DNA of 5,283 nucleotides. It comes from a virus (lineage: Duplodnaviria > Heunggongvirae > Uroviricota > Caudoviricetes). Shown here piece by piece: positions 1-5,283 of the stretch. The stretch lies in IMG/VR virus record IMGVR_UViG_2675903509_000008; one strand, given 5' to 3'. The position numbers and the translations under genes are program-made. The notes under the pieces are model-generated. The model saw only the letters and a program-made list of their open reading frames with translations, was not told the DNA's origin and ran no database searches. Within the stretch, counting starts at the first letter, position 1; the number at the start of each line of letters is the position of its first letter.

Positions 1-1
1 C

Positions 2-112
2 GTGTTACTGGTCGCCCTGCTGATCATGCTGACGAAATTCCCGGCATTGCAGAGTGATAATCACAGTGACGCCAAACAAGGATCNNTNTCNGCATCGCNN
101 TNNAAGCACTGA
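2..112 (+). CDS. possible 3' end of an upstream gene (partial, runs off the window start)
   Basis: Frame 2 is open from the window edge to TGA at 110-112, with E. coli-like codons (ctg, atc, acg, aaa, ttc, ccg) and a hydrophobic stretch VLLVALLIML. Ambiguous bases at 85-103 make the frame and end uncertain. Confidence 0.2.
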   Translation: MLLVALLIMLTKFPALQSDNHSDAKQGXXXASXXKH

Positions 113-129
113 AAAAAGCCTCTTCACAT

Positions 130-849
130 GTGGTGGCAGCTCGCCTTGGAATCAGTCGTGAAGAGGCTGTCAACGAGCTGTGGGAACTCAAAAGAAAAGG
201 CGTCGTTGATAAAACTGGTCACACCTGGTTTCTGGCTGGCGAAGGTGAATCCCGGGTAACCGAAGAGCGGCCAGTAAAATCTGAAGCACAGGATATGCTG
301 ACCGGGGAGGTCGAACAAAAAGTTACCGCAGACATGATGATTGAGTTTATCGGTCAGGATGGGGCTAAAACGTGTGAGGAACTGGCGGGTAAGTTCAGTG
401 TCAGTACTCGCAAGGTTGCTTCCACGCTGGCGGTGGTAACCGCAACGGGGCGGCTGGCACGCGTTAATCAGAACGGTAAATTTCGTTACTGCATGCCGGG
501 CGATAATTTACCAGCAGAGCCGAAAGCCGCGCTGGTAACGGAAAGTGATGGTAAGGCCTTTCCTCAGCCAGCAGGTGCTGCGTTACCAGTCCGGGAAGCC
601 GCAACACAGGAAGAAATTAAAACAGAAACTGTGGCGGACATTGTGCAGCCGTTGCCATCGTTTACCGAAACGCAAGCAGATGAGCTGATTTTTCCGTCCC
701 TTCGCAGGGCAAACCTGGCGCTGCGCAGGGCGAAAAGTGATGTTCAGAAGTGGGAGCGAGTCAGCGCCGCGCTGCGGGAGCTGAACAAGCACCGGGATAT
801 TGTTCGACAGATTACTGATTCTTCCCGCCGTGTTGTATCGGAAAAGTGA
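130..849 (+). CDS. phage winged-helix DNA-binding protein (DUF1627-like, assigned from memory); true start probably upstream in the N-masked stretch
   Basis: 239-codon ORF ending TGA 847-849. The N-terminal ARLGISREEAVNELWELKRKGVV-DKTGHTWFLA looks like the recognition helix and wing of a wHTH. The same frame stays open upstream through the Ns (ALKKASSHVV...), and GTG 130 has no Shine-Dalgarno sequence. Confidence 0.75.
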   Translation: MVAARLGISREEAVNELWELKRKGVVDKTGHTWFLAGEGESRVTEERPVKSEAQDMLTGEVEQKVTADMMIEFIGQDGAKTCEELAGKFSVSTRKVASTLAVVTATGRLARVNQNGKFRYCMPGDNLPAEPKAALVTESDGKAFPQPAGAALPVREAATQEEIKTETVADIVQPLPSFTETQADELIFPSLRRANLALRRAKSDVQKWERVSAALRELNKHRDIVRQITDSSRRVVSEK

Positions 850-864
850 TTGCCGGAGGCGCTT

Positions 865-1257
865 ATGGCAAAAGTATTTACACCAGAAGAGCGGGAAGAA
901 GTGAAGGCGCGCATTGTGGAATTCGTGCGCCTGAGCGGACGAGAAACTTTTCGACAACTGGCAGATAAAACGGGTGTCAGTAAGACCGCTATTCGTCGTT
1001 TATCTGGTGCGCTTGCGGCCAGTGGTGATGTCTGGCTCTCTGGTTGCGGGGTATTTCCATCAGAGCAGGCGTATCGCGTATGGCGTAAGACACCGGAGAA
1101 GGCTGCTGACCCGACACTGATTCGAAAGTTACCTGACGGAGAAATACGTCGTTACAACAGACGGCAGAACATAATTTGTCGTGAGTGCCGCCAGAGCGAA
1201 GTTATGCAGCGTGTGCTGGCGTTCTATCGGGGAAACTTTCAGGAGGTGATGGAGTGA
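865..1257 (+). CDS. phage HTH-type putative regulator with a C-terminal CxxC
   Basis: ATG 865 preceded by GGAGG 855-859 at 5-nt spacing; the track's TTG 850 start is less likely. Helix-turn-helix-like segment FRQLADKTGVSKTAIRRL; C-terminal CRECRQ. Stop TGA 1255-1257 overlaps the next start. Confidence 0.8.
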   Translation: MAKVFTPEEREEVKARIVEFVRLSGRETFRQLADKTGVSKTAIRRLSGALAASGDVWLSGCGVFPSEQAYRVWRKTPEKAADPTLIRKLPDGEIRRYNRRQNIICRECRQSEVMQRVLAFYRGNFQEVME

Positions 1258-1550
1258 GGGTCAGAGTTTATATTGCCGGTCCAATGACGGGATATGAAAA
1301 TTTCAACCGTGAGGCGTTTCACAAGGCGGAAGAGGAACTGAAACGGGAAGGGCATACCGTCTTAAACCCGGCAGTACTTCCGGACGGGCTGACACAGCCG
1401 CACTACATGGATATTTGCATGGCAATGATTCGTTGTGTGGATGCGATTTACATGCTGAATGGCTGGCAGCGGTCAGCGGGCGCTAAGGCAGAGCTGGCAC
1501 TGGCGGAGAAACTGGGGCATGCAGTGATTTATCAGGAGGTGGCTCAATGA
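1254..1550 (+). CDS. DUF4406 family protein (nucleoside 2-deoxyribosyltransferase-like fold)
   Basis: GTG 1254 with AGGAGG 1241-1246 at 7-nt spacing, GTGA overlap with the upstream stop. 98 aa. N-terminal VYIAGPMTG glycine loop and C-terminal GWQRSAGAKAELALAEKLGHAVI match the DUF4406/NDT-like pattern as I recall it. The track start at 1185 would run through the upstream gene. Confidence 0.85.
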   Translation: MRVRVYIAGPMTGYENFNREAFHKAEEELKREGHTVLNPAVLPDGLTQPHYMDICMAMIRCVDAIYMLNGWQRSAGAKAELALAEKLGHAVIYQEVAQ

Positions 1551-2011
1551 GAGAGGTTAACTATGAGGCGCTTCGTGAGGCAGCACAAAACTATCAGTCG
1601 ACGCTGGCGTGGTATCAGGCTATCCCGGACAGCCCAAATGCTGAACAACGGGATTGTGATGCGGCTCTTGCTGCGTTTAAGCGTCACATCCGTCATCGGG
1701 AAGCGGATATTATCGCTGATTTGCTGGATGGACTGGAAGAAGCAAAATCACAACTCAAAGAGCAGCGTGAGTATTACGAAGGCGTTATCTCTGATGGGAG
1801 CAAGCGTATTGCTGAACTGGAAGCGCGGGAAGTTCAATTACCGACTCGCTACGACCTTCGATATGGACACCCGATAAATGCAGATGAGCGACATGTCATG
1901 ATACCTAAAGAAAATGGCAGTTGGCTTTACCTGATTGACCTAGAACACGCATTACGCGTCTCTGGCATTCGCATCAAAGGAGAGGAGCATGGAAATAAAA
2001 CCAGAGGATGA
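1547..2011 (+). CDS. phage hypothetical protein (predicted helical/coiled-coil N-terminal half)
   Basis: ATG 1547 overlaps the upstream stop (ATGA); AGGAGG 1534-1539 at 7-nt spacing. 154 aa, no internal stops, E. coli-like codon usage. Confidence 0.8.
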   Translation: MREVNYEALREAAQNYQSTLAWYQAIPDSPNAEQRDCDAALAAFKRHIRHREADIIADLLDGLEEAKSQLKEQREYYEGVISDGSKRIAELEAREVQLPTRYDLRYGHPINADERHVMIPKENGSWLYLIDLEHALRVSGIRIKGEEHGNKTRG

Positions 2012-2345
2012 GTTAAGCAATATCGTTTTATTTCCGGTAAAAGAGGATGACCCTCGTAATCAGGTTAATTTTCTTTATGAGCCATCGGAAAGACCATATT
2101 GTCATCACGCCTCTGTCCGGGTTGACGAAAAAGAGCGTCAGGTCCGCTGTAAAATCTGCGGTGCAGTTGTGGAGCCATTTGACTGGATGCTCTCTGTGGC
2201 GAAAAGAGAAACCAGACTGGCAGATGATGTAAGGCACTTGCGCCAGGAGGAGCGGGAAAGGCGAAAAAATATAGAAAAGCTAATTCAGATTGAGCGTAAC
2301 GCGAAAGCGCGGATACGCAGGGCGACAAAATCCAGAACTGAATAA
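1989..2345 (+). CDS. phage hypothetical protein with a CHH...CxxC putative zinc-ribbon and a basic C-terminal helix
   Basis: ATG 1989 preceded by AAAGGAGAGGAG 1976-1987; overlaps the upstream ORF by 23 nt. Motif YCHHASVRVDEKERQVRCKICG; Arg/Lys/Glu-rich tail. Confidence 0.75.
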   Translation: MEIKPEDELSNIVLFPVKEDDPRNQVNFLYEPSERPYCHHASVRVDEKERQVRCKICGAVVEPFDWMLSVAKRETRLADDVRHLRQEERERRKNIEKLIQIERNAKARIRRATKSRTE

Positions 2346-2409
2346 TTAAATTTAGCTCTGTTAAAAATTTAATCCTTAACCGGAGGGATTTCTGCACCCT
2401 CAGAACATC

Positions 2410-2438
2410 AGGAGGCCGCCCGAAAGGGCGGTAGTTAA
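2410..2438 (+). promoter_or_regulatory. hairpin-split ribosome binding site (SD - GAAA-tetraloop hairpin - start codon)
   Basis: AGGAGG 2410-2415, then perfect 6-bp stem CCGCCC (2416-2421) / GGGCGG (2426-2431) around a GAAA loop, then 7 nt to ATG 2439. The linear SD-to-ATG distance is 23 nt; it becomes 7 nt if the hairpin forms. Confidence 0.4.
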
Positions 2439-2621
2439 ATGCGAAAGTTTAAAATAATTATTGAAACGGGAATAGCCGGTGGAGATTTCGAGGATGAATT
2501 CGAAGTGGATGATGATGCGACGCCTGATGAAATACATGACGAAGCAAAAGATATTTTCTTTAACTACTGCAATTACTCATATCACGAAATAAAAGACGAA
2601 GAGGAAGAGCAAAATGGCTGA
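2439..2621 (+). CDS. small, strongly acidic hypothetical protein (60 aa)
   Basis: ORF MRKFKIIIETGIAGGDFEDEFEVDDDATPDEIHDEAKDIFFNYCNYSYHEIKDEEEEQNG with 19 Asp/Glu against 5 Lys/Arg. Stop TGA 2619-2621 overlaps the next start. Confidence 0.7.
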   Translation: MRKFKIIIETGIAGGDFEDEFEVDDDATPDEIHDEAKDIFFNYCNYSYHEIKDEEEEQNG

Positions 2622-2790
2622 TTTTGGTTCAACTAAATACAACGTCAGTTTTGAAGCATGGCATGAACTGTTAATGGACTATGCAGAGTTACGTGGTGGC
2701 AGTGCTGCTGATGCTGAAGCATGGCGTGATGATTATGAAGCAGGAAAAACTCCGGTCGAAGCATATTGTGATGAGTGGGGCGATGAATGA
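2614..2790 (+). CDS. small acidic hypothetical protein (58 aa), absent from the supplied ORF track
   Basis: ATG 2614 with GAGGAAGAG 2601-2609 upstream. Translates without stops to MADFGSTKYNVSFEAWHELLMDYAELRGGSAADAEAWRDDYEAGKTPVEAYCDEWGDE. It exactly fills the gap between neighbours, with stop/start overlaps at both ends (ATGA at 2787-2790). Confidence 0.6.
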   Translation: MADFGSTKYNVSFEAWHELLMDYAELRGGSAADAEAWRDDYEAGKTPVEAYCDEWGDE

Positions 2791-3302
2791 GCGAGATTAA
2801 TTATCAGGAAGGGCATGAAACGGCAGGGCAGGCAAAAACAGTGGCATGGCGATATCGCTACGTGAAAAAAGACGTTACAGACTTTCAGGGGAAGCCGTGG
2901 GCTGGTGACTGGAAATATGTACCGACAAAAGAGGATTGTAACGACAGGCCGAACTATGAAATTCAGGCCTTATTCATCGGCCCGCCAGTCCCGGTGACAT
3001 CAGAAGGACTGGTTAAAGCCGTGCGCTTTTATGAACAGGTAAAGCGTGAGAATCCGCCAGTCGAAACAGGAGCATGGAAGGATGCTGTTGACCGGGTGCT
3101 CAGAGAGGCCTGCTGCGCTGCCATTCTGGGTAAAGCCGACAATCCACCAGCATCCGGCAATCAGGTTAGCGAATTAACAATGTGGGTTAAACGACTGGTC
3201 AGTCAACTGAAAAAAGCTCAGCCGGACTGCAAATTACCGGAGAAGGCGATGGATTACCTGAAACGAAATGGACTGATAAGCGTGGAGGATGTTTTACGAT
3301 GA
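2787..3302 (+). CDS. phage hypothetical protein (171 aa)
   Basis: ATG 2787 overlapping the upstream stop; long stop-free frame with E. coli-like codon usage; stop TGA 3300-3302. Confidence 0.8.
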   Translation: MSEINYQEGHETAGQAKTVAWRYRYVKKDVTDFQGKPWAGDWKYVPTKEDCNDRPNYEIQALFIGPPVPVTSEGLVKAVRFYEQVKRENPPVETGAWKDAVDRVLREACCAAILGKADNPPASGNQVSELTMWVKRLVSQLKKAQPDCKLPEKAMDYLKRNGLISVEDVLR

Positions 3303-3422
3303 ATATTTAGACTAAAGAGTTTGTAACGCTATGTAAGTGATTTTTTCTGGTTTAGATATTTATATGTCCGGCCAAATTGAGGTGTGTTTAAATGTTATTG
3401 CACATTGATTGTAGGGGGAATA

Positions 3423-3602
3423 ATGAAAAACGCATTGCAGTTTTTGTTTGTTGCGTTCTGGTTGTTCGCATCATGTATGCCCATCATCTTCACAGCAAGG
3501 TATATGGAAAAAATTGATGTTTTGATATTAATGTTTGGACATATAAATGCCCTTTTTTTAGGGGTGTTCATGGCGGTCATGTGCATTGAATACTGGCGGT
3601 AA
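3423..3602 (+). CDS. small hydrophobic membrane protein, two predicted transmembrane helices (59 aa), in an AT-rich insert
   Basis: ATG 3423 preceded by AGGGGG 3413-3418; the track's GTG 3384 start lacks an SD. Two hydrophobic stretches (ALQFLFVAFWLFASCMPIIF and IDVLILMFGHINALFLGVFMAVMCI). Rare codons (tta, ttg, ata, agg) and visibly lower G+C than the flanks. Confidence 0.55.
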   Translation: MKNALQFLFVAFWLFASCMPIIFTARYMEKIDVLILMFGHINALFLGVFMAVMCIEYWR

Positions 3603-3657
3603 ATACAGCGAACGCCATTGGTTTAGTTGGATATTTACTGTGCCGGACAAAAACGGT

Positions 3658-3685
3658 TTGCGGGGAAATCTTAGTTAAGTAGAAT
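3658..3685 (+). promoter_or_regulatory. candidate sigma70 promoter for the hok transcript
   Basis: -35 TTGCGG 3658-3663, 16-bp spacer, -10 TAGAAT 3680-3685. The predicted start near 3692 would give a transcript of roughly 420 nt to the terminator, similar to known hok mRNAs. Confidence 0.35.
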
Positions 3686-3744
3686 AACTGCGGGTGCTTG
3701 AGGCTATCTGTCTCAGGCATGAACACCAAAAGGCAGATAGAGAA

Positions 3745-3812
3745 AAGCCCCAGTTAACATTACGCGTCCTGCAAGACGCTTAACATTAATCTGAGGCCAT
3801 ATCTATGCGACA
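3745..3812 (-). ncRNA. candidate Sok-like antisense RNA against the mok/hok leader
   Basis: On the minus strand: -35 TTGACC (complement of + 3842-3847), 18-bp spacer, -10 TAATCT (complement of + 3818-3823). A transcript starting near 3811 would be antisense to the mok-like start codon (3805) and its GAGG (3793-3796). The 3' end is not defined; a GCGTC/GACGC hairpin (+ 3764-3779) lacks a U-tract. Confidence 0.3.
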
Positions 3813-3864
3813 CATAGAGATTAGCCTCTTACGGACCGAAAGGTCAAGGAGAAGCAGGCTATGA
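3805..3864 (+). CDS. mok-like leader ORF (19 codons), translationally coupled to hok
   Basis: ATG 3805 with GAGG 3793-3796 at 8-nt spacing; translates MRHIEISLLRTERSRRSRL; its TGA 3862-3864 overlaps the hok ATG 3861-3863 (ATGA). Confidence 0.4.
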   Translation: MRHIEISLLRTERSRRSRL

Positions 3865-4016
3865 AGCAGCAAAAGGCGATGTTAATCGCCCTGATCGTCA
3901 TCTGTTTAACCGTCATAGTGACGGCACTGGTAACGAGGAAAGACCTCTGCGAGGTACGAATCCGAACCGGCCAGACGGAGGTCGCTGTCTTCACAGCTTA
4001 CGAACCTGAGGAGTAA
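3861..4016 (+). CDS. hokD: Hok-family type I toxin (HokD/RelF-like, 51 aa)
   Basis: AAGGAG 3846-3851 at 9-nt spacing to ATG 3861. Translation MKQQKAMLIALIVICLTVIVTALVTRKDLCEVRIRTGQTEVAVFTAYEPEE matches the Hok family signature and, from memory, HokD/RelF over its full length. Confidence 0.9.
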   Translation: MKQQKAMLIALIVICLTVIVTALVTRKDLCEVRIRTGQTEVAVFTAYEPEE

Positions 4017-4084
4017 GAGACCCGGCGAGGGAGAAATCCCTCGCCACCTCTGATGTGGCAGGCATTCTCAACGCACCCGCACTT

Positions 4085-4115
4085 AACCCGCTTCGGCGGG
4101 TTTTTGTTTTTATTT
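4085..4115 (+). terminator. rho-independent terminator of the hok transcript
   Basis: Stem AACCCGC (4085-4091) / GCGGGTT (4096-4102) around a TTCG loop, followed by TTTGTTTTTATTTT. Confidence 0.7.
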
Positions 4116-4124
4116 TCAACGCAT

Positions 4125-4154
4125 TTGAAGTTCTGGACGGTGCCGGAATAGAAT
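4125..4154 (+). promoter_or_regulatory. candidate sigma70 promoter for the rem-like gene
   Basis: -35 TTGAAG 4125-4130, 18-bp spacer, -10 TAGAAT 4149-4154, about 80 nt upstream of ATG 4233. Confidence 0.3.
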
Positions 4155-4232
4155 CAAAAATACTTAAGTAGCGCGCAGGGATAAGAGGGATGGTCCCTTA
4201 AAGGGGAGAGCTAATTATCCGGAAGGATTCTG

Positions 4233-4484
4233 ATGATGAACATCGAAGAACTGCGTAAAATTTTTTGTGAAGATGGCCTCTATGCTGTGTGCGTTGAAAA
4301 TGGAAATATTGTTAGTCATTACCGCATTGTGTGTTTGCAAAAAAATGGGGCTGCGTTAATTAATTTTGTGGATGCCCGAGTGACGGACGGATTTATCTTG
4401 CGCGACGGTGAGTTTGTCACTTCATTACAGGTATTGAAAGAGATCGGAATAAAAGCTGGCTTTTCTGCTTTTTCAGAAGAATAA
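4233..4484 (+). CDS. rem: Rem-like small protein (83 aa)
   Basis: ATGATG start at 4233 with GGAAGGA 4221-4227. 83 aa (MMNIEELRKIFCEDGLYAVCVENGN...), the same length as K-12 Rem, and immediately downstream of a hokD-type gene as in the Qin prophage. Identity is from memory and synteny, not a search. Confidence 0.75.
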   Translation: MMNIEELRKIFCEDGLYAVCVENGNIVSHYRIVCLQKNGAALINFVDARVTDGFILRDGEFVTSLQVLKEIGIKAGFSAFSEE

Positions 4485-4550
4485 ACTCATCTACAATCTT
4501 GCGCGGGGCTGAACTCCCGCTGAGTAACACCGTGCCACCGGAGAAAACCG

Positions 4551-4829
4551 ATGGCACGCAACGCAAAATATTACAAACATGATAATTCGACCGTTCTTGC
4601 CCACACGCACGAGCGGTATTCTCACGCATTTAAGTCAGACTGGTACCAGCATCCCCCATGCACTGAAGAACAGGCCGAATGGCTCATTCAGTGTTACCGC
4701 AGGCGCGGATGCGAGGTTAAAAAAGCCCTTAGCCTCGACTACCGTCACTGGATAATCTCCGTCAGGCTTCCTTACTCCGAACGCCCACCGCGTCTGTCCC
4801 GCACATTCCAGCAACGCATCTGGAGGTAA
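4551..4829 (+). CDS. hypothetical basic protein (92 aa); may be a separate small gene or the frameshifted 5' part of the downstream DUF968 gene
   Basis: ATG 4551 with GGAG 4540-4543 at 7-nt spacing. Arg/His/Tyr/Trp-rich ORF ending TAA 4827-4829, inside the RBS of the next ORF. Both frames are open across 4756-4829. Confidence 0.5.
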   Translation: MARNAKYYKHDNSTVLAHTHERYSHAFKSDWYQHPPCTEEQAEWLIQCYRRRGCEVKKALSLDYRHWIISVRLPYSERPPRLSRTFQQRIWR

Positions 4830-4830
4830 C

Positions 4831-5283
4831 GTGCGGGTATTACTTCGACCTGTTCTGGTACCGGAACTCGGGCTGGTGATCGTTAAGCCGGGCCGTGAAT
4901 CCATGCCGGTATTCCACAATACCCGGGTACTGGTGGAGCCGGAACCGAAAAGCATGCGTAATCTGCCGTCCGGGGTCGTTCCTGCCGCTCGCCAGCCGCT
5001 GGTGGAAGACAAAACATTGCTGCCGTTTTTCAGTAACGCACGGGTGATTCGTGCTGCTGGTGGTGCTGGTGCATTGTCTGACTGGTTACTGCGCCATGTT
5101 AAATCCTGCCAGTGGCCACACGGCGATTATCACCACAGTGAAACCGTCATTCACCGTTATGGTACCGGCGCAATGGTGTTGTGCTGGCACTGCGACAACC
5201 AGCTGCGTGACCAGACATCCGAATCACTCGGGCAACTTGCTCATCAAAACCTGTCAGCATGGATGATTGACGTCATCGGTCAC
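4831..5283 (+). CDS. DUF968-family protein, YdfU-like (5' portion; continues beyond the window end)
   Basis: GTG 4831 with GGAGG 4822-4826 at 4-nt spacing. 151 stop-free codons to the window edge (MRVLLRPVLVPELGLVIVKPG...CQWPHGDYHH...CWHCDNQ). Position downstream of hok and rem matches the Qin order as I recall it. The track ORFs 5051-5266 (+) and 4635-5012 (-) are out-of-frame shadows of this frame. Confidence 0.75.
   Translation, partial: MRVLLRPVLVPELGLVIVKPGRESMPVFHNTRVLVEPEPKSMRNLPSGVVPAARQPLVEDKTLLPFFSNARVIRAAGGAGALSDWLLRHVKSCQWPHGDYHHSETVIHRYGTGAMVLCWHCDNQLRDQTSESLGQLAHQNLSAWMIDVIGH

What the first reader, a model, noticed from the sequence alone, without database searches (positions are those of the whole stretch)
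2410..2441. Shine-Dalgarno and start codon separated by a GAAA-tetraloop hairpin
AGGAGG (2410-2415) lies 23 nt before ATG 2439, too far for normal initiation. The intervening 16 nt form a perfect 6-bp GC stem with a GAAA loop, and folding it leaves a 7-nt effective spacing. This resembles the hairpin-bridged ribosome binding sites known for phage T4 genes 38 and 25, and implies structure-dependent control of the acidic mini-protein operon. Alternatively the hairpin is a processing or attenuation site and GGCGG (2427-2431) acts as a weak SD.
Basis: partly seen in the sequence, partly recalled or inferred. Interest (0 to 1): 0.5.

Follow-up and report, generated by a model that had tools for sequence, protein, structure and literature searches.

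The report
Hairpin-bridged ribosome binding site in prophages
A strong ribosome-binding sequence and its start codon are separated by a very stable RNA hairpin, much as in phage T4 gene 38, and this unit belongs to a short conserved spacer, matched in about half of complete E. coli genomes, that sits in front of several unrelated prophage genes.

Summary
AGGAGG (2410-2415) lies 23 nt before ATG 2439. The 16 nt after it form a perfect 6-bp G/C stem with a GAAA loop (7 bp with G2415:U2432, -14.4 kcal/mol). Its predicted pair probability is about 1.0.

It is not private to this gene. It is the 3' end of a ~95-nt intercistronic linker (2338-2433) found in lambdoid prophages of E. coli, Shigella and Citrobacter. 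At least 8 kinds of gene lie upstream of the linker and at least 6 unrelated gene families downstream. Their start codons lie 6-11 nt after the hairpin foot, and 5 of the 6 families have no Shine-Dalgarno sequence (SD) of their own there. Homologues of two of these families found outside the linker do carry ordinary SDs. In phage ArgO145 the whole 33-nt intercistronic gap is SD + hairpin + 7 nt.

The layout nearly superimposes on the T4 gene 38 site, which I read directly. My best reading is a split ribosome binding site (confidence about 0.55).

Covariation is weak: one compensatory event. The hairpin also persists where no start codon follows it. Nothing supports regulated "structure-dependent control". 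This is a new member of a known kind, untested experimentally.

The parts
2338..2433 (+). Conserved ~95-nt intercistronic linker. It runs from CTGAATAA, which holds the stop codon of the upstream gene, to GGGCGGTA. Mosaic junctions lie at both ends.
   Evidence: Alignment of 17 copies with different flanking genes. At least 8 kinds of upstream gene and at least 6 downstream gene families. A 311-nt query spanning the linker and the first gene matches 2734 of 5426 complete E. coli genomes.
2338..2355 (+). Inverted repeat CTGAAT / ATTTAG with a 6-nt loop. It spans stop codon TAA 2343-2345 of the 118-aa upstream gene and marks the 5' edge of the linker.
   Evidence: Read from the sequence. Conserved as CTGAAT..ATTYAG in most linker variants.
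2383..2401 (+). First hairpin of the linker: GAGGG 2383-2387 paired with CCCTC 2397-2401, loop of 9 nt. Its GGAGG is SD-like.
   Evidence: Predicted by RNAfold. In the ArgO145/L143-type arrangement the same GGAGG is the canonical SD, 7 nt upstream, of an inserted 70-aa gene.
2410..2415 (+). AGGAGG, the proposed Shine-Dalgarno sequence for ATG 2439.
   Evidence: Duplex with the 16S rRNA 3' end is -10.3 kcal/mol. The GGAG core is unchanged in 65 distinct linker sequences, although the search pattern required GGAG; dropping that requirement adds 1 GGAA copy and 3 IS-truncated copies among 139 gene copies. The 8 nt before it vary at most positions.
2415..2432 (+). Hairpin: 6 G/C pairs (2416-2421 with 2426-2431) plus G2415:U2432, with GAAA tetraloop 2422-2425.
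   Evidence: 95.2% of cells are paired across 36 distinct sequences.
2433..2438 (+). Unpaired A/U-rich spacer AGTTAA. It contains in-frame TAA 2436-2438 and no SD-like sequence. The mosaic junction lies here.
   Evidence: no anti-SD duplex in the spacer. Sequences diverge by gene class immediately after GGGCGGTA.
2439..2621 (+). 60-aa acidic protein of family DUF7167. ATG 2439 is its start.
   Evidence: Pfam PF23768, E = 7.9e-15. Annotated at this start in ON470612.1 and in RefSeq. All detected relatives are from E. coli.
2614..3302 (+). Two downstream ORFs (2614-2790, 58 aa; 2787-3302, 171 aa). They overlap the preceding ORF by 8 and 4 nt and probably depend on the initiation site at 2439 through translational coupling.
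   Evidence: ORF list. Their own SD-like sequences are weak, -6.0 and -7.0 kcal/mol. Coupling itself is inferred.

Best explanation
AGGAGG (2410-2415) is the Shine-Dalgarno sequence for ATG 2439. The 16-18 nt between them are held in a permanently folded G/C hairpin with a GAAA tetraloop. In the 30S initiation complex the SD and the start codon are therefore separated by only 6-7 unpaired nucleotides plus the width of one helix. This is a split (non-contiguous) ribosome binding site of the kind shown experimentally for T4 genes 38 and 25.

SD plus hairpin form the 3' end of a ~95-nt conserved intercistronic linker of lambdoid prophages. Whichever gene has been recombined directly behind the hairpin foot uses this ready-made initiation site. 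Here that gene is DUF7167 and, by coupling, the two overlapping ORFs after it.

A simple deletion of the hairpin would give an ordinary binding site, so its retention suggests a second job. The most likely one is a barrier to 3'-to-5' exonucleases, or an insulator between cistrons. The element looks constitutive rather than a switch.

Shown: the anatomy, the predicted fold, the conservation, the portability and the lack of another free SD. Inferred: that ribosomes use AGGAGG with the hairpin folded, and the second job.
For: 1. Anatomy and stability.

2. The spacer has no anti-SD complementarity, while the other genes of the window (except the putative GTG start at 130) have SD-like sequences of -5.7 to -11.6 kcal/mol at normal distance.

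3. Six unrelated gene families start 6, 7, 8, 9, 9 and 11 nt after the same hairpin foot. Only the 11-nt family carries its own GGAG.

4. Natural experiment: homologues of families B and C that are not behind the linker all carry AAGGAG, GGGAG or GAGGA 4-10 nt before the start. Behind the linker they carry none.

5. In the viable Stx2a phage ArgO145 and in L143-type contigs, the whole gap between a 70-aa gene and DUF7167 is TAA-TGTC-AGGAGG-hairpin-TAGTTAA-ATG. Junctions therefore fall immediately 5' of CAGGAGG and 3' of GGGCGGTA, and the SD and hairpin stay together.

6. The GGAG core is conserved while the neighbouring linker varies.

7. Stem changes are mostly C-to-T opposite G, which keep a G:U pair in the + strand RNA. 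In 117 unselected copies there are 35 such changes in the 5' arm against 2 G-to-A changes in the 3' arm.

8. There is one two-step compensatory path, G-C to A.C to A-U.

9. The T4 gene 38 site read here is UAAGGAG-(7-8 bp stem, UUCG loop, -11.4 kcal/mol)-UAAAU-AUG. It has the same layout, including the SD overlapping the stem foot. Its function is documented in PMC3014915 and PMC7297116.
Against: - There are no expression, toeprint or probing data for this element.
- Formal covariation is not above the shuffle control: 95.2% paired against 95.0%, with only one double-sided change. All copies are at least ~90% alike, so conservation could partly reflect recent common descent.
- The hairpin persists where no + strand start follows it: a convergent gene in L061 and L241, and another cassette in L224 and L238. 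This points to a role independent of initiation.
- The 3' arm plus U (GGGCGGU) resembles a weak SD at a canonical distance. The spacing data therefore fit the rival standby model equally well.
- One gene family has its own SD behind the hairpin.
- The AGGAG is predicted to be only 0.3-0.8 unpaired, depending on context.
Confidence: 0.55

Rival explanations
1. Standby site plus sequestered SD. The 30S subunit docks on the single-stranded AGGAGG, waits for the hairpin to breathe, then uses GGGCGGU (2426-2432) as the real SD, 6 nt before AUG. The hairpin would then be an inhibitor that sets a low translation level.
For: GGGCGGUA pairs with the anti-SD at -6.6 to -7.8 kcal/mol, similar to the weak SDs of neighbouring genes, and lies at a canonical distance in every gene class. 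The 3' arm is almost invariant. In ArgO145-type copies a ribosome terminating 4 nt before AGGAGG would open the stem.
Against: Opening the stem costs 12-14 kcal/mol against a gain of at most about 8. The 3' arm's conservation is equally explained by G-to-A changes breaking pairs. T4 gene 38, with the same layout, has no SD-like 3' arm and works with the hairpin folded.
Confidence: 0.15
2. The hairpin is an mRNA 3'-end, stability or processing element of the upstream cistron, and AGGAGG is incidental. The downstream genes are translated without an SD through their A/U-rich unstructured leaders.
For: The hairpin is kept where no start follows it, including diverged E. coli and Citrobacter copies facing a convergent gene. 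The same 21-mer forms the core of ordinary terminators in many unrelated bacteria. Spacers and early codons are very A/U-rich.
Against: It does not explain why five gene families lack their own SD only when they sit behind the linker. It also does not explain why starts cluster 6-9 nt from the foot, why GGAG is conserved amid a variable linker, or why AGGAGG stays attached to the hairpin in recombinants. It is compatible with being a second function alongside the split binding site.
Confidence: 0.15
3. A regulated element, which is the first reader's 'structure-dependent control'. The hairpin next to the SD would be the operator of an RNA-binding translational repressor, or part of a switch in which CCUC 2398-2401 pairs either with GAGG 2383-2386 or with the SD's GAGG 2412-2415.
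For: CCUC can pair with either GAGG, and one long-context MFE shows SD pairing. Stable hairpins at binding sites serve as operators in other phages (general knowledge; see also PMC3014915).
Against: The hairpin itself is predicted folded in all contexts. The alternative pairing is only 4 bp. That MFE has an ensemble frequency of 0.0034. No candidate binding protein is consistently linked, since the flanking genes vary on both sides. The loop varies (GGCA, UAAA, AAAA) in some copies.
Confidence: 0.07
4. A DNA-level element: a palindrome that acts as a recombination hot spot or protein-binding site and creates the mosaic junctions. Any RNA structure would be a by-product.
For: Junctions fall within a few nucleotides of the 3' foot in at least 8 contexts and just 5' of CAGGAGG in another. 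An IS element inserted inside the 5' arm.
Against: Substitutions are strand-asymmetric: 35 C-to-T opposite G against 2 G-to-A. This preserves pairing only in the + strand RNA and would not matter for duplex DNA. Junctions at the edges of functional units are also what selection on random recombinants produces (general knowledge of lambdoid mosaicism).
Confidence: 0.05
5. A transcription terminator or attenuator, or an N-utilisation (boxB-like) site.
For: It is a G/C-rich hairpin with a GNRA loop. Upstream, AGCTCTGTTAAAAATTTAA faintly resembles the lambda boxA plus spacer (resemblance recalled from memory).
Against: No U-tract follows the stem on either strand, and the terminator scan found nothing. 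The boxA-like stretch is not conserved: GCTCT, GCACT, GTGTT or absent. It has a tetraloop with a 6-7 bp stem rather than a 5-bp stem with a pentaloop (lambda boxB anatomy recalled from memory). It lies far from pL and pR, in the nin-like or early-left accessory region.
Confidence: 0.03

Closest known systems
Phage T4 gene 38 translation initiation region (split or non-contiguous ribosome binding site)
   Same: The SD sits directly against, and overlaps by 1-2 nt, a 7-8 bp G/C-rich stem capped by an extra-stable tetraloop. A 5-nt A/U-rich spacer and the AUG follow. The linear distance of 22 nt falls to 5 nt, against 23 nt falling to 6-7 nt here. Hairpin energies are similar, -11.4 against -14.4 kcal/mol.
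   Different: There is no sequence relationship: a UUCG loop and a GAGGGGC stem against a GAAA loop and a CCGCCC stem. T4 is a lytic phage and the gene is a single late gene. The T4 element is proven by mutation, while this one is only inferred. This one serves several unrelated genes as a portable unit.
Phage T4 gene 25 split initiation region (gene 26-25 junction)
   Same: An intervening stem-loop shortens a 27-nt SD-AUG distance to 11 nt. It is conserved among close relatives and lies at an intercistronic junction.
   Different: In T4 the hairpin involves the end of the upstream coding sequence (recalled from memory; not stated in the review I read). Here the hairpin is entirely non-coding and its neighbours change on both sides. 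I did not read the gene 25 sequence itself.
E. coli thrS and rpmE split binding sites; ribosome standby sites
   Same: The ribosome tolerates or uses a stable hairpin within the initiation region, and single-stranded segments flank a structure.
   Different: In thrS and rpmE the SD is at a normal distance from the AUG, and the hairpin separates it from an upstream enhancer or standby segment. Those hairpins are operators for autoregulation.
Intrinsic terminators built on GGAGGCCGCCC-GAAA-GGGCGGCCTCC-T(n)
   Same: The identical 21-nt core, including GGAGG, occurs in about 45 loci of unrelated bacteria.
   Different: There GGAGG pairs with a downstream CCTCC and, in many of them, a T-run follows. 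Here the stem stops at GGGCGG(T), GGAGG is left single-stranded and no T-run follows. A terminator origin of the element is possible but untested.
Conserved boundary or linker sequences at mosaic junctions of lambdoid phages (general knowledge, not checked in a paper here)
   Same: A short conserved intergenic sequence is flanked by interchangeable genes.
   Different: This linker has a defined internal anatomy: stop-codon hairpin, SD-containing hairpin, then SD plus tetraloop hairpin. Its 3' junction falls between the SD and the start codon of the next gene.

Membership tests
Split (non-contiguous) ribosome binding site, T4 gene 38/25 type | The SD is too far from the start codon in the linear sequence (more than about 15 nt). 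| tested here: met
   23 nt lie between AGGAGG 2410-2415 and ATG 2439. T4 values are 22 and 27 nt.
Split (non-contiguous) ribosome binding site, T4 gene 38/25 type | A stable stem-loop lies wholly between the SD and the AUG. | tested here: met
   6-7 bp stem with a GAAA loop, -12.4 or -14.4 kcal/mol, pair probability about 1.0.
Split (non-contiguous) ribosome binding site, T4 gene 38/25 type | The spacing after folding is within the working range (5-11 nt in T4). | tested here: met
   6-7 nt here. 6, 8, 9, 9 and 11 nt for the other gene families behind the same hairpin.
Split (non-contiguous) ribosome binding site, T4 gene 38/25 type | No other accessible SD lies at a canonical distance. | tested here: met
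   The unpaired spacer has no anti-SD duplex. The only other candidate, GGGCGGUA, is inside the stem.
Split (non-contiguous) ribosome binding site, T4 gene 38/25 type | The structure is conserved among relatives with pair-preserving changes. | tested here: inconclusive
   95.2% of cells are paired, but this is not above the shuffle control, and there is one double-sided change. In 117 unselected copies, 37 single changes keep the pair and 16 break it. One compensatory path was found. The sequences are too similar for a firm test.
Split (non-contiguous) ribosome binding site, T4 gene 38/25 type | Stem-disrupting mutations lower translation and compensatory ones restore it. | not testable with these tools
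   This needs reporter fusions and toeprinting.
Intrinsic (Rho-independent) terminator | A run of U directly after a G/C-rich stem. | tested here: not met
   The stem is followed by TAGTTAAAT on the + strand and CCTCCTGAT on the - strand. The scan found 0 terminator-like sites in 1900-3500.
Lambda-type nut site (boxA + boxB) | A conserved boxA, a boxB with a 5-bp stem and a GNRNA pentaloop, and a position just downstream of pL or pR. | tested here: not met
   The boxA-like stretch varies or is absent. The element has a tetraloop with a 6-7 bp stem. It lies in the nin-like or early-left accessory region. The defining anatomy of nut sites is recalled from memory, not checked in a paper.
Any curated RNA family (Rfam 15), including the prophage sRNAs AgvB, AsxR, Esr41 and STnc100 | A covariance-model match. 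| tested here: not met
   No hit at 2338-2440 even at E <= 1. The only hit above a family's gathering score in the window is sok at 3692-3863. Those sRNAs are in Rfam.
Standby-site initiation with a sequestered SD | The SD and/or AUG are buried in a stable structure, with an adjacent single-stranded docking segment. | tested here: inconclusive
   The pseudo-SD GGGCGGU is buried and AGGAGG is free, but the AUG itself is outside the stem. Which SD is used cannot be decided by computation.

The most novel reading that the evidence does not exclude
The AGGAGG-tetraloop-hairpin cassette is a portable 'landing pad' for translation. Any gene dropped by illegitimate recombination within about 6-9 nt of the hairpin foot is expressed without needing its own Shine-Dalgarno sequence. 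The hairpin insulates the SD from the incoming coding sequence and also caps the upstream message. On this reading the element actively promotes the gain and exchange of accessory genes at this position in lambdoid prophages. It may itself have arisen from the 5' half of an intrinsic terminator, whose GGAGG stem bases were freed when the 3' half was replaced.
Probability: 0.2. Interest if true: 0.65.

Novelty: new member of a known kind. Interest (0 to 1): 0.45.

Why it matters
In the papers I read, the natural cases of an SD and start codon bridged by a hairpin are T4 genes 38 and 25. A third, unrelated example would show that the arrangement is not a T4 oddity. This one is in temperate phages, the linker-plus-gene query matches about half of complete E. 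coli genomes, and it serves several unrelated genes.

It also bears on gene annotation and on translation-rate prediction. Start-site and binding-site predictors that look only 5-12 nt upstream would score these genes as lacking an SD. Some database entries already extend the ORF through the hairpin.

It offers a natural, compact 24-nt part for testing how the 30S subunit accommodates a folded helix between the SD and the P site. Finally, it bears on how accessory genes are swapped at mosaic junctions.

Tried and rejected
- Rfam search of the whole window at E <= 1: nothing at the element.
- Promoter and terminator scans of 1900-3500: one weak promoter-like site on the - strand at 2759-2732, away from the element, and no terminator-like site.
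- Leader peptide or termination-reinitiation through the hairpin: rejected. The frame of ATG 2439 has no ATG, GTG or TTG between TAA 2370 and TAA 2436 (read).
- nut-site reading: rejected, because boxA is not conserved and the loop and position are wrong.
- Formal covariation test: no signal above the shuffles, so I do not claim covariation support.
- Distant DUF7167 homologues, to see other binding-site solutions: all detected relatives are from E. coli. The search for related loci returned only identical copies (a wasted scan).
- Natural hairpin-deletion variants: none among 154 gene copies.
- Other non-homologous SD-hairpin-start cases in 1.44 Mb of related prophage DNA: none.
- Three 16-mer anchor hits (L011, L040, L043) were chance matches, not linker copies.
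- E. coli K-12 MG1655 Rac prophage: no DUF7167 gene is annotated there, so K-12 ribosome-profiling and 3'-end data are probably not usable. I did not search those loci for the linker sequence itself.
- Full-text searches for the sequence itself: no paper.

Full report
**1. The observation**

- AGGAGG is at 2410-2415.
- The stem is CCGCCC 2416-2421 paired with GGGCGG 2426-2431, and the loop is GAAA 2422-2425.
- ATG is at 2439.
- G2415 can pair with U2432, giving a 7-bp stem and leaving AGTTAA (2433-2438) as the unpaired spacer.

An in-frame TAA at 2436-2438 makes ATG 2439 the first possible start. It is the start annotated in GenBank and RefSeq. The ORF is a bona fide member of Pfam DUF7167 (E = 7.9e-15).

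RNAfold predicts the hairpin in every context. Its energy is -12.4 kcal/mol with 6 bp and -14.4 with 7 bp. Its pair probability is 0.98-1.00 in 135-310-nt contexts, in front of six of the eight downstream gene groups examined.

By simulation, an all-G/C perfect 6-bp stem with a 4-nt loop is expected 0.022 times per window. The full GGAG-hairpin-ATG arrangement is expected 0.0055 times.

**2. Where it sits**

The window is the accessory, nin-like region of a lambdoid prophage of E. coli. Homologous phage records carry cI, cII and O upstream, and hok, rem, ydfU, rusA and Q downstream. The window itself contains a sok/hok locus.

The gene order around the element is:
- an Ea22-like gene;
- a 118-aa Zn-ribbon-like gene ending at 2345;
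- the 93-nt gap;
- DUF7167 (2439-2621);
- two ORFs that overlap their predecessor by 8 and 4 nt (2614-2790, 2787-3302).

The other + strand genes of the window, except the putative GTG start at 130, have SD-like sequences at normal spacing, -5.7 to -11.6 kcal/mol. The two overlapping ORFs have weak ones, -6.0 and -7.0.

**3. The element belongs to a portable intercistronic linker**

A 311-nt query spanning the gap and DUF7167 (window 2330-2640) matches 2734 of 5426 complete E. coli genomes. Many matches stop exactly at the start codon. An anchor from the gap retrieved more than 120 viral or prophage contigs.

An alignment of copies with different neighbours shows one conserved block running from CTGAATAA to GGGCGGTA, window 2338-2433.
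- CTGAATAA contains the stop codon of whichever gene lies upstream and is part of an inverted repeat, CTGAAT/ATTYAG.
- Upstream there are at least 8 kinds of gene.
- Downstream there are at least 6 unrelated families: DUF7167; two MTELTKE proteins of 135 and 187 aa; a 72-aa membrane protein; a 173-aa protein; a 43-aa protein; and a 196-aa protein.

The taxonomic range seen is E. coli, Shigella flexneri and Citrobacter braakii. In the Stx2a phage ArgO145 the element lies in the early-left operon rather than the nin region.

**4. Evidence that AGGAGG plus the hairpin is the initiation site**

(a) Start codons of the six families lie 7, 9, 6, 11, 8 and 9 nt after the hairpin foot. Only the 11-nt family has its own GGAG in that interval.

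(b) Homologues of the MTELTKE and 72-aa families that are not behind the linker all carry AAGGAG, GGGAG or GAGGA 4-10 nt before the start. Behind the linker they carry none.

(c) In ArgO145 and L143-type contigs a 70-aa gene is inserted inside the linker.
- That gene uses the linker's first GGAGG (window 2382-2386) as an ordinary SD, 7 nt upstream.
- The entire gap from its stop codon to DUF7167 is TAA-TGTC-AGGAGG-CCGCCC-GAAA-GGGCGG-TAGTTAA-ATG.
- Junctions therefore occur immediately 5' of CAGGAGG and immediately 3' of GGGCGGTA, and the roughly 24-nt SD-hairpin unit stays intact.

(d) Among 65 distinct linker sequences the GGAG core does not vary, while most of the eight preceding positions do. 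That search pattern required GGAG. Without that requirement I found one GGAA copy and three copies truncated by an IS element among 139 gene copies.

(f) No other element with this architecture exists in 1.44 Mb of these prophage loci.

**5. Evidence on the structure**

In 117 unselected copies the 5' arm shows 35 C-to-T changes, each keeping a G:U pair in + strand RNA. The 3' arm shows only 2 G-to-A changes. This asymmetry fits an RNA structure on the + strand. It does not fit a DNA palindrome or a - strand RNA.

A complete enumeration in IMG/VR of the pair 2418:2429 gave A.C 23 times, A-U 7 times and G:U 7 times (module copies only). All the A-U copies lie within one haplotype. That is one two-step compensatory path.

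The formal test is not significant: 95.2% of cells are paired against 95.0% in shuffles, with one double-sided change. The copies are too alike for covariation to carry weight, so I do not lean on it. Loop variants GGCA, UAAA and AAAA occur. All stem variants still fold, at -4.4 to -14.4 kcal/mol.

**6. Comparison with the known kind**

The review PMC3014915 states that in T4 genes 38 and 25 an SD-AUG distance of 22 or 27 nt is reduced to 5 or 11 nt by an intervening structure. It also states that destabilising mutations reduce initiation and that the gene 25 structure is conserved in close T-even phages. PMC7297116 cites these two genes as its examples of hairpins separating the SD from the start codon and calls such sites non-contiguous or split.

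I read the T4 gene 38 site directly: UAAGGAG-AGGGGC-UUCG-GCCCUUC-UAAAU-AUG. It has a 7-8 bp stem at -11.4 kcal/mol, and the SD overlaps the stem foot. The window element is AGGAGG-CCGCCC-GAAA-GGGCGG-UAGUUAA-AUG.

The two share their architecture but not their sequence, so this is an independent example and not a homologue.

**7. What argues against, and the rivals**

The hairpin persists where no + strand start follows:
- a convergent 184-aa gene ends about 10 nt after it in an E. coli and a diverged Citrobacter copy;
- another cassette follows it in Shigella and E. coli copies.

So it probably has a role besides bridging. A plain deletion of the hairpin would yield an ordinary binding site, which points the same way. 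A barrier to 3' exonucleases or an insulator between cistrons is the simplest guess. This is inferred, not shown.

The 3' arm plus U, GGGCGGU, could pair with the anti-SD (-6.6 to -7.8 kcal/mol) at a canonical distance. A standby model, in which AGGAGG only docks the ribosome and the stem must melt, fits the spacing data equally well. It is disfavoured only by the 12-14 kcal/mol cost of melting and by the T4 precedent.

Other readings considered:
- SD-independent initiation from the A/U-rich leader cannot be excluded.
- A terminator or attenuator reading fails for lack of a U-tract.
- A nut-site reading fails on boxA, loop and position.
- No Rfam family matches.
- No leader ORF crosses the hairpin.

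The stem is predicted to be always folded, and the only alternative pairing is 4 bp: CCUC 2398-2401 with GAGG 2412-2415.

**8. Origin**

The same 21-mer, GGAGNCCGYCYGAAAGGGCGG, occurs in about 45 loci of unrelated bacteria. In most of them it is the 5' part of a longer palindrome (the 3' arm continues CCTCC or CCTC), and in many a T-run follows, i.e. an ordinary intrinsic terminator. The prophage element could be a terminator whose 3' half was replaced, freeing GGAGG as an SD. This is speculation.

**9. Verdict**

- The T4-like split binding site is the best-supported mechanism (about 0.55) but is untested.
- The regulatory inference is not supported.
- The element is a new, independent and unusually widespread member of a known but very small class, with the added twist of serving as a shared initiation site at a mosaic junction.
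- Interest is moderate (0.45).

Noticed in passing
window 3692-4016 and 4025-4106: A hok/sok toxin-antitoxin locus. The sok RNA family matches at E = 2.6e-24, and a hok-like 51-aa ORF lies at 3861-4016. Two hairpins follow, the second (4086-4101) with a T-run, which gives a weak isrK-like hit below threshold.
   Followed up: no
window 85-112: A cluster of ambiguous bases (N) in the sequence, inside the first ORFs of the window.
   Followed up: no
window 2383-2401; L143 and L262 (phage ArgO145): The first hairpin of the linker hides a GGAGG. In ArgO145-type prophages this GGAGG is the ordinary SD of a 70-aa gene inserted between the two SDs of the linker. The common linker may therefore be the scar left by loss of that gene, or the gene may be an insertion.
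   Followed up: partly
window 2338-2355: Inverted repeat CTGAAT/ATTTAG around the stop codon of the upstream gene. The last two codons and the stop (xCT GAA TAA) are shared by several unrelated upstream genes, so the 5' mosaic junction lies inside the coding end.
   Followed up: partly
window 2614-2621 and 2787-2790: ORFs 2439-2621, 2614-2790 and 2787-3302 overlap by 8 and 4 nt, and the latter two have weak SD-like sequences. This suggests a translationally coupled trio fed by the start at 2439.
   Followed up: no
proteins P0002-P0004: Database entries of DUF7167 with 87-93 aa read in frame through the upstream region. P0002 and P0003 read through the linker and hairpin (..SLTGGISAPSEQQEATRKGGSE-MRKFK..). 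This is impossible in the window, which has in-frame TAA at 2370 and 2436. One cluster of 139 members has ATG changed to AGG at the normal start. These are probably misplaced starts or decaying copies.
   Followed up: partly
L129, L145, L162 (around position 1466): Sequence resembling an IS4/IS10-family insertion-element end (my reading; transposase-like ORFs lie upstream) is inserted inside the 5' arm of the hairpin. It removes AGGAGG and leaves only GCCC-GAAA-GGGC before the DUF7167 start.
   Followed up: partly
L206-L258 (non-enteric loci): The identical 21-nt SD-plus-hairpin core occurs in Clostridia, Chloroflexota, Acidobacteriota, Actinomycetota and others, in most as the 5' part of a longer palindrome and in many followed by a T-run, i.e. 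ordinary intrinsic terminators. I estimate about 4 chance matches in 596 Gb assuming uniform base composition.
   Followed up: partly
L061 and L241, just after the hairpin: A convergent 184-aa gene on the opposite strand ends about 10 nt after the hairpin foot, in an E. coli and a Citrobacter braakii copy. The hairpin then sits between converging transcription units.
   Followed up: no
window 1989-2345: The 118-aa protein upstream of the linker has only a sub-threshold match to a TFIIB-type zinc ribbon (E = 1.6e-4, 21.6 bits against a cut-off of 29). Its function is unknown.
   Followed up: no

Follow-up and report, generated by a model that had tools for sequence, protein, structure and literature searches.

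Several small proteins of phages and plasmids are the closest described systems for two short acidic proteins of an E. coli prophage. DNA-mimic anti-restriction proteins such as Ocr, ArdA, Ugi, phi29 p56 and T7 gp5.9 are small, have a highly negative charge density and are carried by phages or plasmids. The genes gam and T7 gene 5.9 adjoin exonuclease genes. Two other small phage proteins are named among the closest known systems, i.e. T7 Gp2, which inhibits the host RNA polymerase and has 64 amino acids, and T4 Dmd, an antitoxin of about 60 amino acids. The exo-xis genes of lambdoid phages are early, small and non-essential, and they influence lysogenisation and induction (PMC3824215, PMC7093339, PMC8614690).

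The two proteins compared with these systems, here called A and B, are encoded by adjacent genes in a stretch of 5,283 nucleotides, referred to as the window. A preliminary description had presented them as a tandem pair of acidic mini-proteins and as candidates for an undescribed anti-restriction, anti-CRISPR or host-takeover function. Very high net negative charge, one feature expected of a DNA mimic, is found in both. The analysis below indicates that A and B are real genes of two unrelated families, that each family moves independently of the other, and that both proteins are reasonable yet unproven candidates for inhibitors of host proteins.

Genomic setting and coding status of A and B

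Positions 2400-2800 of the window, which contain both genes, are found at 100% identity in many E. coli chromosomes including that of ATCC 25922. This stretch is matched in 2413 of 5426 complete E. coli genomes, and the match spans at least 80% of it in 1748 genomes. In ATCC 25922 the region is a Qin/Rac-like lambdoid prophage. One side of the prophage carries integrase, excisionase, RecE-like exonuclease, dicB and relBE, followed by a regulator, a YdaT-like gene, an HTH replication protein and a DnaC-like ATPase, and then by DUF1627, DUF977 and a series of small ORFs. The other side carries hokD, DUF968, RusA, a Q-like DUF1133 gene, and lysis and terminase genes. A and B belong to a long co-directional early transcription unit of this E. 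coli Qin/Rac-like lambdoid prophage. They lie within the nin-like part of the early-right operon, with the replication genes on one side and hokD, RusA and the Q-like gene on the other. The genes that flank A and B differ from locus to locus among the IMG/VR loci, i.e. the surroundings are a mosaic. In the window the two genes and their neighbours are as follows.

130-849: DUF1627 gene
865-1257: DUF977 gene
1254-1550: DUF4406 gene of the early operon (E 5.7e-38)
1547-2011: Ead/Ea22-like gene
1989-2345: Zn-ribbon protein gene
2439..2621, plus strand: ORF A, 60-aa acidic protein, Pfam DUF7167 / PHROG 1997, pN/pS 0.115
2614..2790, plus strand: ORF B, 58-aa acidic protein, PHROG 519, no Pfam family, pN/pS 0.135
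2787-3302: gene directly downstream of B for a 171-aa PHROG 660 protein with no assigned function
3692-4016: complete hok/sok type I toxin-antitoxin locus (Rfam sok match at 3692-3863, 106.7 bits)
3861-4016: hokD ORF, part of the hok/sok locus

Other parts of the window have features of their own. Ambiguous bases (N) at 85-103, near the start of the DUF1627-domain gene, give X residues in its translation. The DUF4406 gene is weakly similar to nucleoside 2-deoxyribosyltransferases and may be a nucleotide-metabolism accessory gene. An AT-rich island at 3303-3700 (GC 36-39%) contains an intact ORF at 3423-3602 encoding a very hydrophobic protein of 59 aa (MKNALQFLFVAFWLF...), which is without annotation in the ATCC 25922 record. 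This ORF is unbroken in 46 related loci with conservative substitutions only, and it may encode an unannotated small membrane protein (moron). GC-rich hairpins lie 3' of the hokD ORF, with a T-run around 4087-4110.

The preliminary description was accurate on most points of gene structure. The coordinates and lengths of A and B are as it gave them, B overlaps A by 8 nt and the next gene by 4 nt, and B was missing from the ORF track solely because of a 60-aa cutoff. Its charge count for B (15 Asp/Glu against 4 Lys/Arg) agrees with a recount; for A the 5 Lys/Arg stand, and the 19 Asp/Glu become 20. The calculated pI is 4.05 for A and 4.06 for B. Per residue, A carries a net charge of -0.25 and B one of about -0.19 to -0.21, against a mean of -0.008 (sd 0.075) for 71 annotated proteins from the early regions of the ATCC 25922 prophage and phage ArgO145, of which A and B are the two most acidic.

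An ORF of this length is not significant by itself. Both ORFs are short, B falls under common ORF-calling cutoffs, and chance ORFs of about 60 codons are frequent (the window holds 64 ORFs of at least 30 aa), all of which would fit spurious, untranslated frames. Substitution patterns argue against such a reading. Pooled over 33 distinct alleles, pN/pS in the annotated frame of A is 0.115; the 26 alleles of B give 0.135 in theirs. Of the five other frames, four have values of about 1-5; the remaining one, an antisense frame, gives 0.15-0.23, as expected from its common third codon positions. Conservation of the B frame in homologous prophages, whose absence the preliminary description had named among the grounds against its reading, came out in favour of coding. 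Diverged homologues of both proteins also keep a conserved core, the AlphaFold2 models are confident and compact, Shine-Dalgarno sequences and stop-start coupling accompany the ORFs, and both genes are annotated in RefSeq, A as WP_001224662.1 (DUF7167 family protein) and B as WP_000753058.1 (hypothetical protein). Names in sequence databases are limited to “prophage protein” or “hypothetical”. Judged from these sequence comparisons, A and B are real protein-coding genes under purifying selection, and the possibility that either is spurious is largely excluded.

The signals from which expression of the two genes may be judged were read on the plus strand.

2410..2414, plus strand: AGGAG Shine-Dalgarno-like element for ORF A, read from sequence
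2415..2432, plus strand: 7-bp stem-loop with a GNRA tetraloop (GCCGCCC-GAAA-GGGCGGU), between the Shine-Dalgarno element and the AUG of A
2601..2605, plus strand: GAGGA Shine-Dalgarno sequence for ORF B, read from sequence, 8 nt before the ATG of B
2614..2621, plus strand: ATGGCTGA, 8-nt overlap of A stop and B start, read from sequence
2787..2790, plus strand: ATGA, 4-nt overlap of B stop and start of the 171-aa PHROG 660 gene, read from sequence

A scan of positions 1900-3900 detected no sigma-70-like promoter and no intrinsic terminator-like site on the plus strand, so A and B would be read from a long early transcript. The idea that they are moron-like genes with a promoter of their own was rejected on the same scan. 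The AGGAG element is kept in most related loci and lies 24 nt upstream of the AUG of A on the linear sequence. The hairpin that follows it is present in both the minimum free energy and the centroid RNA folds and ends 6 nt before the AUG. It is kept across loci, with one compensatory variant from G-C to A-U and a loop variant from GAAA to GGCA that is still GNRA. It has no T-run, and the terminator scan did not call it. Hairpins that shorten the effective distance between Shine-Dalgarno sequence and AUG have been described for some T4 genes. When folded, the hairpin upstream of A would similarly place the Shine-Dalgarno element about 6-7 nt from the start codon. In some loci a recombination breakpoint falls within this hairpin. 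The Shine-Dalgarno sequence of B sits in Glu codons of the acidic tail of A. The 8-nt stop/start overlap suggests translational coupling of A and B, and with the 4-nt overlap that follows, A, B and the next gene are apparently translationally coupled.

Families and separate distribution of A and B

A is a full-length member of the DUF7167 family (PF23768; E 7.9e-15, 55.1 bits against a gathering cutoff of 24.4). Its residues 2-53 align to positions 1-60 of the 60-position model, a Pfam search gave DUF7167 only, and A also matches PHROG 1997 (E 9e-31). Relatives of A carry precomputed PF23768 matches and are stand-alone proteins of 55-60 aa in prophages of E. coli, Klebsiella, Citrobacter and Yersinia. 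Others come from virulent Klebsiella phages of the Guernseyvirinae and, at about 42% identity, from Enterococcus phages of the Herelleviridae. In phages of E. coli, Citrobacter, Klebsiella, Yersinia and Enterococcus, DUF7167 proteins have 15-20 Asp/Glu against 2-5 Lys/Arg. Invariant residues of the family are M1, R2, I8, E9, T10, E22, V23, A27, T28, I32, A36, D38, F40 and C44, and an acidic C-terminus, which in A reads DEEEEQNG, is kept across the entire family. The AlphaFold2 model of A, built on a shallow alignment, has a pLDDT of 79 and contains beta strands at 2-9, 16-23 and 45-51, an alpha helix at 29-39 and a short acidic helix; the predicted topology is beta1-beta2-alpha1-beta3 with an acidic C-terminal tail. 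When A was searched against BFVD with Foldseek, nothing reached E <= 1e-3, and all matches were uncharacterised proteins. DUF1187, which is encoded by the gene before B on IncI2 plasmids, looks like A by eye; homology between them was rejected (hhalign probability 0.2%).

B matches PHROG 519 (E 2e-22, 81 bits) at profile positions 76-137 of 143 only. When 1.84 billion cluster representatives were scanned in full with HMMER, the family came to 76 representatives at E <= 1e-3, counted at 50% identity clustering. Nearly all relatives of B are stand-alone acidic proteins of 50-65 aa, and most have 11-19 Asp/Glu against 3-8 Lys/Arg. A hydrophobic and aromatic core is still kept by relatives that have diverged to about 30% identity. 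The conserved positions are F13, W16, L20, A24, a G(G)S turn, D33, W37, Y41, G44 and T46-P47, together with an aromatic residue near 51 and 55. The AlphaFold2 model (pLDDT 86.5) predicts a three-helix bundle with helices at 13-27, 34-42 and 47-55. B has no relative in Pfam, NCBIfam, PADLOC or the PDB, and Pfam scans of 39 diverse relatives returned no family. When longer relatives of B (P0184, P0175, P0143 and others) and neighbouring ORFs were checked for domain fusions, DUF1187 was the sole family above threshold, and its match on P0143 looks like a read-through with the upstream gene.

The two genes are closely associated in E. coli-type prophages. Among 80 IMG/VR loci recovered with B and used to assess adjacency, 78 have full-length A directly upstream of B with an identical overlap; one of the others has a partial A, and one has an in-frame deletion of A with B intact. 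In the latter locus (L033), the deletion at 4975-5005 removes nearly all of A, joining MRKF to RKNK before the start of B, and the contig end carries a second A-B copy.

Each gene is also found without the other. B without A is present in Kuttervirus phages of about 157 kb, just 3' of the major capsid gene, and beside a transglycosylase-like ORF in high-GC viral contigs. It is also present in a Serratia prophage and a Thiotrichaceae contig (the scan of genome contigs gave three loci only). On plasmids B was found in 554 records, 516 of them conjugative. IncI2 conjugative plasmids, typed by MOB-suite, account for 414 records at 80-90% identity (86% identical), and large MOBH plasmids carry a B about 49% identical. 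The order on IncI2 plasmids is a CaiF/GrlA-like regulator, the DUF1187 gene, B, and then SPFH/NfeD and type IV secretion genes, and B is near repA. Nucleotide homology between phage and IncI2 plasmid starts at the ATG of B and tapers off over a few bases at its stop; on the compared IncI2 locus (L122) the B copy occupies 7501-7677. The accession of the IncI2 homologue is WP_000753050.1. Because this homology is essentially confined to the B ORF, B can be regarded as a one-gene cassette. The TGA within the Met-Ala-Asp codons of B (ATGGCTGA) also ends the unrelated upstream gene on IncI2 plasmids.

A without B has an equally varied setting. Its neighbours in Guernseyvirinae are genes for an annealing protein and a DUF2800/PD-(D/E)XK nuclease. 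In Enterococcus phages the preceding gene is of the ASCH/DUF3850 type and is annotated “exonuclease”, and in Citrobacter-type prophages A has an Ead/Ea22-like gene on its 5' side and an unrelated basic ORF of 59 aa on its 3' side. Klebsiella and Yersinia prophages also carry A alone. In three Klebsiella Guernseyvirinae loci (L108/L109/L120, 2501-4025), the DUF7167 gene overlaps the start of the DUF2800/PD-(D/E)XK nuclease gene of 438-454 aa, and the module further includes an Nmad5 gene, an Enc34-type ssDNA-binding gene and a DNA polymerase A gene. One Guernseyvirinae record mislabels the 55-aa DUF7167 protein as “PD-(D/E)XK phosphodiesterase”.

A larger module has itself changed position. In the pL exo-xis region of the Stx2a phage ArgO145, Ead/Ea22-like, Zn-ribbon, A and B genes form a module surrounded by a methyltransferase, a toxin-antitoxin pair, an anti-repressor and an HNH gene, and the phage also has a gam-like gene. 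Positions 6112-8760 of the ArgO145 locus (L114) and 1547-3302 of the window share a block that is common to the pL exo-xis and pR nin-like regions. The module of Ead/Ea22, Zn-ribbon, A and B has moved between two early operons. In a separate record, PP818812.1 (“Actinobacillus phage vB_Apl-pPE4”), the E. coli prophage module appears at about 92-93% nucleotide identity, a surprising find in a phage of Pasteurellaceae that hints at contamination or an incorrectly assigned host.

A and B are unrelated families, each an independently mobile cassette, and the “pair” of the preliminary description consists of two independent units that are neighbours locally. An obligate two-protein system, either a complex or a toxin-antitoxin-like pair, is accordingly very improbable, and it was rejected as largely refuted by gene distribution. 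Each gene is found without the other in many lineages, the natural deletion of A keeps B, and the homology between phages and plasmids is essentially B alone. Both proteins are strongly acidic (net charges about -15 for A and -11 for B), which makes mutual binding unlikely; as two polyanions are unlikely to bind each other, A and B probably act separately. No toxin-like gene is a neighbour, an “antitoxin” label in one record has no support there, and no partner gene of the kind expected for a type II toxin-antitoxin system is conserved across contexts for either family. The only toxin-antitoxin element near A and B in the window is the separate hok/sok locus.

Possible functions of A and B

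The preferred reading, a tentative one, is that A and B may be stoichiometric inhibitors of a host protein and belong to the host-takeover or counter-defence class of accessory proteins. Each would act alone and would bind or inhibit a partner of positive charge, which is most likely a host protein that binds nucleic acids. Production of both would fall early in lytic growth, and plasmid-borne B might be made while the plasmid becomes established in a recipient. Stoichiometric binding to a basic partner is the most plausible mode of action because of the size and charge of the proteins and their lack of a catalytic signature. An enzyme role is unlikely since both are too small and without catalytic-looking motifs, and the predicted structures are compact small domains without an enzyme-like match. 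The proteins are too acidic for binding of DNA by A or B themselves to be likely. Their spread over unrelated mobile elements with no constant neighbour points to a host rather than an element-encoded partner. The functions suggested in the preliminary description are partly supported: the proteins are real, acidic, mobile and uncharacterised, and no homology to known mimics or anti-CRISPRs was found.

Strict DNA mimicry, in which carboxylate arrays on A and/or B would take the place of the DNA backbone and obstruct restriction enzymes, RecBCD, UDG or similar DNA-binding defence proteins, is a subset of the host-inhibitor reading and is unlikely to apply. The charge per residue (-0.25 for A, -0.19 for B), conserved in both families, is consistent with it, as are the alternation of acidic and hydrophobic residues in predicted strand 2 of A (D16-V23), which would create an all-acidic face, the presence of B on phages and conjugative plasmids like ArdA-type genes, and the nuclease and single-strand annealing module beside A in Guernseyvirinae. 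That same module would also suit an accessory factor internal to the element, i.e. a small chaperone or modulator of the proteins with which the element itself replicates, recombines or is packaged. The gene for A in Klebsiella Guernseyvirinae runs into the start of the nuclease gene, with annealing protein and DNA polymerase genes alongside; its Enterococcus counterpart comes after the gene annotated “exonuclease”, and its lambdoid counterparts are surrounded by replication and nin genes. A phage-borne partner would agree with the 42% identity between Firmicute and Proteobacterial phages, and B adjoins the capsid gene in Kuttervirus and is near repA on IncI2 plasmids. An element-internal role nevertheless seems rather unlikely, because neither family has a neighbour gene conserved across contexts and thus no constant element-encoded partner is evident, and because the plasmids and the temperate and virulent phages that carry B have no common replication or packaging machinery.

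The proteins might instead be developmental modulators of the lambdoid exo-xis/nin type (Ea22, Orf63, Orf60a, Orf73) that tune lysis-lysogeny or induction via host physiology. The A-B module sits in the exo-xis region of ArgO145 and adjoins an Ead/Ea22-like gene in the window. Such a role is doubtful, as strictly virulent phages carry members of both families and plasmids carry B, and these elements make no choice between lysis and lysogeny; sequence searches of the PDB with A and B matched no solved exo-xis structure.

A broader form of the inhibitor reading would have B found an inhibitor family that acts across element types against a conserved proteobacterial DNA-binding defence or surveillance protein, and A target a factor of Firmicutes and Proteobacteria. 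In this form B would be a single-gene cassette of temperate phages, virulent Ackermannviridae phages, and the backbones of IncI2 (mcr-1-type) and large MOBH plasmids. Taken as a whole this combination is rather speculative. If it were true, new counter-defence or host-takeover proteins would be present in about 40% of E. coli genomes.

The genes for A and B are extremely common, and B is a backbone gene of IncI2 plasmids. If A or B inhibits a host defence or DNA-metabolism protein, it would represent a new anti-defence family, with a bearing on phage therapy, as Kuttervirus phages carry B, and on plasmid spread. If both are ordinary accessory proteins, they would still illustrate that acidity alone is no ground for assuming DNA mimicry. 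The useful new facts are that B behaves as a cassette in phages and on IncI2 and MOBH plasmids, that DUF7167 is conserved from one bacterial phylum to another, and that the pair is local. A and B are good screening candidates, and nothing about them would surprise a specialist.

Comparison with known families

A homology and fold look-up had been proposed in the preliminary description, and it was carried out by Foldseek (A against BFVD) and by profile searches of the PDB, none of which led to a characterised family. Searches of NCBIfam, PADLOC and the PDB with the single A and B proteins found nothing, and neither protein matched PADLOC defence-system models at E <= 1. Family-profile searches against the PDB gave noise (de novo designed proteins and a short ORF56 match, E 0.2). 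Confident homology to a structural or housekeeping family, which would have told against the preliminary description, was likewise not found in Pfam, NCBIfam, PADLOC or the PDB. No literature on A, B, DUF7167 or PHROG 1997 was found.

The known classes differ from A and B in distinct ways. Like A and B, the mimics Ocr, ArdA, Ugi, phi29 p56 and T7 gp5.9 are small, highly negative in charge density and borne by phages or plasmids, but no sequence or fold similarity between them and A or B was detected, and no relationship in sequence or fold to any other known mimic was found. A comparison with T7 Gp2 aligned 10 columns (hhalign probability 0.3%, E 0.17), and there was no Gp2-family Pfam match at E <= 0.1. 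No homology to known anti-CRISPRs was found, and the neighbours of the A-B pair are the Zn-ribbon and PHROG 660 proteins, and no HTH gene, such as an aca-type regulator, adjoins the pair. The lambdoid exo-xis/nin genes (Ea22, Orf60a, Orf61, Orf63, Orf73) share with A and B their neighbourhoods, early operons and character as small non-essential ORFs, but they are not homologous, and A and B also occur outside temperate phages. Because the homology expected under each of these classes was checked and is absent, A and B would not be filed as Ocr/ArdA/Ugi-type mimics, Gp2 proteins, anti-CRISPRs, toxin-antitoxin pairs or exo-xis proteins. Their sequences are already catalogued and hence not new, and they are uncharacterised. 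A simply belongs to DUF7167 / PHROG 1997, a family without known function. B shares membership of PHROG 519, although it spans only positions 76-137 of the 143-position profile, and members of this family are common in Kuttervirus (Ackermannviridae), in temperate phages and on conjugative plasmids.

Follow-up and report, generated by a model that had tools for sequence, protein, structure and literature searches.

Lambdoid phages carry morons, or accessory cassettes, such as bor and lom of lambda and gene 15 of HK97. E. coli itself encodes GhoT and OrtT, 57-aa membrane toxins with two helices for which Pfam holds a model, and Hok, which consists of one transmembrane helix and a periplasmic tail and is placed under RNA control by mok, sok and fbi. 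Small envelope proteins are also used in superinfection exclusion, for example T4 Imm, HK97 gp15, phi80 Cor and T5 Llp, of which Cor and Llp are lipoproteins. A further group of small membrane proteins is formed by the class II holins or pinholins, for example S21 68. Here we analyse ORF59, a short open reading frame found in a 5,283-nt stretch of viral DNA (IMGVR_UViG_2675903509_000008, hereafter the window), and compare it with each of these systems.

Like the lambdoid morons, ORF59 is short, is present or replaced between relatives that share the same flanks, and specifies a predicted envelope protein that we infer to be dispensable. Unlike them, it stands in line with the early operon, has an ordinary G+C content at third codon positions (GC3) and has no detected promoter or terminator of its own; searches of Pfam, PHROGs and NCBIfam revealed no homology to any named moron. 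With GhoT and OrtT it shares a similar length, two hydrophobic helices and a predicted inner-membrane location, but no Pfam family matches it at E <= 1, so that a sequence relationship to these toxins was not found, and no GhoS-like or other small partner ORF lies next to it. Hok/Gef proteins and ORF59 are both small, prophage-borne and hydrophobic and they share one locus, but ORF59 has two helices where Hok has one, and no RNA element was detected with it. The comparison with Cor and Llp is similar: the ORF59 product is tiny, phage-encoded and endowed with a conserved lipobox-like motif, but it shows no PHROG or PADLOC similarity to exclusion proteins and no fold neighbour in BFVD. Finally, ORF59 recalls the class II holins in its pair of predicted transmembrane helices and in a small-residue face that resembles a glycine zipper. 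Unlike holin genes, however, ORF59 belongs to the early/nin region, ahead of rusA and Q, and not to a lysis cassette after Q, and its product ends in EYWR with no charged tail, no dual-start motif and no family match.

We propose that ORF59 is probably the gene of a 59-residue inner-membrane accessory protein, carried in an exchangeable cassette that separates an early-operon gene from the hok/sok promoter in Rac/Qin-like lambdoid prophages of E. coli and Shigella. What the proposal offers is the correction of an annotation and the description of a slot that recurrently holds small peptides; it does not demonstrate a new mechanism.

Setting, base composition and limits of the cassette

The window covers the early-right (nin-like) part of a lambdoid E. 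coli prophage of the Rac/Qin type. From left to right, it holds genes for DUF1627, DUF977, DUF4406 and Ea22-like proteins, several small genes and ORF59, followed by hok/sok, rem, a hypothetical gene and the start of a DUF968 gene (Table 1). All window genes, ORF59 included, are oriented rightward, and rusA and Q come next in related genomes. The gene just upstream of ORF59 has additional PHROG matches to phrog_924, phrog_8171 and phrog_30109 that involve its C-terminus only. Its last ~27–55 codons form a conserved linker ending in ...EDVLR*, which is common to otherwise different genes; the linker starts at 3137, 3156 or 3222, where the homology of related loci begins, and ends at 3302. On the other side, a hok locus had been placed directly downstream of the AT-rich stretch, and we found that it is indeed there: Rfam detects sok with 106.7 bits (3692–3863), Pfam detects HOK_GEF with E = 1.2e-23 in the hok coding sequence (3861–4016), and the hok/sok locus has a terminator at 4085–4102. 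On our own reading of the sequence, the hok promoter combines a -35 element (TTGCGG, 3658–3663) that lies in the cassette with a -10 element (TAGAAT) at 3680–3685.

Table 1. Features of the ORF59 locus in window coordinates
Feature	Position	Strand	Description
Upstream early-operon gene	2787..3302	+	171 aa, phrog_660; left anchor of cassette
Left cassette junction, ATGA stop/start overlap	3299..3302	+	end of upstream gene
5' leader/spacer of ORF59	3303..3422	+	120 nt, 31.7% G+C
Minus-strand ORF	3395..3586	-	63 aa in window; 83 aa in three phage records
ORF59	3423..3602	+	ATG, 59 codons, predicted small membrane protein; MKNALQFLFVAFWLFASCMPIIFTARYMEKIDVLILMFGHINALFLGVFMAVMCIEYWR
T7 homopolymer	3553..3559	+	inside ORF59, codons 44-46; rare T6 frameshift alleles
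3' spacer of cassette	3603..3670	+	supplies hok -35
hok/sok type I toxin-antitoxin locus	3692..4106	+	right anchor of cassette

The initial annotation had described 3303–3620 as a stretch of visibly low G+C. A sliding-window calculation confirmed this description, G+C being 0.362 in the stretch compared with 0.491 in the whole window and 0.50 in both flanks. The stretch is among the lowest windows of 318 nt (minimum 0.346 at 3254–3571), with a binomial z of -4.6 and a distance of 2.3 SD under the sliding-window mean. Further dips are seen at 2325–2642 (0.377) and 4183–4500 (0.403); the window is thus a mosaic and the dip at 3303–3620 is not unique in it. What is the origin of the dip? By codon position, G+C is 0.34/0.29/0.525 in ORF59 versus 0.605/0.40/0.48 in the neighbouring genes, and T occupies 52.5% of the second codon positions of ORF59. 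Because G+C is low at codon positions 1 and 2 only and GC3 is ordinary, the dip over ORF59 reflects a hydrophobic protein and not foreign DNA. The spacer ahead of it (3303–3422, G+C 0.317) is the sole part that is AT-rich in its own right. Rare codons had also been taken as a distinctive mark of the gene, which they are not, since their share in ORF59 (11.9%) falls inside the range of its neighbours (1.7–12.7%).

The unit that is exchanged is a cassette of ~365 bp, extending from 3303, just past the ATGA overlap of the upstream gene, to ~3670, just before the hok -10, with an overall G+C of 0.36–0.38 versus 0.49 for the window. The unit that is distinct in composition and evolution thus continues to about 3670 and does not stop at 3620, where the initial annotation had placed its end. 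At the left junction, the frame opened by the ATG of the overlap closes in the window after two further codons; this is also the point where relatives carrying a 27-aa ORF cease to be homologous. The right junction lies at ~3668–3673, which is where homology to the window begins in HannyBb and Tritos (hok 94–96% identical) and in Rac 442/2 (82%, over a longer stretch). Rac 442/2 additionally matches the window at 3258–3302 and shows no match between 3302 and the right junction; other sequence stands in place of the window's cassette in all three. A comparison with prophages devoid of the insert, suggested as a check when the stretch was initially annotated, therefore shows that the stretch is replaced in close relatives having both flanks.

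Is the cassette a moron? A sigma-70 consensus scan of 3303–3690, crude enough to miss weak or non-sigma-70 promoters, found no promoter, a terminator scan of the same interval found no terminator, and the scan of the ORF59 region found no convergent promoter. Likewise, no Rfam family was detected in 3303–3690, and RNA folding of 3303–3700 was not better than that of shuffled sequences (z = -1.07). Since a promoter and a terminator of its own were not found, ORF59 is not a moron in the strict sense. The proposal of a horizontally acquired moron thus stands with respect to presence and replacement in relatives, but not with respect to autonomous transcription signals, GC3 or codon usage. Base composition as a whole points both ways, with a low overall G+C but an ordinary GC3. 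Given these negative scans and the coupling of a sister 27-aa gene to the upstream gene (see below), ORF59 would be expressed in the intact prophage as part of the rightward early (nin-region) transcript, on induction or infection, and it may be translated from its own Shine-Dalgarno site.

Family and predicted structure of the ORF59 product

When 1.84 billion representative proteins were searched exhaustively with HMMER, close E. coli/Shigella relatives of ORF59 (clade A) and one second clade (clade B; P0037, P0042 and P0060) were returned. No third clade was found by this search or by a profile search, which otherwise yielded truncated or fused fragments only. Clade-B proteins are also 59 aa long and align to ORF59 ungapped from Met1 to Arg59, with 44% protein identity and 59% DNA identity. 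In Pfam, ORF59 has no match at E <= 1, the Hok/Gef family (PF01848) included, and the clade-B protein likewise has no usable match; the best Pfam match for ORF59 or P0037 is DUF4212 at E = 0.07. PHROGs gave no usable match for ORF59 or clade B, also at E <= 10, and phrog_6298 is reached at E = 0.12 by two members. ORF59 has no match in NCBIfam and none in PADLOC at E <= 1, clade B likewise gave nothing usable in these two, and a BFVD search with the AlphaFold2 model described below returned nothing under E = 0.7, all matches being uncharacterised hairpins. In a literature search, the peptide sequences appeared in none of the papers covered; the Pro-SMP finder article (PMC10903887) mentions HokC and HokD only.

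ORF59 is the only long plus-strand ORF inside the stretch. The initial annotation had assigned to it a 59-aa protein with two hydrophobic helices, and two kinds of prediction agree with this assignment: the protein, with a GRAVY of 1.2, has hydrophobic segments at about residues 4–24 and 33–55, and AlphaFold2, run on a seven-sequence alignment, proposes a helical hairpin made of helices 2–27 and 30–58 (pLDDT 75). Residues that are invariant across both clades form clusters in helix 1 (W13, S17-C18, P20-I21-I22 and T24) and in helix 2 (F38-G39, N42-A43-L44 and G47), together with L36, E56 and W58-R59. The spacing of G39-A43-G47 creates a small-residue face on helix 2, and faces of this kind serve helix packing or oligomerisation. 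The positively charged N-termini (K2 or R2-K3) and the acidic loop of clade B (SEYLTEAS) point to a hairpin with an N-in, loop-out, C-in topology.

ORF59 also contains a lipobox-like motif, L-F-A-S-C18. Lipoprotein signals combine an N-terminal positive residue, a hydrophobic stretch and [LVI..][ASTVI][GAS]C, with the Cys at 15–35. A PROSITE-type pattern of this form matches residues 8–18 in both clades (LFVAFWLFASC and LCISIWIVISC), and none of the full-length variants examined differs at S17 or C18. If the protein were lipid-modified and cleaved at Cys18, it would become a 42-residue lipid-anchored single-pass protein. We consider this processing a real possibility, though less likely than not: the residues past Cys18 (MPIIFT) are hydrophobic, unlike those of typical mature lipoproteins, which argues for an ordinary transmembrane helix of which the motif may simply be a part. 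A u-spanin, in which the lipobox would be combined with a C-terminal helix, was also considered and dropped, because the ~14-residue linker is far too short for the periplasm and the gene lies outside the lysis cassette.

The slot beside hok and candidate functions

Typing of the 400 nt that precede the hok leader in viral contigs gave about twenty cassette types for the slot, many of them with other tiny hydrophobic ORFs. In these contigs, a short hydrophobic ORF lies <= 300 nt upstream of most such hok loci, and the ORFs belong to at least three unrelated families. One hydrophobic family of 27 aa, M[TI]WPEAF...CRWG (with alleles '...gaggatgttttacgATGACCTGG...'), shows coding signatures, namely many synonymous alleles, pS of 0.70 versus pN of 0.24 and a position identity of 20/22/11. 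It is present in 93 phage records, beside hokW in 933W and elsewhere beside DUF551/Ea22-type genes; because 27-aa genes also occur away from hok, small hydrophobic genes may be tied to the upstream gene family, or to the slot, just as well as to hok. Another family, of 29–34 aa (...YCLxxxLMDxLxx), ends 26–60 nt ahead of the hok promoter -10 region. The two families, which come from 933W-like and Tritos/HannyBb-like phages, resemble ORF59 in slot, orientation, tiny size and hydrophobicity, but their members have one helix where ORF59 has two and the sequences are unrelated. In some alleles, the 27-aa gene takes its start from the ATGA that it shares with the upstream gene; ORF59, in contrast, is preceded by its 120-nt leader. 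This translational coupling of a gene in the same slot shows that slot and early operon are expressed together. A variable slot beside hok/sok thus repeatedly holds tiny hydrophobic genes. Should any slot peptide prove to control Hok activity, the membrane potential or the entry of phages, novel peptides of phage-host interaction could usefully be sought here; without a phenotype, the outcome is a corrected annotation only.

The clade-B ORF has a different setting, the Rac attachment site, where it lies in a prophage remnant of ~1.8 kb. Reading from ttcA, fragments of an integrase gene and of a DUF1627 gene come first; ~1.2 kb of DNA without annotation, which includes the ORF, follows, and next are a 3' fragment of hok, a metal-transporter gene with a frameshift, uspF and ompN. 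No phage gene other than the ORF is intact in the remnant, where the surroundings are reduced to pseudogenes; the ORF itself is intact in 8/8 clade-B haplotypes examined. Promoter and terminator scans of the remnant gave nothing convincing, and no upstream operon is left there. The 8 haplotypes have 42 variable sites over 1,400 nt, 2 of them in the ORF versus 5.4 expected (P = 0.09). These 2 are also the only variable sites in a 311-nt stretch around the ORF, for which the nominal P is 0.005 with the stretch picked after inspection of the data. The low variation around the clade-B ORF is suggestive of constraint. The hok fragment of the remnant is ~80% identical to the hok of the window, and on the other side the last part of the '...EDVLR*' gene can still be made out; hence, the adjacency of the ORF and hok is older than the split of the clades. 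The stretch is thus not a recent insert, since the linkage of ORF and hok predates divergence to 59% DNA identity. Between the clades, the best-conserved non-coding block is formed by the first ~40 nt of the 3' spacer.

What is the function of ORF59? It is most likely not a core phage function. As the accessory protein that we favour, the ORF59 product would insert as an N-in/C-in helical hairpin, and its helices would pack, or the protein would oligomerise, via the G39-A43-G47 face of helix 2; alternatively, S17-C18 might direct lipid modification and cleavage. Its role would be that of a dispensable envelope protein that either interferes with other phages at entry or disturbs the membrane while the phage develops. 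An exclusion-type or membrane-perturbing protein is the most likely class, and our computations do not discriminate between the two. Superinfection exclusion, abortive infection and toxin activity, all evoked when the stretch was initially annotated, find no support in homology and are guesses as far as ORF59 is concerned, and an exclusion-type role considered on its own is possible but doubtful.

A membrane toxin is a less probable proposition. By analogy with GhoT/OrtT or with type I toxins, ORF59 would be a pore-forming or depolarising peptide kept silent by an RNA or by H-NS bound to the leader, and ORF59 and Hok would be two killing peptides that act in post-segregational killing or abortive infection. 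The size of the protein, its two hydrophobic helices, the G39-A43-G47 face and the adjoining hok gene all fit such a toxin, as does a locus that is AT-rich, intergenic-looking and without annotation, which is typical of type I toxins. However, the Pfam scan that matched hok gave ORF59 no match at E <= 1, Hok/Gef included; neither an Rfam antisense RNA nor a significant RNA structure was found in 3303–3700, although a novel antisense RNA may have escaped detection; and a search alongside ORF59 found no antitoxin ORF. In addition, the clade-B ORF is intact in all eight haplotypes with hok destroyed and no obvious regulator, which is hard to fit with an unrestrained toxin. Still less probably, the tiny hydrophobic families of the slot would form with Hok a membrane-acting module that gates or primes Hok-mediated depolarisation on induction or in abortive infection, or the clade-B copy in the decayed remnant at ttcA would have been domesticated as a host membrane factor by E. 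coli of the phylogroup-B2 type (Nissle, ST131, 83972).

Alternatively, the slot peptides could be partners of Hok. They would modulate it as a membrane antidote or helper, or place hok under lytic read-through, so that cassette and hok/sok would make one unit. The adjacency of ORF59 and hok in both clades, despite 59% DNA identity, would be explained in this way, as would the short hydrophobic ORFs of at least three unrelated families upstream of most such hok loci, and the cassette does supply the hok -35, with no terminator found between ORF59 and hok. But adjacency is weak evidence in mosaic phages, and the pairing is loose on both sides: clade B keeps the ORF while hok is deleted to a 3' fragment, only 3 of the 110 phage records that have this hok also have ORF59, and the 27-aa family is also found away from hok, beside DUF551/Ea22-type genes. 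We thus hold a partnership with Hok to be very unlikely and retain the accessory membrane protein as the best explanation.

Distribution, coding evidence and variation

The region 3303–3691 is present at >= 95% identity in 1,585 of 5,426 complete E. coli genomes (about a third), and clade B is present once per genome in 1,045 of the 5,426. Carriers of clade B include Nissle 1917, ST131 EC958 and 83972, and CFT073, ATCC 25922 and Shigella flexneri are among the named carrier strains. A clade-A copy is found, for example, at ~1346108–1346287 of NZ_CP051263.1, flanked by HGG68_RS25130 and hokD, and a clade-B copy on the complement of ~2672449–2672628 in NZ_CP148105.1. A tblastn search of 50,697 phage records found only 3 carriers of ORF59, and a scan with one genome per species returned two Shigella flexneri records only. 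In RefSeq, the region is without annotation in 60/60 records sampled from the 1,585 carrier genomes, the clade-B locus is without annotation in 30/30 records sampled from the 1,045 genomes, and the NCBI pipeline (PGAP) annotates nothing at the ORF in further RefSeq records inspected. Thus, a widespread probable gene is almost never annotated, and three phage records annotate the wrong strand. In strains of clinical importance, ORF59 would thus exemplify the "missing small membrane proteome".

We are highly confident that 3423–3602 on the plus strand is a real gene and that it encodes a membrane protein. Several features of the comparison between clades support this conclusion: (i) start, stop and length of the ORF are the same in both clades, across 41% DNA divergence; (ii) codon positions are identical at 34/41/29 of 59 sites, third positions diverging most, with a Fisher test of position 2 versus position 3 giving p = 0.04 only; (iii) pN is 0.34 and pS 0.70, or a dN/dS of about 0.23 after correction; (iv) the five remaining frames all have stops in clade B, with pN >= pS or nearly so, which leaves this frame as the sole one of six that is open in both clades; and (v) ORF59 aligns between clades without indels, whereas the flanking spacers require several. 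Shuffling produces an open frame of 59 codons in 1.6% of cases for clade A and in 0.6% for clade B. Moreover, a Shine-Dalgarno-like motif lies ahead of the ATG in both clades, as a G run at 3414–3418, 4 nt ahead, in the window and as AGGGA, 6 nt upstream, in clade B. With its frame conserved, the other frames closed and an alignment free of indels, the plus-strand ORF is very probably a gene, unlike the one on the minus strand. T-rich sequence yields hydrophobic ORFs by default, which counts against the reading as a gene.

Within clade A, the ORF is intact in 196/197 loci and truncated in 1/197. Its 9 variable sites are all nonsynonymous (A16V, M28I, I31V, M37I, H40Y, A43V, V48G, V52G and M53T), and so are the 2 variable sites of the clade-B ORF. 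Nonsynonymous changes thus account for 11/11 within-clade polymorphisms, with a probability of 0.02–0.09 under neutrality. This excess may reflect relaxed selection, diversifying selection or young slightly deleterious variants and speaks against strong constraint; an excess of young nonsynonymous polymorphisms is known among close strains.

The same polymorphisms would also fit a stretch that is no gene at all but an AT-rich non-coding spacer, H-NS-bound or used as a recombination linker, with an open frame that is a T-rich by-product kept by linkage to hok. Compatible with such a spacer are the silence of PGAP in the sampled records, the failure to find a promoter, and the density of variable sites in clade A, where the spacers (0.10 and 0.067 per nt) vary about like the ORF (0.05) or up to twice as much. 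A mere by-product, however, would have had to keep its frame, start, stop and length over the divergence of the clades, to accumulate most differences at third positions, to escape the indels of the spacers and to remain the only open frame, starting from shuffle probabilities of 0.6–1.6%; we give this reading very little credence and maintain that ORF59 is a gene. A gene on the minus strand (3395–3586 or its 83-aa version), present as an ORF in the window and called 'hornerin' or 'hypothetical protein' in three deposited phage annotations, can be rejected almost outright, given two in-frame stops in clade B and pN equal to pS (0.41/0.41), and the plus-strand ORF chosen in the initial annotation is the conserved frame. 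The minus-strand ORF has a sub-threshold DUF5445 match (E = 0.6) and no other family match.

Some GenBank records carry a GTG-extended ORF59 of 72 aa, which we also reject, as the extension is missing in clade B and the Shine-Dalgarno motif precedes the ATG. Disrupted forms are found as well: the T6 allele of the T7 homopolymer occurs in 1/80 among the viral contigs listed, protein clusters P0020, P0023 and P0025 are frameshifted, and several IS-interrupted ORF59 alleles exist.

Other tiny peptides in the slot before hok

ORF59, the 59-codon gene for a predicted small membrane protein, is not the only small gene to occupy the slot before hok. We found a family of 29–34-aa single-helix peptides in 42 viral contigs (Table), where the genes have a strong Shine-Dalgarno site, start with GTG or ATG and end 26–60 nt upstream of the hok −10 region; the family has no match to any known family. 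A separate family of 27-aa peptides, with clear coding signatures, was found in 93 phage records and is often joined to the preceding '...EDVLR*' gene by ATGA translational coupling. Its neighbours are hokW in 933W-like Stx phages and DUF551/Ea22-type genes elsewhere.

The '...EDVLR*' gene itself ends in a conserved module that is common to proteins of several PHROGs (660, 924, 8171 and 30109). With homology breaking at 3137, 3156 and 3222, this module looks like a recombination linker inside the gene.

Table. Features in and around the cassette slot, with their locations in the window, in compared loci (L numbers) or in a reference phage
Feature	Location	Remarks
29–34-aa peptide family, MLVLKCTLAIVAVMAIYCLVIVLMDHLSD / ...GALAVIAVVGVYCLVVFLMDRLGN	L091 (HannyBb) ~2371-2460; L093 (Tritos), same slot; e.g. 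L235, L232	unannotated
27-aa peptide family, MTWPEAFTTVGIAMAVALVVYSICRWG	e.g. L262, L223, L235; phage 933W NC_000924.1 58832-58909	(-) in 933W
Conserved C-terminal module of upstream gene (...PDCKLPEKAMDYLKRNGLISVEDVLR)	window 3137-3302	~27-55 last codons
Likely Shine-Dalgarno site of ORF59	window 3414-3418	G5 run
hok promoter	window 3657-3685	
Sub-threshold isrK match	window 4025-4106	hok mRNA 3' end and terminator
IS insertion just 3' of ORF59 stop codon	L028 3193-4457	~1.26 kb; after window position ~3612-3615
IS insertion 3' of hok leader	L002 (PhiR42_1) 3683-4996	
fucP internal piece	window 1-84	
N-containing stretch	window 85-103	
Decayed Rac-site prophage remnant	L088 (Nissle) 6163-7748	~1.8 kb; ttcA / uspF interval; likewise in EC958 and further strains of this group

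Translation and transcription signals

In up to 3 of 34 alleles, the likely ribosome-binding site of ORF59 reads G6 instead of G5, the extra G aligning at 3417, 3418 or 3419, and the Shine-Dalgarno spacing to the start codon is changed by one base. When the window was compared with L091–L093, each alternative cassette was found to supply the −35 region of the hok promoter itself: TTGCGG in the window, TTGGCG in both HannyBb and Tritos, and, in Rac 442/2, a sequence that lacks TTG. TAGAAT, the −10 region, is part of the conserved hok module. As judged from this promoter architecture, the strength of hok transcription may thus vary with the upstream cassette.

The 3' end of the hok mRNA, with its terminator, gives a match below threshold to the Rfam model of isrK, an RNA of Salmonella Gifsy-1 that binds Hfq (26.6 bits, gathering score 50, E = 0.009). 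This match probably reflects no more than a terminator-like hairpin that both RNAs have.

Insertions, left end and Rac-site remnant

The AT-rich cassette looks like a hot spot for insertions. IS elements were found both next to ORF59 and beyond the hok leader, and truncated ORF59 fusion proteins, of which the database contains several (clusters P0026-P0035), point to further insertions or rearrangements within the gene.

At the left end of the window, bases 1-84 come from within the core gene fucP and are 100% identical in >5,000 E. coli genomes; the N-containing stretch links them to a DUF1627 prophage gene whose first ~25 nt are missing. In related prophage contigs, the start of the DUF1627 gene is intact and a different gene lies upstream. 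The junction (1-103) arose either as an artefact of assembly or masking or through a rearrangement in which the prophage was truncated.

The Rac-site remnant contains an integrase fragment, a DUF1627 fragment, an intact ORF59 paralogue, a 3' fragment of hok and a frameshifted metal ABC permease, and it is present as a single copy in 1,045 of 5,426 complete genomes.

What the first reader, a model, noticed from the sequence alone, without database searches (positions are those of the whole stretch)
3658..4115. Complete hok-type toxin cassette with its own regulatory region
The 51-aa ORF is an unmistakable Hok toxin. Around it the sequence shows a candidate promoter, a leader ORF coupled to hok, a 9-bp GAAA-tetraloop hairpin just after the stop (GGCGAGGGA 4024-4032 / TCCCTCGCC 4037-4045) and a strong intrinsic terminator. 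The overall layout resembles plasmid R1 hok/sok as I recall it. As far as I remember the K-12 hokD copy is regarded as a remnant without functional mok/sok, so this copy may be an intact, potentially active version.
Basis: partly seen in the sequence, partly recalled or inferred. Interest (0 to 1): 0.6.

Follow-up and report, generated by a model that had tools for sequence, protein, structure and literature searches.

The report
Intact prophage hokD/sok toxin-antitoxin locus
This is a complete hok/sok-type RNA-controlled toxin-antitoxin cassette in an E. coli prophage; most E. coli genomes carry this intact form of the hokD locus that K-12 has lost, so it is real but already known.

Summary
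Window 3658-4115 holds a 51-aa Hok toxin, identical to HokD (Pfam PF01848, E 1e-23). A full hok mRNA leader precedes it (Rfam RF01794, 107 bits against a cut-off of 59).

- **R1 elements present:** hok promoter, tac, ucb, mok SD and ORF, antisense sok promoter and Sok hairpin, dcb, hok SD, 3' protective hairpin, fbi and terminator.
- **Structure support:** the full-length RNA folds with tac paired to fbi (z = -7.2). Across 14 diverse hok loci the fold keeps 84% of cells paired, against about 41% for slid controls.
- **K-12 comparison:** homology with K-12 starts only at the hok SD (window 3847); upstream there is relE.
- **Not new:**
  - The intact leader occurs in about 4,100 of 5,426 complete E. 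coli genomes, including BL21(DE3).
  - The relBE integration is published.
  - The 90%-identical hokW-sokW of phage Sp5 is experimentally validated.
- **Local peculiarity:** a 2-nt deletion makes mok a 19-codon ORF whose stop overlaps the hok start (ATGA).

Activity was not tested here. Verdict: already known, low interest.

The parts
3658..3685 (+). Candidate hok promoter: -35 TTGCGG (3658-3663), 16-nt spacer, -10 TAGAAT (3680-3685)
   Evidence: Coordinates. The -10 is conserved in relatives as TAGAAT, TGGAAT, TAGGAT or TACAAT. It aligns with the region just upstream of the R1-type hok mRNA start. It is below the consensus scanner's threshold. Promoter activity is inferred.
3692..4106 (+). 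Predicted full-length hok (mok-hok) mRNA, about 415 nt
   Evidence: The 5' end is set by the Rfam RF01794 model start and by alignment to the R1-type locus and other hok loci. The 3' end is set by the intrinsic terminator. MFE -167.7 kcal/mol, z = -7.2.
3692..3703 (+). tac (translational activator element), GGGTGCTTGAGG
   Evidence: Pairs 3692-3703 with 4078-4066 in the MFE. The sequence is nearly invariant in 14 loci. Compensatory changes occur in hokB, R1-type and Rahnella (helix 1, 94.6% paired).
3745..3751 (+). ucb / anti-SD (AAGCCCC). It pairs with the mok SD in the closed form and with tac in the open form.
   Evidence: Closed-fold pairs are 3747-3753 with 3797-3791. Enforcing tac-ucb costs about 11 kcal/mol with fbi present and 0-1.5 kcal/mol once fbi is removed. 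The roles are as defined for R1 in PMC9841398.
3743..3811 (-). Predicted Sok antisense RNA, about 69 nt. It has a 13-nt 5' tail, a long hairpin and a U tail. It is complementary to the mok SD and the first 7 nt of mok.
   Evidence: Fold is -29 to -31 kcal/mol, z = -5.0. The start is placed by analogy with annotated K-12 sokC, which begins 9 nt into mokC, and by distance from the -10. sokW is reported as 71 nt complementary (PMC8621323). Transcription is not tested.
3818..3847 (-). Candidate sok promoter on the minus strand: -35 TTGACC (3847 to 3842), 18-nt spacer, -10 TAATCT (3823 to 3818)
   Evidence: Coordinates. It lies in the same alignment columns as the corresponding stretch of hokW, whose sokW -10 was shown by mutation to be needed for antitoxin activity (PMC8621323), and of the R1-type locus. 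It is below the scanner's threshold. In K-12 the relBE junction at 3846/3847 destroys the -35.
3793..3864 (+). mok translation unit: SD GAGG 3793-3796; ORF ATG 3805 to TGA 3862-3864 (19 codons, MRHIEISLLRTERSRRSRL). The stop overlaps the hok ATG (ATGA).
   Evidence: The mok ATG is conserved in the 9 close relatives of alignment A2. Spacing to the hok ATG is 56 nt here. It is 57 nt (in frame) or 58 nt in the E. coli-type relatives, and Rahnella also has 56. This exact 81-nt stretch occurs in 784 E. coli records.
3822..3832 (+). dcb block TAGCCTCTTAC. It pairs with the hok SD in the closed fold and with the mok SD in the open fold.
   Evidence: The core GCCTCTT is invariant in 14 loci. Closed-fold pairs are 3849-3855 with 3830-3824. 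The open-fold pairing GAGGC/GCCUC appears in the constrained folds. PMC9841398 places dcb under the Sok promoter.
3846..4016 (+). hok SD AAGGAG (3846-3851) and hok ORF 3861-4016 (51 aa, identical to HokD WP_000813254.1)
   Evidence: The nucleotide sequence of the ORF is identical to K-12 hokD.
3998..4004 (+). UUACGAA around the Tyr47 codon (TAC 3999-4001), a TadA A-to-I editing motif (Tyr to Cys)
   Evidence: Sequence. Editing of hokB, and 'a similar phenomenon' in hokC, hokD and hokE, is stated in bioRxiv 10.1101/2025.08.07.668861. Not tested here.
4024..4045 (+). 3' stem-loop (9 bp, GAAA loop). It is the likely 3' end protector of the processed, truncated hok mRNA.
   Evidence: Compensatory changes in relatives: A-U here, G-C in phage Rac442, G-U in K-12 (helix 18). 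In R1 the last stem-loop of Tr-hok protects against 3'-5' exonucleases (PMC9841398).
4066..4078 (+). fbi (fold-back inhibitory element), TCTCAACGCACCC
   Evidence: Pairs with tac over 12 bp with one bulged C at 4072. Duplex energy is -19.4 kcal/mol. Variation in relatives falls at the bulge or is wobble or compensatory.
4085..4112 (+). Intrinsic terminator (7-bp stem, TTCG loop, T run)

Best explanation
The region is a structurally intact hok/sok-type (type I) toxin-antitoxin cassette of the hokD lineage. It sits in the early-right region of a lambdoid, Qin/Rac-like E. coli prophage.

Inferred mechanism, by homology with R1 hok/sok and Sp5 hokW-sokW:

1. A weak promoter makes a stable mRNA of about 415 nt.
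2. Its 5' end (tac) pairs with the 3' fbi. This locks the RNA closed, with the mok SD paired to ucb and the hok SD and start codon buried.
3. Slow 3' trimming back to the 4024-4045 hairpin removes fbi.
4. tac then pairs with ucb and the mok SD is released.
5. Translation of the 19-codon mok ORF runs through the hok SD and ends on the hok start codon. This allows Hok synthesis.
6. The roughly 69-nt antisense Sok RNA comes from a promoter inside the mok/hok-SD region. It pairs with the mok initiation region of the processed mRNA, blocks it and triggers RNase III decay.
7. When Sok supply stops (loss of the element, transcription shut-off, or prophage induction), Hok is made and damages the inner membrane.

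Shown here: all sequence elements, their homology, the two alternative folds and covariation. Inferred: transcription, processing, toxicity in this context and biological role.
For: - **Protein and RNA family hits:** Pfam HOK_GEF E 1.2e-23. Rfam RF01794 106.7 bits against 59 over 3692-3863. The same model hits hokB, hokC, hokW, BL21 hokD and an R1-type plasmid locus.
- **Element-by-element alignment** with R1-type hok, hokB, hokC and hokW.
- **Closed fold:** the MFE of the full-length RNA pairs 3692-3703 with 4066-4078, sequesters the mok SD with ucb and buries the hok SD and AUG; z = -7.2.
- **Switch:** the tac-ucb conformer is 11 kcal/mol worse with fbi present and within 0-1.5 kcal/mol once fbi is trimmed off.
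- **Covariation on 14 loci:**
  - 84.4% of cells are paired, against 38-43% for slid controls.
  - 51 pairs show changes on both sides, against 21-27 for slid controls.
  - No shuffle out of 500 reached the observed values.
- **tac/fbi compensation** in hokB, R1-type and Rahnella.
- **Sok:** hairpin plus U tail, z = -5.
- **Experiment on relatives:**
  - hokW-sokW is 90% identical in DNA. [quoted passage not shown]
  - HokD peptide is listed among toxic controls (bioRxiv 10.1101/2025.08.07.668861).
  - In R1, mok needs translating only up to the hok start (PMC9841398).
Against: - No expression or toxicity data exist for this allele.
- Both promoters fall below a simple sigma-70 consensus threshold.
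- The 2-nt deletion gives a 56-nt mok-hok spacing not seen in the other E. coli-type relatives sampled. It also shortens the Sok 5' tail by 2 nt, so coupling or Sok kinetics could differ.
- Chromosomal hokA, hokB and hokC loci were reported unable to mediate post-segregational killing or rifampicin activation (summarised in the bioRxiv paper).
- For one trimmed length, the unconstrained MFE prefers a local tac hairpin over tac-ucb.
Confidence: 0.87

Rival explanations
1. The cassette is intact in sequence but physiologically silent or attenuated. This would resemble the chromosomal hok loci that failed to show post-segregational killing. Alternatively, the 2-nt deletion that makes mok a 19-codon ORF ending on the hok AUG may weaken the mok-hok coupling or the Sok interaction.
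For: Chromosomal hokA, hokB and hokC did not mediate PSK or respond to rifampicin (bioRxiv 10.1101/2025.08.07.668861). The 56-nt spacing is found in none of the other E. coli-type relatives sampled. Both promoters are weak by consensus.
Against: [quoted passage not shown] Here the stop lies 1 nt past the hok A of ATG. The exact allele is present in 784 E. coli records. All structural elements are retained. A chromosomal single copy of R1 hok is toxic without Sok.
Confidence: 0.2
2. The main role of the locus is as a prophage lysis helper, as reported for hokW-sokW, rather than prophage maintenance or anti-phage abortive infection. On induction Sok falls, Hok is made, and lysis and phage release are enhanced.
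For: hokW-sokW (about 90% DNA identity) hastens growth arrest after mitomycin C and doubles Sp5 release (PMC8621323). The window's locus lies in the early-right region on the same strand as the replication, nin-type and Q genes. Antiterminated read-through on induction could therefore oppose sok transcription (inference).
Against: hokW sits at a different place in Sp5, near the right end and on the opposite strand of the record. This prophage's inducibility is unknown. Qin-type prophages are often defective (PMC6379469). PSK and phage-exclusion roles are the classical ones for R1 hok/sok.
Confidence: 0.3
3. It is a remnant like K-12 hokD (relF): a hok ORF without its own promoter, mok or sok, expressed only by read-through from upstream genes.
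For: The Hok ORF and everything downstream are near-identical to K-12 hokD-rem.
Against: The window has 155 nt of canonical leader (3692-3846) that K-12 lacks. Rfam hits this leader here and not in K-12. No relE lies upstream.
Confidence: 0.01
4. The 3' segment (4025-4106) is an independent IsrK-like Hfq-binding sRNA.
For: Weak Rfam isrK match, 26.6 bits, E 0.009.
Against: The score is far below the family's gathering score of 50. The segment is the conserved hok 3' UTR (hairpin, fbi, terminator), whose pairing partner is tac.
Confidence: 0.02

Closest known systems
hokW-sokW of Stx2 phage Sp5 / Min27 / 933W-type phages (PMC8621323)
   Same: About 90% DNA identity over 443 nt and 92% Hok identity. 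It has the same tac, ucb, mok ATG, sok promoter position, 3' hairpin and fbi, and it is prophage-borne. It is an experimentally validated type I TA.
   Different: In hokW, mok is 57 nt upstream and in frame with hok (a 70-aa MokW). The sok promoter is TTGCCT-17-TAACCT, and the sequence after fbi differs, with no matching terminator. Its position in the phage genome is also different.
K-12 hokD (relF) in the relBEF operon of prophage Qin
   Same: Identical Hok ORF. Near-identical hok SD, 3' hairpin, fbi, terminator and downstream rem.
   Different: K-12 has relB-relE in place of everything upstream of window 3847. It therefore has no hok promoter, tac, ucb, mok, Sok or sok promoter. The K-12 junction is found in 1,173 of 5,426 genomes, and the intact leader in about 4,100.
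hok/sok (parB) of plasmid R1
   Same: Same order of elements and the same predicted closed and open RNA switch. mok has 19 codons before the hok start, and Sok is antisense to the mok initiation region.
   Different: Hok is only about 45% identical. R1 mok is 70 aa and continues through hok. The R1 leader has a longer insertion in the tac hairpin and a shorter Sok-target hairpin. R1 is plasmid-borne with demonstrated PSK.
K-12 hokC/mokC/sokC (gef) and hokB/mokB/sokB
   Same: Same Rfam leader family at 110-118 bits. HokC is 82% identical to this Hok. The annotated SokC and SokB positions match the Sok predicted here.
   Different: mokC is in frame (57 nt) and mokB is out of frame (58 nt). K-12 hokC has IS186 just downstream, which separates it from its fbi.

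Membership tests
[quoted passage not shown] | Small hydrophobic Hok/Gef-family toxin ORF | tested here: met
   Pfam PF01848 E 1.2e-23, 82.9 bits against a cut-off of 22. PHROG 251 E 2.8e-33. RefSeq names it HokD.
[quoted passage not shown] | Conserved hok mRNA leader (Rfam RF01794 model, sense strand) | tested here: met
   106.7 bits against a gathering score of 59, full model 1-157, window 3692-3863. Positive controls hokB, hokC, hokW and R1-type are hit. K-12 hokD is not hit.
[quoted passage not shown] | mok leader ORF with its own SD, translated across the hok SD and start | tested here: met
   GAGG 3793-3796, ATG 3805, 19 codons, TGA overlapping the hok ATG. The ATG is conserved in the close relatives. 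This is a variant: it stops at the hok start instead of running through hok. The R1 rule that translation up to the hok start suffices comes from PMC9841398.
[quoted passage not shown] | Antisense Sok RNA gene complementary to the mok initiation region, with its own promoter | tested here: inconclusive
   Minus-strand TTGACC-18-TAATCT, a stable hairpin and a U tail (z = -5) sit at the position homologous to annotated sokC and sokB and to validated sokW (PMC8621323). The promoter is below the scanner's threshold. Transcription is not testable here.
[quoted passage not shown] | 5'-3' end pairing (tac/fbi) that locks the full-length mRNA | tested here: met
   12 bp, 3692-3703 with 4066-4078, in the MFE. 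94.6% paired across 14 loci, with compensatory changes.
[quoted passage not shown] | Alternative tac/ucb pairing that releases the mok SD after 3' processing | tested here: met
   In silico only. ucb pairs with the mok SD in the closed fold. tac-ucb costs about 11 kcal/mol with fbi present and 0-1.5 kcal/mol without it. The leader alone folds into tac-ucb.
[quoted passage not shown] | 3' processing to a truncated, translatable mRNA ending at a protective stem-loop | not testable with these tools
   The stem-loop 4024-4045 is present and covaries (helix 18). Processing itself needs RNA mapping.
[quoted passage not shown] | Hok toxicity neutralised by Sok; activation when Sok decays | not testable with these tools
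   Evidence comes from relatives only. HokD peptide is toxic (bioRxiv 10.1101/2025.08.07.668861). hokW-sokW is validated (PMC8621323).
K-12-type relBE-hokD (relBEF) arrangement | relE immediately upstream of the hok SD, with no hok leader | tested here: not met
   The window has a canonical leader. The K-12 junction sequence is absent and homology to K-12 starts at 3847.

The most novel reading that the evidence does not exclude
The 2-nt deletion allele (56-nt spacing) turns mok into a minimal 19-codon leader that terminates exactly on the hok start codon (AUGA). It also trims the Sok 5' tail by 2 nt. It would be a natural, widespread (784 records) 'minimal mok'. It would show that termination-reinitiation alone can couple mok to hok, possibly with altered Hok output or Sok kinetics. 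In addition, the cassette lies on the sense strand of the prophage early-right operon. Antiterminated read-through on induction could therefore silence sok by transcriptional interference and tie Hok release to the lytic switch.
Probability: 0.3. Interest if true: 0.35.

Novelty: already known. Interest (0 to 1): 0.15.

Why it matters
Its value is in annotation and interpretation.

- RefSeq labels only the 51-aa ORF as 'HokD' and annotates nothing over the leader, mok or Sok. Readers used to K-12 may therefore assume a remnant.
- In most E. coli, including BL21(DE3), hokD is a complete RNA-regulated toxin cassette. The K-12 relBEF arrangement is the derived state.
- The three mok frames found among close relatives (56, 57 and 58 nt) fit the published view that mok translation matters, not the Mok peptide.
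- None of this opens a new question.

Tried and rejected
- **Consensus promoter scan:** it found neither the hok nor the sok promoter. Both are assigned by homology and hand inspection only.
- **14-mer tac scan of species-representative genomes:** most hits were chance matches in unrelated phyla. Only a few Enterobacterales loci were real hok loci.
- **Unconstrained MFE of the 3'-trimmed RNA ending at 4060:** it gave a local tac hairpin rather than tac-ucb. This resembles the published metastable structure. Constrained folds were needed to compare the conformers.
- **IsrK-like sRNA reading of the 3' UTR:** rejected as sub-threshold.
- **K-12-like remnant reading:** rejected.
- **Primary papers not held in the library:** I could not obtain Pedersen and Gerdes 1999, Ramisetty and Santhosh 2016, or the Fozo 2008 review. 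The statement on relBE integration rests on a secondary citation.
- **My recalled R1 sequence:** it was not used as evidence. An R1-type plasmid locus, whose Hok is 100% identical to the R1 Hok sequence I supplied from memory, was used instead. Its mok spacing is 57 nt, whereas R1 proper is 58 nt according to the coordinates in PMC9841398.

Full report
**Context.** The window is E. coli prophage DNA.
- Positions 134-5276 match a lambdoid, Qin/Rac-like prophage of E. coli 266917_2 at 99.2%.
- Positions 3300-4500 are 100% identical to many E. coli chromosomes, where RefSeq annotates 'hokD' and 'rem'.
- The neighbours are replication and nin-type genes upstream. Downstream lie rem, a DUF968/HNH protein, RusA and an antiterminator Q, all on the same strand.

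**Observation.**
- The 51-aa ORF 3861-4016 is a Hok/Gef toxin (Pfam E 1.2e-23; PHROG 'MokW-like host killing' E 2.8e-33). Its nucleotide sequence is identical to K-12 hokD.
- The 9-bp GAAA hairpin lies at 4024-4045, and the terminator at 4085-4102.
- The leader ORF runs from ATG 3805 for 19 codons. Its TGA overlaps the hok ATG.
- The candidate promoter TTGCGG-16-TAGAAT (3658-3685) sits just upstream of the predicted RNA start near 3692. It is too weak for the consensus scanner, but its -10 is conserved in relatives.

**What it is.** Rfam RF01794 matches 3692-3863 on the hok sense strand at 106.7 bits (cut-off 59).
- The same model hits hokB, hokC, hokW, BL21 hokD and an R1-type plasmid locus, but not the K-12 hokD locus.
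- Although the family is named 'sok', the model represents the hok leader. In K-12 it hits the hokC strand, while sokC is annotated on the opposite strand.
- Alignments with close and distant hok loci identify these elements:

| Element | Window coordinates |
|---|---|
| tac | 3692-3703 |
| ucb | 3745-3751 |
| mok SD | 3793-3796 |
| mok ATG | 3805 |
| dcb block | 3822-3832 |
| hok SD | 3846-3851 |
| fbi | 4066-4078 |

- On the minus strand there is a promoter-like TTGACC-18-TAATCT (3847 to 3818). It is followed by an RNA of about 69 nt (3811 to 3743) with a long hairpin and a U tail (z = -5).
- That RNA sits where SokC and SokB are annotated in K-12 and where the validated sokW lies (PMC8621323).

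**RNA switch.**
- The 417-nt RNA folds (z = -7.2) with tac paired to fbi. In this fold the mok SD pairs with ucb, the hok SD pairs with the dcb block, and the hok start region pairs with the 3' end of the ORF.
- Enforcing tac-ucb costs about 11 kcal/mol while fbi is present. It costs only 0-1.5 kcal/mol once the 3' end is trimmed back towards the 4024-4045 hairpin. The open fold also shows mok SD/dcb pairing. This is the closed and open scheme described for R1 (PMC9841398).
- On 14 hok loci the closed structure keeps 84.4% of cells paired, against 38-43% for slid controls. It has 51 pairs with double changes against 21-27, and no shuffle out of 500 reached the observed values.
- tac/fbi shows compensatory changes in hokB, the R1-type locus and Rahnella. 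The 3' hairpin also covaries. In R1 that hairpin protects the truncated mRNA from exonucleases.

**Comparison with K-12.**
- Homology between the window and K-12 relB-relE-hokD-rem begins at window 3847, the hok SD, and is near-perfect from there on. Upstream, K-12 has relE.
- K-12 therefore lacks the hok promoter, tac, ucb, mok, Sok and the sok -35. It keeps an orphan fbi and the 3' hairpin.
It matches the published statement that relBE integrated into an ancestral, longer hokD locus (PMC6379469, citing Ramisetty and Santhosh 2016).

**How common.**

| Feature | Frequency among complete E. coli genomes or records |
|---|---|
| Leader covered at 80% or more | 4,129 of 5,426 genomes |
| Exact 81-nt mok-to-hok-start stretch | 784 records |
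| K-12 relE-hokD junction | 1,173 genomes |

- BL21(DE3) carries the same HokD protein with an intact leader and no relBE.
- Related cassettes occur in Stx phages, P1-like phage-plasmids and other prophages. Some of these records annotate mok or mokW.
- A recent survey reports hok enrichment in prophages and lists HokD among toxic controls (bioRxiv 10.1101/2025.08.07.668861).

**Local peculiarity.**
- The mok-hok start spacing is 56 nt here because of a 2-nt deletion just after ATGC. As a result mok ends on the hok start codon (ATGA).
- The E. coli-type relatives have 57 nt (in frame: BL21, hokW, hokC, R1-type plasmid) or 58 nt (phage Rac442, P1-like, Pantoea, hokB). R1 proper is 58 nt by the coordinates in PMC9841398. 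Rahnella also has 56 nt, but there the ORF continues into hok.
- In R1, only translation of mok up to the hok start is required, so this allele should still couple. That remains an inference.

**Function.** The biological role is inferred from relatives. Candidates are post-segregational stabilisation, phage exclusion, or help with lysis on induction as shown for hokW-sokW. No tool here can test transcription, processing or toxicity.

**Verdict.** The feature is a known kind of system, and this sequence is common in sequenced genomes. Interest is low.

Noticed in passing
window 1-133: Positions 1-84 are an internal fragment of the core gene fucP, 100% identical in more than 5,000 E. coli genomes. 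They are followed by 28 bases containing Ns (85-112) and then the middle of a prophage DUF1627 gene. This looks like a scaffold or assembly join rather than a real junction.
   Followed up: partly
window 3301-3660 (ORF 3384/3423-3602, + strand): An AT-rich island (36.7% GC against about 50% in the flanks) lies just upstream of the hok promoter. It holds an unannotated 59-72 aa, strongly hydrophobic ORF (MKNALQFLFVAFWLF...) with no Pfam or PHROG match. It could be a small membrane-protein moron.
   Followed up: partly
window 3998-4004 (Tyr47 codon TAC 3999-4001): UUACGAA around the Tyr47 codon matches the TadA A-to-I editing motif reported for hokB and, similarly, for hokC, hokD and hokE (Tyr to Cys, needed for a disulfide). 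In the closed fold this stretch pairs with the hok start region (3856-3870 with 3984-3999, 96% paired across 14 loci).
   Followed up: partly
window 3805-3864; L003, L004, L005, L013, L014, L015: Close relatives use all three reading frames for mok relative to hok (56, 57 or 58 nt between the start codons). This fits the view that the act of translation matters, not the Mok peptide.
   Followed up: yes
window 4025-4106: A sub-threshold Rfam isrK match (26.6 bits, gathering score 50) falls over the hok 3' hairpin and terminator. It is probably just a shared hairpin-spacer-terminator shape.
   Followed up: no
window 4125-4154: A promoter-like site TTGAAG-18-TAGAAT lies between the hok terminator and rem. 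It could drive rem independently.
   Followed up: no
window 3692-3863; L014 502-654: Rfam RF01794, named 'sok antitoxin', matches the hok sense strand (leader from tac to the hok AUG) rather than the antisense Sok RNA. A hit's strand should not be read as the Sok strand.
   Followed up: yes
plasmid record NZ_CP069920.1 8242-8717: A 9.5-kb record labelled as a Klebsiella oxytoca plasmid is 100% identical to window 3640-4115. It may be a prophage fragment or a mislabelled contig.
   Followed up: no
L014 (K-12 hokC) and L012 (IncY plasmid hokD): In both loci an IS186/IS421-family element lies directly downstream of hok, and their 3' flanks align with each other rather than with the fbi seen in other loci. 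This looks like a recurrent way of unlocking or disabling the 5'-3' end pairing.
   Followed up: partly

What the first reader, a model, noticed from the sequence alone, without database searches (positions are those of the whole stretch)
3805..4009. mok reduced to a 19-codon leader, with a start-less ghost frame overlapping hok
The leader ORF beginning at ATG 3805 ends with TGA 3862-3864, overlapping the hok ATG. Separately, a frame with no start codon is open from 3818 to 4006 and covers almost all of hok in the register where a full-length mok would lie. This pattern fits a frameshift that cut an ancestral overlapping mok into a short leader while keeping termination-reinitiation coupling to hok.
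Basis: partly seen in the sequence, partly recalled or inferred. Interest (0 to 1): 0.5.

Follow-up and report, generated by a model that had tools for sequence, protein, structure and literature searches.

The report
Short mok leader in prophage hokD
This is an intact prophage copy of the well-known hok/mok/sok toxin-antitoxin locus. Its small upstream reading frame (mok) is a common natural allele that stops exactly on the toxin's start codon, and relatives show that mok's reading frame changes freely in evolution.

Summary
ATG 3805 opens a 19-codon ORF ending at TGA 3862-3864, which overlaps the hok ATG at 3861 (ATGA). The -1 frame is open 3818-4006 with no start codon.

The locus is a complete hokD-type hok/mok/sok cassette in a lambdoid prophage, 100% identical to E. 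coli AR_0013. Across about 240 related loci the mok ATG and its GAGG Shine-Dalgarno are invariant, but the ATG sits at -57, -56 or -58 from the hok ATG:
- -57, in frame with hok, as annotated for K-12 mokC: about 88%.
- -56, the short leader seen here: about 10%.
- -58, the plasmid R1 register, with a 68-70 codon mok: about 3%.

The "ghost" frame is exactly the register of the full-length mok in sibling alleles. Their leader is identical from TTAGCC to the hok ATG, and the window differs by a 2-nt shorter loop just after the mok ATG. However, an open ghost frame is not beyond chance (P 0.12-0.49), and the ATGA overlap follows automatically from hok's Met-Lys start.

The short allele occurs in about 14% of complete E. 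coli genomes. [quoted passage not shown] Interest is modest. The side observation is that the Sok-target hairpin is hypervariable.

The parts
3658..3685 (+). Putative hok promoter: -35 TTGCGG at 3658-3663, -10 TAGAAT at 3680-3685.
   Evidence: Read from the sequence. It lies 7 nt upstream of the 5' end of the Rfam leader match at 3692. The simple consensus scan did not pick it up, so this is inferred.
3692..4106 (+). Full-length hok mRNA, about 415 nt. The 5' tac element (3692-3703) pairs with the 3' fbi element (4066-4078).
   Evidence: Predicted fold of -166.7 kcal/mol, z = -8.1, with the 5' and 3' ends paired. Inverted repeat I4, 3685-3697 with 4073-4085. Rfam RF01794 match at 3692-3863, 106.7 bits against a gathering score of 59.
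3793..3796 (+). mok Shine-Dalgarno GAGG, 8 nt upstream of the mok ATG. It pairs with dcb GCCUC (3824-3828) in the target hairpin, and with an upstream box in the full-length fold.
   Evidence: Invariant in 33 homologues, and the consensus GAGG:CCUC pairs are kept in 33 of 33. Folds.
3802..3818 (+). Inner hairpin holding the mok AUG: stem UCUAUG/CAUAGA with a 5-nt apical loop CGACA (3808-3812). The loop is 2 nt shorter than in sibling alleles. This is the frameshift site and the most variable spot of the locus.
   Evidence: Folds, alignments, entropy and diversity.
3805..3864 (+). mok leader ORF: 19 codons plus TGA, in the +1 frame relative to hok. The stop overlaps the hok ATG as ATGA.
   Evidence: The start codon is homologous to the R1 mok and K-12 mokC starts.
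3824..3855 (+). Local stem-loop inside the leader ORF. UCUU (3827-3830) pairs with the hok SD region GAGA (3849-3852), topped by GACC-GAAA-GGUC (3834-3845). It sequesters the hok SD (AGGAG, 3847-3851).
   Evidence: Minimum-free-energy structure. The hairpin exists in a long and a short allelic form, which is the second indel site.
3861..4016 (+). hok (hokD type): a 51-aa Hok/Gef toxin.
   Evidence: Pfam PF01848 at 82.9 bits. Annotated as hokD in the identical RefSeq record.
3818..4006 (+). Start-less open frame (-1 relative to hok), 63 codons. It is the register of the full-length mok in R1 and in sibling alleles, and is not translatable here.
   Evidence: 57 of 63 residues match L010 Mok codons 6-68. 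Not significant by chance tests. No match to the Mok families NF010277 or PF17496.
3741..3812 (-). Predicted Sok antisense RNA: a short 5' tail complementary to the mok AUG and loop, a long hairpin, then GGGGCUUUUCUCU. The ends are approximate.
   Evidence: Fold of 3812-3735(-): -32.2 kcal/mol, z = -5.5. Positional homology to annotated K-12 sokC, which starts 8 nt inside mokC. Expression was not tested.
3818..3847 (-). Putative sok promoter on the minus strand: -35 TTGACC (3847-3842), 18-nt spacer, -10 TAATCT (3823-3818).
   Evidence: Read from the sequence by analogy with my recollection of where the R1 sok promoter lies (own knowledge). The consensus scan did not pick it up, so this is inferred. 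Two of the three indel sites lie in its spacer.
4085..4110 (+). Intrinsic terminator of the hok mRNA.
   Evidence: 7-bp stem, 5 GC pairs, followed by a T tract.

Best explanation
The window carries a complete, apparently functional hokD-type hok/mok/sok type I toxin-antitoxin cassette of a lambdoid prophage.

Proposed mechanism:
1. The hok mRNA (about 3692-4106) is first locked by pairing of its 5' and 3' ends (tac/fbi), with the mok SD sequestered.
2. After 3' trimming it refolds. The mok SD (GAGG) then pairs with GCCUC at the base of a hairpin whose inner stem carries the mok AUG.
3. The antisense Sok RNA is made from the opposite strand and begins inside the apical loop. It binds there and blocks mok translation.
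4. When Sok is gone, ribosomes start at AUG 3805 and translate 19 codons. They pass through the stem-loop that sequesters the hok SD, stop at UGA 3862-3864, and Hok translation begins at the overlapping AUG 3861.

The short leader is a common natural allele. Three small indel sites lie between the mok and hok starts: the apical loop, TTAGCC versus TT-GCC, and a long versus short GAAA hairpin. Together they place the conserved mok AUG at -58, -57 or -56. In this allele the loop is 2 nt shorter, which gives the +1 frame, and that frame always ends on hok's ATGA.

Only the act of translating up to the hok initiation region matters. The Mok peptide and its frame are therefore free to change. The "ghost" frame is simply the register that sibling alleles and R1 use for a full-length mok.

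Shown here: the anatomy, the homology, the three frame states and their frequencies, the indel positions, and conservation of the RNA shape. Inferred: transcription start sites, Sok expression, and the coupling itself.
For: Anatomy:
-.
- Rfam match at 106.7 bits; Pfam HOK_GEF at 82.9 bits.
- 100% identity to a prophage region with hokD and rem annotated.

Frame states:
- In 128 loci: 97 at -57 in frame, 15 at -56 ending at +1, and 8 at -58 ending between +107 and +149.
- In an independent pattern-based IMG/VR sample of 113 loci: 99, 11 and 3 respectively.
- R1 has ATG at -58 and 70 codons. K-12 mokC and hokC share a stop, and mokC starts 57 nt upstream.
- Indel sites were located.
- The short state arose independently in hokC of E. 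ruysiae and E. whittamii.

Persistence of the allele:
- The allele-specific 57-mer is at least 99% identical in 783 of 5426 complete E. coli genomes, including EC958.
- The exact leader occurs on 11 distinct hok-mRNA backgrounds, with Hok intact in 23 of 23 complete copies.

RNA shape:
- All 12 allele types fold to the same SD:dcb stem plus an inner stem holding the AUG, at -13.2 to -15.8 kcal/mol.

Literature:
- Stop codons in R1 mok downstream of the hok start do not affect hok. Stops upstream of it abolish hok translation. The first 19 Mok residues lie upstream of the hok ATG (PMC9841398, citing Thisted & Gerdes 1992).
Against: - Nothing here measures translation. That a mok stop placed exactly on the hok AUG supports coupling is extrapolated from R1 mutants.
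- The predicted sok and hok promoters fall below the simple consensus scan.
- The window's 5-nt loop CGACA lacks the YUNR (U-turn) motif that I read by eye in most, not all, of the other alleles. This could change Sok binding kinetics (own reading of the sequences).
- The samples are biased toward E. coli prophages and toward loci with conserved Hok.
- The tree is a neighbour-joining tree on recombining sequences.
Confidence: 0.72

Rival explanations
1. One reading: the immediate ancestor had an R1-like full-length mok in the -1 frame. A single frameshift, a 2-nt loss after ATGC, cut it to 19 codons and left the rest as a ghost frame.
For: - L144, L160 and L166 have the same leader from TTAGCC to the hok ATG, a 7-nt-type loop and ATG at -58, giving a 68-codon mok in the ghost register.
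- One indel event suffices from this state.
- The outgroups L010, L011, L025, L028, L029, L031 and L023 are -58.
Against: - Over the whole locus the window is closest to -57 in-frame alleles: 20 differences to L056, against 34 to L166 and 69 to L144. It also nests in a mostly -57 clade.
- The ghost frame also carries a TAG at 3815, which needs further substitutions.
- The open frame is not significant (P 0.12-0.49), and it is equally open in loci with an in-frame mok.
Confidence: 0.35
2. The short leader derives from the in-frame (mokC-like, -57) state that dominates E. coli hokD loci. The change came by hairpin remodelling or recombination that swapped in the long GAAA hairpin and a shortened loop. 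On this view the ghost frame is irrelevant to its origin.
For: - The nearest whole-locus relatives are -57.
- The -57 state makes up 88% of the sample.
- The 5' arm GAGGCCATATCTATG is shared with the commonest -57 type.
Against: It needs at least two indel differences (loop -2, hairpin +1) against one from the -58 siblings.
Confidence: 0.35
3. The allele is a decaying, non-functional hok locus. The frameshift uncoupled hok from mok, and the cassette is silent.
For: - Published work suggested that chromosomal hok loci are often inactive (cited in 10.1101/2025.08.07.668861).
- The loop lacks a YUNR motif (own reading of the sequences).
Against: - The allele is present in about 14% of complete genomes.
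- Hok is intact in 23 of 23 complete copies, on 11 distinct backgrounds.
- The mok SD and ATG, dcb, tac/fbi and the terminator are all intact.
- R1 data show that mok beyond the hok start is dispensable.
Confidence: 0.1

Closest known systems
hok/mok/sok (parB) of plasmid R1
   Same: - A Hok/Gef toxin and a mok start with a GAGG SD about 57 nt upstream of hok.
- An AGCCUCUUAC box and 5'-3' tac/fbi end pairing.
- A cis-antisense Sok whose 5' end covers the mok start.
- The first 19 mok codons lie upstream of the hok ATG.
   Different: - R1 mok is 70 codons in the -1 frame, ends at +152, and matches NF010277 and PF17496.
- Here mok is 19 codons in the +1 frame and stops on the hok ATG. The -1 frame has no start and matches no Mok family.
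- This locus is in a prophage, not a plasmid.
hokC/mokC/sokC (gef) of E. coli K-12, and the majority hokD prophage alleles
   Same: The same subfamily, with 80-100% Hok identity, the same leader elements and the same Sok position.
   Different: There mok is in frame with hok, so Mok is Hok with a 19-residue N-terminal extension. Here TAG 3822 closes that frame and the leader is a separate 19-codon ORF.
Engineered R1 mok truncations (Thisted & Gerdes 1992; Le Rhun et al. 2023, PMC9841398)
   Same: The mok ORF ends at or after the hok start while hok remains translatable. The window is the natural counterpart of these mutants.
   Different: Those are laboratory stop-codon mutants in the -1 frame. 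This is a naturally fixed frameshift allele that ends exactly at the AUGA overlap.
ldrX-ldrD leader-coupled type I toxin, and classical AUGA/UGAUG translational coupling such as trpB-trpA
   Same: A short upstream ORF whose translation across the toxin's initiation region is proposed to license toxin translation (PMC8167048). The stop and start codons overlap (the trp example is own knowledge).
   Different: These are unrelated sequences. The comparison is a functional analogy only.
K-12 Qin prophage hokD (relF)
   Same: Identical Hok protein and the same downstream gene rem.
   Different: The K-12 copy matches only from window 3847 onward (H23-H26). Its mok/sok leader was replaced by relBE, whereas the window has the complete cassette.

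Membership tests
[quoted passage not shown] | Hok/Gef family membrane toxin of about 50 aa | tested here: met
   Pfam PF01848 at 82.9 bits against a cut-off of 22. Annotated as hokD in the identical record.
[quoted passage not shown] | An upstream leader ORF (mok) with its own SD, whose translation runs across the hok SD and start | tested here: met
   ORF 3805-3864 with GAGG at 3793-3796. It covers the hok SD at 3847-3851 and ends on the hok ATG. The ATG and SD are invariant in 33 homologues.
[quoted passage not shown] | A structured leader recognised by the curated RNA family, and a cis-antisense Sok overlapping the mok start | tested here: met
   RF01794 at 106.7 bits against a gathering score of 59. 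The antisense strand folds as a tail, a long hairpin and a U tract, z = -5.5. Its position is homologous to annotated sokC. Transcription was not tested.
[quoted passage not shown] | Long-range 5'-3' (tac/fbi) pairing that locks the full-length mRNA | tested here: met
   Predicted pairing of 3692-3703 with 4066-4078 in the minimum-free-energy fold, z = -8.1. Inverted repeat I4. This is a prediction only.
[quoted passage not shown] | hok translation depends on mok translation, and Sok represses through mok | not testable with these tools
   Needs reporter or toxicity assays. Inferred from R1 data.
R1-type Mok protein (NCBIfam NF010277 / Pfam PF17496) | A protein of about 70 aa in the -1 frame overlapping nearly all of hok, and matching the family model | tested here: not met
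   R1 Mok scores 151.6 and 140 bits. The window's -1 frame has no start codon and no match at E <= 0.01. BLASTP against R1 Mok gives E = 0.10.
MokC-type (in-frame N-terminally extended Hok) | mok ATG in frame with hok and sharing its stop codon | tested here: not met
   TAG 3822-3824 closes the hok frame, and there is no start between 3825 and 3861. Compare K-12 mokC.
Termination-reinitiation coupled gene pair | The upstream stop codon overlaps or abuts the downstream start | tested here: met
   ATGA at 3861-3864. The overlap is intrinsic to the hok ATG AAR start.
Termination-reinitiation coupled gene pair | Downstream translation depends on upstream termination at that site | not testable with these tools
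   No expression data.

The most novel reading that the evidence does not exclude
The hairpin that holds the mok AUG, whose apical loop pairs with the 5' end of Sok, may be a diversifying specificity determinant. On this reading, prophage hok/sok cassettes fall into about ten discrete hairpin types that keep co-resident copies from cross-repressing one another. Indels selected or tolerated there for RNA-RNA recognition would drag the mok reading frame among three states as a passenger: an in-frame Hok extension, an R1-like 68-70 codon overlap, and a 19-codon leader.

Support so far:
- Nucleotide diversity is 0.36-0.40 in the 5' arm and loop, against 0.036 at hok third codon positions.
- The shape and stability of the hairpin are conserved across 12 types.
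- 24 of 25 co-resident pairs differ. There is no proper null for this figure.
- The Sok 5' tail is known to make the first contact with this loop (PMC1635323).
Probability: 0.4. Interest if true: 0.5.

Novelty: new variant of a known kind. Interest (0 to 1): 0.3.

Why it matters
The finding gives natural, population-scale support for a 30-year-old mutational result: only translation of mok up to the hok initiation region matters, not the Mok protein.

It also bears on annotation. mok is annotated as a fixed protein (MokC, or the Mok family NF010277), but it is better treated as a frame-labile leader. The short allele is unannotated in about 14% of complete E. coli genomes.

A recent large Hok survey left Mok aside because it was "not trivial" to identify. 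The conserved ATG at -56, -57 or -58 with a GAGG SD offers a simple rule for finding it in this subfamily.

The hypervariable Sok-target hairpin suggests a testable basis for orthogonality among the many hok/sok copies in one genome.

Tried and rejected
- Chance tests of the open -1 frame were not significant (P = 0.12 and 0.49), so the ghost frame was rejected as evidence on its own.
- Protein-family and BLASTP comparison of the ghost frame and of L010 Mok with R1 Mok found no detectable protein-level homology. The relationship is therefore argued from DNA register and alignment only.
- RNAalifold on 33 leaders recovered only the invariant SD:dcb stem. The inner stem uses different registers in different alleles, so no covariation statistic was obtained. 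Single-sequence folds were used instead.
- The consensus promoter scan found neither the hok nor the sok promoter. Both are assigned by sequence reading, from the position of the Rfam leader match and annotated K-12 sokC and from my recollection of the R1 sok promoter.
- Pedersen & Gerdes 1999 and Gultyaev et al. 2000 are not held in the library. I could therefore not check whether short mok frames were already noted there.
- A co-residence exclusion test for hairpin types was limited to 25 pairs, too few for statistics. The tools do not list all places per genome.
- The first attempt at family scans failed on a coordinate error.

Full report
**1. Observation**

- ATG 3805 opens a 19-codon ORF (MRHIEISLLRTERSRRSRL) that ends at TGA 3862-3864.
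- hok begins at ATG 3861, so stop and start overlap as ATGA.
- hok (3861-4016) encodes MKQQKAMLIALIVICLTVIVTALVTRKDLCEVRIRTGQTEVAVFTAYEPEE. This matches Pfam HOK_GEF at 82.9 bits and is annotated as hokD in a 100% identical E. coli chromosome.
- The -1 frame is open for 63 codons, 3818-4006, and contains no ATG, GTG or TTG.
- The hok frame itself is closed upstream by TAG 3822-3824.

**2. What the locus is**

The window is the early-right (nin-type) region of a lambdoid prophage. It carries DUF1627, DUF977, DUF4406, ead/Ea22-like and hokD genes, then rem, followed by DUF968, rusA and an antiterminator gene. The hok cassette is complete.
- Rfam sok/hok leader family RF01794 matches 3692-3863 at 106.7 bits, against a gathering score of 59.
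- The 415-nt transcript 3692-4106 is predicted to fold very stably (-166.7 kcal/mol, z = -8.1). Its 5' end (3692-3703) pairs with 4066-4078, which is the tac/fbi lock of the R1 paradigm.
- The same fold sequesters the mok SD. A local stem-loop (3824-3855) pairs the hok SD region with UCUU 3827-3830.
- An intrinsic terminator lies at 4085-4102.
- The opposite strand from about 3812 down to about 3741 folds as a short 5' tail, a long hairpin and a U tract (z = -5.5). This is the position of annotated sokC in K-12, which starts 8 nt inside mokC.
- K-12's own hokD (Qin prophage) matches only from 3847 onward. That agrees with the known rearrangement that removed its leader.

**3. Comparative evidence on mok**

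I collected 53 loci from species-representative genomes, 80 from IMG/VR by Hok protein and 120 more from IMG/VR by a leader DNA pattern. I added R1-type hok and K-12 hokC.

The mok ATG and its GAGG SD are invariant. The distance to the hok ATG takes three values.

| mok ATG | Frame relative to hok | Where mok ends | 128 loci | 113 loci |
|---|---|---|---|---|
| -57 | in frame | at the hok stop | 97 | 99 |
| -56 | +1 | TGA of ATGA | 15 | 11 |
| -58 | -1 | +107 to +149 | 8 | 3 |

- R1 is -58, with a 70-codon Mok that matches NF010277 and PF17496.
- K-12 mokC is -57 and shares hokC's stop.
- The short state also occurs independently in hokC of E. ruysiae and E. whittamii, through a 1-nt shorter loop.

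**4. Where the frame changes**

Alignments show three indel sites between the two start codons:
- (a) the apical loop immediately after the mok ATG;
- (b) TTAGCC versus TT-GCC;
- (c) a GAAA-tetraloop hairpin in a long form (GGACCGAAAGGTCA) or a short form (GTGCCGAAAGG-CA).

The combinations give the three frames:
- Normal-length loop (2 nt longer than the window's), TTAGCC and the long hairpin give -58.
- Losing 1 nt at (b) or (c) gives -57.
- The window has TTAGCC, the long hairpin and a loop 2 nt shorter (ATGC--GAC), which gives -56.

L144, L160 and L166 are identical to the window from TTAGCC to the hok ATG but have the longer loop. Their 68-codon Mok reads RLASYGPKGQGEAGYEAAKGDVNRPDRH..., which is the window's ghost frame. 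The ghost frame is therefore the true register of a full-length mok, and the frameshift can be placed between 3808 and 3809.

Over the whole locus, however, the window is closest to -57 alleles: 20 differences to L056 against 34 to L166. It nests in a mostly -57 clade whose outgroups are -58. The direct parent, -58 or -57, cannot be decided. These prophage cassettes clearly exchange segments.

**5. What is and is not beyond chance**

- The open -1 frame is not significant (P = 0.12 and 0.49). It is equally open in 110 of 113 hokD loci, whichever frame mok uses.
- The ATGA overlap is a by-product of hok's ATG AAR start.
- The same conserved nucleotides, such as TTAGCCTCTTAC, are read in different frames in different alleles. 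Conservation therefore acts on the RNA or DNA, not on a Mok peptide.

**6. Is the short allele alive?**

- Its allele-specific 57-mer is at least 99% identical in 783 of 5426 complete E. coli genomes, including EC958. Nothing is annotated under it.
- The exact leader sits on 11 distinct hok-mRNA backgrounds, and Hok is intact in 23 of 23 complete copies.
- All regulatory elements are intact.
- Experiments on R1 show that mok start-codon mutants and stops upstream of the hok start abolish Hok. Stops in mok downstream of the hok start have no effect. The first 19 Mok residues lie upstream of the hok ATG (PMC9841398, citing Thisted & Gerdes 1992).

A 19-codon leader ending on the hok AUG is thus the minimal mok that those experiments predict to be sufficient.

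**7. Mechanism** (inferred unless stated)

1. The full-length mRNA is inert.
2. After 3' trimming, the SD:dcb hairpin forms.
3. Sok's 5' tail contacts the apical loop. This is established for R1 (PMC1635323).
4. Without Sok, ribosomes translate the leader and melt the 3824-3855 stem-loop.
5. They terminate at UGA, and Hok translation starts at the overlapping AUG.

The last six leader codons (TCA AGG AGA AGC AGG CTA) include rare Arg and Leu codons and the hok SD itself. These might slow ribosomes over the hok start. That is speculation.

**8. Side finding**

Among 106 IMG/VR loci, nucleotide diversity varies strongly along the locus (entropy scan).

| Region | Nucleotide diversity |
|---|---|
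| 5' arm of the mok-start hairpin | 0.36 |
| Apical loop | 0.40 |
| 3' arm | 0.19 |
| hok third codon positions | 0.036 |
| Untranslated regions | about 0.09 |

- About ten discrete hairpin types recur.
- All 12 types tested fold to the same architecture, with similar stability of -13.2 to -15.8 kcal/mol. The apical loop is 7-9 nt in nine of them and 4-8 nt in two, against 5 nt in the window.
- 24 of 25 co-resident pairs in 12 genomes differ. This is descriptive only.

This fits a specificity-determining, diversifying Sok-target loop, with the mok frame as a passenger. It needs a genome-wide test.

**9. Novelty**

The family and the mechanism are textbook. In-frame mokC is annotated. The dispensability of distal mok is published. 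In the searchable literature I found no description of a natural 19-codon mok allele or of three-state frame lability. A 2026 survey explicitly left Mok unanalysed.

I rate this a new variant of a known kind, of modest interest.

Noticed in passing
window 3797-3819; loci L137-L256: The hairpin around the mok AUG is by far the most variable part of the cassette. Diversity is 0.36-0.40, against 0.036 at hok synonymous positions. It falls into about 10 recurring types that keep the same fold, which suggests Sok/hok specificity classes.
   Followed up: partly
window 3692-3863 (+): The Rfam 'sok antitoxin' model RF01794 matches the plus strand, and its consensus ends at the hok AUG. As built, it describes the hok-mRNA leader strand rather than the antisense Sok.
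   Followed up: no
window 4025-4106 (+): A weak isrK-like hit (26.6 bits, below the gathering score of 50, E = 0.009) coincides with the hok mRNA 3' end (fbi plus terminator). It may be only terminator similarity.
   Followed up: no
window 3384-3602 (+): A 72-aa hydrophobic ORF with a GTG start lies in a stretch of about 560 nt that has no annotated gene in the identical RefSeq record (L001 5703-6262). It could be an unannotated small membrane protein.
   Followed up: no
window 3637-3682 and 4137-4171; 4125-4154: Short direct repeats flank the hok cassette: ACTGTGCCGGA/ACGGTGCCGGA and TAGTTAAGTAG/TACTTAAGTAG, about 490-500 nt apart. A promoter-like TTGAAG-18-TAGAAT lies just downstream of the hok terminator and upstream of rem. 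These could be a cassette junction or chance.
   Followed up: no
window 3847 onward versus K-12-type hits H23-H26: K-12-like genomes match only from 14 nt upstream of the hok ATG onward. This is consistent with the relBE-hokD rearrangement having replaced the mok/sok leader there.
   Followed up: partly
L047 (Shigella flexneri hokC), L043 (E. coli ECMA0423): These are decayed copies. L047 Hok reads PDRHLYHRRSGGAG in its middle, a double frameshift through the -1 frame. L043 lacks a start codon.
   Followed up: no
L017 (Acinetobacter idrijaensis, 275-nt contig), L022 (Xanthomonas pisi, 431-nt contig): Tiny contigs in non-enterobacterial assemblies carry E. coli hokD at 96-100% identity. They are probably contaminant contigs.
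   Followed up: no
window 3818-3847 (-): Two of the three indel sites that set the mok frame lie in the spacer of the putative sok promoter. The spacer is 18 nt here and 17 nt in the in-frame alleles, so selection on sok promoter spacing could also drive the frame changes.
   Followed up: no
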